Source: Longimicrobiales bacterium (GTDB lineage: Bacteria > Gemmatimonadota > Gemmatimonadetes > Longimicrobiales > Gaopeijiaceae). Taken from it: a DNA stretch of 64,000 nt. Below the pieces are notes generated by a model. The model searched no databases and was not told where the DNA came from. It saw nothing but the letters and a program-made list of their open reading frames with translations. Where the stretch lies: contig OZ220732.1 of assembly GCA_965116905.1 (NCBI GenBank), positions 3,232,001-3,296,000 on the forward strand, written 5' to 3'. Positions 1 through 64,000 of this stretch are shown piece by piece. The position numbers were made by a program, and so were the translations under genes. How positions within the stretch are numbered: position 1 is the first letter of the stretch; each line of letters begins with the position of its first letter.

Positions 1-127
1 CCCCGCCGTGATCGCCACCGGAGCAGCGGGATGCGCGGCCATCGGCTCCATCATGGCGGCCAGGGACCCGGCCCGCGCCGTAGCGGGCTTCCTGCGGGCG
101 GCCGAGCGTGGCGCGCCCCGCCCCTGA
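1..127 (+). CDS. Thiamine-phosphate synthase-like protein, C-terminal fragment (5' end outside window)
   Basis: Frame 2 reads PAVIATGAAGCAAIGSIMAARDPARAVAGFLRAAERGAPRP*, which resembles the ThiE C-terminus (GADGVAVISAI...DP). TGA at 125-127. Confidence 0.55.
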   Translation, partial: PAVIATGAAGCAAIGSIMAARDPARAVAGFLRAAERGAPRP

Positions 128-177
128 GCCGTGCGCCCGCCGTTGGCCAGCGCTCCCGGCGCCTCCTCCCCCCGAAC

Positions 178-221
178 GCAAAACGCCCCATCCGGCGCTT
201 TCACGTCCGGACGGGGCGTTT
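178..221 (-). terminator. Intrinsic terminator downstream of 5S rRNA, possibly bidirectional
   Basis: Inverted repeat aaacgcccc...ggggcgttt. On the minus strand the stem is followed by UUUU. Confidence 0.7.
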
Positions 222-230
222 GGGTAAAAT

Positions 231-348
<118 letters not shown>

Positions 349-414
349 AAATGACAACAGGGAGGGAAGGAAAGCGCCTTTAGAACGTGCAGGAAATACG
401 GAAGAGGATGTGCT

Positions 415-3375
<2,961 letters not shown>

Positions 3376-3570
3376 AGCCCTCTTCTCAGGCCGAACGCGG
3401 ACACTCGTCAATCCGAATGCCGCGGTCCGGTTTCCATTCGCTTCGGGCCAGCCCACCACCGTATCGCCTTCCTACACGTACGCTCCTGTCGTCCGCTGGC
3501 CGGACACCCTGAACGGGATCGTCCAACCGGTGCGACCGGAGCGCCTAAGGCACTTTCCTTCCTCTACCCT

Positions 3571-3585
3571 GGTTTTCAAGAAACT
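3571..3585 (-). promoter_or_regulatory. boxA-like rRNA antitermination site in the 23S leader
   Basis: Minus strand reads AGTTTCTTGAAAACC, similar to rrn boxA, immediately before the leader arm of the processing stem. Confidence 0.6.
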
Positions 3586-3665
3586 CATGGTCCGCGCACG
3601 CTTTTCGCCAAGACGGGTCCGCGTTGGGACACGGGCGTTCATCGTCGCGTGACGGACAGCTTTGA

Positions 3666-3693
3666 AAGATAGTCAAACGACGGGGGAAGTCAA
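3666..3693 (-). promoter_or_regulatory. Sigma-70-type promoter for the 23S-5S unit
   Basis: TTGACT (3693-3688), 16-nt spacer, TATCTT (3671-3666). A 16-nt spacer is typical of rrn promoters. Confidence 0.65.
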
Positions 3694-3772
3694 CGACCCG
3701 TCTTGTCCAACGGCAAATGAGCCCGAACGGGGGCCGGTCTCCGACCGAAAACGGGCCGGGAGCGCTGGCCGA

Positions 3773-4591
3773 CTACATCCCTCCGGCGCCGAGAAAGGCA
3801 GCGACCTCGTCGGCGGTCACGAAGAAGTCGCCCAGCTTCTTCCCCCCCTCAGGGCCGTGCCAATCGGATCCTCCGGTCACGACCAGACCGTCCTCATCGG
3901 CCGCCTTCTCCAACTCGGCCACGCCCATGGTACGGTGAGTCGGCCGGTACACCTCGAGCCCCCGGAGACCGGCCCGCACCAGGCGCGGAAGGAGTCTCCG
4001 GAAGAGTTCGGCGGGCGGATGGGCCCATACCGGAAGGCCGCTGGCGCCCAGGATCAGGCGAATCGCCTCTTCCGGCGTCGTCACCAGGGTCGGGACGTAG
4101 GCGGGCCGGTCGTTGCCGATCAGCTCGGCGAAGGCCTGAGGCACGCTGCGGACATGACCGGCTCGCACCAGCGCTCGCGCCAGATGAGGGCGCGAATAGG
4201 CGACTTCGGCCGACCCCCGCTGTTCGTCGAGCTGCTCGCGGGAGACCCTGATTCCCTGACGCGAGAGTCGTTCGACCATCTCCAGCATGCGAGCGTCGCG
4301 CCGCTTGTGGGTCCGCCGCGTGTGCCGGGCGAACACATCGGACCCCGTGTCCACGAAGTAGCCCAGGATGTGGATGTCCGATCCGGCGAACGTGCTGCTC
4401 ATCTCGATGGCCGGAATGATGTGAATCCGCTTGCCCGCAGCCGCCCGGCGCGCGCGCTCGACGCCGGCGACCGTGTCGTGATCGGCGAGCGCGACAACGT
4501 CCAGCCCACCCGCGACCGCACGGTCGACGACTTCTTCCGGCGGCACGGTGCCGTCGGAGGCGGTCGAGTGCACGTGAAGGTCGAGCTTCAT
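3773..4591 (-). CDS. PHP-domain phosphoesterase (TrpH/YciV, RNase AM-like)
   Basis: Motifs DLHVHSTASDG, ALADHDT, IHILGY, AHP, GLEVY and GGSDWHG. Confidence 0.9.
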   Translation of the reverse strand: MKLDLHVHSTASDGTVPPEEVVDRAVAGGLDVVALADHDTVAGVERARRAAAGKRIHIIPAIEMSSTFAGSDIHILGYFVDTGSDVFARHTRRTHKRRDARMLEMVERLSRQGIRVSREQLDEQRGSAEVAYSRPHLARALVRAGHVRSVPQAFAELIGNDRPAYVPTLVTTPEEAIRLILGASGLPVWAHPPAELFRRLLPRLVRAGLRGLEVYRPTHRTMGVAELEKAADEDGLVVTGGSDWHGPEGGKKLGDFFVTADEVAAFLGAGGM

Positions 4592-4613
4592 GGAGCCCGT
4601 TGCCCGAAGGCGA

Positions 4614-4877
4614 CTATCCCGGCGAAACCTGGTCCGCGAGCACCGTCACGGCGTTGTCCTCCACCTTCATCACGCCGCCCGCGATCCTGAATTTGCGCGA
4701 GCTTCCGGACTCGGGTTCGACGGTCAGCGGCCCTTCCCCCATGAGCGTCAGGAAGGGTGCATGACCAGGCAGCACGCCGACCCATCCGTCCCACGCGGGC
4801 GCCACCAGCGACCGGGCGGACCCCTCGAAGACGACCTCTTCGGGCGTCACCACGCGCAATTGTATCGACTTCGCCAC
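4614..4877 (-). CDS. atpC: F1Fo ATP synthase epsilon subunit (beta-sandwich only, 87 aa)
   Basis: LRVVTPE, GVLPGHAP and GGVMKV motifs; directly downstream of atpD. Confidence 0.92.
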   Translation of the reverse strand: MAKSIQLRVVTPEEVVFEGSARSLVAPAWDGWVGVLPGHAPFLTLMGEGPLTVEPESGSSRKFRIAGGVMKVEDNAVTVLADQVSPG

Positions 4878-4878
4878 C

Positions 4879-6360
<1,482 letters not shown>

Positions 6361-6375
6361 TCACAAGAGTCATGT

Positions 6376-7242
6376 TCATTCGAGCGCCGCGGCACCACCC
6401 ACGATCTCGGCGATCTCCTGGGTGATCTGCCCCTGGCGTGCCCGGTTGTAGGTGCGGGTGAGGGTTTCGAGGATCTCGCCCGCGTTGTCGGTCGCGCTCT
6501 TCATGGCGGCGCGGCGCGCTCCCTGCTCTCCGGCGGCGTTCTCGACCAGCGCGCTGTACACCGTCATGCGCAGGTAGCTCGGCAGGAGTTGCCCGATGAG
6601 TCTCCCGGGGCGGGGTGACACGATGAAGCCGTCCACCGAGCGGGCGCCCGGGGTGGGCTCGACCGGGAGGATGCGTGCGATACGGGGCGGCGTGGACATG
6701 GCAGAGCGGAACTCGGCGCTGACCATGTAGACGGCGTCCAGTTCGCCCTCCTCGAAGCTGCTGCGGAGCGGCGCGACCAGCTCTTCGGCGTCCTCGGAGG
6801 TGGGAGCGTCGCCGATCTCGGTTGTCGCCGATGCGATGGCGGATCCCCGAAAACGGAAGAAGGCCAGTCCCTTCTTGCCCGCGATGTGCAGGTCGGTCTC
6901 CACGCCCGCAGCCTCGAGTTCCTCGAGCCGCCCGCGGGCTTCGCGGATGAGGTTGGCGTTGAAGGCGCCGCAGAAACCCCGGTTCGCGGTCAGGAGCAGC
7001 ACCGCGGCCCGCTTCGTTTCGGCGGGCTGGCGCAGCAGGGGGTGCTCCTGGGCCAACCCGGGCGCGTGCAGACTCCCCAGCAGATCGCGGAAGGCGTCGG
7101 CGTAGGGGCGCGCCGCCTGCATCCGGTCCATGGCGCGCTTCAGCTTCGAAGTCGCCACGAGCTCCATGGTGCGCGTGATCTTGCGGGTGTTGCGGACGGA
7201 CTTGATCCGCCGCATGACCTCGCGGGCGCCGGCCCCGGCCAC
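6376..7242 (-). CDS. atpG: F1Fo ATP synthase gamma subunit
   Basis: RIKSVRNTRKITRTMELV, RGFCGAFN and YNRARQGQITQEIAEIVGGA. Confidence 0.99.
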   Translation of the reverse strand: MAGAGAREVMRRIKSVRNTRKITRTMELVATSKLKRAMDRMQAARPYADAFRDLLGSLHAPGLAQEHPLLRQPAETKRAAVLLLTANRGFCGAFNANLIREARGRLEELEAAGVETDLHIAGKKGLAFFRFRGSAIASATTEIGDAPTSEDAEELVAPLRSSFEEGELDAVYMVSAEFRSAMSTPPRIARILPVEPTPGARSVDGFIVSPRPGRLIGQLLPSYLRMTVYSALVENAAGEQGARRAAMKSATDNAGEILETLTRTYNRARQGQITQEIAEIVGGAAALE

Positions 7243-7243
7243 G

Positions 7244-8806
<1,563 letters not shown>

Positions 8807-8832
8807 GTCTTCTCTTCTTCCCTTCTTTCCTA

Positions 8833-9079
8833 GAAGTCCGTGGATAAAGCCGCGCGAGCACCGAGAGCGGCGAGGCGCCGGGCTGGCAAGGCGCGACGAG
8901 GGGCCAATAGCGGCGCTATTGGGCTGAGGAGCAACGCAGAGCGTAGCCCTGGAGTGGCAAAATGTATAGTATACATGACATAACGTAATGTGTAGTTTAC
9001 AGCGTGGACAGATGAGGCGAAGCGATCAGATCGGATGCATCGCCGCTCGAATGCCGGGGGGATTTTGTCCACGGGCTTC
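8833..9079. mobile_element. MITE-like non-autonomous element between atpH and atpA
   Basis: 16-bp imperfect terminal inverted repeats: gaagtccgtggataaa (8833-8848) and tttgtccacgggcttc (9064-9079), 14/16 match. Internal palindromes at 8904-8922 and 8962-8976. No credible ORF. Confidence 0.5.
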
Positions 9080-9626
9080 ATGGTTGAAGCTCGGCGGCCA
9101 TAAGCCTGCGCCGCATGGCGTCGAGCTGCCGTTTCACGGATCCGTCGTACACGGTGTCGCCCTCGCGGATCACGATGCCCCCGAGGATCCCGGGCCGCAC
9201 CTTCACGTGCGGGATGACTGTCGCCCCCGTCGCCGACGAGAGCTTCGCCGCCAGGTCCTTCTCGTCGCCCGGCGAGAGCGGCCGCGCCACCATCACCTCC
9301 ATGTGGCGCCGTCCCAGGTGGCGCTCGAGCATATCCCGGTAGGCCGACGCGATACGCGGGAGCAGCCGCTGGCGCCCCTTGTCGACCACGACCTGCAGGA
9401 ACCGCAGCAGCATCGGGGGCACGACGCCTTCCAGCGCCCGCCCCAGCGCCGCCTTCTTGTCCCCCGCCGACACCCGCGGCGTAACGAGGAACTCCTGCAC
9501 GCCCCGGTCTTCCATCAGCGCGCCCACCGCACCCACGCCAGCGCCAAAGGCCTCTACGCCCTCGTGGCGGCCCGCCAGTTCGAAGAGCGTCTCCGCGTAG
9601 TTGCGCGCGACGGTGTCCTCTCTCAC
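9078..9626 (-). CDS. atpH: F1Fo ATP synthase delta subunit
   Basis: VARNYAETLF and ILGGIVIREGDTVYDGSV; expected position in the operon. Confidence 0.97.
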   Translation of the reverse strand: MREDTVARNYAETLFELAGRHEGVEAFGAGVGAVGALMEDRGVQEFLVTPRVSAGDKKAALGRALEGVVPPMLLRFLQVVVDKGRQRLLPRIASAYRDMLERHLGRRHMEVMVARPLSPGDEKDLAAKLSSATGATVIPHVKVRPGILGGIVIREGDTVYDGSVKRQLDAMRRRLMAAELQP

Positions 9627-10182
9627 GTCCAGGCGCCCCCGGAACCGGCGAGGTCGTCGATGTATTCCGTCACGAGTTTCCTGTCGCGCTCGCTGTCGAG
9701 TCGCTCGCCCAGCAGTCTGGAGGCGGCTGCGATCGCCACTTCCACGGCCTCTCGCCGCACCGTCTCGACCGCCGCGTCGCGTTCGCGCTCGATCTCGCGG
9801 CGCGCGTTGGCCAGGATCACGCGGCTCTCTTCCCGGGCCTTCTCCTCCAGCTCCCTGCGAAGCTCCTCGGCGGCCTCCCGGCTCTCGGCGACGAGCGCCT
9901 GAGCCTGTCGGCGGCCGTCGGCGAGCTGCTCCCGGTACTCCGCGATCAGCGCCTCCGCTTCCTCCCGCTGGCGCCTGGCCTCGTCAATGTCGCCCTGGAT
10001 GCCCTTTTCGCGGGCATCGAGGGAGGCCATCAGGGGCTTCCACGCGTACCGTGCCAGCACGGCCAGCAACGTCAGGAAGGTCAGGACGGTCCATACGGCC
10101 AACCCCGAATCGACCGCGAAGAGGGTGTCCCAGAGGGGGCCCTCCTCCTGCGCCAGGCCGGGGTAAGGTCCCGCGGGCACCA

Positions 10183-10183
<1 letters not shown>
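9623..10183 (-). CDS. atpF: F1Fo ATP synthase subunit b
   Basis: One TM helix, then AWKPLMASLDARE and a long charged coiled coil. Confidence 0.96.
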
Positions 10184-10491
<308 letters not shown>

Positions 10492-10497
10492 TCAGGG

Positions 10498-11418
10498 TCA
10501 GTGTTCATGCCGCATGAGGCCGATGAAGACGGCCGACAGCATGGCGAAGATGTACGCCTGGATGAAGGCGATCAGCAGCTCGAGGAGCAGGATCGCCGAC
10601 ACGAAGGCGAAGGATCCGGCCGCCACCGCCCACCGTACGAAGGCGATCTGGCCGAAGATGAAGATGAACCCGATCAGCGTGAAGATCATCATGTGGCCCG
10701 CGGTCATGTTCGCGAAGAGACGGACCGCGAGCGCGAAGGGTTTCGTGAATTTCCCCAGCAGTTCGACGGGAGTCATGATGGCGAGCATCAGGTACTTCAT
10801 CGCCCCGGTGGTTCCCGGCGGGGTGAAGAAGATCGTCTTCATGTAGCCGCGAAGACCGAGCGTGAGGAACCCGGAGATCTCGATCACGAGGAAGACGATC
10901 ACGGCCAGCGCCGCCGTGACCGCGAGGTTGCCGGTGGCCGAGCCTCCCCACGGCACCAGCCCGAGCAGGTTCATCGTCAGGATGAAGAAGAAGAGCGTGA
11001 GGATGAGGGGGACGAAGCGCTGGTATCCGTGCCCGATGTACTCCTTGCAGAGGTCGTCGCGGAGGAACACGACCACCGCTTCGATCGCGTTGGCCAGCCC
11101 CCTCGGGGCCCTCCCCGAGCCTTGCCGCGCGACGGTCCTGGCGGCGAACAGCGTCATGGCGGCCGTGATGACGGCGGCCAGAAGCAGCAGGACGACATGC
11201 TTGGTGAGCGACAGGTCGACCGTCACGCCGCCGATCTGGAATACGGCCCAGTCCCAGTGCTGGAAGTGGATGTAGCCGAGGAAGGGCAGCTCGTACTCGG
11301 GGGCGTTGAGGATGTGGTGCGCCAGCATTTCGCCGAGGTCGAAGGGGCCGCCGTGCCCCTCTGCGGCGGTCTCCTGCGCCACCGCGTGCTCCTGTGGAAA
11401 CGCGAACATCCCCGTCAT
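10498..11418 (-). CDS. atpB: F1Fo ATP synthase subunit a
   Basis: NLLGLVP, KPFALAVRLFANMTAGH, ELLIAFIQAYIF. ATG at 11418 overlaps the upstream stop (ATGA). Confidence 0.97.
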   Translation of the reverse strand: MTGMFAFPQEHAVAQETAAEGHGGPFDLGEMLAHHILNAPEYELPFLGYIHFQHWDWAVFQIGGVTVDLSLTKHVVLLLLAAVITAAMTLFAARTVARQGSGRAPRGLANAIEAVVVFLRDDLCKEYIGHGYQRFVPLILTLFFFILTMNLLGLVPWGGSATGNLAVTAALAVIVFLVIEISGFLTLGLRGYMKTIFFTPPGTTGAMKYLMLAIMTPVELLGKFTKPFALAVRLFANMTAGHMMIFTLIGFIFIFGQIAFVRWAVAAGSFAFVSAILLLELLIAFIQAYIFAMLSAVFIGLMRHEH

Positions 11419-11798
11419 CTCCCCGCCGTCGCCGACTCGCCCCGCAGCCGGCGCTGTTCGATGATCGACTCGGCGAACACCACCGTGAGCAGGAAGGCCC
11501 CGAGCGACAGCAGGAACGGGAGGGGCTCCGTCCGGCCCGGAACCACGAAGAACAGGATTCCCGCGCCGAGGACGAGGACCCGCAGCGCGAACCCGGTTCC
11601 GATCGCGGCCAGCAGCCGGTCGTTGCGCGTCCGCCATCCCCTGAGGAGCAGGTGCAGCGGGATCTGGGTCCCCAGCACGAGGACTGCCGCGCCCAGAACC
11701 GCGCGGCGCGCGCCATCGTGGAGGAATGGAAAGGCGACGCCAGCTCCGGCCGCTACCACCGCCACGAGGGCGACGATGAATTGAATCGACGGTTTCAC
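11415..11798 (-). CDS. AtpI-like membrane protein
   Basis: 127 aa with about 4 hydrophobic helices, directly upstream of atpB. Confidence 0.7.
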   Translation of the reverse strand: MKPSIQFIVALVAVVAAGAGVAFPFLHDGARRAVLGAAVLVLGTQIPLHLLLRGWRTRNDRLLAAIGTGFALRVLVLGAGILFFVVPGRTEPLPFLLSLGAFLLTVVFAESIIEQRRLRGESATAGR

Positions 11799-12070
11799 GG
11801 GTGATCTTCCCGGCGGCCGGGGGTGTCTCCTTTCCGCGCGGCCGGCTCGACGACGGCCCTCATGTAGAGCGTGATGAAGCCGGCCACGATTCCCAGCGCG
11901 GCTCCAAGGATCACCAGCAGCGGGCCCGTTCCCAGGCGTTCATCCAGCTCCGCGCCACCCCATCCCAGCAGCAGCGCGGCCAGCCCCCAGGCAATCCCGT
12001 ATCCGGAAAAGCGGCCGAAGTCGCGAAGGGCGGCGGACGACTGCCGCGACGGCTCTTCACCGTCCTTCAA
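11795..12070 (-). CDS. AtpZ/AtpI-family (ATPase gene 1) small membrane protein
   Basis: WGGAELDERLGTGPLLVILGAALG matches the G.wlD..fgt.P pattern. TTG start at 12070 follows an AGGAGG Shine-Dalgarno. Confidence 0.8.
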   Translation of the reverse strand: MKDGEEPSRQSSAALRDFGRFSGYGIAWGLAALLLGWGGAELDERLGTGPLLVILGAALGIVAGFITLYMRAVVEPAARKGDTPGRREDHP

Positions 12071-12147
12071 ACCGCCTCCTTCGGCTGCCCTGGAAGGACA
12101 ACGGGGATCCACCTCGAAACGGGCGCCGCAGGCGCGATGCCCAGCCA

Positions 12148-12178
12148 AAGCTAACGCTTGTGAAATTTTTCGCAAGCG
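12148..12178 (-). promoter_or_regulatory. atp operon promoter overlapped by a Rex-type operator
   Basis: -35 TTGCGA (12175-12170), 16-nt spacer, -10 TAGCTT (12153-12148). TTGTGAAATTTTTCGCAA at 12158-12175 has one mismatch to TTGTGAA-N4-TTCACAA. Confidence 0.65.
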
Positions 12179-12315
12179 CCCGGGGACACCGGCCCGACCC
12201 GCCCCGCGACGGCCGAAACGGCACCCCGCGGCGGACGTCATTTGAAGTTGCGGAGCATTTCGCCCATTATCGAAGGGACTGATCACATCGGAACCGCTCG
12301 CCGACAGGAGCAACG

Positions 12316-12987
12316 ATGTCACTGACCGTCGGAGACCAGGCGCCGGACTTCTCGGCAGAAACCAACGAAGGCACCATCGATTTCCACGAATGGATCGGCG
12401 ATGGCTGGGCCGTGCTTTTCTCGCACCCGAAGGATTTCACTCCGGTGTGCACCACCGAACTCGGCTACATGGCCAGCCTGAAGCCCGAGTTCGACCGGAG
12501 GAACTGCAAGATCATCGGACTGAGCGTGGACCCGCCGGACAGGCATCGGGCCTGGTCGGAGGACATCCGGGACGCCACGGGCCATGCGCCCAACTACCCG
12601 ATCATCGCCGACACCGAACTCAAGGTCGCGAAGCTCTACGGCATGCTCCCGGGGGACGCGGGCGACACCTGGGAGGACCGCACGCCGATGGACAACGCCA
12701 CCGTGCGCTCCGTGTTCGTGATCGGGCCCGACAAGCAGATCAAGCTGACCATCACGTATCCGATGAGTACCGGGCGCAACTTCGACGAGGTTCTGCGCGT
12801 GCTCGACTCGGTTCAGCTGACGGCCAGCCACAAGGTGGCGACGCCCGTCAACTGGAAGCGCGGAGACCGCGTGATCATCCTCCCGGCGGTATCCGACGAA
12901 GACGCCCGCAAGACCTACCCGGACGGCTGGGAGTCGCCCAAGCCCTATATCCGATACGTCGATCAGCCCACGGACTCCACGGACTAG
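12316..12987 (+). CDS. 1-Cys peroxiredoxin (Prx6 type)
   Basis: LFSHPKDFTPVCTTELG, YPMSTGRNFDE and ATPVNW. Confidence 0.96.
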   Translation: MSLTVGDQAPDFSAETNEGTIDFHEWIGDGWAVLFSHPKDFTPVCTTELGYMASLKPEFDRRNCKIIGLSVDPPDRHRAWSEDIRDATGHAPNYPIIADTELKVAKLYGMLPGDAGDTWEDRTPMDNATVRSVFVIGPDKQIKLTITYPMSTGRNFDEVLRVLDSVQLTASHKVATPVNWKRGDRVIILPAVSDEDARKTYPDGWESPKPYIRYVDQPTDSTD

Positions 12988-13062
12988 GTTGCCCCCGATT
13001 CTCGAGTCCCCAGGGCGGTTGATGCCCCTCACCAACCCGCCAAGCGCCCCCCGGGAGCGTCC

Positions 13063-14103
<1,041 letters not shown>

Positions 14104-14164
14104 AAGGCGCGTCACCCGACGACCAACCTCCAAGTCCTCCGACACCTGGGGGAGGCGCGCGCCG

Positions 14165-15403
14165 ATGACGGTCGCCCTCGCAGCCGCAGCGCTTCTTCTG
14201 CTGGCCATCGCCGGCGGCCTGACCGCTGCGCTCACGGCCGTGGTCCGGATCGACGACTCCAAGGCGCGCATCCTCGCCGGGGAGGGGTTCGCGGGTGCGG
14301 ACGCGCTGGCCTTTCTCAGGTCCGACGAGGCCGCTACCTCGCCCATCGCGGTCTTGCGCGCGATTTGCTACCTCGGGGCGACCGCGTCCGCAGTGGTGGC
14401 GGCGGTGGAGGTCTGGGGGGGACCGGGAATGTGGTTCGGGGGCCCGGCCGTCGTCCTCCTGGTCCTTCTGGCCGGAGAGCTGGCCCCCCGCGCGGTCGCG
14501 AGCCGGAGTCCGGTACGCGTGGCTCTGGCGGCCGCACCATTCCTTCTGGCCGCATCACGCTTCCTCGGGCGCGTATTCTACCCCCTGCTATGGCTGGGCC
14601 GTCTCCTTTCGCGACGGTCGAGCCGGGCCAACGCCTCGGCCGACGAGCTGCAGGTGCGCGAAGCGCTCGAGATCGGGGCCGGCGAAGGCGTGGTCGAGGC
14701 CGACGAACACCGCCTGGTGGAGAGGGCGTTCAAGCTCGACGAACTCAACGCCTGGGACGCCATGACGCCCCGCGTGGACATCGTGGCCCTTCCCGACGCG
14801 CGCCCGCTGGGCGACGTGATCGCCGAGCTGAAGGATCTTCCGCACTCCCGGCTCCCGGTATACGGCAAGAACGTCGACGACGTGACCGGCATCCTGCACG
14901 TCCGCGACGCCTATAGCGCGTACGTGGCCGGACAGCGCAAGGTGCCGCTTTCGCAGCTTGCCCGGGAACCGATGTTCGTGCCGGGGTCGCTCTCGCTGGC
15001 CAAACTCCTGGCCGACTTCCGCGCCAGGCGCATCCACATGGGCATCGTCGCGGACGAGTTCGGAGGTACCGACGGTCTGATCACGCTCGAGGACGTGCTC
15101 GAGGAGCTGGTGGGGGAGATCGTGGACGAGACGGATGTGGACGAGGATCCGCTCACGCCGGTCTCCGAGGGCGAGATCATCGCCTCCGGGGGTGCCGATT
15201 TGCGCGAGATCAACGAACGCTTCGACTTCGATCTGCCCGTGGGCGAGAACCGATCCCTCAACGGCTTCATCCTCGAGGAGCTCGGGCGGGTTCCCGAGGC
15301 CGGCGCTTCGCTCGAGGCGGGCGGGGTCCTGATCGAGGTCGTGACGGCGTCGGACACCCAGGTACTCAGGGCCCGGCTGCGGCGAAAAACGACGGACTCC
15401 TAG
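14165..15403 (+). CDS. HlyC/CorC (CNNM-CBS-CorC) membrane protein
   Basis: N-terminal TM helices with GELAP, then AMTPRVD, HSRLPVY and DEFGGTDGLITLEDVLEELVGEI. Confidence 0.93.
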   Translation: MTVALAAAALLLLAIAGGLTAALTAVVRIDDSKARILAGEGFAGADALAFLRSDEAATSPIAVLRAICYLGATASAVVAAVEVWGGPGMWFGGPAVVLLVLLAGELAPRAVASRSPVRVALAAAPFLLAASRFLGRVFYPLLWLGRLLSRRSSRANASADELQVREALEIGAGEGVVEADEHRLVERAFKLDELNAWDAMTPRVDIVALPDARPLGDVIAELKDLPHSRLPVYGKNVDDVTGILHVRDAYSAYVAGQRKVPLSQLAREPMFVPGSLSLAKLLADFRARRIHMGIVADEFGGTDGLITLEDVLEELVGEIVDETDVDEDPLTPVSEGEIIASGGADLREINERFDFDLPVGENRSLNGFILEELGRVPEAGASLEAGGVLIEVVTASDTQVLRARLRRKTTDS

Positions 15404-15463
15404 AGCCGATGGACTCCTAGAGCCGATGGACTGCTAGAGCCGATGGACTGCTAGAGCCGATGG
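15394..15463 (+). repeat. Four copies of a 17-bp tandem repeat spanning a stop-start gene junction
   Basis: ggact(c/g)ctagagccgat starting at 15394, 15411, 15428 and 15445. Confidence 0.95.
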
Positions 15464-16068
15464 CGCGCATCATCCCGTTCGGGGGGAACCACCCGCGCAT
15501 CGGCGACTCCGCCTTCATCGCTCCAACCGCGGTGCTGATCGGGGACGTGGAGGTCGGCGAGCGGGCCAGCATCTGGTTCGGAGCCGTTCTGCGCGGGGAT
15601 CACCCCGAGCACGGGATCCGTGTGGGGGCGCGCGCCAACGTCCAGGACAACGCGGTGATTCACACCAGCGATCAGGGGCCGACTGTGCTCGAGGACGAGG
15701 TGACCGTGGGGCACGGGGCCATCCTGGAGAGCTGCCGGGTCGGCAGGCGCACCGTGGTCGGGATGGGGGCGTCGGTGCTGCAGCGCGCGGACGTGGGCGA
15801 GGGGTGCGTGATCGCCGCCGGCGCAGTCGTGAAGGAGGGCGCGAGGATCCCGCCGCGAAGCCTGGTGGCGGGCGTGCCCGGGAGGGTGCGGCCGCTCGGC
15901 GCCCGGGCCGCCGGCTGGACCGAGCGCAGTTCGGGCCACTATGTCGCGCTGAGCCGTCGCTACCTGGCGGACGCCGCGTGCGAACTCTGCGGTGGCCCCA
16001 CGATCGAGCGGCACTGCAAGATCCAGTGCCTCAACTGCGGGTTTCAGCGCGACTGCAGCGACCCCTGA
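15460..16068 (+). CDS. Gamma-carbonic anhydrase-like hexapeptide protein with a C-terminal Cys-rich zinc finger
   Basis: AFIAPTAVLIGDV, IWFGAVLRGD, NVQDNAVIH, GAVV and GVPG; tail CELC...HCKIQCLNC...DCSDP. Confidence 0.9.
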   Translation: MARIIPFGGNHPRIGDSAFIAPTAVLIGDVEVGERASIWFGAVLRGDHPEHGIRVGARANVQDNAVIHTSDQGPTVLEDEVTVGHGAILESCRVGRRTVVGMGASVLQRADVGEGCVIAAGAVVKEGARIPPRSLVAGVPGRVRPLGARAAGWTERSSGHYVALSRRYLADAACELCGGPTIERHCKIQCLNCGFQRDCSDP

Positions 16069-16098
16069 CCGCCGGGGTCCGCGCGCGGCCGGGGCGCC

Positions 16099-17700
16099 TT
16101 ACCCGAATTCCAGCCCCTGCGCGAGCGGCAGGTCCGTGCTCCAGTTCACCGTGTTGGTCTGCCGGCGCATGTACGACTTCCAGGAATCCGACCCCGACTC
16201 GCGCCCGCCTCCCGTTTCCTTTTCGCCGCCGAACGCCCCTCCGATTTCCGCCCCGGAGGTGCCGATGTTGACGTTCGCGATCCCGCAGTCGCTGCCGCGG
16301 TGGGACAGGAAGTGCTCGGCCTCGCGGACATGATCGGTGAAGATCGCCGACGAAAGCCCCTGGGGCACGTCGTTGTGCAGGGCGATCGCCTCGTCCAGCT
16401 CCGCCACGGCCTCGGCGGGCGTCGCCGACCTGCTGCCGTATTCGATGACGTAGAGGATCGGGGCGAACGTCTCGCGCTGGACGATCGCGAACTGGTTCTT
16501 CGCGGCTGCGATGCACGGGGTGACGTACAGGCCACCCGGGTATTCGTCGCCCGAGAGCCGCTCGCCTCCGAAGAGGATCTCTCCCCCTTCGGCCACGACG
16601 CTCCGGCGCGCTTCCATGAGGTCCTCCACGGCCTGATGGTTCACCACGGGTCCCATCAGCGTGTCACCGTTCAGCGGGTCGCCGATGCGCACGCCGGCGT
16701 AGGCGCGCACGAGGCGGGCGACGAGTTCGTCCCGAACCGACCGGTGCACGATCACGCGCCGCGTGCTGGTGCAGCGCTGGCCGGCCGTGCCGACCGCCCC
16801 GAACAGGATCGACGGGATCGCCAGGTCGAGGTTGGCGTGCGCCGTGACCACGATGGCGTTGTTGCCGCCCAGCTCGAGAATCGTGCGGCCGAGGCGGCCG
16901 CCCACCACCTGCGCGACGCGCCTGCCGACCGCGCATGAACCGGTCGCGGAGACGAGCGGGATGCGCCGGTCGTGAAGGAGGCGGTCGCCCACGGTGGAGC
17001 CCCGGCCAACCACCAGGCTGAACACGGCGGGATCGACGCCGTTCTCGCGGCAGACTTCGCTCGCCATGCGGGTCACGGCGATCGCGGTGAGCGGCGTCCC
17101 GGACGCGGGCTTCCACAGGGTCGCATCGCCGCAGACGGCCGCGATCGCGGCGTTCCATGACCACACCGCCACGGGGAAGTTGAAGGCGGTGACCACCCCG
17201 ACGACGCCCAGCGGCTGCCATTGCTCGCGCATGTGGTGGTCGGGGCGTTCGCTCGCCATCGTGAGTCCGTACAGCTGCCGCGAAAGGCCCACGGCGAAGT
17301 CGCAGATGTCGATCATCTCCTGGACTTCGCCCTCGCCCTCGGCCCTGATCTTGCCCATCTCCAGCGTCACCAGGGCGCCCAGCGCCTCCTTGTTCGCCCG
17401 CAGCCGCTCGCCGAGCTGCCGCACCACCTCTCCCCGGCGCGGCGCGGGCAGGGTCCGCCAATCGAGGAAGGCGCCCCGCGCCCGCTCCACGATGGCGTCG
17501 TATTCGGTCTCGGCAACCTGGTTCACCGTGGCCAGCCTGGAGCCGTCGATGGGGGAGAAGACCTCCAGCGGCGGCCCCGACCCGATCCACTCGCCGCCGA
17601 ATCCGCCCGGATGGATGTCCTCGATTCCCAGCGCGTCGAGGATGTTGCGGGCCTCGCGGCCGATCCCTGCCTTCACGGTGTGTTCCGTCGCCACGGTCAT
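16099..17700 (-). CDS. Aldehyde dehydrogenase, ALDH7/antiquitin type (piperideine-6-carboxylate dehydrogenase-like)
   Basis: TAFNFPVAVWSWN, LELGGNN, GTAGQRCT, ETFAPILY and GAEIGGAFGGEKETGGGRESGSDSWK. Confidence 0.95.
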   Translation of the reverse strand: MTVATEHTVKAGIGREARNILDALGIEDIHPGGFGGEWIGSGPPLEVFSPIDGSRLATVNQVAETEYDAIVERARGAFLDWRTLPAPRRGEVVRQLGERLRANKEALGALVTLEMGKIRAEGEGEVQEMIDICDFAVGLSRQLYGLTMASERPDHHMREQWQPLGVVGVVTAFNFPVAVWSWNAAIAAVCGDATLWKPASGTPLTAIAVTRMASEVCRENGVDPAVFSLVVGRGSTVGDRLLHDRRIPLVSATGSCAVGRRVAQVVGGRLGRTILELGGNNAIVVTAHANLDLAIPSILFGAVGTAGQRCTSTRRVIVHRSVRDELVARLVRAYAGVRIGDPLNGDTLMGPVVNHQAVEDLMEARRSVVAEGGEILFGGERLSGDEYPGGLYVTPCIAAAKNQFAIVQRETFAPILYVIEYGSRSATPAEAVAELDEAIALHNDVPQGLSSAIFTDHVREAEHFLSHRGSDCGIANVNIGTSGAEIGGAFGGEKETGGGRESGSDSWKSYMRRQTNTVNWSTDLPLAQGLEFG

Positions 17701-17724
17701 CGTTTCGCCTCTCGTGCCGGCTGT

Positions 17725-18492
17725 TCAGTTCAAACCCAGCAGTTCCAGGTACCACGCGATCAGCGGGTCGCCCCAGCCGTAGGCGACTGCCGCCCCGATC
17801 GCGAGAAAGATGCCGAAGGGCACCAGCCTCGCCGTCCTGAACGCGATCGGTCCAAAGATAGCCGAACCGAGGAGCGCGCCGGAGAAGAGGGTGAACAGCA
17901 CGCCCGCGGGGCCGAGGAACGCGCCCACCATGGCCATCATCTTGATATCGCCGCCCCCCATCGCATCCTTGCCGAACGCGAGGCGCCCGAGCCCGGCGAC
18001 GCCCCACATGATGCCGAATCCGAGCGCCGCTCCCGTTGCCGCTGTCGCGGGCGAAGGACCGCCGGGCAACCCGGCGAGAAGGATTCCGAGCACGCACCCC
18101 CCCACCGAGAACTGGTCCGGAATGACGTATTGCCTGGCGTCCGTCAGCGCAATGCCGAGCAGCAAGGTGAGGAAGAGGCTTCCGCGCACGGCTTCCGGGT
18201 GCACGCCCCACTGGCTGACCATCCCCGACCAGATCAGGGCCACCGCGATTTCGACGACCGGGTACATCGCGCTGAGCCGCGCACCGCAGCGCCTGCATCG
18301 TCCGCGCACCAGCAGGTACCCCAGCACCGGCACGATGTCCCACCAGGCCAGCCGAGCCTCGCAGCGCGGACACCGCGACGCGGGCGAGACCACGGACCGC
18401 CCGTCCGGCCACCGGGCGACGCACACGGTCAGAAAGGACCCGACGCACGCCCCCACCACCGCGGCCACCCCAATCCACAACAACCCGTTCAT
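17725..18492 (-). CDS. pilD: Type IV prepilin peptidase / N-methyltransferase
   Basis: GSFL...RWP, SRCPRC, GRCRRC, TD...IPD, MGGGDIK and VPFGIFL. ATG at 18492 overlaps the upstream stop. Confidence 0.93.
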   Translation of the reverse strand: MNGLLWIGVAAVVGACVGSFLTVCVARWPDGRSVVSPASRCPRCEARLAWWDIVPVLGYLLVRGRCRRCGARLSAMYPVVEIAVALIWSGMVSQWGVHPEAVRGSLFLTLLLGIALTDARQYVIPDQFSVGGCVLGILLAGLPGGPSPATAATGAALGFGIMWGVAGLGRLAFGKDAMGGGDIKMMAMVGAFLGPAGVLFTLFSGALLGSAIFGPIAFRTARLVPFGIFLAIGAAVAYGWGDPLIAWYLELLGLN

Positions 18493-19283
18493 TCCCCCTC
18501 CCGCCGGCCGCCCTCCGTCAGCAGGTACATGAGGATCGACCCCGCGACCGCCACATTCAGCGAATCCACGCCCGCGGCCAGCGGCACGGAGACCCTGGCG
18601 GCGGGTCCCTCCAGCGGCGGAGTCCCGCCCACCTCGTTGCCCACCACGAGCACCCAGTCCCGGCGCCTCGCCGCCTCGACCCGGTCCACCGGCACGCCTG
18701 CGGAGTCGGCCTGGAGAAAGTTGACCGCCCCGGTGCCCTCGGTGGCGGGCGCCCCGCCCTTCCCGCCTCGCGGCGCAGCGACCAGCGGGACGTGGAACAC
18801 CCCTCCGGCCGACGCTCGCACGACTTTGGCGTTCCAGGGGTCGACGGTTCCCGCCCCGATCACCACACCGTCCAGCCCGAATCCCCACGCAGAGCGAATC
18901 AGCGTCCCCAGGTTGCCCGGGATCCGGACTGCCGCCGCCATCAGGTAGCGTCCACCCGCCAGCGGCCTCGCGACGAGCGGCGGCGGCTTCACGCATGCCA
19001 GCACGGGCAGGGGCGCCTGGGTCGAGCACAGATCACGCACTGCCGCGCCATCCGCGATCAGGACCGGGGCACCGCTCCTGCGCGCCGCCTCGGCAATCGC
19101 GCGGCCCTCCGGTCCGGCCGCGAACTCGTCGCCGCACGCCACCCAGCGCACCTCGACGGACGATCTCAGCGCCTCCATGACCACGCGCGGACCCTCCGCG
19201 AGCGCCAGCCCCTTGCGCTCCCTGCCCCGCCGCGACCGAAGCCGAAGGGCCAGCCGCCGTTTAGATTTGCTGATCGCGTTCAT
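18489..19283 (-). CDS. TrmH/SpoU-family RNA methyltransferase
   Basis: AEGPR, PGNLGTLIRSA, KVVRASAG, VVGNE and VDSLNVAVAG. Confidence 0.92.
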   Translation of the reverse strand: MNAISKSKRRLALRLRSRRGRERKGLALAEGPRVVMEALRSSVEVRWVACGDEFAAGPEGRAIAEAARRSGAPVLIADGAAVRDLCSTQAPLPVLACVKPPPLVARPLAGGRYLMAAAVRIPGNLGTLIRSAWGFGLDGVVIGAGTVDPWNAKVVRASAGGVFHVPLVAAPRGGKGGAPATEGTGAVNFLQADSAGVPVDRVEAARRRDWVLVVGNEVGGTPPLEGPAARVSVPLAAGVDSLNVAVAGSILMYLLTEGGRREGE

Positions 19284-19309
19284 TCCCACCTCTTCACCCG
19301 GACGCTCTC

Positions 19310-20173
19310 ATGGACAGCCACGCACCCATGCCCGTTGCGCTCACGATCGCCGGCAGCGACAGCGGCGGCGGCGCGGGCATCCAGGCCGACCTCAAGACGT
19401 TCCACCAGTGGGGCGTCTTCGGGACCTCGGTGCTCACGGCCGTGACCGCACAGAACACCCTCGGCGTCCAGAAGGTCCACGCGGTTCCGGCCACCGTCGT
19501 CGAGGCCCAGGTGCGGAGCGTGGCCACGGACCTCGCGCCCGGCGCGCTCAAGTCGGGGATGCTCGCGAACATCGGGGTCGTGCGGGCGGTCGCCGCCTCG
19601 ATCCGCGACCACGGTCTGGTGCGGTACGTTCTCGATCCGGTGATGGTGGCCACAAGCGGCGATGTCCTCCTCGAACCCGATGCGGTGACTGTCGTGCGCG
19701 ACCAACTCGTGCCGATGGCGGCGCTGGTGACCCCGAACTGGCCTGAGGCCGCGCTCCTTACGGGTGTAAGTGAACAGGGGCTGCGGGGCATGGACATGGC
19801 TGCACGGGCCATCCTGGCCGCGGGGGCCGGGGCGGTGCTGGTGAAGGGCGGGCACCTGCCGGGCGACGAGGTCGTGGACCTGTACCGGGACGGCGGGTCG
19901 CGCCACGTGTTTCGCCACCCCCGTATCGAGACGCGCCATACGCACGGCACCGGGTGCACGCTGAGCGCGGCCATCGCCGCCGGGCTGGCGCGCGGCGCGT
20001 CGCTGCCGGACGCGGTCGCTGCCGCGCTGGCGTGGGTGCAGTCCGCGATCGCCGGCGCCCCGGGGCTGGGAGCGGGCAGCGGGCCGCTGAATCACTTCTC
20101 GCCGGTCCCCTCCAATGCCGGGATGAGCGACTCCAGCAGCGCTCCCAGCGTGCCGCCCGCCACCTCGGCGTAA
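19310..20173 (+). CDS. thiD: Hydroxymethylpyrimidine/phosphomethylpyrimidine kinase
   Basis: LTIAGSDSGGGAGIQADLKT, DPVMVATSG, THGTGCTLSAA and GPLNH. Confidence 0.97.
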   Translation: MDSHAPMPVALTIAGSDSGGGAGIQADLKTFHQWGVFGTSVLTAVTAQNTLGVQKVHAVPATVVEAQVRSVATDLAPGALKSGMLANIGVVRAVAASIRDHGLVRYVLDPVMVATSGDVLLEPDAVTVVRDQLVPMAALVTPNWPEAALLTGVSEQGLRGMDMAARAILAAGAGAVLVKGGHLPGDEVVDLYRDGGSRHVFRHPRIETRHTHGTGCTLSAAIAAGLARGASLPDAVAAALAWVQSAIAGAPGLGAGSGPLNHFSPVPSNAGMSDSSSAPSVPPATSA

Positions 20174-20922
20174 GCCATCACTCCTTCGTGGTCGACGACC
20201 GCGTCGCCGAGGCCCGCCGCCCGATTGGTGACGAGCGAGAAGGCCAGCACGCGCTGACCCCCGGCCCGCGCGATCGTGACCTCGGGGACAGTGGACATGC
20301 CCACCGCGTCCGCCCCTGCCGCACACAGCGCCCTGACCTCGGCGGGAGTCTCGAAGTTCGGGCCCGCAACCGCCCCGTAGGTGCCCCGCGGCAGCCGGAT
20401 CCCCTTTCGCAGCGCGACGGTTTCGGCCGCCGCCATCAGCGCCGGGTCGTACGGACGGCTCATGTCCGGGAACCTCGTCTCTCCGTCCGCGACGGGACCC
20501 GCCAGCGGAGCCCGGAACATGAGGTTGATGTGGTCGTCGACAAGCATCAGCGACCCCGGAACCAGGTCGCGGCGGATCCCGCCCACGGCGTTTGTGAGCA
20601 CCAGCGTACGGGCACCGAGGGCCCGGCCCACGCGCACCGGCGCCGCGACGACATCGGTGCCCACGCCCTCGTAGTAGTGGAAGCGGCCCGACTGCACGAG
20701 AACGGGCACACCCGCAATCCGGCCCAGCAAAAAGCTGCCCGCGTGGCCCTCCACCGACGTTGCGGGGAAGCCCGGAAGCTCGCCGAACGGCACCTCGACA
20801 GGGTTTTCCACGCACGCGGCCACACCGCCGAGTCCCGAACCGAGGACCACGTGCAGACGGGGGCGAATGCCGGCCCGGCCAAGTAGCACGCGCGCGCCCT
20901 CCCGGACCCGCGCCGGACTCAA
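20092..20922 (-). CDS. Purine-nucleoside phosphorylase, trimeric type
   Basis: VLGSGLG, GRFHYYEG, TNAVGG, GPNFETPAE, VGMSTVPE and LVTN. TTG start overlaps the nupC stop. Confidence 0.93.
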   Translation of the reverse strand: MSPARVREGARVLLGRAGIRPRLHVVLGSGLGGVAACVENPVEVPFGELPGFPATSVEGHAGSFLLGRIAGVPVLVQSGRFHYYEGVGTDVVAAPVRVGRALGARTLVLTNAVGGIRRDLVPGSLMLVDDHINLMFRAPLAGPVADGETRFPDMSRPYDPALMAAAETVALRKGIRLPRGTYGAVAGPNFETPAEVRALCAAGADAVGMSTVPEVTIARAGGQRVLAFSLVTNRAAGLGDAVVDHEGVMAYAEVAGGTLGALLESLIPALEGTGEK

Positions 20923-22427
20923 ATCAGCACCCCGGCGATCGCCGCGGTCATGAAGGCCGCGATCGAGCCGCCGATCATCGCCCGCAGCGCCAGCCGGGAC
21001 AGATCCTGCCGCCGGCGCGGCGCGATTCCCCCGATCCCTCCGATCTGGATCGCGATCGACGAGAAGTTGGCGAAGCCCGAAAGCGCATAGGTCGCGATCG
21101 TGGCCGACCGCGCGGACACCGACGATTCGGCCATCGTGTCGGCAAGTCCCAGGTAGGCCACGAATTCGGTGGCCACGGTCTTGAGCCCCATCAACGAGCC
21201 GACCGCGGCCGCGTCCTCCCATGCGACCCCCATCACCCAGGCGACCGGACTCAGTACCCAGCCGAGGATTCCTTCCAGCGACAGGCCCTGCACGCCCACC
21301 AGGCCACCCGCCCACCCCAGCACCGCGTTGACCAGCGCGATCAGCGCGAGGAAGGCCAGCAGCATCGCGCCGACGTTGAGCGCGAGGTGCAGCCCCTCTC
21401 CCGCCCCGCGGGCCGCCGCCTCGATCACGTTCACGTCGGTCCGCTCCAGGGTCGTCTTCAGCGTCCCGGCCGTCTCCGACACCTCCTCCTCGGGCACCAT
21501 CAGCTTGGCCACCACCAGCGCGGCCGGCGCCGACATCACCGAAGCCGCCATGAGGTGGCCCGCGATATCGGGAAAGAAGCCCACCAGCATCCCCGCGTAG
21601 GCGGCCATCACGCCTCCCGCCACCGTCGCGAAGCCGCCGGTCATCACCGCCATCAGTTCGGACCGCGTCATCCTGTCGACGAACGGCTTCACCAGCAGCG
21701 GCGCCTCGGTCTGCCCGACGAAGATGTTGCCGGCCGCCGAGAGCGTCTCCGCACCGCTCGTCTTCATGGTGCGCTGCATGACCCACGCGATGCCGCCCAC
21801 CACCTTCTGCATGATTCCGATGTGGTAGAACACGGTCATCAGCGAGGCGAAGAAGATGATCGTCGGGAGGACGTTGAAGGCGAAGAACGCACCGGTCCGC
21901 GCCACCTGCCGACCCTCGTCGACGAAGGCCCCGTTCCCGGGCTCCCCGACGCCGACCGGCACGTTGTTCCCCACGAGGTCGCCGAACACGAAGCGGGCGC
22001 CTTCGACGGTGAAGCCGACGGTCGCCAGGATCACGTCGTTGGCCGCATCGAAGATCCCGGCGCCCACCGTGGTCCTCAGAATCAGCACGCCGAACAGGAA
22101 CTGGAGGCCCAGTCCCCACAGCACGATGCGCCAGGGGATCCGGCGGCGGTTCACGCTCAGGGCCCAGGCGCCGAGCGCGAGCAGGACGACGCCGAAGAGA
22201 CCTCTCAGGCGGACGAGGGGGCCGGCGGCATCTTCCGTGGCCTGGATGGCGCCCTCGACAGCGCCCCGCCCGAGGTCCGCCGGACCGGCCCCGCCGCCGG
22301 GGACGTACGCGTGGAGTTCACCGGCCGAAATCAGGGGAAGCACGAGCGCCGCGAGAGCCCAGAGCCACCAGGGGAGTGGTTCGGCGGCGCGGGTCCGACT
22401 GCGGCTCGGGCACCGGAACATGATCAT
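20919..22427 (-). CDS. nupC: Concentrative nucleoside transporter (NupC/CNT)
   Basis: FAFNVLPTIIFF, NIFVGQTEAP, GGFATVAG, ASVMSAPAA, EFVAY and GFANFSSIAI. Start uncertain. Confidence 0.95.
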   Translation of the reverse strand: MIMFRCPSRSRTRAAEPLPWWLWALAALVLPLISAGELHAYVPGGGAGPADLGRGAVEGAIQATEDAAGPLVRLRGLFGVVLLALGAWALSVNRRRIPWRIVLWGLGLQFLFGVLILRTTVGAGIFDAANDVILATVGFTVEGARFVFGDLVGNNVPVGVGEPGNGAFVDEGRQVARTGAFFAFNVLPTIIFFASLMTVFYHIGIMQKVVGGIAWVMQRTMKTSGAETLSAAGNIFVGQTEAPLLVKPFVDRMTRSELMAVMTGGFATVAGGVMAAYAGMLVGFFPDIAGHLMAASVMSAPAALVVAKLMVPEEEVSETAGTLKTTLERTDVNVIEAAARGAGEGLHLALNVGAMLLAFLALIALVNAVLGWAGGLVGVQGLSLEGILGWVLSPVAWVMGVAWEDAAAVGSLMGLKTVATEFVAYLGLADTMAESSVSARSATIATYALSGFANFSSIAIQIGGIGGIAPRRRQDLSRLALRAMIGGSIAAFMTAAIAGVLI

Positions 22428-22537
22428 GGTGAATCATATCCGGGAGCCGTGCCGGGCGCCAACCACCCGGCCGGGCGTCAACCACGCGGTCGGGCGCAGC
22501 AGCAGGCGGGAGCGGGCGCAAGCTCCGGATCCCCCGG

Positions 22538-22601
22538 AAAACCTGCCAAAATGGCAGACCTGCACCGCGCCCAGACCCAAAAACCTGCCAAAATGGCAGA
22601 C
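22538..22601 (+). promoter_or_regulatory. Two identical 22-bp boxes containing the palindrome CTGCCA-AAA-TGGCAG; putative upstream activator sites
   Basis: aaaacctgccaaaatggcagac at 22538-22559 and 22580-22601, a 42-bp period. Confidence 0.7.
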
Positions 22602-22637
22602 TTTGCCCTCGAAATCCTTCATTTCGGCCCCGCCGTC

Positions 22638-22652
22638 CGGCACGCGCCTTGC
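22638..22652 (+). promoter_or_regulatory. Sigma-54 (-24/-12) promoter upstream of dnaK
   Basis: cGGCACgcgccTTGC, with GG at 22639-40 and GC at 22651-52 exactly 10 nt apart; consensus is TGGCAC-N5-TTGC. Confidence 0.7.
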
Positions 22653-22789
22653 CCATAGGAGGCCGGTTACCTTTGACATCGCCCGACTTGAGCGCCGGGA
22701 CGACCGGTGCGCCGGGACGGCTTGAGCGCAAAGGGGCGACTTGAACGCAACGGCCGGCGGGCGCCGGTCACGGAAAGGGAAGAAACGCA

Positions 22790-24748
22790 ATGGGCAAGAT
22801 CATCGGAATCGACCTCGGAACGACCAATTCGGTGGTCGCCGTCATGGAGGGCGGAGAGCCCACGGTCATACCGAACTCCGAGGGCGGGCGCACGACCCCG
22901 TCGGTCGTGGCGTTCGCGAAGGACGGCGAGCGGCTCGTCGGGCAGGTGGCCCGGCGGCAGGCGATCACAAACCCCGAAAACACCGTCTTTTCGATCAAGC
23001 GCTTCATGGGCATGCGTTACGGGGAGGTCGAGGCCGAGCGCAGGCGTGTACCGTACACCGTGACCCGCGACGGACAGGACCGTGTGGTCGTGAATCTGCC
23101 CAACGGGGGCAAGCCCTTCACCCCGCCCGAGCTGTCGGCCGTCGTGCTGCAGAAGATGCGGCAGACCGCGGAAGACTACCTGGGCACCTCGGTGACCGAG
23201 GCCGTCATCACGGTCCCCGCGTACTTCAACGACGCGCAGAGGCAGGCCACGAAGGACGCGGGGAAGATCGCCGGGCTGGATGTCAAGCGCATCATCAACG
23301 AGCCTACCGCGGCCGCGCTGGCCTACGGGCTCGACAAGAAGAAGGACGAGAAGATCGCGGTGTTCGACCTGGGCGGCGGCACCTACGACATCTCGATCCT
23401 GGAGATCGGCGACGGCGTCTTCGAGGTGAAGGCCACGAACGGGGACACGCACCTGGGCGGCGACGACTTCGACCAGGTCCTCATCGACTGGCTCGTCGCC
23501 GAGTTCAAGAAGGACCAGGGGATCGACCTGTCGAAGGACTCGATGGCGCTGCAGCGGCTCAAGGAAGCCGCCGAGAAGGCCAAGATGGAGCTGTCCTCGA
23601 CCACGTCGACCGACATCAACCTGCCCTTCATCACCGCGACCCAGGAGGGGCCCAAGCACCTCAACTACCAGCTCTCGCGCGCCAGGTTCGAGCACCTGGT
23701 CGACGAGCTGATCCAGCGCACGATCCCGCCGATGAGGAAGGCCCTCGCCGACGCCGGCATGACGCCCGACGACATCGACGAGGTGGTTCTGGTCGGCGGC
23801 TCGACGCGGATTCCGAAGATCCAGGAGGTCGTCGAGGAGTTCTTCGAGCAGGAGCCTCACCGGGGGGTCAACCCGGACGAGGTCGTCGCCGTGGGCGCGG
23901 CGATCCAGGGCGGCGTGCTGGCCGGCGACGTCAAGGACGTGCTGCTTCTCGACGTGACGCCCCTGACGCTCGGCATCGAGACGCTGGGCGGCGTGAGGAC
24001 CGCCCTGATCGAGCGCAACACGACGATCCCGACCAAGAAGATGGAGGTCTTCTCCACGGCCGAGGACACGCAGACGACGGTCGAGATCCACGTGCTCCAG
24101 GGCGAACGCGAGATGGCGATCGACAACCGCACGATCGGCAAGTTCCAGCTCACCGGGATCCCGCCGGCGCCGAGGGGCGTCCCGCAGATCGAGGTGACGT
24201 TCGACATCGACGCCAACGGCATCCTCCACGTGGCGGCGAAGGACCGCGCCACGGGCAAGGAGCAGAAGGTGCGGATCGAGGCGTCCAGCGGCCTGAGCGA
24301 CGCCGAGATCGACAAGATGGTGACGGACGCCGAGGCCCACGCCGCGGAAGACGAGTCGCGCCGGGAAGCGGCGGACGCCCGCAACCAGCTCGATTCCCTC
24401 GTCTACCAGGTCGAGAAGGACGGTGCGGAGTGGGGCGACAAGGTCTCCGAGGGCACGCGCGGCCGTCTGGACGCGGCGCTGGAGCGGGGGAAGAACGCGC
24501 TCAAGGGTGACGACACCGGCGAGATCAACGAGGCCCGCGACGAGCTGATGCAGGCTTTCAGCGCGGCGGGCCAGGAGATGTACCAGGCCCAGGCAGCGGA
24601 AGCGGCCACTGCGGAGCAGGAGGCCGGAGCCGAAGCCGGAGATCCCGGAGACGCGGGCGACGCGGGCGACGCGGGCGACGCGGCGGAGGCCGCGGATGAG
24701 GACGTCGTGGAAGCCGACTACGAAATCGTGGAGGAGGAGCGCGGATAG
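22790..24748 (+). CDS. dnaK: Hsp70 chaperone DnaK
   Basis: [25 protein letters not shown] and [15 protein letters not shown]. Confidence 0.99.
24650..24683 (+). repeat. 9-bp in-frame tandem repeat (Asp-Ala-Gly) in the DnaK tail
   Basis: gacgcgggc three times plus a partial copy. Confidence 0.85.
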
Positions 24749-24857
24749 GAGGCGGCGGGGCCGGAGCGGCCCGCGGGCAACGTTGACGGCGGTGCGGGCC
24801 GTCCAATACCGGCAGGTCCCAAACATCAGCGAATCATCAGATATCCGGAGCGGTCAT

Positions 24858-26402
24858 ATGTATGATCCACTAAGAGCAAAGGCCAAAGCCGCCCTTTCGG
24901 TTGCGGGCTGCTTCCTCGTCGGGCTGGGCCTGGCCTCCCAGTTCGGCTTCGTGGAGGCCCCCGCGCCAGCCATTGTCGTCCAGACCGACGCGAGGGTCCC
25001 GGAGGAGGCTGTTCAGCCAGCCCTCGACCTGAGCCAGGCATTCGTCAACGTCGCCGACGCGGTCACGCCCGCGGTGGTGATGATCGAGGCGTCCCGCGCG
25101 CAGACACGCGAGCAGAGCGGATTCGACCGGTTCTTCCGACAGCAGCCGCAACGCGGCATGCCGGACATGGTCCAGGTCGGGGGCAGCGGGTTCATCGTCT
25201 CGGAAGACGGGTACGTGATGACCAACAACCACGTCATCGACAACGCCGAACGAATCACGGTTACGCTGCAGGACGGACGGACGTTCCGCGCGGAGGTCGT
25301 GGGGAGCGATCCCACCACCGACATCGCGGTCATCAGGATCGACGGCACCGGTCTGCCCACGGCATCCCTCGGGTCGTCCGCGGATGTCCGGGTCGGCGAA
25401 TGGGTGCTCGCGATCGGGAATCCCGGGTTCGCGCGGCGCGGCTCCCCCGACCTCGACTACACCGTCACGGCGGGGATCGTGTCGGCGCTGGGCCGGTCGC
25501 TGAGTCTGATCAACCGCAGTCTGTTCGCGGATCCGGAATTCACCGGAGATGCCCGCTTCGCCCTCGAGGACTTCATCCAGACGGACGCGGTCATCAATTC
25601 GGGCAACTCCGGCGGGCCGATGGTCAACCTTCGCGGACAGGTGATCGGGATCAACGCGGCGATCGTCAGCAACACGGGCGTCTACCAGGGGTACGGATTC
25701 GCCATCCCGATCGACCTGGCGCACCGCGTCATGGAGGACCTGGTCGCCTATGGGCACGTCAAGAGGGCCTACCTGGGCGTGAGCATCCGCGAGGTGTTCG
25801 CCGAAGACGCGGAATACCTCGGACTGCCGGCGGTCTCGGGCGCGTTCGTGGAGTCGGTCACGCCGGGAGAGCCCGCCGAGAGAGCCGGCCTGCGGCAATA
25901 CGACGTGATCACCGAGGTCGAGGGTGAACGCGTGGTGTCCGGCAACGACCTGCAGCACAAGATCGCGCTCAGGTCGCCCGGCGACCGGGTGCGGATCACG
26001 CTGTTCCGGGACGGAGCCCCGCGCGACGTCACGGTCAGGCTCGACGAGGCGCCGTTCTCCGGCGATGTCGCGGTCGCCGCGGCACCCGAGCCCCGGACGG
26101 CGGACAAGATCGGGATCGATGTCGTGGACATCACCCCGGAGATCGCCGACCAACTGCGCCTGGAGAGCACCGAGGGCGTCGTGGTCCGCGACGTTCAGGC
26201 CGGCGGCCCGGCCGCGCGCCGGAACATCGGGCCCCGCTGCGTCATCCGCCAGATCGACCGCCGCGCGATTCGGGACACCGACGATGTGGAGGCCGCGTTC
26301 CGCGACGTGGCGCCCGGCGACGTGGTCTCGCTGATCGCCGCCTGCCCCCGTGCCGACCAGGGCATGGTGGAGTCCATGTACAACATCCGCGTTCCGCGCT
26401 GA
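24858..26402 (+). CDS. DegP/HtrA serine protease with two PDZ domains
   Basis: N-terminal hydrophobic segment; catalytic triad motifs TNNHV, DIAV and IQTDAVINSGNSGGP; two PDZ-like regions. Confidence 0.96.
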   Translation: MYDPLRAKAKAALSVAGCFLVGLGLASQFGFVEAPAPAIVVQTDARVPEEAVQPALDLSQAFVNVADAVTPAVVMIEASRAQTREQSGFDRFFRQQPQRGMPDMVQVGGSGFIVSEDGYVMTNNHVIDNAERITVTLQDGRTFRAEVVGSDPTTDIAVIRIDGTGLPTASLGSSADVRVGEWVLAIGNPGFARRGSPDLDYTVTAGIVSALGRSLSLINRSLFADPEFTGDARFALEDFIQTDAVINSGNSGGPMVNLRGQVIGINAAIVSNTGVYQGYGFAIPIDLAHRVMEDLVAYGHVKRAYLGVSIREVFAEDAEYLGLPAVSGAFVESVTPGEPAERAGLRQYDVITEVEGERVVSGNDLQHKIALRSPGDRVRITLFRDGAPRDVTVRLDEAPFSGDVAVAAAPEPRTADKIGIDVVDITPEIADQLRLESTEGVVVRDVQAGGPAARRNIGPRCVIRQIDRRAIRDTDDVEAAFRDVAPGDVVSLIAACPRADQGMVESMYNIRVPR

Positions 26403-26470
26403 CGGGACGGGCGGCCGCGCGGGGCTCCCCGCCGGCCGCCCGGCAGCGCGACCCGCAGGGGGCGTGCCCC

Positions 26471-26498
26471 TTGGTGAACCCCCTTCCCGCATTACCTT
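26471..26498 (+). promoter_or_regulatory. Possible sigma-70 promoter for tRNA-Leu/tig
   Basis: TTGGTG, 16-nt spacer, TACCTT. Confidence 0.4.
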
Positions 26499-26556
26499 TT
26501 CTGTTCGGACGTCGAGTTCTGTTCGGACGTACGTCGAGTTCTGTTCGGACGACGAG
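26499..26556 (+). repeat. Three copies of an ~18-bp tandem repeat in the tRNA leader
   Basis: ttctgttcggacg(t/a)cgag at 26499, 26517 (with an extra acgt) and 26539. Confidence 0.9.
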
Positions 26557-26568
26557 CCCCGACCAGGA

Positions 26569-26651
26569 GCGAAAGTGGCGGAACTGGTAGACGCGCAAGA
26601 TTTAGGATCTTGTGGCCGCTGGCCGTGGGGGTTCGAGTCCCCCCTTTCGCA
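26569..26651 (+). tRNA. tRNA-Leu (anticodon TAG); CCA not encoded
   Basis: Acceptor stem gcgaaag/ctttcgc, D-loop tggta, anticodon arm caaga-ttTAGga-tcttg, long variable arm and GTTCGAG T-loop. Confidence 0.97.
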
Positions 26652-26691
26652 CTCTCCGCGAACCGAGAGCGCACTCCCCGCGAACTGAGAG

Positions 26692-28005
26692 ATGAGCACC
26701 CTGGACGCATCCCGGCTGGAGGTGAAGGTCGTCAGCGGCGAAGGCTGCCGCCGGGACCTGGAGGTGGCCGTACCGATCGAATACCTCGAGGGCGAGCGGC
26801 GGGCCTTGACCCGGAGCTACGCCTCACGGATGAAACTGAAGGGTTTCCGCAAGGGCAGGGTCCCGGGACACGTGATCGCGCAGCGCTATGGAGCGGCGAT
26901 CGAGGAAGAGGCTGTCGAGCGGCTGGTGCGGAAGGCCTGCGACACCGCCATGGAACAGCATGAGCTGCGGCCGGTGACCGACGTGGATGTCAACGATGTC
27001 CGTCTGCCTGCCGGAGGGCCGCTGTCGTTCACCGCCTCATTCGAAGTTCGGCCCACGGTGCCGCTCGGGCGCATCGGCGGCTTCCGGGTCGAGCACCCGG
27101 GTGTGGACGTGCCAGGCGAGGCCGTGGACAGGATTATGGAACGGCTGCGGGGGGAGCACGCCGCCTGGCGCACCGCCGCCAACGGCCAGCCCGAGACGGG
27201 GGACTCGGTGACGGTGGCGCTGACACGGCTCGACATCGGTCCCGAGGAGAGCGACGAGGACGGGCCGGCCAGCCGGCAATACGACTTCATTCTCGGCCAG
27301 GGACAGGCGCTCCCCGACATCGAGGACGCGGTGCGGTCACTGGCCGCGGGCGACGCGGACGAGTTCGAGATCGCGTTTCCCGACGACTTCCCCGACGAGA
27401 GCCGGCGGGGCCGCAGCCAGCGGCTCCGGATCGAGCTGCTTTCCAGGCGCGTACCGGAGCTTCCCGACCTGGACGACGACTTCGCGCGGACGGTGGGAGA
27501 CTTCGAGGACCTGGACACACTGCGTGCCCGGATCGGCGAGGACCTGGAGCGCGAGGCGAGATCCGGTGCCGAGTCCGAAGTCAACAACCGGCTCATGCGC
27601 CTCGTCGTCGAAGCCAACCCGTTCGAGGTTCCCGAATCCATGGTGACCGCCTACACCGACGCGGTGATCAGGGATATTCAGGGGGAGGAGGGCAAGGAGG
27701 TGCAGGAGGCCGCCGAAAAGCTCAGGGAAGAGATCCGGCCCACCTCCGAATTCGCCGTGCGGCGCGAGCTGCTCTCGGCGCGGATCGCCGATGAGCACGA
27801 GCTGCATGCGTCGGCGGAGGACGTGGACGCCCGGGTGGAGGCCCTGGCCCGAAGCATGGGCGAGCCCCGCGCCAGGGTGCGTGCCCGTCTGCGCAAGTCC
27901 GGAGCGCTCCGCAGCATCGAGCGGGGGTTGACCGAAGCGAAGCTCTTCGCCTTTCTCCGGGAGCGGTCGGAGATCGTGGGAGCCCCCGACGAGGAGAAGT
28001 CATGA
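26692..28005 (+). CDS. tig: Trigger factor
   Basis: GFRKGRVP ribosome-binding motif, FPDDF, DDDFAR and FEVPESMV; lies upstream of clpP. Confidence 0.95.
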   Translation: MSTLDASRLEVKVVSGEGCRRDLEVAVPIEYLEGERRALTRSYASRMKLKGFRKGRVPGHVIAQRYGAAIEEEAVERLVRKACDTAMEQHELRPVTDVDVNDVRLPAGGPLSFTASFEVRPTVPLGRIGGFRVEHPGVDVPGEAVDRIMERLRGEHAAWRTAANGQPETGDSVTVALTRLDIGPEESDEDGPASRQYDFILGQGQALPDIEDAVRSLAAGDADEFEIAFPDDFPDESRRGRSQRLRIELLSRRVPELPDLDDDFARTVGDFEDLDTLRARIGEDLEREARSGAESEVNNRLMRLVVEANPFEVPESMVTAYTDAVIRDIQGEEGKEVQEAAEKLREEIRPTSEFAVRRELLSARIADEHELHASAEDVDARVEALARSMGEPRARVRARLRKSGALRSIERGLTEAKLFAFLRERSEIVGAPDEEKS

Positions 28006-28034
28006 GCATCGAAGGCACCGGAGGGCGATAGCGG

Positions 28035-28649
28035 ATGGCCATATTCCCGCCTTACGTGATCGAACGCACGAGCCGCGGCGAGCGCAGCTACGACATCTTC
28101 AGCCGGCTGTTGATGGACCGGATCGTGTTTCTGGGAAGCTCCATCAACGACCAGGTGGCCAACATCATCGTCGCGCAGCTGTTGTTCCTGGACGCCGATG
28201 ATCCGGACCGCGACATCTACCTCTACATCAACTCGCCGGGAGGCAGCGTATACGCCGGACTCGCCATCTTCGACACGATGAACCACCTGCGGGCGCCGGT
28301 TTCGACGTACTGCGTGGGCATGGCCGCGTCGATGGGCGCCCTCCTGCTGGCCTCGGGCGCGAAAGGGAGCCGGAGCGCGCTGCCCAACTCGCGCATCATG
28401 CTGCACCAGCCGTCTTCGGGCTACCAGGGCACCGCCGCGGACATCGAGATCGCGGCGAAGGAGGTGCTGGGAACCCGGGAACGGCTCAACCGGATCCTCG
28501 CGAAGCAGACCGGACAGACGATCAAGAAGATCAATGCCGACGTGGACCGGGACCGGTGGATGAGCGCCGAGGAGGCGGTTGCATACGGCCTGGTCGACCA
28601 GGTCCTGTCGAAGGAGAACGGCCGCAAGGCCGGATCCGATTCGAAATAG
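28035..28649 (+). CDS. clpP: ATP-dependent Clp protease proteolytic subunit
   Basis: [22 protein letters not shown] and RIMLHQP. Confidence 0.99.
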
Positions 28650-28659
28650 GAGGGACGCG

Positions 28660-29919
28660 ATGTCGAGCGACAAGCACCTGCGCTGCAGCTTCTGCGGCAA
28701 GTCGAAGGAGTCGGTCAAGAAGTTCATCTCCGGCCCGTCGGTATACATCTGCAACGAGTGCATCTCGCTGTGCAACGAGATCCTGGCCGAGGAAGAGGAG
28801 CGGGAGAGCCAGGAAACGTCCATCACCACCCTCACGCCCGCGGAGATCAAGGACTTCCTCGACGACTACGTGATCGGGCAGGAATCGGCGAAACGGTCGC
28901 TGGCGGTCGCCGTCTACAACCACTACAAGCGCGTCCACAAGCAGGGGAAGCTCGACGAGGTCGAGATCGACAAGGCCAACGTGCTGCTGGTGGGGTCCAC
29001 CGGAGTCGGGAAGACGCTGCTGGCGCAGACCCTGGCGCGCGTTCTGCAGGTTCCCTTCACCATCGCGGACGCCACCACGCTGACCGAGGCGGGGTACGTC
29101 GGCGAGGACGTCGAGAACATCCTCGTGCGGCTGCTTCAGGCCAGCGACTTCAACCTCAGCGAGTGCGAGCGCGGCATCGTCTACATCGACGAACTCGACA
29201 AGATCGCCCGCAAGTCGGAGAACCCGTCGATCACCCGGGACGTCTCGGGCGAAGGGGTCCAGCAGGCGCTCCTGAAGATCCTGGAAGGAACGGTGGCCAG
29301 CGTGCCCCCGCAGGGAGGCCGCAAGCACCCTCAGCAGGAGTACATCCAGATCGACACGCGCAGCATTCTGTTCATCTGCGGAGGGGCGTTCGAGGGACTG
29401 GACAAGATCATCGAGCAGCGCCTGGGCAAGCGGCAGATCGGGTTCGGAGGAGAGGACGAGGACGCCGAAGCCGCGGCGGACGACCGCTACGGTCTGGACG
29501 ACGACCCCATGGCGTGTCTCGAGCCCGAGGACCTGCAGCGCTTCGGGCTGATCCCCGAGCTGGTGGGGAGGCTGCCCGTCACCGTGTCGCTGGACGACCT
29601 GGACGAGGAGGCGCTCGTCCGCATCCTGCAGGAGCCCAGGAACGCGCTCGTGAAACAGTATCAGAAGATGTTCGAGATCGAGGGAATCGGGTTGACCTTC
29701 GATCCCGGAGCGCTGCGGGAGATCGCCCGCCAGACCTTTGGCCGCGGAACCGGCGCACGCGGATTGAGGGCCGTGCTGGAACGGATCATGCGCGACCTGA
29801 TGTTCGAGCTGCCGTCGCGCAGCGACGTGCGGGAGGTGGTCGTGACGCCCGAGTGCGCCACCGGCAGGGTTCCGCCGCTCCTCGTACTGCGGCCCGAGGC
29901 CCAGCGGAAAGAGGCCTGA
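28660..29919 (+). CDS. clpX: Clp protease ATP-binding subunit ClpX
   Basis: CSFCGK...ICNEC zinc domain, [14 protein letters not shown] and IGFG loop. Confidence 0.99.
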
Positions 29920-29994
29920 CGGCCCGTGGACATGGTCCAGCGCCTCACCGCTTCCGGTGCTCGCGCGGGCCGTTCCACGGACTAGGCGCCGGGC

Positions 29995-32415
<2,421 letters not shown>

Positions 32416-32425
32416 GGGCAGCGCC

Positions 32426-33034
32426 GTGGTTGTCCGCACTGTCGAGTTCGCCGGATCGGTGGTCGCGCCGGGGCAGCCCCACCCGGGAGCGCTGCCCCAG
32501 GTCGCCTTTGCAGGGCGGTCCAACGTCGGCAAGTCGTCGCTGATCAACCGCGTACTGGGGCGGCCCAGGCGCAAGGTCGCCCGTGTGTCGGCCTCGCCGG
32601 GAAAGACCCAGGCGCTCAACTTCTACGAGGTCAACGGGGCGTTCTTTCTGGTGGACCTGCCGGGGTCGGGGTACGCCAGGGCGCCCAGGGCCGTGCGGGA
32701 CTCGTGGCGGACGCTGGTTCGGAGCTACCTTGCGGGGTGCGAGGCACTGCGCGGGGTGGTATACCTGGTGGACTCCCGTCATCCGCCGACCGCGGGGGAC
32801 CTGGAGTTCGTCGACTACCTCGCCGAGACGGGGCTGCCAACCCTGATTGCGCTCACAAAGGTCGACAAGCTCAGGGCCACGGAGCGCGAGCGCGAGAGCG
32901 GCGTTGCGCGGCGTGTGACGGACCTCCTCGGGATCGCGGAGGAGCAGGTGCTGTCGACTTCCGCGCGCACCGGGGAGGGCGCCCCGGAAGTGCTCGACGC
33001 CATCGCGGCGCTGCTGGAACTGGAGGAGGAGTAA
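32426..33034 (+). CDS. engB: Ribosome biogenesis GTPase EngB/YsxC
   Basis: GRSNVGKSSLIN, PGKTQ, DLPG and TKVDK. Start uncertain. Confidence 0.95.
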   Translation: MVVRTVEFAGSVVAPGQPHPGALPQVAFAGRSNVGKSSLINRVLGRPRRKVARVSASPGKTQALNFYEVNGAFFLVDLPGSGYARAPRAVRDSWRTLVRSYLAGCEALRGVVYLVDSRHPPTAGDLEFVDYLAETGLPTLIALTKVDKLRATERERESGVARRVTDLLGIAEEQVLSTSARTGEGAPEVLDAIAALLELEEE

Positions 33035-33661
33035 ATGGAAAGGGACCCTGGCCGGATGCTGTGGACCGTGAGCCTGGCGGCGGCCGCGGCCGCGGCGTGC
33101 GCTCCCGCGCCGCCGCCGGGCGGAGCTAGAGTGCCGGCGGACGTTTCCCGGCGCACCGCCCCCGAGGCTGCGCTGCCCGCCGGATCGCTCCGGCAGGACC
33201 AGATCTCGGTGCAACTGGTTTCCGGGGCGCTGCGGATCGAGGTTACGCCGCTGGCGGCATGGGTGCTCGAGGCCGCGGCGCCCGACACACGCGACCGGCT
33301 CCGGCGAATCGCGGAGGCGCACGGGGAAGCGATGGGCCGCGGGGGAAGCGACGGCGCGCCTTCCCTTTTCCTCGTGTCCTTTTCGAGCGCGCAACCCGGA
33401 ACCGAGTTCCACCCGGACGATCTTCACCTGATGTCGCGGGGACTCAGGGAGCGCCCCGCCGCCATACGGGCGATTACGCCGGGTTGGGGCGGGCAGCGAC
33501 TCGAGCAGCAGTCCACCGCGACGGCGGTCTACGCGTTCGGAGGAGAGCTGGATCTCGCCCGCGAACTCACCGTGGTGTACCGCGAGGCCGAAGACTCGTC
33601 CTGGGCCGGCAAGGTGGCGATCATCGAGGCGGAGCGGGGAAGGATACCGAGCAGTCCCTGA
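33035..33661 (+). CDS. Putative lipoprotein of unknown function
   Basis: Signal-like segment ending in AAAC; begins immediately after the engB stop. Confidence 0.7.
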   Translation: MERDPGRMLWTVSLAAAAAAACAPAPPPGGARVPADVSRRTAPEAALPAGSLRQDQISVQLVSGALRIEVTPLAAWVLEAAAPDTRDRLRRIAEAHGEAMGRGGSDGAPSLFLVSFSSAQPGTEFHPDDLHLMSRGLRERPAAIRAITPGWGGQRLEQQSTATAVYAFGGELDLARELTVVYREAEDSSWAGKVAIIEAERGRIPSSP

Positions 33662-33709
33662 GCGAATCCCCCGGCATCCGGGGCGGCGAAGCATCCGGGA
33701 CGGCCGGCG

Positions 33710-35413
33710 TCAGACCTCTTCCCCGCTCTCCTGCAGGCCGTACTTCCTGACCTTGCGGTAGAGGGTGCGCTCCCCGATCCCGAGTATCTCGGCGGCCTGG
33801 CGCCGGTTCCACTCGACCGACTCGAGCACCGTCACGATGACCTCCCGCTCCATGTCGTCCAGGGTCATGCCGGGACGATAGGCGACGGCGCCCATGTCGC
33901 CGGCGACCTCGGGCGGCTGATCCGAGGGCTCGGTGGCGGCACCTGCCCCGGTGGGGGCGTCCGCTTCCGCAAGGATCTCCGTGTCCGCTTCCGCAAGGAT
34001 CTCCACGTCCGCATGGGGCAGCTCGCCGTCCCCCGTGCCGGTCTGCACCCGCTCATCGCCGGCGGGCTCGTCCCGGCCGGACGCGACGGCTCTCGCCGGT
34101 CGCTCGTAGACGATCTCGGCCGAAGGTTCGCCACCGTGCTCTTCGACCTGGAATGCCTCGAATTCGCGCCGGAGGTCCTCGATATCGACCTTCATCTCCA
34201 TCATCGTGCGGAAGATGAATTCGAGTTGGGGCCGGAGCGATTCGGCGCTGCCGTCACCACGCCGGGCGGGGCCGGGGCGGGTGGGCACCAGGGCGAGCGT
34301 CCCGTCCCCGGAGCGCACGTCGTCGGGAATGTCCTCGGCGCGGATCCGGCGACCCGGCGCGAGGACCACCATGCTCTCGATCAGGTTGCGCAACTCGCGC
34401 ACGTTTCCGGGCCACCGATGGCGGATCAGGATGTCCATCGCGTCGCTGGAGATCCCGCGGAAGGGACCGCGATCGTGGCGCTCCCCGGCTTCACGAATGA
34501 ATGCGTCCACAAGAAGCGGGATATCGTCCCGGCGGTGTCGAAGCGGTGGCAGGGCGATGGTCAGAACGTTGAGGCGATAGTAGAGGTCTTTTCGGAAATC
34601 TCCTGACACCACAAGGTGTTGCAGATGCTGGTTCGTCGCGGCCAGTATGCGGACATTCACGCGAATCAGCTTCTGGCCACCGACCCTGTGGAACTCCTGC
34701 TGCTCCAGCACACGGAGGAGCTTCGTCTGCGTCTGAGGCGGCATCTCCCCGATTTCGTCGAGGAAGATGGTGCCGCCGTTGGCCAGCTCGAACAGTCCCC
34801 GGCGCGAGTCGATCGCCCCGGTGAACGCTCCCTTCTCGTGGCCGAAGAGCTCGCTTTCGAGGAGGGTCTCGGAAAGCGCCGCGACGTTGACCGGGATGAA
34901 GCTCTTGTGGCGGCGGCGCGACAGAGCATGGATCCCCCGGGCCACCAGCTCCTTGCCGGTGCCCGACTCGCCCGTCACGAGGACCGTGGCGTGGACGGGG
35001 GCGATCTGGACGACGCGTTCGAGCACCTCCATCATTGCGTCGGTCTCACCCACGATCCCGGTCGCCCGCCGGAGCCGCTTGCGTTCGATCGCCCTCGTGC
35101 CAACCAGGACGATCTCCTCCGGGTCGGCCGGACGCGCGAATGCGAGGGTGATATCGGCCGAAGGCGTCGCCGCCCGCCCGGCCCCGACCACCGCCAGGAC
35201 AGGGACCCCCCGCTCCGTCGCCTGGCCGGCCTGTCGCTTGCCCGAGTCCGCATCGGCGCCCCCGGTGAACACGAGCAGAACCGGCTCTTCGACACTGGCG
35301 ACATCCTCGCCGGCGGTGAACAGCTCAACGCGGTAGCCGGCGTGGCGGAACCCGGCACGCAGCTCTCCGGCGAGCGGCAGGTCGTGCGTCGTGACGAGGA
35401 CGGTTTCGGCCAT
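33710..35413 (-). CDS. Sigma-54-dependent enhancer-binding protein (pseudo-receiver, AAA+, Fis-type HTH)
   Basis: GESGTGKE, ESELFGHEKGAFTGA, FLDEIGE, WPGNVREL and a C-terminal HTH (AAEILGIGERTLYRK). Confidence 0.96.
   Translation of the reverse strand: MAETVLVTTHDLPLAGELRAGFRHAGYRVELFTAGEDVASVEEPVLLVFTGGADADSGKRQAGQATERGVPVLAVVGAGRAATPSADITLAFARPADPEEIVLVGTRAIERKRLRRATGIVGETDAMMEVLERVVQIAPVHATVLVTGESGTGKELVARGIHALSRRRHKSFIPVNVAALSETLLESELFGHEKGAFTGAIDSRRGLFELANGGTIFLDEIGEMPPQTQTKLLRVLEQQEFHRVGGQKLIRVNVRILAATNQHLQHLVVSGDFRKDLYYRLNVLTIALPPLRHRRDDIPLLVDAFIREAGERHDRGPFRGISSDAMDILIRHRWPGNVRELRNLIESMVVLAPGRRIRAEDIPDDVRSGDGTLALVPTRPGPARRGDGSAESLRPQLEFIFRTMMEMKVDIEDLRREFEAFQVEEHGGEPSAEIVYERPARAVASGRDEPAGDERVQTGTGDGELPHADVEILAEADTEILAEADAPTGAGAATEPSDQPPEVAGDMGAVAYRPGMTLDDMEREVIVTVLESVEWNRRQAAEILGIGERTLYRKVRKYGLQESGEEV
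33959..34004 (-). repeat. In-frame duplication with a 24-bp period (EILAEAD twice) in the bEBP linker
   Basis: gtccgcttccgcaaggatctcc at 33959 and 33983. Confidence 0.85.
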
Positions 35414-35416
35414 GCG

Positions 35417-36526
35417 TTATCTCTTGATGGAACCCTCGGTGTAGAAGGGTGGCCGCTGGGTGCATCCCGCGATGACCCGGTTGCGGATCCTCACCCCGAC
35501 CTCGGTGCCGGGGCGCGCCGCGCCTACTGGAAGATACCCCAGCGCGACTCCATACCCGAGGGAGGGACTGGCGACGCCGGATGTGACCGTTCCCACCTCC
35601 TCCGCGTCGTGGACGAGCGCATAGCCAGGGCGTGGAAAGCCCCGTTGCGTCAGCCGGATTCCCGTGAGGCGGCGAGTCACACCGCTCTCCTTCTGGGCGG
35701 CCAGCGCTGCGCGTCCAATGAAGTCGCCGGCGTCGAGCTTCACGATCCAGGCCAGGCCGGACTCGAGCGCGGTGTGTTCCTCGTCGAGGTCGTTGCCGTA
35801 CAGCGCGTACCCCATCTCCAGACGCAGCGAATCCCGCGCGCCCAGGCCGGCCGCAGTCAATCCGTGCGGCTCACCCGCCTCCGTCACCGCGCGCCATGTG
35901 TCGACCGCGGCGTCGGCCGGCAGGTACAGTTCGAATCCATCCTCTCCCGTGTAGCCGGTTCTGCTCACCAGCGCTTTCACGCCCGCAACGTCGCCCTCGG
36001 CGAAGCGATAGTAGCCCACGCGGCCGAGGTCGACGCCCGTCAGGGGGGTCAGGATGGCTTCGCTCGCGGGACCCTGCAGTGCGATCAGGGCAATGTCGTC
36101 CGAGTCGTCGGCAAGCTCGACGTCGAAGTCCGCCGCGTGCGCGCTGATCCAGCGCCAGTCCTTCTCCCGGTTGCTCGCGTTGACGACCAGCACGATGCGG
36201 TCGTGGAAACGGTAGACCAGGAGGTCGTCGAGGATCGTGCCGCGTTCGTTGCAGAGGGCCGAGTACTGCGCCTGACCCGCGGCGGCCCGTGACACGTCGT
36301 TGACGGTCAGGTACTGGACGAAGTCGGCGGACTGGGGCCCGCGGACGGTGAATTCGCCCATATGGGACACGTCGAAGAGGCCCGCTGCCGTGCGGACCGC
36401 CGTGTGCTCGGCGCGGATGCCGCCAGGATACTGTACCGGCATGGCGTAGCCGGCGAACGGGACCATCTTGCCGCCCAGCTCGGTGTGGACATCGTGGAGC
36501 GGCGTCTTTCTCAGGCTGGCGTTCAT
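35417..36526 (-). CDS. gcvT: Glycine cleavage system aminomethyltransferase T
   Basis: FDVSHMGE, RTGYTGEDGFE and GLGARDSLRLEMGY. Confidence 0.98.
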   Translation of the reverse strand: MNASLRKTPLHDVHTELGGKMVPFAGYAMPVQYPGGIRAEHTAVRTAAGLFDVSHMGEFTVRGPQSADFVQYLTVNDVSRAAAGQAQYSALCNERGTILDDLLVYRFHDRIVLVVNASNREKDWRWISAHAADFDVELADDSDDIALIALQGPASEAILTPLTGVDLGRVGYYRFAEGDVAGVKALVSRTGYTGEDGFELYLPADAAVDTWRAVTEAGEPHGLTAAGLGARDSLRLEMGYALYGNDLDEEHTALESGLAWIVKLDAGDFIGRAALAAQKESGVTRRLTGIRLTQRGFPRPGYALVHDAEEVGTVTSGVASPSLGYGVALGYLPVGAARPGTEVGVRIRNRVIAGCTQRPPFYTEGSIKR

Positions 36527-36551
36527 GGTAGCAACCGAAGCGTTCGTGTGG

Positions 36552-37457
36552 TCAGATCAGGTCCAGCAGGAGGGCCTTGATGAAATGCAGGCGGTTTTCG
36601 GCCTCGCGGAATATGCGGGAACGCGGCCCGTCGATCACCCCGGCGGTCACTTCCTCACCCCGGTGCGCGGGAAGACAGTGGAGGAAGATCGCCGAGGGGT
36701 CGGCCCGGCCCATGAGCGGCTCGTCCACCTGAAAGCCCGCGAAGGCCTTCTCCCTGGTGCTCTGTTCGTCCTCCTGCCCCATCGAGGCCCAAACGTCCGT
36801 CGTCACCACATGTGCACCGACAACCGCATCGGCCGGCGAACCGAGCACCTCCACGTCGGTGCCGGCACGGGCTCTGGCCAGGATCGCCGGGTCGGGACCG
36901 TAGTCTTCGGGGCACGCGAGCCGCAGGCTGAACCCGAAGCGAAGCGCGGCGTTGAGCCAGGAGTTCGCCATGTTGTTGCCGTCGCCCACCCACGCGACGC
37001 GGAGCGCGGACAGGTCGCTTCCAAACTCCTCGGCGGCCGTGAAGAGATCGGCCATCACCTGACATGGGTGCAGAAGGTCGGTCAGGCCGTTGATCACGGG
37101 CACGGTCGCCTCGCGCGCCAGCTCGGTCACCTCGTCCTGCGCGAACGTTCGGATCAGGATCGCGTCGACGTACCGGCTCAGGACGCCGGCGGTATCGGCC
37201 ACGCTTTCGCCGCGCCCGATCTGGGAGTCCTGGTCGGAGATCATGATCGCGTGGCCTCCGAGCTGCGCCATGCCCGCCTCGGTGCTCACGCGCGTCCGCG
37301 TCGAACTCTTGCGAAAGATCATCGCCAGGGTGCGGCCCTGGAGGGGGCGGCCGGCCAGCTCACCGCGCTTGAGCCGTTCCGTCAATTTCAGGAGGTGATG
37401 GAGATACCCGGCATCGTGTGCGGCGATGTCGAGGAAGTCGCGCTTCGGGGCGGCCAT
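36552..37457 (-). CDS. argF: Ornithine carbamoyltransferase
   Basis: SSTRTR, HPCQ, DVWASMGQE and HCLPAHRG. Confidence 0.97.
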   Translation of the reverse strand: MAAPKRDFLDIAAHDAGYLHHLLKLTERLKRGELAGRPLQGRTLAMIFRKSSTRTRVSTEAGMAQLGGHAIMISDQDSQIGRGESVADTAGVLSRYVDAILIRTFAQDEVTELAREATVPVINGLTDLLHPCQVMADLFTAAEEFGSDLSALRVAWVGDGNNMANSWLNAALRFGFSLRLACPEDYGPDPAILARARAGTDVEVLGSPADAVVGAHVVTTDVWASMGQEDEQSTREKAFAGFQVDEPLMGRADPSAIFLHCLPAHRGEEVTAGVIDGPRSRIFREAENRLHFIKALLLDLI

Positions 37458-37478
37458 GGGTCTGATCGCTTCAGCGCG

Positions 37479-39020
37479 TCAGAGGATGTAGCGGCTGAGG
37501 TCGTCATCGGAGGCGATGCGATCCAGCCGTTTCCTGACGAACGCCTCGGTCACCACGACCGTCTCGCCGCGCTGTTCATCGGGGAGGTCGAAGAGCAGCT
37601 CCTCCAACAGCGTGGTGAGAACGGTGCGGAGCCGGCGGGCGCCGATATTCTCCATGCGATCGTTGAGATCCGCCGCGATCCGGGAGATCTCTTCGATCCC
37701 GTCGTCCGTGAACTCGACCGACGCACCCTCCGTCTCGACCAGCGCGCTGTATTGGCGGACCAGTGCGTTGCGGGGCTCGCGCAGGATCCGCGCGAATTCG
37801 GCGGCGCCCAGGTTCTGGAGTTCCACCCGGATCGGGAAACGGCCCTGCAGCTCGGGGATGAGGTCGGACGGCTTCGCCACGTGGAAGGCCCCGGCAGCGA
37901 TGAAGAGCATGTGATCGGTGCGGACGAAGCCGTACTTGGTCTGAACGTTGCAGCCCTCCACGATCGGGAGCAGGTCTCGCTGGACCCCCTCCCGGCTCAC
38001 GTCGGGACCCGTGCCGGCGCGCTTGCCCGCGACCTTGTCGATCTCGTCGAGGAAGATGATCCCGATTTCCTCGGCGCGATCCAGCGCCTCGTTCACCACC
38101 TCGTCCATGTCCACCAGGCGATCCAGCTCCTCCTGGAGCAGCACGCGCCTCGCCTCGCCGATGGTCACCGTGCGGCGCTTCGACCGCTTCGGCAACATGT
38201 CCTGGAGCATTTCCGTGAACTGGAGATCCATGCCCTCCATCCCGCCCACCGGGAACATCATCCCGCCCATGGGCGAGTTCTGCTGGACGTCCAGCTCGAC
38301 CGTACGATCTTCCAGGTGGCCCTCGCGAAGCAGTTTGCGCAGCTTCTCCCTCGTTCGGGCCCGCCGTTCGGCGATCGACGCGTCGCCGTTGGGGTCGGCC
38401 CCACGGGCGCGCGATGTGCCACCCGGCCCCGCGACGAAGACCTTGCCGGGAGACTGCGGACCGGCCGCGGGCCGCGCCGGCTTCGAGTCGTCGGCCCGGC
38501 CCTGCGCCGAGGGTGCCGAGGGCACGGCCGAATCGGGGAGGAGGAGGTCGAGCAGCCGCTCTTCCACCAACCGCTCGGCCTCGGCCTCGACTTCGTCTTC
38601 GCGGCTCGCCCTGACCATTGCCACGGCCGTGTCGACCAGGTCGCGGACCATGGACTCGACGTCCCGGCCCACATAGCCGACTTCGGTGAACTTGGAGGCC
38701 TCGACCTTGACGAACGGCGAGCCTGCCAGCCTGGCGAGGCGCCGTGCGATTTCGGTCTTCCCCACCCCGGTAGGCCCGATCATGATGAGGTTGTTCGGCA
38801 GGATTTCCTCGCGCAACTCGTCTTCCACCTGCTGCCGCCGCCAGCGATTGCGGAGCGCGATGGCAACCGCCTTCTTCGCCTCGTCCTGGCCGATGATGTA
38901 CTTGTCGAGTTCGGCTACGACCTCACGGGGCGTGAGCTGATCGAGCCAGCGGGGGCCCTCCTCCTGCGACGCCTGCTCGACGGGCGCGGAAGTGTCGGCG
39001 GAAGCGGTTGCTGATGTCAT
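37479..39020 (-). CDS. hslU: HslU ATPase
   Basis: [31 protein letters not shown] and ENIGARRL. Confidence 0.98.
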
Positions 39021-39586
39021 GCTGGGTCCAGTTCCAGGACGGTAATCTCGCGATTCGTGTACACGCAGATGTCGGCGGCGATCTCCAGCGCGCGGCGGGC
39101 GATCCCGGCGGCCTCCATGTCGGAGCTATCGAGGAGAGCGCGGGCGGCGGCCAGCGCATACGCGCCCCCCGAGCCGATGGCGAGCACCGGCTTGTCGGGC
39201 TCGATGACGTTGCCGTCACCGCCCACCAGGAAAAGGTGGTCCCGGTCGGCGACCGCGAGGAGGGCCTCGAGGCGGCGGAGGTAGCGGTCGGTCCGCCATT
39301 CCTTGGCCAGCTCGACACACGCCCTCGGCAGGTTCGACGGCCATCGTTCCAGCTTGCCCTCCAGCTTCGCGAACAGGGTGAAGGCGTCGGCCACCGCCCC
39401 CGCGAAGCCTGCGAGCACGCGCCCCTCCTTCAGCAGCCTGACCTTGCGCGCTTCTCCCTTGACCACGGTGTCTCCCATTGTCACCTGCCCGTCACCCGCC
39501 ATGGCGACACGGCCGCCGCGGGCCACCGCGATCACGGTGGTAGCGTGGACGGAGGCACCCGGGACAAGCGATGACGCGGGCTTCAT
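39017..39586 (-). CDS. hslV: HslV protease
   Basis: HATTVIAV (catalytic Thr), AGDGQVT and AIGSGG. Confidence 0.98.
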
Positions 39587-39691
39587 TCGCAGGGGGCTCC
39601 AGGATGGTCGGGCGTTGCGGTTCGAGCGCAGCGGACGCGGAGGCTCAACGGCAGCACGAGGGGGTGTAGCCTTAAAAGCTAGGTACGGTCA

Positions 39692-39745
39692 TCCACGGCC
39701 GGAAGTCCACGGCCGGAATCCGCGACCGAAATCCACGGCCGGAAG
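39692..39745. repeat. Four copies of a 13-14-bp tandem repeat between xerC and hslV
   Basis: tccacggccggaa(g) at 39692, 39706 and 39732, with a degenerate copy at 39719. Confidence 0.85.
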
Positions 39746-39756
39746 TGCTCGGCCTG

Positions 39757-40662
39757 CTAGGCTCGTGGATGCGCACCCTTGTAGACGCGCCGGAGCCGCT
39801 CCTTCGAGGTGTGGGCATAGATCTGGGTGGTGCTCAGTGACGCGTGGCCCAGCAACTCCTTGACCGCCATGAGATCGGCGCCCGCGTCGAGGAGGTGGGT
39901 GGCAAAGCTGTGGCGGAGCGAATGGACGGACAGGCCCGAGGCGTCGGCAAAGGCCGCGAGGACCTGTCGAACGTATCGCTGGATCTGCCTGTTGGACAGG
40001 CGGCGGCCGTGACGCCCCACCAGCAGGGCCCTGGAGTCGCTCCGCGCCACCTCTGCACGGCGGGGGAGGTAGCCGGCCACGGCGCGCGCGGCTGAGTCCG
40101 TGACCGGCACGATACGTTCCTTCCGGCCCTTCCCGAACACGCGCATCTGACCCCGCGCAAGATCGAGGGACCGGAGGTTTAGCGCACTCAGCTCCGCGAG
40201 GCGGATCCCGCTGCCGTACAGCAGTTCGAGAATGACCAGTAGACGGGTCTCGACCAGACCGTTCTCCTCGGCCGCCCGTACCTCCGCCCAGCGAAAGAGC
40301 TCGGACATCTCCTCGGTTCGCACGTGGGCGGGCAGCGTACGGTCGAGCTTCGGGCCGCGGACGGGGCGGGCCGGGTTCGACGGGATCTCCCCCTCCCGAT
40401 GCAGGTAGCGAAACAGTCCCCGCACCGCCGACAGCTTGCGGGCGACCGTGCGGGGCGCCAGCCCGCGGCGTCCCGCGTCGCCCAGGAAGGCACGAATGAC
40501 GCTCCGGTCGATGTCGTCCCACCTGAAGTCGTCGCGACCCAGGTGGCGGCCGGCGAAGGCCTCGAGATCGCCGAGGTCCCGGCGATAGGCCGCGACCGTG
40601 TGGGCAGACAGATTGCGAGCGACCTCCAGGTGTTCGAGGAAGCGCACGGTCTCCCGCCTCAT
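39757..40662 (-). CDS. xerC: Tyrosine recombinase XerC
   Basis: GIRLAEL, GKGRKER, HSLRHSFATHLL and LGHASLSTTQIY; sits in the housekeeping trmFO-hslV context. Confidence 0.93.
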   Translation of the reverse strand: MRRETVRFLEHLEVARNLSAHTVAAYRRDLGDLEAFAGRHLGRDDFRWDDIDRSVIRAFLGDAGRRGLAPRTVARKLSAVRGLFRYLHREGEIPSNPARPVRGPKLDRTLPAHVRTEEMSELFRWAEVRAAEENGLVETRLLVILELLYGSGIRLAELSALNLRSLDLARGQMRVFGKGRKERIVPVTDSAARAVAGYLPRRAEVARSDSRALLVGRHGRRLSNRQIQRYVRQVLAAFADASGLSVHSLRHSFATHLLDAGADLMAVKELLGHASLSTTQIYAHTSKERLRRVYKGAHPRA

Positions 40663-41987
40663 GCCACTGCCGCTCTCCCGGGTGCCGCACCTGTTTCCGC
40701 GACCCAGCGCCGAAAGCATCGATCCGCGCGCTCCGCCAGCGCCTCCCGGCGCGCCGCCTTCGTCCGCGGGGCGTCCGGAAGGGGATCTACCAGTCCCCAG
40801 TTCGAATTCATTGGCTGAAAGTCCGTCGGATCCGCGTCCCTCAGGTAGCGGTAGAGGCCTCCAAGCATGGTCTGCGGGGGCGGGACGACCGGATCCGCTC
40901 CGCTGAGCACGCGATCCAGGTTCACGGCCGCCAGGATTCCGGAAGCGGCGGACTCGGTGTACCCCTCCACGCCCGTCAGCTGGCCCGCGAAGAACAGGTC
41001 CGGGCGGCTGCGCGACGATCCGCCGGGGTCAAGGCACGCCGGAAAGTTCAGATAGGTGTTGCGGTGGATGGATCCCCAGCGCAGGAACTCGGCGTCCCCG
41101 AGCCCGGGAATCATGGTGAAGACGCGCCGCTGTTCCCCGGTCCGCAACCGGGTCTGGAAACCGACCAGGTTCCACATCTGACCAGCGCGATCTTCCCGTC
41201 GCAACTGCACAACCGCGTGGGGGCGCCGACCGGTACGTGGATCCGCCAGCCCGACCGGCTTCATGGGGCCGAAACGGAGGGTGTCGTGGCCACGCGCGGC
41301 CATGACCTCGATGGGCAGACACCCCTCGAAGTACGGAACCCTGTCCCAGTCGTGACCCTCGTACACGTCGGCGCAGCGCAGCGCCTTGAGAAAAGCGTCG
41401 TACTCGGACTCGTTCATGGGGCAATTCAGGTAGTCGGCGTCCTGGCCGTACCGCCCCGCCGCAAACGCTACCCCGCGGTCCACCGAATCGGCGTGGACGA
41501 TCGGGGCGATGGCATCGTAGAAGGCCAGTCCGCCCTCACCCAGTTCGGCGGCGATGCTGGCCGCCATGTCCGCCGACGTGAGGGGACCGGTCGCGACGAC
41601 CGTGGGCCCCTCCGGAATCCTCCGTGCCTCTTCGCGCTCGATCCTGATGCCGGCGTGCCCTGCGACGCGACTCGTGAGAGCCCGGGCAAACAGCCTCCGA
41701 TCCACCGCCAGAGCGGCTCCCGCCGGCACCCTGCTCTCCTCGGCGGCCGCAAGAAGCGCCGATTCCAGGCACCTCATCTCGCGTTTCAGCTGACCATGTG
41801 CGGTAGTGGGGCGCTCGTTCTTGAAGGAGTTGGTGCAAACCAGTTCGCCGAGATCCCCGGTCTGATGTGCGGGAGTCGTCCTGTTCGGCCGCATCTCGAC
41901 GAGCCGCACGGACCGGCCCCGCCTCGCCAGCGCCAACGCGGCCTCGCATCCCGCGAGACCTCCGCCGACCACGGTGACAACGCTCAT
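40659..41987 (-). CDS. trmFO: Folate/FAD-dependent tRNA (uracil-54) methyltransferase
   Basis: VGGGLAGCEAA, ELVCTNS, FEGCLPIE and AGQLTGVEGYTES. Confidence 0.97.
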   Translation of the reverse strand: MSVVTVVGGGLAGCEAALALARRGRSVRLVEMRPNRTTPAHQTGDLGELVCTNSFKNERPTTAHGQLKREMRCLESALLAAAEESRVPAGAALAVDRRLFARALTSRVAGHAGIRIEREEARRIPEGPTVVATGPLTSADMAASIAAELGEGGLAFYDAIAPIVHADSVDRGVAFAAGRYGQDADYLNCPMNESEYDAFLKALRCADVYEGHDWDRVPYFEGCLPIEVMAARGHDTLRFGPMKPVGLADPRTGRRPHAVVQLRREDRAGQMWNLVGFQTRLRTGEQRRVFTMIPGLGDAEFLRWGSIHRNTYLNFPACLDPGGSSRSRPDLFFAGQLTGVEGYTESAASGILAAVNLDRVLSGADPVVPPPQTMLGGLYRYLRDADPTDFQPMNSNWGLVDPLPDAPRTKAARREALAERADRCFRRWVAETGAAPGRAAVA

Positions 41988-41997
41988 CCGAGCCCGC

Positions 41998-44646
41998 TCA
42001 GCCCCTTCTGGTCCTGGCCGCCCGCCGTCTGGCCGGGCGCCGTGTCCTTTTTCGCTTGGCGGCGCGGGCAAGGAGTTCAACGGCCTCGTCAAGCGTCGTG
42101 GATTCCGCTTCGCGATCCCTGGGCACACTGGCATTGACGGCGCCGTCGGTCACGTACGGGCCGTAGCGTCCGTCGAGCAGCTCCACTTCGGCGCCGGATT
42201 CCGGGTGCGCGCCAAGACGCTTGAGCACGGTCCTTCCCCTCCTGGAGGTCTTCTTGACGGCCAACCGTGCCAGTGCCTCTTCCAGCGTGACCGTAAACAA
42301 CTGGTCCGCAGACTCGAGACTGCGGTATTCCTTTCCGATCGCGACATAGGGACCGTACCGCCCCAGCCCCGCCCTGACCTCACTGCCGCTCTTCGGATCG
42401 GTGCCGAGCACGCGCGGCAGCGACAGCAGGCGCAGCGCAAACTCGAGGGTGACGTCCGACGCGTCCATGCCCTTCGGCAGCCCGACCAGACGCGGCTTGG
42501 CGCCGCCGCTCCGAGCCCGGCCGAGTTGAACATAGGGACCATAGGGTCCGACTCGGAGGAAGACAGGGGACTCCGAATCGGGGTCGGTTCCGAGGAGCTC
42601 GCCGCCCTGGGCTCCGGCCGCGAGAAGCTCCGCGGCCTTCTCAACGGTGAGCTCGTCGATCAGAAGCTCAGCGGGGATCGTCGCGCGGCTCGCCGCCTCA
42701 CCCGCCCCCCTCTCGGCGAAAACCGAGCTCTTGCCGATTCGAACCCGGATCGGCTCCCCCGTCCCGGGGTCGATCCCCAGAGGTATCCTGGGAAAGTCGA
42801 TGCTCGGCAGCGTGGTGTCGATTTCGCGAGCCAGTCCGGGGCGCTCCCCTTCACCATTGTAGAAGGCCTCGAGGAAGCCCCGGGACTCCGCCTGGCCTGC
42901 CGCGATGTCGTCCAGCGAGTCCTCCATCCGGGCGGTAAAGCCGAGGTCGATGTACCTCCCGAAATGTTCACGCAGCAGCTGGATGACAGCCATTCCTATG
43001 TACGTGGGTACGAGCGCCCCGCCCCGTTTCCGCACATAGTCGCGGTCCTGGATCGTCGAGATGGTGGGCGTGTAGGTCGATGGCCGTCCGATGCCTTCAT
43101 CCTCCAGCTTCCGCACCAGAGAAGCCTCCGTGTAGCGGGGCGGAGGCCGGGTCTCGCGGCGATCCGGCTCGACCGAGCGGAGAACGACGGAGGAGGCACC
43201 TGAGTCCGTGGCCGAAGCGTCCGCCTCTGCGAAGACCCTTTCGCCCTCCGACATGGATGGAAGGAGCTGGTCCTTGCGCCTGTCGCCGTACACCCTCAGG
43301 TGGCCCGCGAACCGCAGCACCGACCCCGTGGCCCGAAACGTGTGGTCGACGCCGTCAATCGAGGCCACAAAATCGACCGTGGTTCGGTCGACGCGGGCGT
43401 CGGCCATCTGGGAGGCGACCGTGCGGCTCCAGATCAGCCGGTACAGAAACAGTTCGTCCCGTCCGAGGAATCGCTCAAGGTCCGCGGGGACGCGTCCGAT
43501 CTCCGTCGGGCGGATCCCCTCGTGGGCTTCCTGCGCGATCTTGGACCTGGTTCTGTAGCGCCTCGGACCCTGGTGGTATTCGGCACCGAACGCCTGCTTG
43601 ATGTAACGGCCGGCATCGCCGAGGGCCTTATTGGAAAGGGTGACCGAATCGGTCCTCATGTAGGTGATCAACCCCTCGCGGTCCCCACCGCCTAGATCGA
43701 TTCCCTCGTAGAGCCGTTGCGCCACGCGCATCGTTTGCCTTGGTGACATTCGCAGCCGACCGGCCGCCGCCTGTTGCAGCGTCGATGTGGTGAAGGGCGG
43801 TGCGGGCCTCTGCGTGGTGGATTTCCGGTTGACGGTCCCGACTTCCCAGGGCAGAGCGGCCGGCGCTGCCGCCACGATCGCTTCAGCCGCCTGCCGATTC
43901 AGGGCAACGACACGCCGCGATGAGGCGAGTTCTCCGGTCGACGGATCGAAATCCTTGCCCGTCGCCAGGCGCTTGTCGCCGATGGATGTCAGCAAGGCCG
44001 AGAACTCCTGGTCGCCCTTGCAAAGCACCGCCCTGGCCCGCCAGTACTCGGACACCGCGAAGCGGCGCCGTTCCTCCTCACGCTCGACGATGAGCCGCAG
44101 CGCCACGCTTTGAACGCGGCCCGCGCTCAGTTTCGTGCGCACCTTCTTCCACAGCACCGGTGAAAGGCTGTAGCCGTACAAGCGGTCCAGAATGCGACGA
44201 GCCTCCTGCGCCTGAACCAGCCGCCGGTTGACCTGGCCCGGGTTCGCAAGTGCCGCCTCGACGGCCGAACGCGTAATCTCGTGGAAGGCGATCCGGCGGA
44301 CCGGTACGGAAGGCTCCAGTACCTCGACGAGGTGCCAACTGATCGACTCGCCCTCACGGTCTTCATCGGTGGCCAGGAGTACTTCGTCGGCGTCGCGGAG
44401 GAGCTTCTTCAGCTCGCGGACGTGTCTCCGACTCTCCTCCGGCACGACGTAGACGGGCGTGAAGCCGTCTTCCACGTTCACCGCCATGCGGCCCCACTTC
44501 TTGTCGCGTATGGAGCCGGGAATCTCCCTGGCTGAACGCGGCAGGTCCCGGATGTGCCCATAGGAAGCATGCACCCGGTATTCCGGACCCAGGAACCTCG
44601 CAATCGTTTTCGCCTTCGCAGGCGACTCCACAATGACCAGCTTCAC
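41998..44646 (-). CDS. topA: DNA topoisomerase I with Cys-free C-terminal repeats
   Basis: LVIVESPAKAKTI, DEDREGE, SAGRVQS, ITYMRTDS, GIGRPST and G(R/P)YGPYV repeats. Confidence 0.98.
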   Translation of the reverse strand: MKLVIVESPAKAKTIARFLGPEYRVHASYGHIRDLPRSAREIPGSIRDKKWGRMAVNVEDGFTPVYVVPEESRRHVRELKKLLRDADEVLLATDEDREGESISWHLVEVLEPSVPVRRIAFHEITRSAVEAALANPGQVNRRLVQAQEARRILDRLYGYSLSPVLWKKVRTKLSAGRVQSVALRLIVEREEERRRFAVSEYWRARAVLCKGDQEFSALLTSIGDKRLATGKDFDPSTGELASSRRVVALNRQAAEAIVAAAPAALPWEVGTVNRKSTTQRPAPPFTTSTLQQAAAGRLRMSPRQTMRVAQRLYEGIDLGGGDREGLITYMRTDSVTLSNKALGDAGRYIKQAFGAEYHQGPRRYRTRSKIAQEAHEGIRPTEIGRVPADLERFLGRDELFLYRLIWSRTVASQMADARVDRTTVDFVASIDGVDHTFRATGSVLRFAGHLRVYGDRRKDQLLPSMSEGERVFAEADASATDSGASSVVLRSVEPDRRETRPPPRYTEASLVRKLEDEGIGRPSTYTPTISTIQDRDYVRKRGGALVPTYIGMAVIQLLREHFGRYIDLGFTARMEDSLDDIAAGQAESRGFLEAFYNGEGERPGLAREIDTTLPSIDFPRIPLGIDPGTGEPIRVRIGKSSVFAERGAGEAASRATIPAELLIDELTVEKAAELLAAGAQGGELLGTDPDSESPVFLRVGPYGPYVQLGRARSGGAKPRLVGLPKGMDASDVTLEFALRLLSLPRVLGTDPKSGSEVRAGLGRYGPYVAIGKEYRSLESADQLFTVTLEEALARLAVKKTSRRGRTVLKRLGAHPESGAEVELLDGRYGPYVTDGAVNASVPRDREAESTTLDEAVELLARAAKRKRTRRPARRRAARTRRG

Positions 44647-44648
44647 TC

Positions 44649-45224
44649 TCACTCCTCCATGCCCGCCCCGCACAAGACCGGTTGTCGCAGGATCTCCCGC
44701 ACGATCTGTGCGGGCGACCTGTCCTCGGTGTCGATTGTAATATGACTCCGTCGATAGTGGGCAGTTCGCGCCCGCAGCAAACGCTGCGCAGCTACGAGTG
44801 GGTCCTCCACGTCCAGTAGCGGTCGCGAGCGCCGCGCAGTGCGCGTCCTGGCCAGCGCGGTTTCCGGAGTCACCCGCAGCCAGACCGCCACCGAGTGTTC
44901 GTCGATCAGGTCCATGTGACCCGGCTCGGCGGCCCAGCCGCCACCCATGGCCAACACGACCTGGCGACGCCGAAGGACGCGCCGCCCGGCCCTCGACTCC
45001 AATTCCCTGAAACGTTCCACTCCGCGGCTGCGGATCAGTTCCCCCGCGGACGAACCCTCCGCTTGTCCCACCTCCACGTCAAGATCCACGAAGCGCCAGC
45101 CGAGCGTTCGGGCGAGAACCGGGCCCACCGTAGATTTTCCGGCCCCCATGAAGCCGATCAATACGATGCGCTCCACCGTCCCGGCCGGAACCGGCGGCAC
45201 CGACGCCACGCTGCGCTCCGGCAT
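44649..45224 (-). CDS. aroK: Shikimate kinase
   Basis: LIGFMGAGKST, DLD, FRELE, MGGG and RPLL. Confidence 0.95.
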   Translation of the reverse strand: MPERSVASVPPVPAGTVERIVLIGFMGAGKSTVGPVLARTLGWRFVDLDVEVGQAEGSSAGELIRSRGVERFRELESRAGRRVLRRRQVVLAMGGGWAAEPGHMDLIDEHSVAVWLRVTPETALARTRTARRSRPLLDVEDPLVAAQRLLRARTAHYRRSHITIDTEDRSPAQIVREILRQPVLCGAGMEE

Positions 45225-46456
45225 CACCCGTGCTCCGGCCCTCGCTCCCGAAAGCCGCGGGAGTTGAGTCGGTCCACGTAGGAATCCAGATTCCGCCTGA
45301 ATTCCCCGAGCGAGTCGCCCCCGAATTTCTCCATCATGGCGTCGGCCACCACAAGCGCCACCATGGCCTCCGCGACCACGGCGGCCGCCGGCACCGCGCA
45401 CACGTCGCTGCGCTCGACCGTGGCATGCCTGGTCGTCCCGTCCCGCAGATCCACACTGGGAAGCCGATTGCGGAGAAGCGTGGAAATGGGCTTCATCGCC
45501 CCCCGCACAACCAGGGGCGAGCCCGTGGTCACACCGCCCTCGAGTCCGCCGGAACGGTTGCGAGAACGTCGGAAACCTCCGGACCGGGTGCGGGTTTCGT
45601 CCCGGTGGATTGGATCGTGCACGCGGGAACCCGGTCGACCCGCATTGATGAATGCCGGGCCGATCTCGACGCCCTTGATCGCGTGAACGGACATGACCGC
45701 CTGTGCCAGCCGCCCGTCCAGCTTGCGGTCCCACGCCACGTAGCTGCCCAGGCCTACCGGCAAGCCCCTCACCACGACCTCGAAGCACCCGCCCAGGGTG
45801 TCTCCCGCCTTCTTCGCCGCCTCGATCGCCGAGATCATCTCGGTCTCGGCGGCCGGATCCAATGTGCGCACCGGAGAGGGATCGGCGGCACCGTTGAGGT
45901 CCGTCGGCAGCTCGCCCGGGACCTGGGCCTCTACCTCACCGATACGTGTCACGTGGCTGCCCAGTGTCGTCCCGACCTCCCGCAGGAGGACCTTGGCCAC
46001 GGCGCCGCAAGCTACCCGGGCGGCGGTCTCGCGGGCAGACGCCCGCTCGAGTACATCCCTGGCGTCCCGCCGATCGTACTTCAGCACTCCGGCCAGATCG
46101 GCGTGGCCGGGCCGGGGCAGGTACACGGGACGCAGCGCCTTGGGATTCCCTTCCGGGTCGGGCGGCTCGTGGGCCATCGCGGTGTTCCAGTTTTCCCAGT
46201 CACGGTTCCAGATCAGCATCGAAAGCGGCGAACCCAGCGTCGAGCCCAACCGCAGTCCCGACATGATCTCCGCCCGGTCGGACTCGATCAGCATGCGCCG
46301 CCCTCGGCCGTAGCCCCCCTGTCGGCGTTTCAGGTCCGGGTCGATGTCACGAACGGGATCGAGAGGCATCCCTGCAGGCAACCCCTCCAGGATGGCTACG
46401 AGGCCGCGGCCATGGGACTCTCCGGCGGTACGGAAGGAAACGTGATCCAGGGGCAT
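45224..46456 (-). CDS. aroC: Chorismate synthase
   Basis: TAGESHG, RPGHAD, ERASARET and MKPISTL. Confidence 0.98.
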   Translation of the reverse strand: MPLDHVSFRTAGESHGRGLVAILEGLPAGMPLDPVRDIDPDLKRRQGGYGRGRRMLIESDRAEIMSGLRLGSTLGSPLSMLIWNRDWENWNTAMAHEPPDPEGNPKALRPVYLPRPGHADLAGVLKYDRRDARDVLERASARETAARVACGAVAKVLLREVGTTLGSHVTRIGEVEAQVPGELPTDLNGAADPSPVRTLDPAAETEMISAIEAAKKAGDTLGGCFEVVVRGLPVGLGSYVAWDRKLDGRLAQAVMSVHAIKGVEIGPAFINAGRPGSRVHDPIHRDETRTRSGGFRRSRNRSGGLEGGVTTGSPLVVRGAMKPISTLLRNRLPSVDLRDGTTRHATVERSDVCAVPAAAVVAEAMVALVVADAMMEKFGGDSLGEFRRNLDSYVDRLNSRGFRERGPEHG

Positions 46457-46531
46457 GGGGGAGGCGGGCGGAGGGTGTGTTGGGGTACCGGCACCCGATT
46501 ACCGGGTTTCCATAGATAGCAAAGGGCTCGG

Positions 46532-47944
46532 TTACGGGGAAGCCGCACGCACGATCGTGGGCGTGACGAGGATCAGCAGGTCGCGCTGCACTGACGACTC
46601 GCGGCGGGTGCGGAAAAGCCGCCCCAACAGCGGAAGGTCCATCAGCACGGGAACGCCCGACAGGACCTCCCCGGTCTCGTCCACGGTCAGGCCTCCGATG
46701 ACCACGGTCTCGCCGTCCCTCACCAGCACCCGCGACTCCGCTTTCTGTCGGCGAAAGATCAGACCGACGTCCGACGGTGCCAGGTCCGCCGAGGAACGTT
46801 CGGCGGCAAGGTCGAGCATGATCTCGTCCGCGTCGGTGATCCGGGGAGTGACCTCGAGGATCACTCCGGTCTCCTTGTAGTCCACAGTGGCGACAGGGAC
46901 CGTGCTCCGGGTCCCGACGGCCCCGTTCGCTTGAAGCTGCGCCCCCGCGTCGATCACTCTGACCGGCGTTTCTTCACCCACGACGATTCTCGCTGTGCGG
47001 TTGTCCATCACCCGCACGGAAGGCCGTGCCTCCACATCCGTCAACTGAGCCGCTTCAAGGGCATCGATGAAACCGACGAGTGTACTCCGCCCGATCACAA
47101 GCGAGGTAAGCAGCGACAGGGTCGGATTCGCGACCCGGTTGGTCGCGTTGCCCAGAGCCGCAAGCGAGTTTCCGCCGAGAGAGACCACGTCGGTCCCGGC
47201 TTCGGCCTGCCGTTCGGTGGCCGAAACGACCCCGTCTCCATCGACGTCGATGGCCCCCGGGACAAGCAGGTTGAGCTGGTTGCCATCGGTGTCCTTGAGG
47301 TCGTACGTGATCCCGAAGCCCGCCAGCCCCGACCGGTTGACGAAGATGATCTCGGCGGCGATATCCACCTGCCGCGCCCGTACATCGAGATCGCCGACGA
47401 GGCGCCGAGCCGACTCCACCACTCTCGGGATGTCACTCACGACAAGTGTATTGCTCGCCGGGCTCACCGAGACGCGGCCTCGATCACTCAGGAGCGCCGC
47501 GATCAGATCCTGCAACTCCAGCGCGTCTCCGTACCGCACCCTCAGCGGCTCGGTGACGATGGGCAGCACGGATTCGCGGTCGAAAGCACCCCGCATGTCG
47601 AGCACGAGGATGATGCCGCTCTCCTGCTCGTATGCGACGAGCCCATGAGCGTCGAGGAGCGCGTCAAGCGCAACGTTCCACGGCTGGTCCCTAATCTCGG
47701 CGGACACGAGCCGGTCCACACCGGTTCCCGGGATGATCGAGCGATTCGCGAACTCGGCAAAGGTGAAGAGGACATCGCGGATGGGCGTCTCGTCAAAGAA
47801 CACCGAGATCGGCTGGCCGGTCTCCGCTGCGGAGACGCCGGACGGGGGATCGGCCTGCCCGCTGGCTTCGGCCGCGGCGCCGACGGCCGCCGATGTGAGC
47901 ACGGCAAGGTACAGCGACCGCAGGTGGATCCGGATGGAGCTCAT
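46532..47944 (-). CDS. pilQ: Type IV pilus secretin, short form without AMIN domains
   Basis: Signal peptide, QPW.ALD N0 domain, SNTLVVSD, QVDIAAEI, LEVTPRI, GETVVIGG, GVPVLMDLPLLGRLF and LLILVTP. Confidence 0.93.
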   Translation of the reverse strand: MSSIRIHLRSLYLAVLTSAAVGAAAEASGQADPPSGVSAAETGQPISVFFDETPIRDVLFTFAEFANRSIIPGTGVDRLVSAEIRDQPWNVALDALLDAHGLVAYEQESGIILVLDMRGAFDRESVLPIVTEPLRVRYGDALELQDLIAALLSDRGRVSVSPASNTLVVSDIPRVVESARRLVGDLDVRARQVDIAAEIIFVNRSGLAGFGITYDLKDTDGNQLNLLVPGAIDVDGDGVVSATERQAEAGTDVVSLGGNSLAALGNATNRVANPTLSLLTSLVIGRSTLVGFIDALEAAQLTDVEARPSVRVMDNRTARIVVGEETPVRVIDAGAQLQANGAVGTRSTVPVATVDYKETGVILEVTPRITDADEIMLDLAAERSSADLAPSDVGLIFRRQKAESRVLVRDGETVVIGGLTVDETGEVLSGVPVLMDLPLLGRLFRTRRESSVQRDLLILVTPTIVRAASP

Positions 47945-48510
47945 GTTCCGCTTCTCCGAACCGGTCGGGGAGCCTCGAGGACCCGCCTGGTGACACCCTC
48001 TCCGTCCGTGAGGTCCACGACGACCTGCCGGTGCCGAATCCTGACAATCCGGAGCGGTCCCAGGGTGTCGCCGGTACGCAGCCGATGCGTGGACGCTTCG
48101 GCCGCACGGAGTCCGTCGGCTCCGGGTCCGCCGGCTCCGGCGTCGACGCCCGGCTCCCCGCCGGCGCGGAGCAAGACGAGGCTGTGCCGTGGAATCCTGT
48201 GGTAGATGATCCCCAGGACCTGTAGGCCGGCAACCGCATCCCCATCGGCCGGTTGCACCGCGAGAGGCTTGAATGGGTCACGTCTCCCATGGACGGGATA
48301 CACGAACCTCTCGCGCTCCAGCACCAGTTGGCCGGCCGAACCGGGTCCGTCACCGTACGGCTCCCGGCTGTGACTCGCCGTCCCGGTCGCAACCGGCACT
48401 CCGGCGCTCAACGCGGCACACCAGCCGACCGCAACCAGAAGCGCCAGGGAGCCGGAAACGCCATGGACACGATTCATGGAGATGGGCTCGCGCATTGTCC
48501 GCTCCTTCAT
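47941..48510 (-). CDS. PilP-like protein
   Basis: RRDPF motif followed by a beta domain (LGII, GDTLG); located between pilO and pilQ. Start at 48510 or 48495. Confidence 0.7.
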   Translation of the reverse strand: MKERTMREPISMNRVHGVSGSLALLVAVGWCAALSAGVPVATGTASHSREPYGDGPGSAGQLVLERERFVYPVHGRRDPFKPLAVQPADGDAVAGLQVLGIIYHRIPRHSLVLLRAGGEPGVDAGAGGPGADGLRAAEASTHRLRTGDTLGPLRIVRIRHRQVVVDLTDGEGVTRRVLEAPRPVRRSGT

Positions 48511-49133
48511 GTGTCGGGTTGCTCCGATGCTGTGGCAGAGTCCCGCGGCGTTTGCCGCAGCTCGGGCTTGCGTATGTACGTCGTGAGGCGAACGTGGGCT
48601 GTCACGCTTCCGCTGTGCGCCCTCATGTCGCCCGGTGTGCCAACCGCCGGAACAATGGTCACGACCTGCGGAACCAGTAGTCGTTCCCGGGACGCGGCAT
48701 CGGTAAGGAAACTCGCAACTGCGTGATAGGTCCCCTGGAGCTCCATCTCGTAGCTCCAATGATCGTAGAACGGCCCGTCCTGAATTGGCCCGGGACGCAT
48801 CCTGGTCACCTGGACACCCGGCCCGCCCCGGGCGGCGGAGAGCGATGCCAGAAGCGACGCCAGCTCCTGGTCGGACGGCACGATCGTCTCCAGCCGTTCG
48901 AGTTGCGCCTGGCTGCGTGAGACCCGCTGCTCCAGCAGCCGCGCTTCGGTTGCCCTGCGTTGCCCCTCGGCGTTGTGGGCTTCCAGACGCCGGAGTCTGG
49001 ATGCTTGCTCCTCGACGCGCTCGAAGCGCGGCACGTGAACATAGGTGTACACGAAATAGACACTCGAGACCGCCAGAAACGCGACTAGAACCGCGGCCTT
49101 TCTGACCGGGTCACGAGGCAGCCAACTCACCAT
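48507..49133 (-). CDS. pilO: Type IV pilus assembly protein PilO
   Basis: One TM helix plus coiled coil, VPSDQEL, FY and GTYHAVASFL. Confidence 0.85.
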   Translation of the reverse strand: MVSWLPRDPVRKAAVLVAFLAVSSVYFVYTYVHVPRFERVEEQASRLRRLEAHNAEGQRRATEARLLEQRVSRSQAQLERLETIVPSDQELASLLASLSAARGGPGVQVTRMRPGPIQDGPFYDHWSYEMELQGTYHAVASFLTDAASRERLLVPQVVTIVPAVGTPGDMRAHSGSVTAHVRLTTYIRKPELRQTPRDSATASEQPDT

Positions 49134-49804
49134 TGGGCGGTATCGGCCACCGGGACCCAATCGATCAGTTCGGGATCGGGGGTCTCGTGGGCCGCCTCGA
49201 TTACGAAGTCGTAGAGCTCTTCGGTTTCGTCCAACATGGGTCGTTCATTCCGCTCGGAGTTGATGAGCCGAACATCACGCATGAACGGAGAGCCCTCCAT
49301 GGCGTGCCAGAACCGGGTCAATGCGAGATTGCCCCGCGCCGTGCCCTCGATCCGCAGACGGATCGCGTCTTCGGCCGAGGACGCATGGGCCAGCCGCGTC
49401 AGCCACGCTTCCCTCGGCAGCGCACCCGCAACCTCGTCCATCAGATGCGGCCACACGTAGCGCTGTGCGTCCAACTCGAGCACGAGATCAACCCGCGAAG
49501 CGATGGAATCTCGATGCGCCTCGAGAAGGCGCGTGTTCTCAATGGTCACCGCGAGCCGAACCGAATCCCGGAGCGCGACTTCCATGCGGCCCGCAACCCC
49601 TGCCGAATCTTCCCCCGCCGCCGTGACCAGGAGGATCGCCGTGATCGAAGCCGCCAATGCGACAGCCGTCGAACCAATCATCCACCCGTCGCGTGGGAGG
49701 GGCTTCGTCAATCCCGACGGCGCTACCTCTTCGGCGCGCGGGCGACGGCCCCGGCGCTCGCGGAGCAGGTCGACTTCGATCATGGTTCGCGTCTCCGCCC
49801 GCAT
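49127..49804 (-). CDS. pilN: Type IV pilus assembly protein PilN
   Basis: IEVDLL (INLL-like motif), TM helix and WPHLMDEV...LP..AWLT. Confidence 0.85.
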   Translation of the reverse strand: MRAETRTMIEVDLLRERRGRRPRAEEVAPSGLTKPLPRDGWMIGSTAVALAASITAILLVTAAGEDSAGVAGRMEVALRDSVRLAVTIENTRLLEAHRDSIASRVDLVLELDAQRYVWPHLMDEVAGALPREAWLTRLAHASSAEDAIRLRIEGTARGNLALTRFWHAMEGSPFMRDVRLINSERNERPMLDETEELYDFVIEAAHETPDPELIDWVPVADTAQW

Positions 49805-50841
49805 CAGGTTGTCCGCAAGGCCAGACCGACGGCGAGGCCCAGCATCGGAGCTGCGTGTTCGAGGGCCCAGTGGGTCGCCAGGCCGGAACCAACCATGACG
49901 CGTTCAAAGGGATTCGCCAGACGGGTCTCCACCTTGACTCGCCGTGCCATGAGATCCGCCAGACCGGGGATGCACGCGCCTCCCCCACTCATATAGACGC
50001 GCCCCAGGCCCCTGCCCGGCTGACGCGCGCCGACGACCGCCGACGCCCGCTCGACACCGGTCACGATGCGTTCGGCCGCCGCGTCCAGCACACCCGCGAA
50101 CGCGGTGCCGCGGTCCCCGCTTCGAAGAAACTCTTCCGCCTTTACGCGGGTCAGGCCGTGCTCCTGCCGCAATCGCTCCAGGATCCATCCGGAGCCAACC
50201 GGAAGATCCTTGGAGAGCACCGGCATGCCATCGTCCAGGAGACTGACGCTCGTGACGTCGTGGCCGACGTTGACGAGCGTCGCCATTCCGTCCGCAGCGT
50301 CCGGATGGTTGTGCACCAACATGTTGTGCAGCGCCAGGGCCTCGACATCGATCAGAGACACGCCGAGCCCCGCTCCCCTGAGCAGAGCAACCCGGGCTTC
50401 GACCCGTTCGCGCCTGGCCGCTACCAGCAACACCTCCGCGGACGTGTCATCGCGGCCGGCTCGAAGAACATGGAAATCCAGCTGCACTTCCCGGAGATCG
50501 AAGGGTACGTGCCGTTCGGCCTCGCGGCGCACTGCCTCGTCACGGGTCGCTCCAAACGGCGATTCGACTGTCAGGGTCTTCATGAAGACGTGGTGTCCGC
50601 CAAGGGCCGTGACCACCTCGGCCGATCCGCCGGGCAGGGTCTCGGCCAGCTTCTGCAGCGCTGCGCCTACGCGCCCCGGACGGATGACCTCCCCGTCTGT
50701 CAGGGCCCCTCGGGGCACTTGTGCGACGGTGACGCTGGTGAGCTCGGGCGAGTCCCCTCCATGATCAACCTCGACGAGCTTGGTGAAGGCACTTCCCACG
50801 TCCAGACCCAGGGTCTTCCGCCCGCGTCGAAACCACGCCAT
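49804..50841 (-). CDS. pilM: Type IV pilus assembly protein PilM
   Basis: GLDVGS, VPFD, LLVAA, SGGGA, ANPF and AVGLALR. Confidence 0.95.
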   Translation of the reverse strand: MAWFRRGRKTLGLDVGSAFTKLVEVDHGGDSPELTSVTVAQVPRGALTDGEVIRPGRVGAALQKLAETLPGGSAEVVTALGGHHVFMKTLTVESPFGATRDEAVRREAERHVPFDLREVQLDFHVLRAGRDDTSAEVLLVAARRERVEARVALLRGAGLGVSLIDVEALALHNMLVHNHPDAADGMATLVNVGHDVTSVSLLDDGMPVLSKDLPVGSGWILERLRQEHGLTRVKAEEFLRSGDRGTAFAGVLDAAAERIVTGVERASAVVGARQPGRGLGRVYMSGGGACIPGLADLMARRVKVETRLANPFERVMVGSGLATHWALEHAAPMLGLAVGLALRTT

Positions 50842-50845
50842 GGCG

Positions 50846-51901
50846 CTATCCGCCAGCCGGAGGGACCGGGCCCGCCCAGGAGCGGCCCGGCAGCGGGATC
50901 GGGCGCGCGAGGGTCAATGCCTCACGGAGTGCGTTGTACGCGGCGCATGCGGACCCGTCGATTACAGAGCCATCGGCAAGTGCAACGGAGCCGCCCGCGC
51001 GCACCAGGCCCACGATCGTGGCGCCCTGCTCAAGGTCCACGTCTCCAGAGGCGAGGACCAGGCCGGTCCAGCTCGCTCCGGCCTGAAGACGCAAGCTTCC
51101 GTGCACGGTCAGAATGCCGGCTTCCTGACCGGTCAACAGAAGGTCGCCCCGGCTGTGCACCAGACCGCGCCAGCACCGGTTGCACCCCAATGTCCCGAAC
51201 GTGCCTCGGTGTGGCACATGGTCGGCAAGTTCCGCAAGCAATGGTTCGGAGAACCACCCGAGCCTCAGGTCGGCGAAGCCTGCGTTTCCCGCGGAGCCCC
51301 ATTCGGGTGGACTCGGCAGCGACGCGTAGGCCATCAGGTGCTGCGCGAGAGGGAAATCGGGAAGCGTCGCCAACTCGTCACACCCCTCCATCCCCGCCCG
51401 AGTGGCAAGGATGGAGTCCGTGCGGACACTGGCCGCCAATCCCATTGCCAGCGAATCCGCTTCCACTACCGCGCGGTGCGATGCCGTCCGTGCCAGCGGG
51501 TCCGGCCACCAGGCCACCCGGGCTTCCCGCATGGGGACGCCATCACCCACCTCCCCCTCGCCGATGAAGAGATGGAATTCGCGCGCGAGCCGGAGTTCAC
51601 GCACACGCCAAGTGCCCTGATGACCGAATGTTCCGGAGTCCAGCACCATGGCGGCGGACCCCAACTCCGTGCCGGGCGTTCCGCGTGCCTGCTGAAACCG
51701 TATGTCCAGGCCCCCGCGAGCTCCCGTGCGCGCCGACAACACCTTGCCCGCCATCGTGGCAGCGCGCATCTGCCCCACCGACGCGGCCACCGCCGCCGAG
51801 GCGATCCCGGCCAGGACCAGCAGGGCCAACAGAGCCAGGACCAGGGCGAAACCACTCTGCCCGGAAGCAATCGTGTGCCTCCGCGCGCCTTCGTGCCTCA
51901 T
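50846..51901 (-). CDS. PilX/GspK-like minor pilin
   Basis: Class III signal QSG|FALVLAL lacking Glu5, which is typical of PilX. Confidence 0.75.
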   Translation of the reverse strand: MRHEGARRHTIASGQSGFALVLALLALLVLAGIASAAVAASVGQMRAATMAGKVLSARTGARGGLDIRFQQARGTPGTELGSAAMVLDSGTFGHQGTWRVRELRLAREFHLFIGEGEVGDGVPMREARVAWWPDPLARTASHRAVVEADSLAMGLAASVRTDSILATRAGMEGCDELATLPDFPLAQHLMAYASLPSPPEWGSAGNAGFADLRLGWFSEPLLAELADHVPHRGTFGTLGCNRCWRGLVHSRGDLLLTGQEAGILTVHGSLRLQAGASWTGLVLASGDVDLEQGATIVGLVRAGGSVALADGSVIDGSACAAYNALREALTLARPIPLPGRSWAGPVPPAGG

Positions 51902-52620
51902 CTGCGTCCCCAGCTCCTCCACCGGAAGGAAGGCGGAATGGGGCTTGGTCCCTTCCAGGTCATTCGGGCCTCCAGACCGCCGTTCGCCACAGGCGCAAGG
52001 CTGGCCGAGTCGACTGCAATCCCCGTTCCCGTCAATGGCTGCCATGCCGCGCCGCGCCGGTATCGGAAGGCGCCGTCGGAGAAGCGATATGCACCGCGTT
52101 CGAAATACATGCCCACGAGGGGACGGTCGACCGGCGGGTCCAGCAGCCACACCTCGGTGGAAAACCCGGCAACCCGCCGACAGTCGAGCCCTCTCCGCCG
52201 CAACGATCTCGTCAATGCCGAGACGCTCCACCGCCCGTCCTCGGACAGTACAAGAACCGAGTCCTTGTCGGAGTCGGGCGAGCGGTAGCCGGACACCGCG
52301 ACCGCCCAACCCTGCGGCAACTCGGTCGCACACCGGATGGCCATGCCCCGAAAGGCACGGAGGTGCAATTCCTCATCGATAATGGTCCAGTCAACGCCGG
52401 GCTGGCCGTACGCAATCTCGGTCCCGAGGACATGGTGGATCAATCTCGTTTCGTCGAGAATCCTGGCACCGGTGACTACCTGGGTCGCCACGACGCTTTG
52501 GACCGCCGTGACCCACCAGCTCACCTGCACGACCATGAGCAGCAGCGTCCCTGCCACCACTGCTTCCGTCAGAGCGAAGCCAAGCATCCCTTCGCGCCGC
52601 CGACCGCTGCGCGGAATCAT
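51898..52620 (-). CDS. PilW-like minor pilin
   Basis: G|FALTE followed by a hydrophobic helix; overlaps neighbouring genes at both ends. Confidence 0.7.
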   Translation of the reverse strand: MIPRSGRRREGMLGFALTEAVVAGTLLLMVVQVSWWVTAVQSVVATQVVTGARILDETRLIHHVLGTEIAYGQPGVDWTIIDEELHLRAFRGMAIRCATELPQGWAVAVSGYRSPDSDKDSVLVLSEDGRWSVSALTRSLRRRGLDCRRVAGFSTEVWLLDPPVDRPLVGMYFERGAYRFSDGAFRYRRGAAWQPLTGTGIAVDSASLAPVANGGLEARMTWKGPSPIPPSFRWRSWGRR

Positions 52621-52967
52621 GCTTCCGGCTCGTCGCGCGTCGTTCGAACAGCAAAGTCGACGCGGATTTCAGCAGGGAGAGCCACATGCTTGAAGCTTGC
52701 CCAGCCCGGCGACCCGGGGTGCGCGGAGACGCTCCAGTTCAAGACGCCGGCGGGGTGTGCCCGTACGCCCGCCGCCTCGACCCGGGCGCCATTCAGCATG
52801 ACCGAGTCCACGAAGTTCTGAAGCTCCACCCTGGCCTCGTCCAGCGCGGTGGCCCGCACCAGAGTGCGTGCCGAGGTCGCCGTCAGCGACGCCACACCGG
52901 CTACACCCACACTCACAATTGCGACCGCCACGACCAGTTCCATCATCGAGACCCCCGACGTGTTCAT
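52617..52967 (-). CDS. PilV-like minor pilin
   Basis: SG|VSMMELVVAVAIV. Confidence 0.75.
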   Translation of the reverse strand: MNTSGVSMMELVVAVAIVSVGVAGVASLTATSARTLVRATALDEARVELQNFVDSVMLNGARVEAAGVRAHPAGVLNWSVSAHPGSPGWASFKHVALPAEIRVDFAVRTTRDEPEA

Positions 52968-53473
52968 CGGCGTGACACCCGGCCAAGCGAGGACAGCACG
53001 AGTCGGCGCTCCTCTCCAGCAAGTCCGAAACGCAGCGTCTGGCTGGAGACCATCCCGAGCCCCATGGGCCCAAAGCGGACGCTTGCCGTCGGCCGGCCAC
53101 GCGAGAGCCCAAGCGCAACACCGCCCTCGTCCAGGCTCGCAGCCACTACGGTGTCGCCGGCAGCGCTGACCACAACGCCATGGGCGGGATCGGCAACCAA
53201 CTCCACCGTAGCGGCGCCGTGCATCACGGCGGTCCAGCGTGCTTCGGCGAAGAGCCTCGCAGCCTCTTCACGGGATCTTTGCAGGTAGAACGACGTACGC
53301 AGCTTGCGTGCCGAGCTGAGAAGTGGCGGCGCCAGTGCCGCCAGCACGACCAGGAGCACCGCGATCTCAATGATCGAGTAACCGGATCGGGACGTGGGAT
53401 TCACGGCTGCTCCGTGCTGCGGCATCGCCCCCCACCTCATCCGACGCTTCCTGGGTCCGTTCCTTGCGATCAT
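52964..53473 (-). CDS. FimT/FimU-like minor pilin
   Basis: SG|YSIIEIAVLL, AR..A motif and C-terminal F.PMG...S.LGRV. Start uncertain (53473 or 53404). Confidence 0.75.
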   Translation of the reverse strand: MIARNGPRKRRMRWGAMPQHGAAVNPTSRSGYSIIEIAVLLVVLAALAPPLLSSARKLRTSFYLQRSREEAARLFAEARWTAVMHGAATVELVADPAHGVVVSAAGDTVVAASLDEGGVALGLSRGRPTASVRFGPMGLGMVSSQTLRFGLAGEERRLVLSSLGRVSRR

Positions 53474-53592
53474 GTTCCTTCCCTCCGACGTGGCGGCATG
53501 TTCGACAACTTCAATAACGCGGGCTGCATTGGGCGTTTGAATAGCTGAATCGGCCTTTGTTCCGAGGCATGCCGATTCGAAGAGAAGGAAGG

Positions 53593-53985
53593 TCACGGCG
53601 TGCATACGACCTGGCCCTCGGCTTCGGGACTGACGGAGCCAATCGTCGGCGCAGTGGCCGATCCGTAGTAGAGCGCGCAACCCCTGTCCTCGCCCAGTGC
53701 AGCATGAGTTGCCGTCGCCGACCAACCCGAGGTCGACGCGGCGGACGTCACGGTCACCGATTCCGAGGACACGAAGTTCAAGTCGGCCAGGGAACTCGTG
53801 TACTGGTAGTTGGTCGCGTAGTACAGCTCCTGTTGCGCCGCAAGATTGCGAACGTCCGACTTCATCGCGGCGAAGTACGCCTTTTCCCTGGTCGCCGAGA
53901 ACTGCGGAATCGCGATGGCCGAAAGAATGCCGATAATGACCAGAACGATGAGCAGTTCGATTAGGGTAAATCCTTTTGTGTTCAT
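53593..53985 (-). CDS. Type IV pilin, probable major pilin
   Basis: MNTKG|FTLIELLIVLVIIGILSAIAIPQF, a Ser/Thr-rich head and a C-terminal Cys pair. Confidence 0.93.
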   Translation of the reverse strand: MNTKGFTLIELLIVLVIIGILSAIAIPQFSATREKAYFAAMKSDVRNLAAQQELYYATNYQYTSSLADLNFVSSESVTVTSAASTSGWSATATHAALGEDRGCALYYGSATAPTIGSVSPEAEGQVVCTP

Positions 53986-54048
53986 AATCTGAGGATCCTT
54001 TATTGATAATTCACATGACATCGTGCAAGGACGTTGGTCGTCGCGGCT

Positions 54049-55761
54049 TCACGGGGGCGGACCTGCGCTCTCGCCCATGATGCGGAGACGCACGGCAATC
54101 GCCTCGTGCGCCCGTCCCTGGGCTTCGAGCGACCGGGCGAGAAGATGGAGCTGGACTCCGTCATGAGGCTTCACCCGCAGGGCGGCCCGCGACGAAGCCT
54201 CTGAAAGCACCCAACGGCCCTGGCGGTCGTGGAGGACAGCCAGCAACGCGGGCGCGGCACCGTACTGGGGATAGTCGCGCCAGGCACGGCTCAATACGTG
54301 CTCCGCGCTTCGGTCCAGCCTCTCGGCGAGCAGGTTGCGACCGATTTCCACCAGCAGGGCGTAACTGCCACCGATCCTGCCCATGGCCCGACGGTACGCC
54401 GCGAGTCCAGGTCCGTGCTCGCCAAGGGCGAAGTACGTGTCGCCGATGACCCATTGCGCGCGCCCGGACTCCGGGCGATCCCGGAGCAGCGTGCTGAAGA
54501 CGGCTGCGTTGTCTCGCCATGTCGGATTGCGCGCGATGGTCCGGCATAGCAGCAGGGACAGCGCGGTGACTGCCGCCAGCACCCCGACGCGTGGCCGCTC
54601 CCGCGCGAGTTGTGCGAACATCCATCCGGCTCCCGCCGCCAAACCGACAGAGGGCAGGAACAGCGTCCGCTCCGCGAGGAGCACCCCCGTCAGAAAGAGG
54701 AGATTGGCCGTCGGCAGAGCCGTAATGATGAACCACAGCACACCGAATCCGGCTGCCCTCGGAGAGGAGCGTCGCGGAGTCAGGGGCGCGGTCCTCCAGG
54801 TCTTCCAGGCGACGACCAGAGCGGTCAGCGCAAGCACCATTCCCAGGCCGTTTCGCGCCGTCCATCCGTACGACACGGGAATCACGTCCGGCGTGTAGTC
54901 GGACGACAGTTCCAGCGGAAAAAACAACAGCCGAAAAACCTCCGGCCATGTATTCATCACCGTCCAGATTCGAGGAACCTCTCCGGACGCGAGGATTTCC
55001 GCCCCCAGGGGCGGCAACGGATCGGCAATCCCTCCCAGGACCAGCACCCGGCCCGTCAGAAACACGGCCGTCACCAATGCGAGCACGGTGTAGAGGGCCA
55101 GCCGCTCCTTCAGATAGGGCCCCAGGGCCGAAAGGCGCGGATCCTTTCGAGCCGCGTCGATCAACAGGACGGCGCCGGGCAGGGTGACCGCACTTTCCTT
55201 TGAGAGGACAGCCACGAGAGACAGGCCGCCCGTAGCCGCAAGCCGAGGGATTCCCAAGCGTCGCGGATGGCCGGTCACCAGGAGGCAAGCACCCAGATAC
55301 GCATTCGCCGCCAGCAGTTCCGACAGGCCGACCACGTTCGCGACCGCCTCCACGTGCACCGGATGCACGGCAAACACCAGCGCGCCGAAGAGTGCGGCCG
55401 ACGGGGGAAGAAGGCGGCCCAGCAGGATCGCAACCAGCGCCGCGGCCGTGCCGTTCAGCAGGATGTTGACGGCATGAAAGCCGGTCGGATCCCCACGCCA
55501 CAATGTCCACTGGAGCCCGAGCACCCATGTGGTCACGGGCCGCCAGAGACCCAGCGCCCGGCCCTGCCGGTTGGGCCAATAGGGCTTCAGGGCGGTGCCC
55601 GAAAGGGTTCTCAGACTGTGAATGTCCTCGTTCGCGGCCAGCACGGGCAGGTCGTCGTAGGCAAAGTCGTTGCCAAGGCTGTTGGCAAACGCCAGAACGG
55701 CCGCTGAAGCGGCGACGACCGCAACCATCCCGATTCCCGTGTCCTGCCCCAGCCGCACCAT
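54049..55761 (-). CDS. TMTC-like (DUF1736) GT-C glycosyltransferase with C-terminal TPRs
   Basis: FAYDD, WRP, FAVHPVHVEAV, SKES and AERTLFLPS; many TM helices and a TPR-like tail. Confidence 0.82.
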   Translation of the reverse strand: MVRLGQDTGIGMVAVVAASAAVLAFANSLGNDFAYDDLPVLAANEDIHSLRTLSGTALKPYWPNRQGRALGLWRPVTTWVLGLQWTLWRGDPTGFHAVNILLNGTAAALVAILLGRLLPPSAALFGALVFAVHPVHVEAVANVVGLSELLAANAYLGACLLVTGHPRRLGIPRLAATGGLSLVAVLSKESAVTLPGAVLLIDAARKDPRLSALGPYLKERLALYTVLALVTAVFLTGRVLVLGGIADPLPPLGAEILASGEVPRIWTVMNTWPEVFRLLFFPLELSSDYTPDVIPVSYGWTARNGLGMVLALTALVVAWKTWRTAPLTPRRSSPRAAGFGVLWFIITALPTANLLFLTGVLLAERTLFLPSVGLAAGAGWMFAQLARERPRVGVLAAVTALSLLLCRTIARNPTWRDNAAVFSTLLRDRPESGRAQWVIGDTYFALGEHGPGLAAYRRAMGRIGGSYALLVEIGRNLLAERLDRSAEHVLSRAWRDYPQYGAAPALLAVLHDRQGRWVLSEASSRAALRVKPHDGVQLHLLARSLEAQGRAHEAIAVRLRIMGESAGPPP

Positions 55762-55955
55762 CGTGTTTCATGCTTCATCCCGGAGAGACGTTCGGAGTCC
55801 GCGATCAAAGGTCCAACCGAAACCGAGGTGCGAACGCCGTTTCGGGCGAAGTATGCCTCCGAATCATGGGCGCTGGCATAGTGGAAACGGCCATTCGGTC
55901 CAGACGGGGTCCGAAACTCCCGGACTGGCGCAAACATCGGGACCGCACCAGGCGG

Positions 55956-56702
55956 CTACTCCCCCTTGTCCTCCTCCAGCCATGCCGGCCGCGGGGCCTT
56001 CCAGGGTCTCGGCTTCGGCCCCAGGAGATTGCTTCGGAGAATGAACCAGATCGCGGAAACGCCGTCCTTCCAGCCGATCTTCTTGCCCTCGGCGTACGAG
56101 CGTCCATCATAGCTGACCGGCATCTCGTAGATGCGGGCCTCGGCCTGGGCCAGCCTGGCGGTGATCTCCGGCTCAATGCCGAAGCGGTCCACGGTCAGCG
56201 GAAGGGATTGGAGAAGCTCTCGCCGGACAAGCTTCTGGCACGTCTCCATGTCGGTCAGGTTGAGGTCGGTCAGGACGTTGCTCAGCAGCGTGAGAATCCG
56301 GTTCCCGACCATGTGCCAGAAAAACAGGACCCGGTGCGGCCCGCCCAGAAAACGAGACCCGTAGACGGCATCGGCCTTGCCGTCGGCGATCGGCCCGAGC
56401 AGGCGCGGAATCTCGCCGGGATCGTACTCCAGGTCCGCGTCCTGAACCGCCACCACGTCCGCGGTCGCGTGCCGGAATCCCGTTCGAAGTGCGGCCCCCT
56501 TCCCCCGGTTGCGGTCGTGGAGGAACAGATGGTCGATCAAGCCGATCCCGTGCAGCCGGGTGAGGAGCGGACGCGTTCCGTCGCTCGACCCATCGTCGAC
56601 CACGATCACCTCCTTGGCGACCGGCACGGAGGCCACCCGCCGCAGCAGCTCCTCGACCGTCGCGCGTTCGTTGTACACGGGGATGACGATCGAAACCGTC
56701 AT
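55956..56702 (-). CDS. GT2 polyprenyl-phosphate glycosyltransferase (Dpm1/Ppm1-like)
   Basis: IVIPVYNE, VDDGSSDGT, NRGKGAA, QDADLEYDP, GSRF, TDMETC and EGKKIGWKDG. Confidence 0.93.
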   Translation of the reverse strand: MTVSIVIPVYNERATVEELLRRVASVPVAKEVIVVDDGSSDGTRPLLTRLHGIGLIDHLFLHDRNRGKGAALRTGFRHATADVVAVQDADLEYDPGEIPRLLGPIADGKADAVYGSRFLGGPHRVLFFWHMVGNRILTLLSNVLTDLNLTDMETCQKLVRRELLQSLPLTVDRFGIEPEITARLAQAEARIYEMPVSYDGRSYAEGKKIGWKDGVSAIWFILRSNLLGPKPRPWKAPRPAWLEEDKGE

Positions 56703-56843
56703 GCGCGCCAGGGCCCGACCGGTTCGGTCCGGCGGCGGACGGTCAGCGCTACTCAACGTTCCGCGTGTCCGCCGAAGGTGGGGAGGGCGGCGCCGACACT
56801 CGAAACAGCCCGCGGAAGCCGGTCCAACTGAAGCCGCGAACGG

Positions 56844-57749
56844 CTACCTGGAACCGACCGGCACTTCCAGGGTCTGCCCGGCGTAGATCCGCGTGCTGCG
56901 AAGGCTGTTTGCCGACTGCAGCTGATCTACCGTCGTACCGTAGGCTTGCGCGATCGTCCAAAGGGAATCGCCCGAGCGGACCTCATATCGGACGACCGAC
57001 GGCATGGGACCCTCGTCGGCCACCTGCGACCCTGAAGCGGCCGCCACCCGACGTTCCGCTTCGATACGCTCCACGTAGCGAGCGTACTCGTGAGTATACA
57101 CGGCGATGTGGTAGTGCGGCGGATACCTCTCGTAGGTCGCCTGCACCGTGCCCCGCTCCTCGAGGTGCAGCAGCACGTCTTCCAGCCAGGCGCGGCACGG
57201 CCGGTGGTTGCTCCGGCGCAGATCGACGGCCATTCCGGTGGGATGGACCGACAGGCGGGACGCGTTGCGGGGCTGCCGGTTCAGGGCGCGAGTGAGACTC
57301 GTCACGACCAGTACCTCGCCACACGCGCTCCGATACTGGCGCGACAGCCGTTCCACGAAAGTCCGGACTTCGGCGCGCGCGTAGGGGAAGGACACCTCGT
57401 CGTCGATCACGTAGCTGTCGTTGCCTCGCAGCGGGACCAGGAGACCCAGGTCGACGAGGCGCCGCACGTGATCTGGATCCCTGGCAAAGGAGTAGTCGTA
57501 TTCGATGGCCCGCCGGTTTTGCTCCTGCATCGATGCGAGCCCGCCCCGCAGACTCTGCCCGGCCAAGGGGCCGGAGAAGCCCATGGCAACAACGGACAAT
57601 ACCGGCAAACACCGCCTCAGTGCCCCGCAACCACTCCATCCGTGCCGTGACTGAGCCCTCAAGTACGCTTCCTCCTCTGGGAGTTCCGGGCTGAATCGCA
57701 TCGCCGGCTCGCAGCGCGAAACATATGTATTAGCCTCCACGCTGTCCAC
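56844..57749 (-). CDS. Secreted DUF5715-like (peptidase M15-like) protein with a C-terminal LysM domain
   Basis: VTSLTR, SVHPTGMAVDL and HYHI; LysM YEVRSGDSLWTIAQAYG...IYAGQTL. The true start is probably downstream of 57749. Confidence 0.8.
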   Translation of the reverse strand: MDSVEANTYVSRCEPAMRFSPELPEEEAYLRAQSRHGWSGCGALRRCLPVLSVVAMGFSGPLAGQSLRGGLASMQEQNRRAIEYDYSFARDPDHVRRLVDLGLLVPLRGNDSYVIDDEVSFPYARAEVRTFVERLSRQYRSACGEVLVVTSLTRALNRQPRNASRLSVHPTGMAVDLRRSNHRPCRAWLEDVLLHLEERGTVQATYERYPPHYHIAVYTHEYARYVERIEAERRVAAASGSQVADEGPMPSVVRYEVRSGDSLWTIAQAYGTTVDQLQSANSLRSTRIYAGQTLEVPVGSR

Positions 57750-57817
57750 CCTCGCCGACGGTCACTGAATGCTCGCGACCCCCGTGACCGCACGTCACCA
57801 GCGGCTTGCCAGCGACA

Positions 57818-58432
57818 TTAGACAGCCGAGTAGTTCTCGCCGACGACCGTCCAGTTGACCACGTTCCAGAAGGCTGCCACGTAGTCGGGACGCCGGTTCT
57901 GGTAGTTCAGGTAGTAGGCGTGCTCCCACACGTCGACCCCCAGAATGGGAACCTTGCCCGCCATGACGGGCGTGTCCTGGTTGGGAGTGGACACGACCTC
58001 GAGCGATCCGCCGCCATCGGCAGCAAGCCACGCCCAGCCGGAGCCGAAACGGCCGATCGCGGCAGCCGCAAAGCGGCTCTTGAATTCCTCCACGCTGCCG
58101 AAGGCCGCGTCGATGGCCGAGGCCAACGCTCCGGTCGGCTCACCGGCCCCGCCCGGGGTCATGAGCCTCCAGAACATGGCGTGGTTCACGTAGCCACCGC
58201 CATTGTTCCGGACGGCGGCGCGAATCCCTTCGGGAAGCGCGGCGAGGTCGGCGACGAGCTCGTTGGCGGACTTGCCGTGAAGCGCGGGGTGGTCGGCGAG
58301 GGCCGCGTTCAGGTTGGCGGTGTAGGCAGCGTGGTGTTTCCCGTGGTGGATCTCCATCGTACGGGCATCGATGTGGGGTTCGAGCGCGTCGCGCGCGTAG
58401 TCCAGATCCGGAAGCTGAAAGGGGTAGGCCAT
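57818..58432 (-). CDS. Superoxide dismutase with Mn-type signature
   Basis: [31 protein letters not shown] and DVWEHAYY. Confidence 0.97.
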
Positions 58433-58531
58433 CGTCGGCATCTCCTGGGCGTGGTTACTATTCGTGGTTGTACGCGGGCGGAAAACCCGCCGGGGCCGGG
58501 CGGGCGCACCCAGCCTCTCGGAGCACGTAGC

Positions 58532-59773
58532 ATGGAAGGTTGGAACGTGTCCAAAAGCAGGAGGTCCCCGCAAGGTCCAAAACGGATCCTGCTCGTGGAC
58601 TGCGACATGTTTTTTGTTCAGGTCGCACGGCTTGAAGACCCGGATGGAGCGGGCAGCGAGCCCCTTCTTCTCGTGGGTGGGCGAAGCAACCGCGGCGTCA
58701 TTACCTCCGCGTCGTACGCTGCGCGGGAATTCGGCGTTCGCTCGGGGATGCCCACCATGAGGGCGCTGCAACTCTGCCCGCGCGCCGTCGTGGTGCCCGT
58801 GCCCCGCGGCGCATGCGTCGAGCGCAGCCGCGCCGTCCGAGCCGTGCTCGGCGACCTGTCCCCGGTGGTACAGGCGGCGTCCATCGACGAATTCTACCTG
58901 GACCTCACGGGCACGGAGAGGATGCTCGGAAGCGAGGACCTCGCCGTGACCGCGGATCGCATCCGGCGGGAGGTGCGAAGGAGCACGGGAATCGCCGTGT
59001 CGCTGGGAGGGGGCACCCAACGGGTCGTGGCCAAGATCGCGACCCGCCTGGCCAAGCCCGACGGGGTCCATATCGTGCCCCCCGGTGAGGAGGCGGCCTT
59101 CATGGCCCGGTTTCGCCTGGCCGATCTGCCGGGGATCGGGCCCGCGTCTCTGGCCCAGCTGGAGGCCAAGGGCCTGCGGACCGTGTCTGACGCGGCCGCC
59201 GTTGAGCGCGAGTGGCTCGGACGCTGGTTCGGCCCGGCACGAGGCGCGTGGCTGTGGGAGCGGGTGAGAGGGATCGACCCCAGCGAGGTGGACGCCAGCG
59301 ACCGACGGAAGTCGATCAGCTCGGAACGGACCTTCTTCAACGATGTCGACGACGACGAGGAACTGGAACGCCGGCTGCTGAAGCTGAGTTGCACAGTCGG
59401 AAGCGCTCTGCGTGGACGCGAACTGCGGGCACGGACCGTCACCGTCAAGATCCGCGACCAGGACTTTCGGACTCGTCAGGCCGGCAACACCATGCCGGAG
59501 GGCATCGAGACCGACCGGGTCATCTTTGCCGCCGCCACTTCCCTGCTCCACCGACTCCGGCACCGGAGAAGGACGGCGGTGCGGTTGCTCGGCGTCGGTC
59601 TGTCCAATCTGGTTCGCCAGGCGCCGTCGACACAGCGCGATCTTTTCGGCGAGGGACCGGAACTGGAAACGGAGCGCGACCGGACCATCGCCCGGGCGGT
59701 AGACCAGGTCCGCGACCGCTACGGCCGCGAGGCGCTCCAGCCGGCCCGCGTGTTGGACCGGCCGGAGCACTGA
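58532..59773 (+). CDS. dinB: DNA polymerase IV
   Basis: [38 protein letters not shown] and KSISSERTF. Confidence 0.96.
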
Positions 59774-59809
59774 GCGTCCGCCTTCAGCAGGGCCTGCCCC
59801 GAGCAGGGC

Positions 59810-61504
59810 CTACTTCGCCTCCCACGGCTTGCGCTCGAAGTAGTCGCGCGTCATCTCGACCACCTTGGGCGCCAGGAGTCCCAGCGCGATCAGGTTGGGC
59901 CAGATCACGATTGCCAGGAATACGTCGCCGATGGCCCATATCACGCTCAGCGGCAGGACCGCACCGACGAAGTGCATCATCACGAAGACGACCTTGTAGG
60001 GGATCAGCGCGCGCGCGCCGAACAGGTAGTTGGCGCAGCGGTCGCCGTAGTAGCTCCACGCGATCGCCGTCGAGATCCCGAAGAGCAGCACCGAGATCAC
60101 CACGATGTAGTGTCCCCAGTCGCCGAGCGGCGCCAGACCGCGGCGGAAGGCGGCCATGGTAAGCGGCGCCCCGCTCTCGACCGCCATGCCGTGGAGCGAG
60201 GTGTACGTCTCCCCGTCGTCTCCGGTGGCGGTGCCGGTCGCGGGATCGATGACCCCACTGAACGGCTCGGTCTGCGCTTCGTCCACGTACAGCACCGGCA
60301 CGGGAACCTCATGCCACGAGACCTGCGGGTCGTCGGGCCCGGTGGCCGAGTGCGCACCGCCGTCGATCCGGATCGGAGCGTCCGGGGACATGTCGGCGTA
60401 GCCGCCGTCCACCTGCACCGCCCGGTAGGAAAGGTCGCCCCCGCTCAGCGTGATTTCGGTTTCGAACCGGTCGTGCCAGACCCCGGTCATGATGATCAGC
60501 AGGCCCGTCATGGTGCAGATGATGATCGTGTCGATGAAGGGTTCCAGCAGCGCCACGACCCCCTCCGACACCGGCTCCTCGGTCTTGGCCGCCGAGTGCG
60601 CGATCGGCGCCGATCCCTGCCCGGCCTCGTTGGAGAAGAGCCCCCGCCGGACCCCGTACATCAACGTCACCAGGAACGCGCCCACACCCGTACCCGCCAC
60701 GCCGGCGGTCGGGTTGAAGGCTTCGCGGAAGATCAGCGCAAAGGTCGGCGCGACTTCGCCGATGTTCATGAGGATCACTGTCAGCGCCCCCAGCACGTAG
60801 ACGACCGCCATCACCGGCGCCAGCACCGAGGTCACCCGCCCGATCCGCGAGATCCCGCCCAGGATGACGGCTGCAACAACCCCCGACGTCACCAGTCCGC
60901 TGACCCAGGTCGGAATGTTGAACTGGGTCTCCAGGTTGTCGGCGACGGTGTTCGCCTGAACCCCGTTGCCCGTCAGGAAGGCCGTGATGCCGAGGAGGAC
61001 GGCGAAGAAGATCGCCATCCACTTCCAGTTCGGTCCCAGTCCCCGTTCGATGTAGTACATGGGCCCGCCGGAAACGGTGCCCGCCCACTCTCCCTCGTCC
61101 TCGTGGACACGGTACTTCTGCGCCAGGGTGACCTCGGAGTACTTGGTCGCCATTCCCAGCGCCGCGGTGACCCACATCCAGAAGAGGGCCCCGGGTCCGC
61201 CCCAGTGGATCGCGAGCGCCACCCCGGCGATGTTGCCGATCCCGACCGTCGCCGAAAGCGCCGTCGTGAGCGCCTGGAAATGCGTGACGTCACCTTCGTC
61301 GTCGGGGTCATCGTATTTCCCGGAAGCCACCGCGATCCCGTGCCCCAGGCGGCGGACCTGCAGAACCCCCAGGCGAAGCGTCAGGTACGTCCCGATCCCG
61401 AGCAGGATGACCACCATGAGAGGGACGTTCTCGCCCCCCACCGGGATGCCGATCTCGACGACATACGTGGTCAGGAAATCGGTCGCTTGTTGGATGAAGT
61501 CCAT
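59810..61504 (-). CDS. Alanine/glycine:cation symporter (AGCS family)
   Basis: ATVGIGNIAGVA, GGPGALFWMW, GGPMYYI, RGLFSNEAGQGSA and DTIIIC. Confidence 0.97.
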   Translation of the reverse strand: MDFIQQATDFLTTYVVEIGIPVGGENVPLMVVILLGIGTYLTLRLGVLQVRRLGHGIAVASGKYDDPDDEGDVTHFQALTTALSATVGIGNIAGVALAIHWGGPGALFWMWVTAALGMATKYSEVTLAQKYRVHEDEGEWAGTVSGGPMYYIERGLGPNWKWMAIFFAVLLGITAFLTGNGVQANTVADNLETQFNIPTWVSGLVTSGVVAAVILGGISRIGRVTSVLAPVMAVVYVLGALTVILMNIGEVAPTFALIFREAFNPTAGVAGTGVGAFLVTLMYGVRRGLFSNEAGQGSAPIAHSAAKTEEPVSEGVVALLEPFIDTIIICTMTGLLIIMTGVWHDRFETEITLSGGDLSYRAVQVDGGYADMSPDAPIRIDGGAHSATGPDDPQVSWHEVPVPVLYVDEAQTEPFSGVIDPATGTATGDDGETYTSLHGMAVESGAPLTMAAFRRGLAPLGDWGHYIVVISVLLFGISTAIAWSYYGDRCANYLFGARALIPYKVVFVMMHFVGAVLPLSVIWAIGDVFLAIVIWPNLIALGLLAPKVVEMTRDYFERKPWEAK

Positions 61505-61714
61505 GGCGGGGCGAGCTCCTTTCGCTGGTGTCGCGGCGGCTCCGTCAAAAAGGGGCCGACGATTGCGCCGGGCAAACTAGGGCCGTCCCCGTCACGGAAA
61601 CAACCGTCGGCACAATGACCGACCCCTCTTGGAGTTCGTCAACGGCCGGTGGCCGGTCCCGCTATTGCTGCCTCTTGACCGGACCCCGGGCAAGGACACC
61701 GACTGGACCGGCCG

Positions 61715-62764
61715 TCATCCCACGGCGCCGATCATGTCGAAGATCGGCAGGTACATCGCAATGATCATGCCACCGACCACCGCACCCAAAACCAGGATCA
61801 TCGCCGGTTCGACCGCCGCGATGAGGGCCTCCAGCGCGCTGTCCACTTCCTGATCGTAGAAATCGGCGATCCTCACCAGCATTTCGTCCAGGCCGCCGGT
61901 CTGTTCTCCCACCTCCACCATGCGTATGACCATCGGCATGAATACTCCGGAGGCCTCGAGCGGGCCCGCGATCGTATCCCCTCCGGCGATCGAGGCCCGC
62001 GATTTCATCACGGCGTCGTGTATCACCCGGTTGCCGGCGGTTCGCGCCGTGACCTCGAGCCCGGTCAGAATCGAGACGCCCGAGGTCGCAAGCGTGCCGA
62101 GGGTACGCGTGAAGCGGGCCACCGCGGCCTTGCGCAGCAATGTCCCGACGAAAGGAACGGACAGGACAAGTCGATCCAGGGCCAACCGGCCCCGCGCGGT
62201 TCGATACAGGCGCCCCGTCGCCCACGCGGCGGCCATGAGCACGGCGAACACGGCCCACCAGTAGCCCTTCGCAATCTCCGACGCCGCGATCACGATGCGT
62301 GTAGGCAGCGGAAGGGGAACGCCGGCAGACGCGAACATCGTCTGAAATGTGGGAACCACGAACACCAGCAGGATGACCATGGCCGGGATCGCTACCGCGA
62401 AGATCATGGCGGGGTAGACCACGGCAGCGCGGACCTTTCGGGCCAGGGCGTGGTGCTTCTCCAGAGAATCGGATAGCCGCTCGAGGATGGTGTCCAGCGC
62501 ACCGGCGGTCTCACCAGCCTCGACCATGCTAACGGCCAACTCCGAGAACACGGTGCCGTGTTGGCGCATCGCTCCGGCCAGCGTTTGCCCGGACTCGACC
62601 GCCGACACCATGGAACGGATCACGCCGCGGAAATACCGGTGTCCGGTTTGGCGGGCAAGCAGATTCAGCGACTGAAGGAGCGGAAGTCCCGCGCTGATCA
62701 TGGTGGCGAACAAGCGAATGAACACTGCCACTTCGCGCGTTGACACGCGCCGCAGGTGTTTCAC
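61715..62764 (-). CDS. pilC: Type IV pilus platform protein PilC, short at the N-terminus
   Basis: Two GspF repeats (MVEAGETAGALD, MVEVGEQTGGLDEML) and AMYLPIF. GTG start overlaps the pilT stop. Confidence 0.93.
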   Translation of the reverse strand: MKHLRRVSTREVAVFIRLFATMISAGLPLLQSLNLLARQTGHRYFRGVIRSMVSAVESGQTLAGAMRQHGTVFSELAVSMVEAGETAGALDTILERLSDSLEKHHALARKVRAAVVYPAMIFAVAIPAMVILLVFVVPTFQTMFASAGVPLPLPTRIVIAASEIAKGYWWAVFAVLMAAAWATGRLYRTARGRLALDRLVLSVPFVGTLLRKAAVARFTRTLGTLATSGVSILTGLEVTARTAGNRVIHDAVMKSRASIAGGDTIAGPLEASGVFMPMVIRMVEVGEQTGGLDEMLVRIADFYDQEVDSALEALIAAVEPAMILVLGAVVGGMIIAMYLPIFDMIGAVG

Positions 62765-63885
62765 CCAAGGGCCCCTTGTCCGTTGAATCCGTCTGGCGCG
62801 GGCTCTCCCACGAACCGCAGCAATGCCGCTGGATCCGAGCTGCTCGCCAGTGCCACCTCCAGCCGGACTTCCCCGTTGAGATAGAGGCGGGCGAGGGAAT
62901 CGTTCATCGTCTGCATCCCATGCTTTCTGCCTGCCTCCATCAGTGACCGGATCTGGTGCACCCTCTCGTCCCGGATCACCGCACGGATCGCGTCGGTGCA
63001 CACCAGGACTTCGGTGGCCACCACCCTGCCGCTTCCCAAGGCCCGCGGGAGCAGTATCTGCGTCACGACTCCCTCCAGCACCGAGGCCAGCTGCGTGCGC
63101 ACCTGGTGCTGGCCATGTGCAGGGAATACGTCTACGACGCGGTTGACCGAGTCCGAGGCAGAGTTGGTATGGAGGGTCGCAAGAACCAGATGGCCCGTCT
63201 CGGCGATGGACAGCGCAGCACCGATGGTCTCCGCATCTCTCATCTCCCCGATCAGAATCACGTCCGGATCCTGTCGCAGCGCGTATTTCAGACCTGTCGC
63301 AAAGGAGCGCGTGTCGACGCCGACCTCCCGCTGGTTGACGATGCAGCGCCGGTGTGAGTGCACGAACTCCATGGGGTCTTCGATCGTGATGATGTGACCA
63401 CGCAGACGCCGATTGATCAGGTCCACCATGGCAGCCAGCGTGGTGGACTTCCCGGACCCCGTCGGCCCGGTGACCAGCACAAGACCTCGTGGACGCGTGG
63501 CCAGCCGATGCATGATCGGGGGAAGTCCCAGCTCTTCCAGCGATCCGACCCTGTGCGGTATGTGCCTCAGAGCCAGGGCGATTTGGCCGCGCTGCCAAAA
63601 GCAGTTGCCCCGGAATCGGGCCAGATCCGGAACGTCGAACGCAAAGTCCAGATCGCGCTCCTCTTCGAACCGCCGCCGCTGATCCGGTGTCAGGAGCGCT
63701 TCAGCCAACCCTTCCGTGTCCGTGGACACGAGGATCGAAACGTCTTCGACCTCCCTCAGGGTGCCGTCGATCCGCAGCTTTGGGCGCTCGCCAACGGTCA
63801 GGTGGAGATCCGACGCGCCACGTCCCACCATCTCCCTCAGCAGTTGCTCCAGCCCCGGCATCCCGGTCGGCCTCGTGGCGGTCAT
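62761..63885 (-). CDS. pilT: Type IV pilus retraction ATPase PilT
   Basis: ASDLHL, GPTGSGKSTT, TIEDP, LRQDPDVILIGEMRD, TLHT, AIRAVIRD and GMQT. Confidence 0.96.
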   Translation of the reverse strand: MTATRPTGMPGLEQLLREMVGRGASDLHLTVGERPKLRIDGTLREVEDVSILVSTDTEGLAEALLTPDQRRRFEEERDLDFAFDVPDLARFRGNCFWQRGQIALALRHIPHRVGSLEELGLPPIMHRLATRPRGLVLVTGPTGSGKSTTLAAMVDLINRRLRGHIITIEDPMEFVHSHRRCIVNQREVGVDTRSFATGLKYALRQDPDVILIGEMRDAETIGAALSIAETGHLVLATLHTNSASDSVNRVVDVFPAHGQHQVRTQLASVLEGVVTQILLPRALGSGRVVATEVLVCTDAIRAVIRDERVHQIRSLMEAGRKHGMQTMNDSLARLYLNGEVRLEVALASSSDPAALLRFVGEPAPDGFNGQGALG

Positions 63886-64000
63886 CTTGCGGTCACCAGC
63901 GGAGCAATGCGGGCCAGGGTTCTGGGACCCACTCCCGGGACCGCGATCAGCTCCTCGACGTCCGCGAACCGACCGTTCTCAATGCGGAAGGCCACGATAC
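63882..64000 (-). CDS. comEA: ComEA-like helix-hairpin-helix DNA-binding protein, C-terminal fragment
   Basis: Reverse strand reads IVAFRIENGRFADVEELIAVPGVGPRTLARIAPLVTAR*. Its TGA overlaps the pilT ATG. Confidence 0.85.
   Translation of the reverse strand, partial: IVAFRIENGRFADVEELIAVPGVGPRTLARIAPLVTAR

Follow-up and report, generated by a model that had tools for sequence, protein, structure and literature searches.

Control of dnaK by sigma-54 has already been published for Flavobacterium (PMC9723704). Sigma-54 (SM4) promoters were mapped in Flavobacterium psychrophilum at groES, lon, dnaK, grpE, htpG and clpB, and the searchable text of that article reports induction on blood agar and upon osmotic, plasma and freshwater exposure, leaves heat unmentioned and names neither an enhancer nor an activator (PMC9723704). 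A sigma-54 chaperone cluster comprising the same gene classes was predicted for Planctomycetota and Bacteroidota; the main text of that study contains 0 occurrences of Gemmatimonadota, and its searchable passages give no enhancer or activator (PMC12316311). In Myxococcus xanthus, HsfB-HsfA activates lonD and a kinase phosphorylates HsfA, according to the searchable text of PMC9109919. Enhancers of the NtrC type need a distance of at least 70 bp and tolerate kilobases, as stated in the searchable part of PMC7408454. Literature searches, with most subscription journals and supplements outside their coverage, did not turn up the motif, the activator or the targeting by integrases that are presented below. 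Searches with the motif spellings returned two unrelated papers only, and the searchable text of PMC3162934 mentions Gemmatimonas only in a reference.

We analyzed a stretch of 64,000 nucleotides (hereafter the window) from a Longimicrobiales bacterium of the phylum Gemmatimonadota, in which dnaK is preceded by palindromic boxes and a -24/-12 element. Like F. psychrophilum, this genome has predicted sigma-54 promoters at dnaK, clpB and lon (PMC9723704, searchable text); like Bacteroidota, it has a putative activator of an orthologous clade and the same box upstream of dnaK. The Gemmatimonadota protein retains a pseudo-receiver, unlike the Bacteroidota forms, which are without any N-terminal domain. 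The arrangement also recalls the NtrC type, with paired palindromes upstream of a -24/-12 element and a GAFTGA AAA+ activator carrying a Fis-type HTH. It differs in that the sites of the phylum are strictly phased and most often lie at about -41, so that the 70-bp distance of NtrC enhancers is kept at this dnaK promoter (-72 and -114) but not phylum-wide. From the sequence evidence set out below, we consider it probable that a sigma-54 promoter, the boxes as its enhancer and an orphan bEBP as its activator together explain the control of this dnaK gene.

The predicted dnaK promoter and its surroundings

The dnaK gene (22790..24748, + strand) encodes a protein of 652 aa matching NF001413 and TIGR02350 above cut-off. 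The first-pass annotation had described two identical 22-bp boxes, 42 bp apart, upstream of this gene, and both were confirmed on the + strand at 22538..22559 and 22580..22601. The distal box, a predicted activator site, contains the palindromic core CTGCC-AAAAT-GGCAG at 22543-22557, and the core of the strong proximal box lies at 22585-22599. Their centres, at about -114 and -72 from the predicted +1, agree with the earlier estimates of about 110 and 70 bp before the start; the distal box is 89 bp and the proximal box 47 bp from the -25 G, the latter in phase. The GG-N10-GC element noted in the same annotation is present as a sigma-54 -24/-12 element at 22638..22653 on the + strand (CGGCACGCGCCTTGC; GG at 22639-40, GC at 22651-52), so that the +1 is predicted at about 22664. 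A degenerate half-box that had been overlooked (22617..22629, + strand) lies 16 bp from the -25 G, at about -41. It is a weak candidate, supported by this location, the commonest box position of the phylum, and not by its matrix score (-1.7 bits).

The 15-mer CTGCCAAAATGGCAG occurs in 3 copies in the 4.2-Mb genome, versus 0.0013 expected under a 5th-order Markov model. The loose pattern TG(C/T)CA-N3-TG(G/A)CA put forward earlier showed no enrichment by itself, with 11 matches at N3 versus 3-10 at other spacers, and a 2-mismatch box search of the window gave matches at chance level. The reported lack of CIRCE before dnaK was borne out, the sole full CIRCE of the genome preceding groES, and hrcA, grpE and dnaJ, described as not adjoining dnaK, are all three located elsewhere in the genome. 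No Rfam family was found in the dnaK promoter, and a scan with an IHF-consensus pattern detected no site at dnaK or sHSP. The predicted dnaK leader contains three 12-bp repeats (CGACTTGAGCGC-like) at 22684-22748, whose copy number differs among close relatives and which contain no HAIR match. Regarding RNA, one sponge metatranscriptome contains this stretch, in DNA-like contigs whose depth is flat through the intergenic DNA and the promoter.

A divergent transporter gene (20919..22427, - strand), which we take from its sequence to be NupC-like, has its own sigma-70-like site at 22462-22433 and lies outside the regulon. Downstream of dnaK, at a distance of 110 bp, is a gene for a DegP/HtrA-like protease with trypsin and PDZ domains (24858..26402, + strand). 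It is followed by a tig-clpP-clpX-lon-engB cluster (26692..33034, + strand), upstream of which no box was found; lon was tested by family match, and the remaining names are our assignments from sequence. The candidate activator gene (33710..35413, - strand) is 11 kb from the dnaK promoter boxes. Genes at 37479-40662, presumably hslU-hslV-xerC from their sequence, precede argF-gcvT and the candidate activator gene in the same orientation, which places the activator within a proteostasis neighbourhood.

Distribution of the box in the genome, the phylum and the FCB group

The genome consists of one 4.2-Mb contig, is 97% complete and has 3297 called genes. A scan allowing at most 2 mismatches returned 20 box matches at 7 places. 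Arrays of 3, 2, 2 and 5 boxes precede lon, clpB, dnaK and an Hsp20 gene, respectively, and clpB has one more box if 3 mismatches are allowed. The other places are an orphan 6-box array beside an integrase, a single box before a small ORF, and one intragenic match. With the matrix, at least 2 boxes within 300 bp upstream were found for 6 of the 3297 called genes, namely sHSP, clpB, lon, dnaK and two divergent neighbours. The genome encodes rpoN, named as a check in the first-pass annotation, as well as a GAFTGA bEBP. At 1732530-1732870 (L055), a single box and a strong -24/-12 element, 18 bp apart, lie before an unannotated 81-aa ORF with a signal-like N-terminus; this ORF is a possible further member of the regulon.

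Because groES has a CIRCE and hrcA is present (beside dnaJ), control of the chaperone genes appears to be split. In this respect the genome differs from F. psychrophilum: groES is under CIRCE, no box was found at grpE, and htpG, earlier listed among the genes to be checked for enrichment, was not found in this genome. Pattern scans with consensus patterns gave no match to HAIR or CtsR operators. The clpB gene of this genome has no canonical -24 GG and a best -24/-12 score of -4.3, and lon scores 1.2 bits. The genus clpB promoter (3108060-3108100; L074, L098) keeps its boxes, but the -24 GG is replaced by GC or GA, 12 bp from the nearest box; the site could be of the sigma-54 kind in degenerate form, or a promoter of another type.

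To assess conservation, 91 dnaK upstream regions were gathered from genus to phylum, and 86 were kept after dropping 3 duplicates and 2 truncated regions. A -24/-12 element (PWM at least 9 bits) was found at 84/86 loci, and a box at most 200 bp upstream also at 84 of the 86, so that the motif pair is indeed found upstream of orthologous dnaK genes. CIRCE was found at none of the 86. In shuffled upstream DNA, the box appeared in a mean of 1.4 of 82 loci (maximum 5). Measured from the -25 G, box centres clustered at 16, 27, 37, 47, 58, 79 and 89 bp, the commonest position being 16 bp (about -41 from the start), with a phasing of R = 0.67 at 10.5 bp (n = 128, kin not being independent). Many loci of two families (f4 and f5) have a single box, and flanks diverge among relatives while boxes do not. 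In part of family f5 (L138-L142), the -24 element of dnaK reads GGCC instead of GGCA, and the boxes are kept.

As the dnaK loci that were counted first had also served to train both matrices, for box and promoter, other genes are a fairer test; related genomes among these loci are, moreover, not independent. Among genes not used for training, sHSP had a -24/-12 element (at least 6 bits) in 30/30 cases and a box in 29/30, and clpB a -24/-12 element in 22/30 and promoter plus box in 18/30. For groES, promoter plus box was found in 3/30 and CIRCE in 24/30. The lineage-wide proteostasis regulon suggested in the first-pass annotation is therefore supported by sequence at the orthologous promoters of dnaK, sHSP and most clpB genes, and would not include groES, which mostly has a CIRCE. 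A strict box-plus-promoter pattern matched in only 1 of 5 genomes; a looser one matched in 4 of 4 other genomes, with 8 versus 3 control matches.

Relatives of the candidate activator were found in Bacteroidota, Chlorobiota, Ignavibacteria, KSB1, Calditrichota and Fibrobacterota. They share a common post-AAA helix and an ERTLYRK recognition helix across the FCB group, and they group together with an SH-aLRT of 96 in a quick tree whose four outgroup rows are on long branches. Of 30 other FCB dnaK loci, 2 were too short; among the 28 examined, 19 had a -24/-12 element and 13 of these 19 a box (shuffle mean 1.6), in a phase about 4 bp further out (20/30/41 versus 16/27/37). At the remaining 9 of the 28, no -24/-12 element was found within 300 bp, in several cases because dnaK lies inside an operon. 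In Bacteroidota and Ignavibacteria (L285-L326), a conserved gene for a lipoprotein-like protein of 165-185 aa, perhaps LptE-like, follows the activator ortholog. A relative labelled Planctomycetota (L313) combines this recognition helix with a receiver that looks intact, which suggests a two-component ancestor.

The candidate activator and its proposed mode of action

The genome encodes five bEBPs, four with a Pfam receiver; the protein encoded at 33710-35413 is the only one without it (no PF00072 match). It comprises a pseudo-receiver, a GAFTGA AAA+ domain, an extra post-AAA helix, a long linker and a Fis-type HTH. The phospho-Asp position is occupied by Thr-Gly in this protein and by Asp in the other four, although an ortholog was modelled with a receiver-like fold of five strands. 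Like HsfA, the candidate is a bEBP that would drive a heat-shock protease gene (PMC9109919, searchable text); unlike HsfA, it has neither the phospho-Asp nor an adjoining kinase gene. The stretch between the WPGN motif and the recognition helix measures 149-253 residues among 30 orthologs from Gemmatimonadota and 129-185 among 39 further relatives, versus 75-93 in the four ordinary bEBPs. The predicted homodimer of post-AAA helix and HTH scored 0.05 (mark 0.42), which speaks neither for nor against it. A Foldseek search with the activator gave generic bEBP matches only, and no NCBIfam family matched it at cut-off.

Of 121 genomes of the phylum, 114 contain a match to the candidate activator at E <= 1e-98, and its gene lies at most 30 kb from dnaK in at least 22 genomes, 5 of them from another class. 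It is the only bEBP in G171, G159, G121 and G143, assemblies that are 95-98% complete and three of which belong to one genus. All four have rpoN, boxes and a -24/-12 element at dnaK. Since sigma-54 needs a bEBP, the protein would be the activator there by elimination, if the assemblies are complete. G150 has box and -24/-12 element at dnaK, yet its best activator match (4e-79) is not at ortholog level, in an assembly of 160 contigs. The orphan bEBP is the likely activator at the boxes.

In the mechanism that we propose, the sigma-54 promoter at 22638-22653 probably drives dnaK, and this bEBP probably binds both TGCCA-N3-TGGCA palindromes. HTH dimers would sit on the boxes along one DNA face, and the tether of the AAA+ ring, which exceeds that of ordinary bEBPs by about 55-180 residues, would let the ring reach sigma-54 and open the promoter; a single site at about -41 would then suffice without a DNA loop. 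As the usual Asp is missing, so that no phosphorylation occurs there, the signal probably passes via the shared post-AAA helix, where, speculatively, chaperone titration might act. The same activator may also turn on clpB, lon and the small heat-shock gene, with HrcA/CIRCE running groESL.

The proximity of the boxes to the promoter could also be taken to mean that they are operators of a repressor or of an architectural protein and that the sigma-54 promoter receives its activation from some other place. At 16 bp, the most frequent box lies right beside the -24 element, which is under the 70-bp minimum given for NtrC in the searchable part of PMC7408454, and strict phasing would fit a bending or contact protein. 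However, four genomes have a single bEBP, the box is the only conserved upstream motif that was seen, many loci of families f4 and f5 have one box only, and the recognition helix of the bEBP is near-invariant wherever the box is found. We therefore regard this reading as unlikely. Somewhat less credit still is due to the idea that promoter and enhancer are correctly identified and that the activator is another bEBP, namely one of the four two-component types, acting like HsfA. Four canonical receiver bEBPs are indeed encoded here, and lonD of Myxococcus is activated by HsfA (PMC9109919, searchable text), but none of the four occurs in the single-bEBP genomes. The planctomycete-labelled relative with a receiver, which may be of the same lineage, has the same recognition helix. 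We thus retain the orphan bEBP acting at the boxes as the preferred explanation.

Integrase elements ending at the box

A 10.5-kb element at 3928270-3938850 (L048), encoding a tyrosine integrase (PF00589) and a relaxase (PF03432), is inserted at the sHSP array. Its flanks are duplicated box arrays, in the form of 124-bp repeats with 90% identity; an element in G010 has a duplication of 54 bp. With a tyrosine integrase and direct repeats at both ends, these elements resemble integrative mobilizable elements. The orphan 6-box array forms its far (right) end and is a diverged second array, as if captured from an earlier host site. The integrase family was found in 49 of 53 genus genomes, and the best 40 of several hundred matching loci were examined. 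Among these 40, 20 of the 30 loci with at least 80% identity end exactly at a box, versus 1 of the 10 more distant ones. The targets include dnaK (G004, G013), lon (G010, G060), clpB (G004, G007, G009, G062 and G065, the last judged by flanking gene) and sHSP. The PF03432 query found no relaxase in five other complete elements.

In this genus, the junctions of tyrosine-integrase elements fall on the box, which is restored on either side of the insertion. Among the 16 long loci that were inspected, 6 have a box at each element end. When aligned with G062, the intact clpB promoter of the present genome splits into two pieces, 12.2 kb apart, that overlap by exactly the 15-bp box. At dnaK, the orthologous distal box is the element junction in G013, G004 and G014 (a remnant). 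Element ends adjoin 7/30 sHSP and 3/26 dnaK promoters in the genus. As the box is regenerated at both ends, no promoter loses its complete box on insertion. Tyrosine-integrase elements that target tRNA genes, res-site hunters and REP-targeting IS elements likewise insert at specific sites and restore them. The elements described here differ in their target, a predicted site for a transcription factor that recurs at several promoters of one genome. An integrase whose elements end exactly at the box, at dnaK, clpB, lon and sHSP promoters, is new within the literature searched.

Sister copies of the integrase end in tRNA-Pro, -Ile, -Val or -Arg genes or in other short palindromes. We considered a retargeting of the integrase from tRNA-Pro, whose gene has the same CTGC-N7-GCAG arms, and found this direction unsupported: the tRNA-Pro copy nests in a sister group, and the box-targeting copies are not one clade (FastTree, 38 of the 40 loci). 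Six more copies of the family, at 66708, 1819547, 1858731, 2193873, 3482411 and 3501048, have different targets: the end of one copy is a tRNA-like sequence, and two others finish in short palindromes similar to CTGCC-N5-GGCAG. In another genome (L058, G024), an element occupies a box array that precedes a -24/-12-like site and the gene of an exported, Tat-like protein, possibly another regulon member.

That integrase elements end at the box, including at 3 of the 26 genus dnaK loci, and that box arrays are duplicated raises the question of whether the identical boxes are integration or excision scars with no regulatory role. This is very improbable, as conservation and phasing of the boxes extend through the phylum and to Bacteroidota, as element-free relatives carry the same arrays, and as flanks diverge where boxes do not. 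The enhancer would therefore predate the elements, which may account for some changes in copy number and not for the motif. Least credible of all is transcription of dnaK from a sigma-70-family or sigma-32 promoter with TTGACA at 22673 and an incidental -24/-12 element: the genome has 16 sigma-70-family protein matches and close relatives keep this TTGACA, but it has no matching -10, no sigma-70-type promoter was found on the + strand before dnaK, no RpoH passed the family cut-off (best 156 bits versus 323), and TTGACA is lost beyond close kin where GG-N10-GC persists. An additional promoter may nevertheless exist. Sigma-54 control of dnaK through TGCCA-N3-TGGCA, as the first-pass annotation had proposed, is hence supported at the level of sequence by the presence of rpoN and by conserved elements.

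For Bacteroidota and their relatives, sigma-54 chaperone promoters are on record, with no named activator or operator in searchable papers. The present analysis names a candidate gene and a 13-bp site for testing, with orthologs in tractable Bacteroides, Chitinophaga and Flavobacteriales. If true, sites at -41 would break the textbook distance rule for sigma-54 enhancers. The targeting of a transcription-factor site by an integrase would be an unusual safe-harbour strategy, and it provides independent support for the box as a distinct element. A broader and more tentative possibility, which we hold to be doubtful at present, is that the orphan bEBP could be a master proteostasis regulator of the FCB superphylum, independent of phosphorylation, governed via its post-AAA helix and acting from -41 by a long protein tether in place of DNA looping, and that "enhancer-hunting" elements might use its operator as a multi-copy landing pad, copy or transport enhancer arrays and thereby rewire the regulon.
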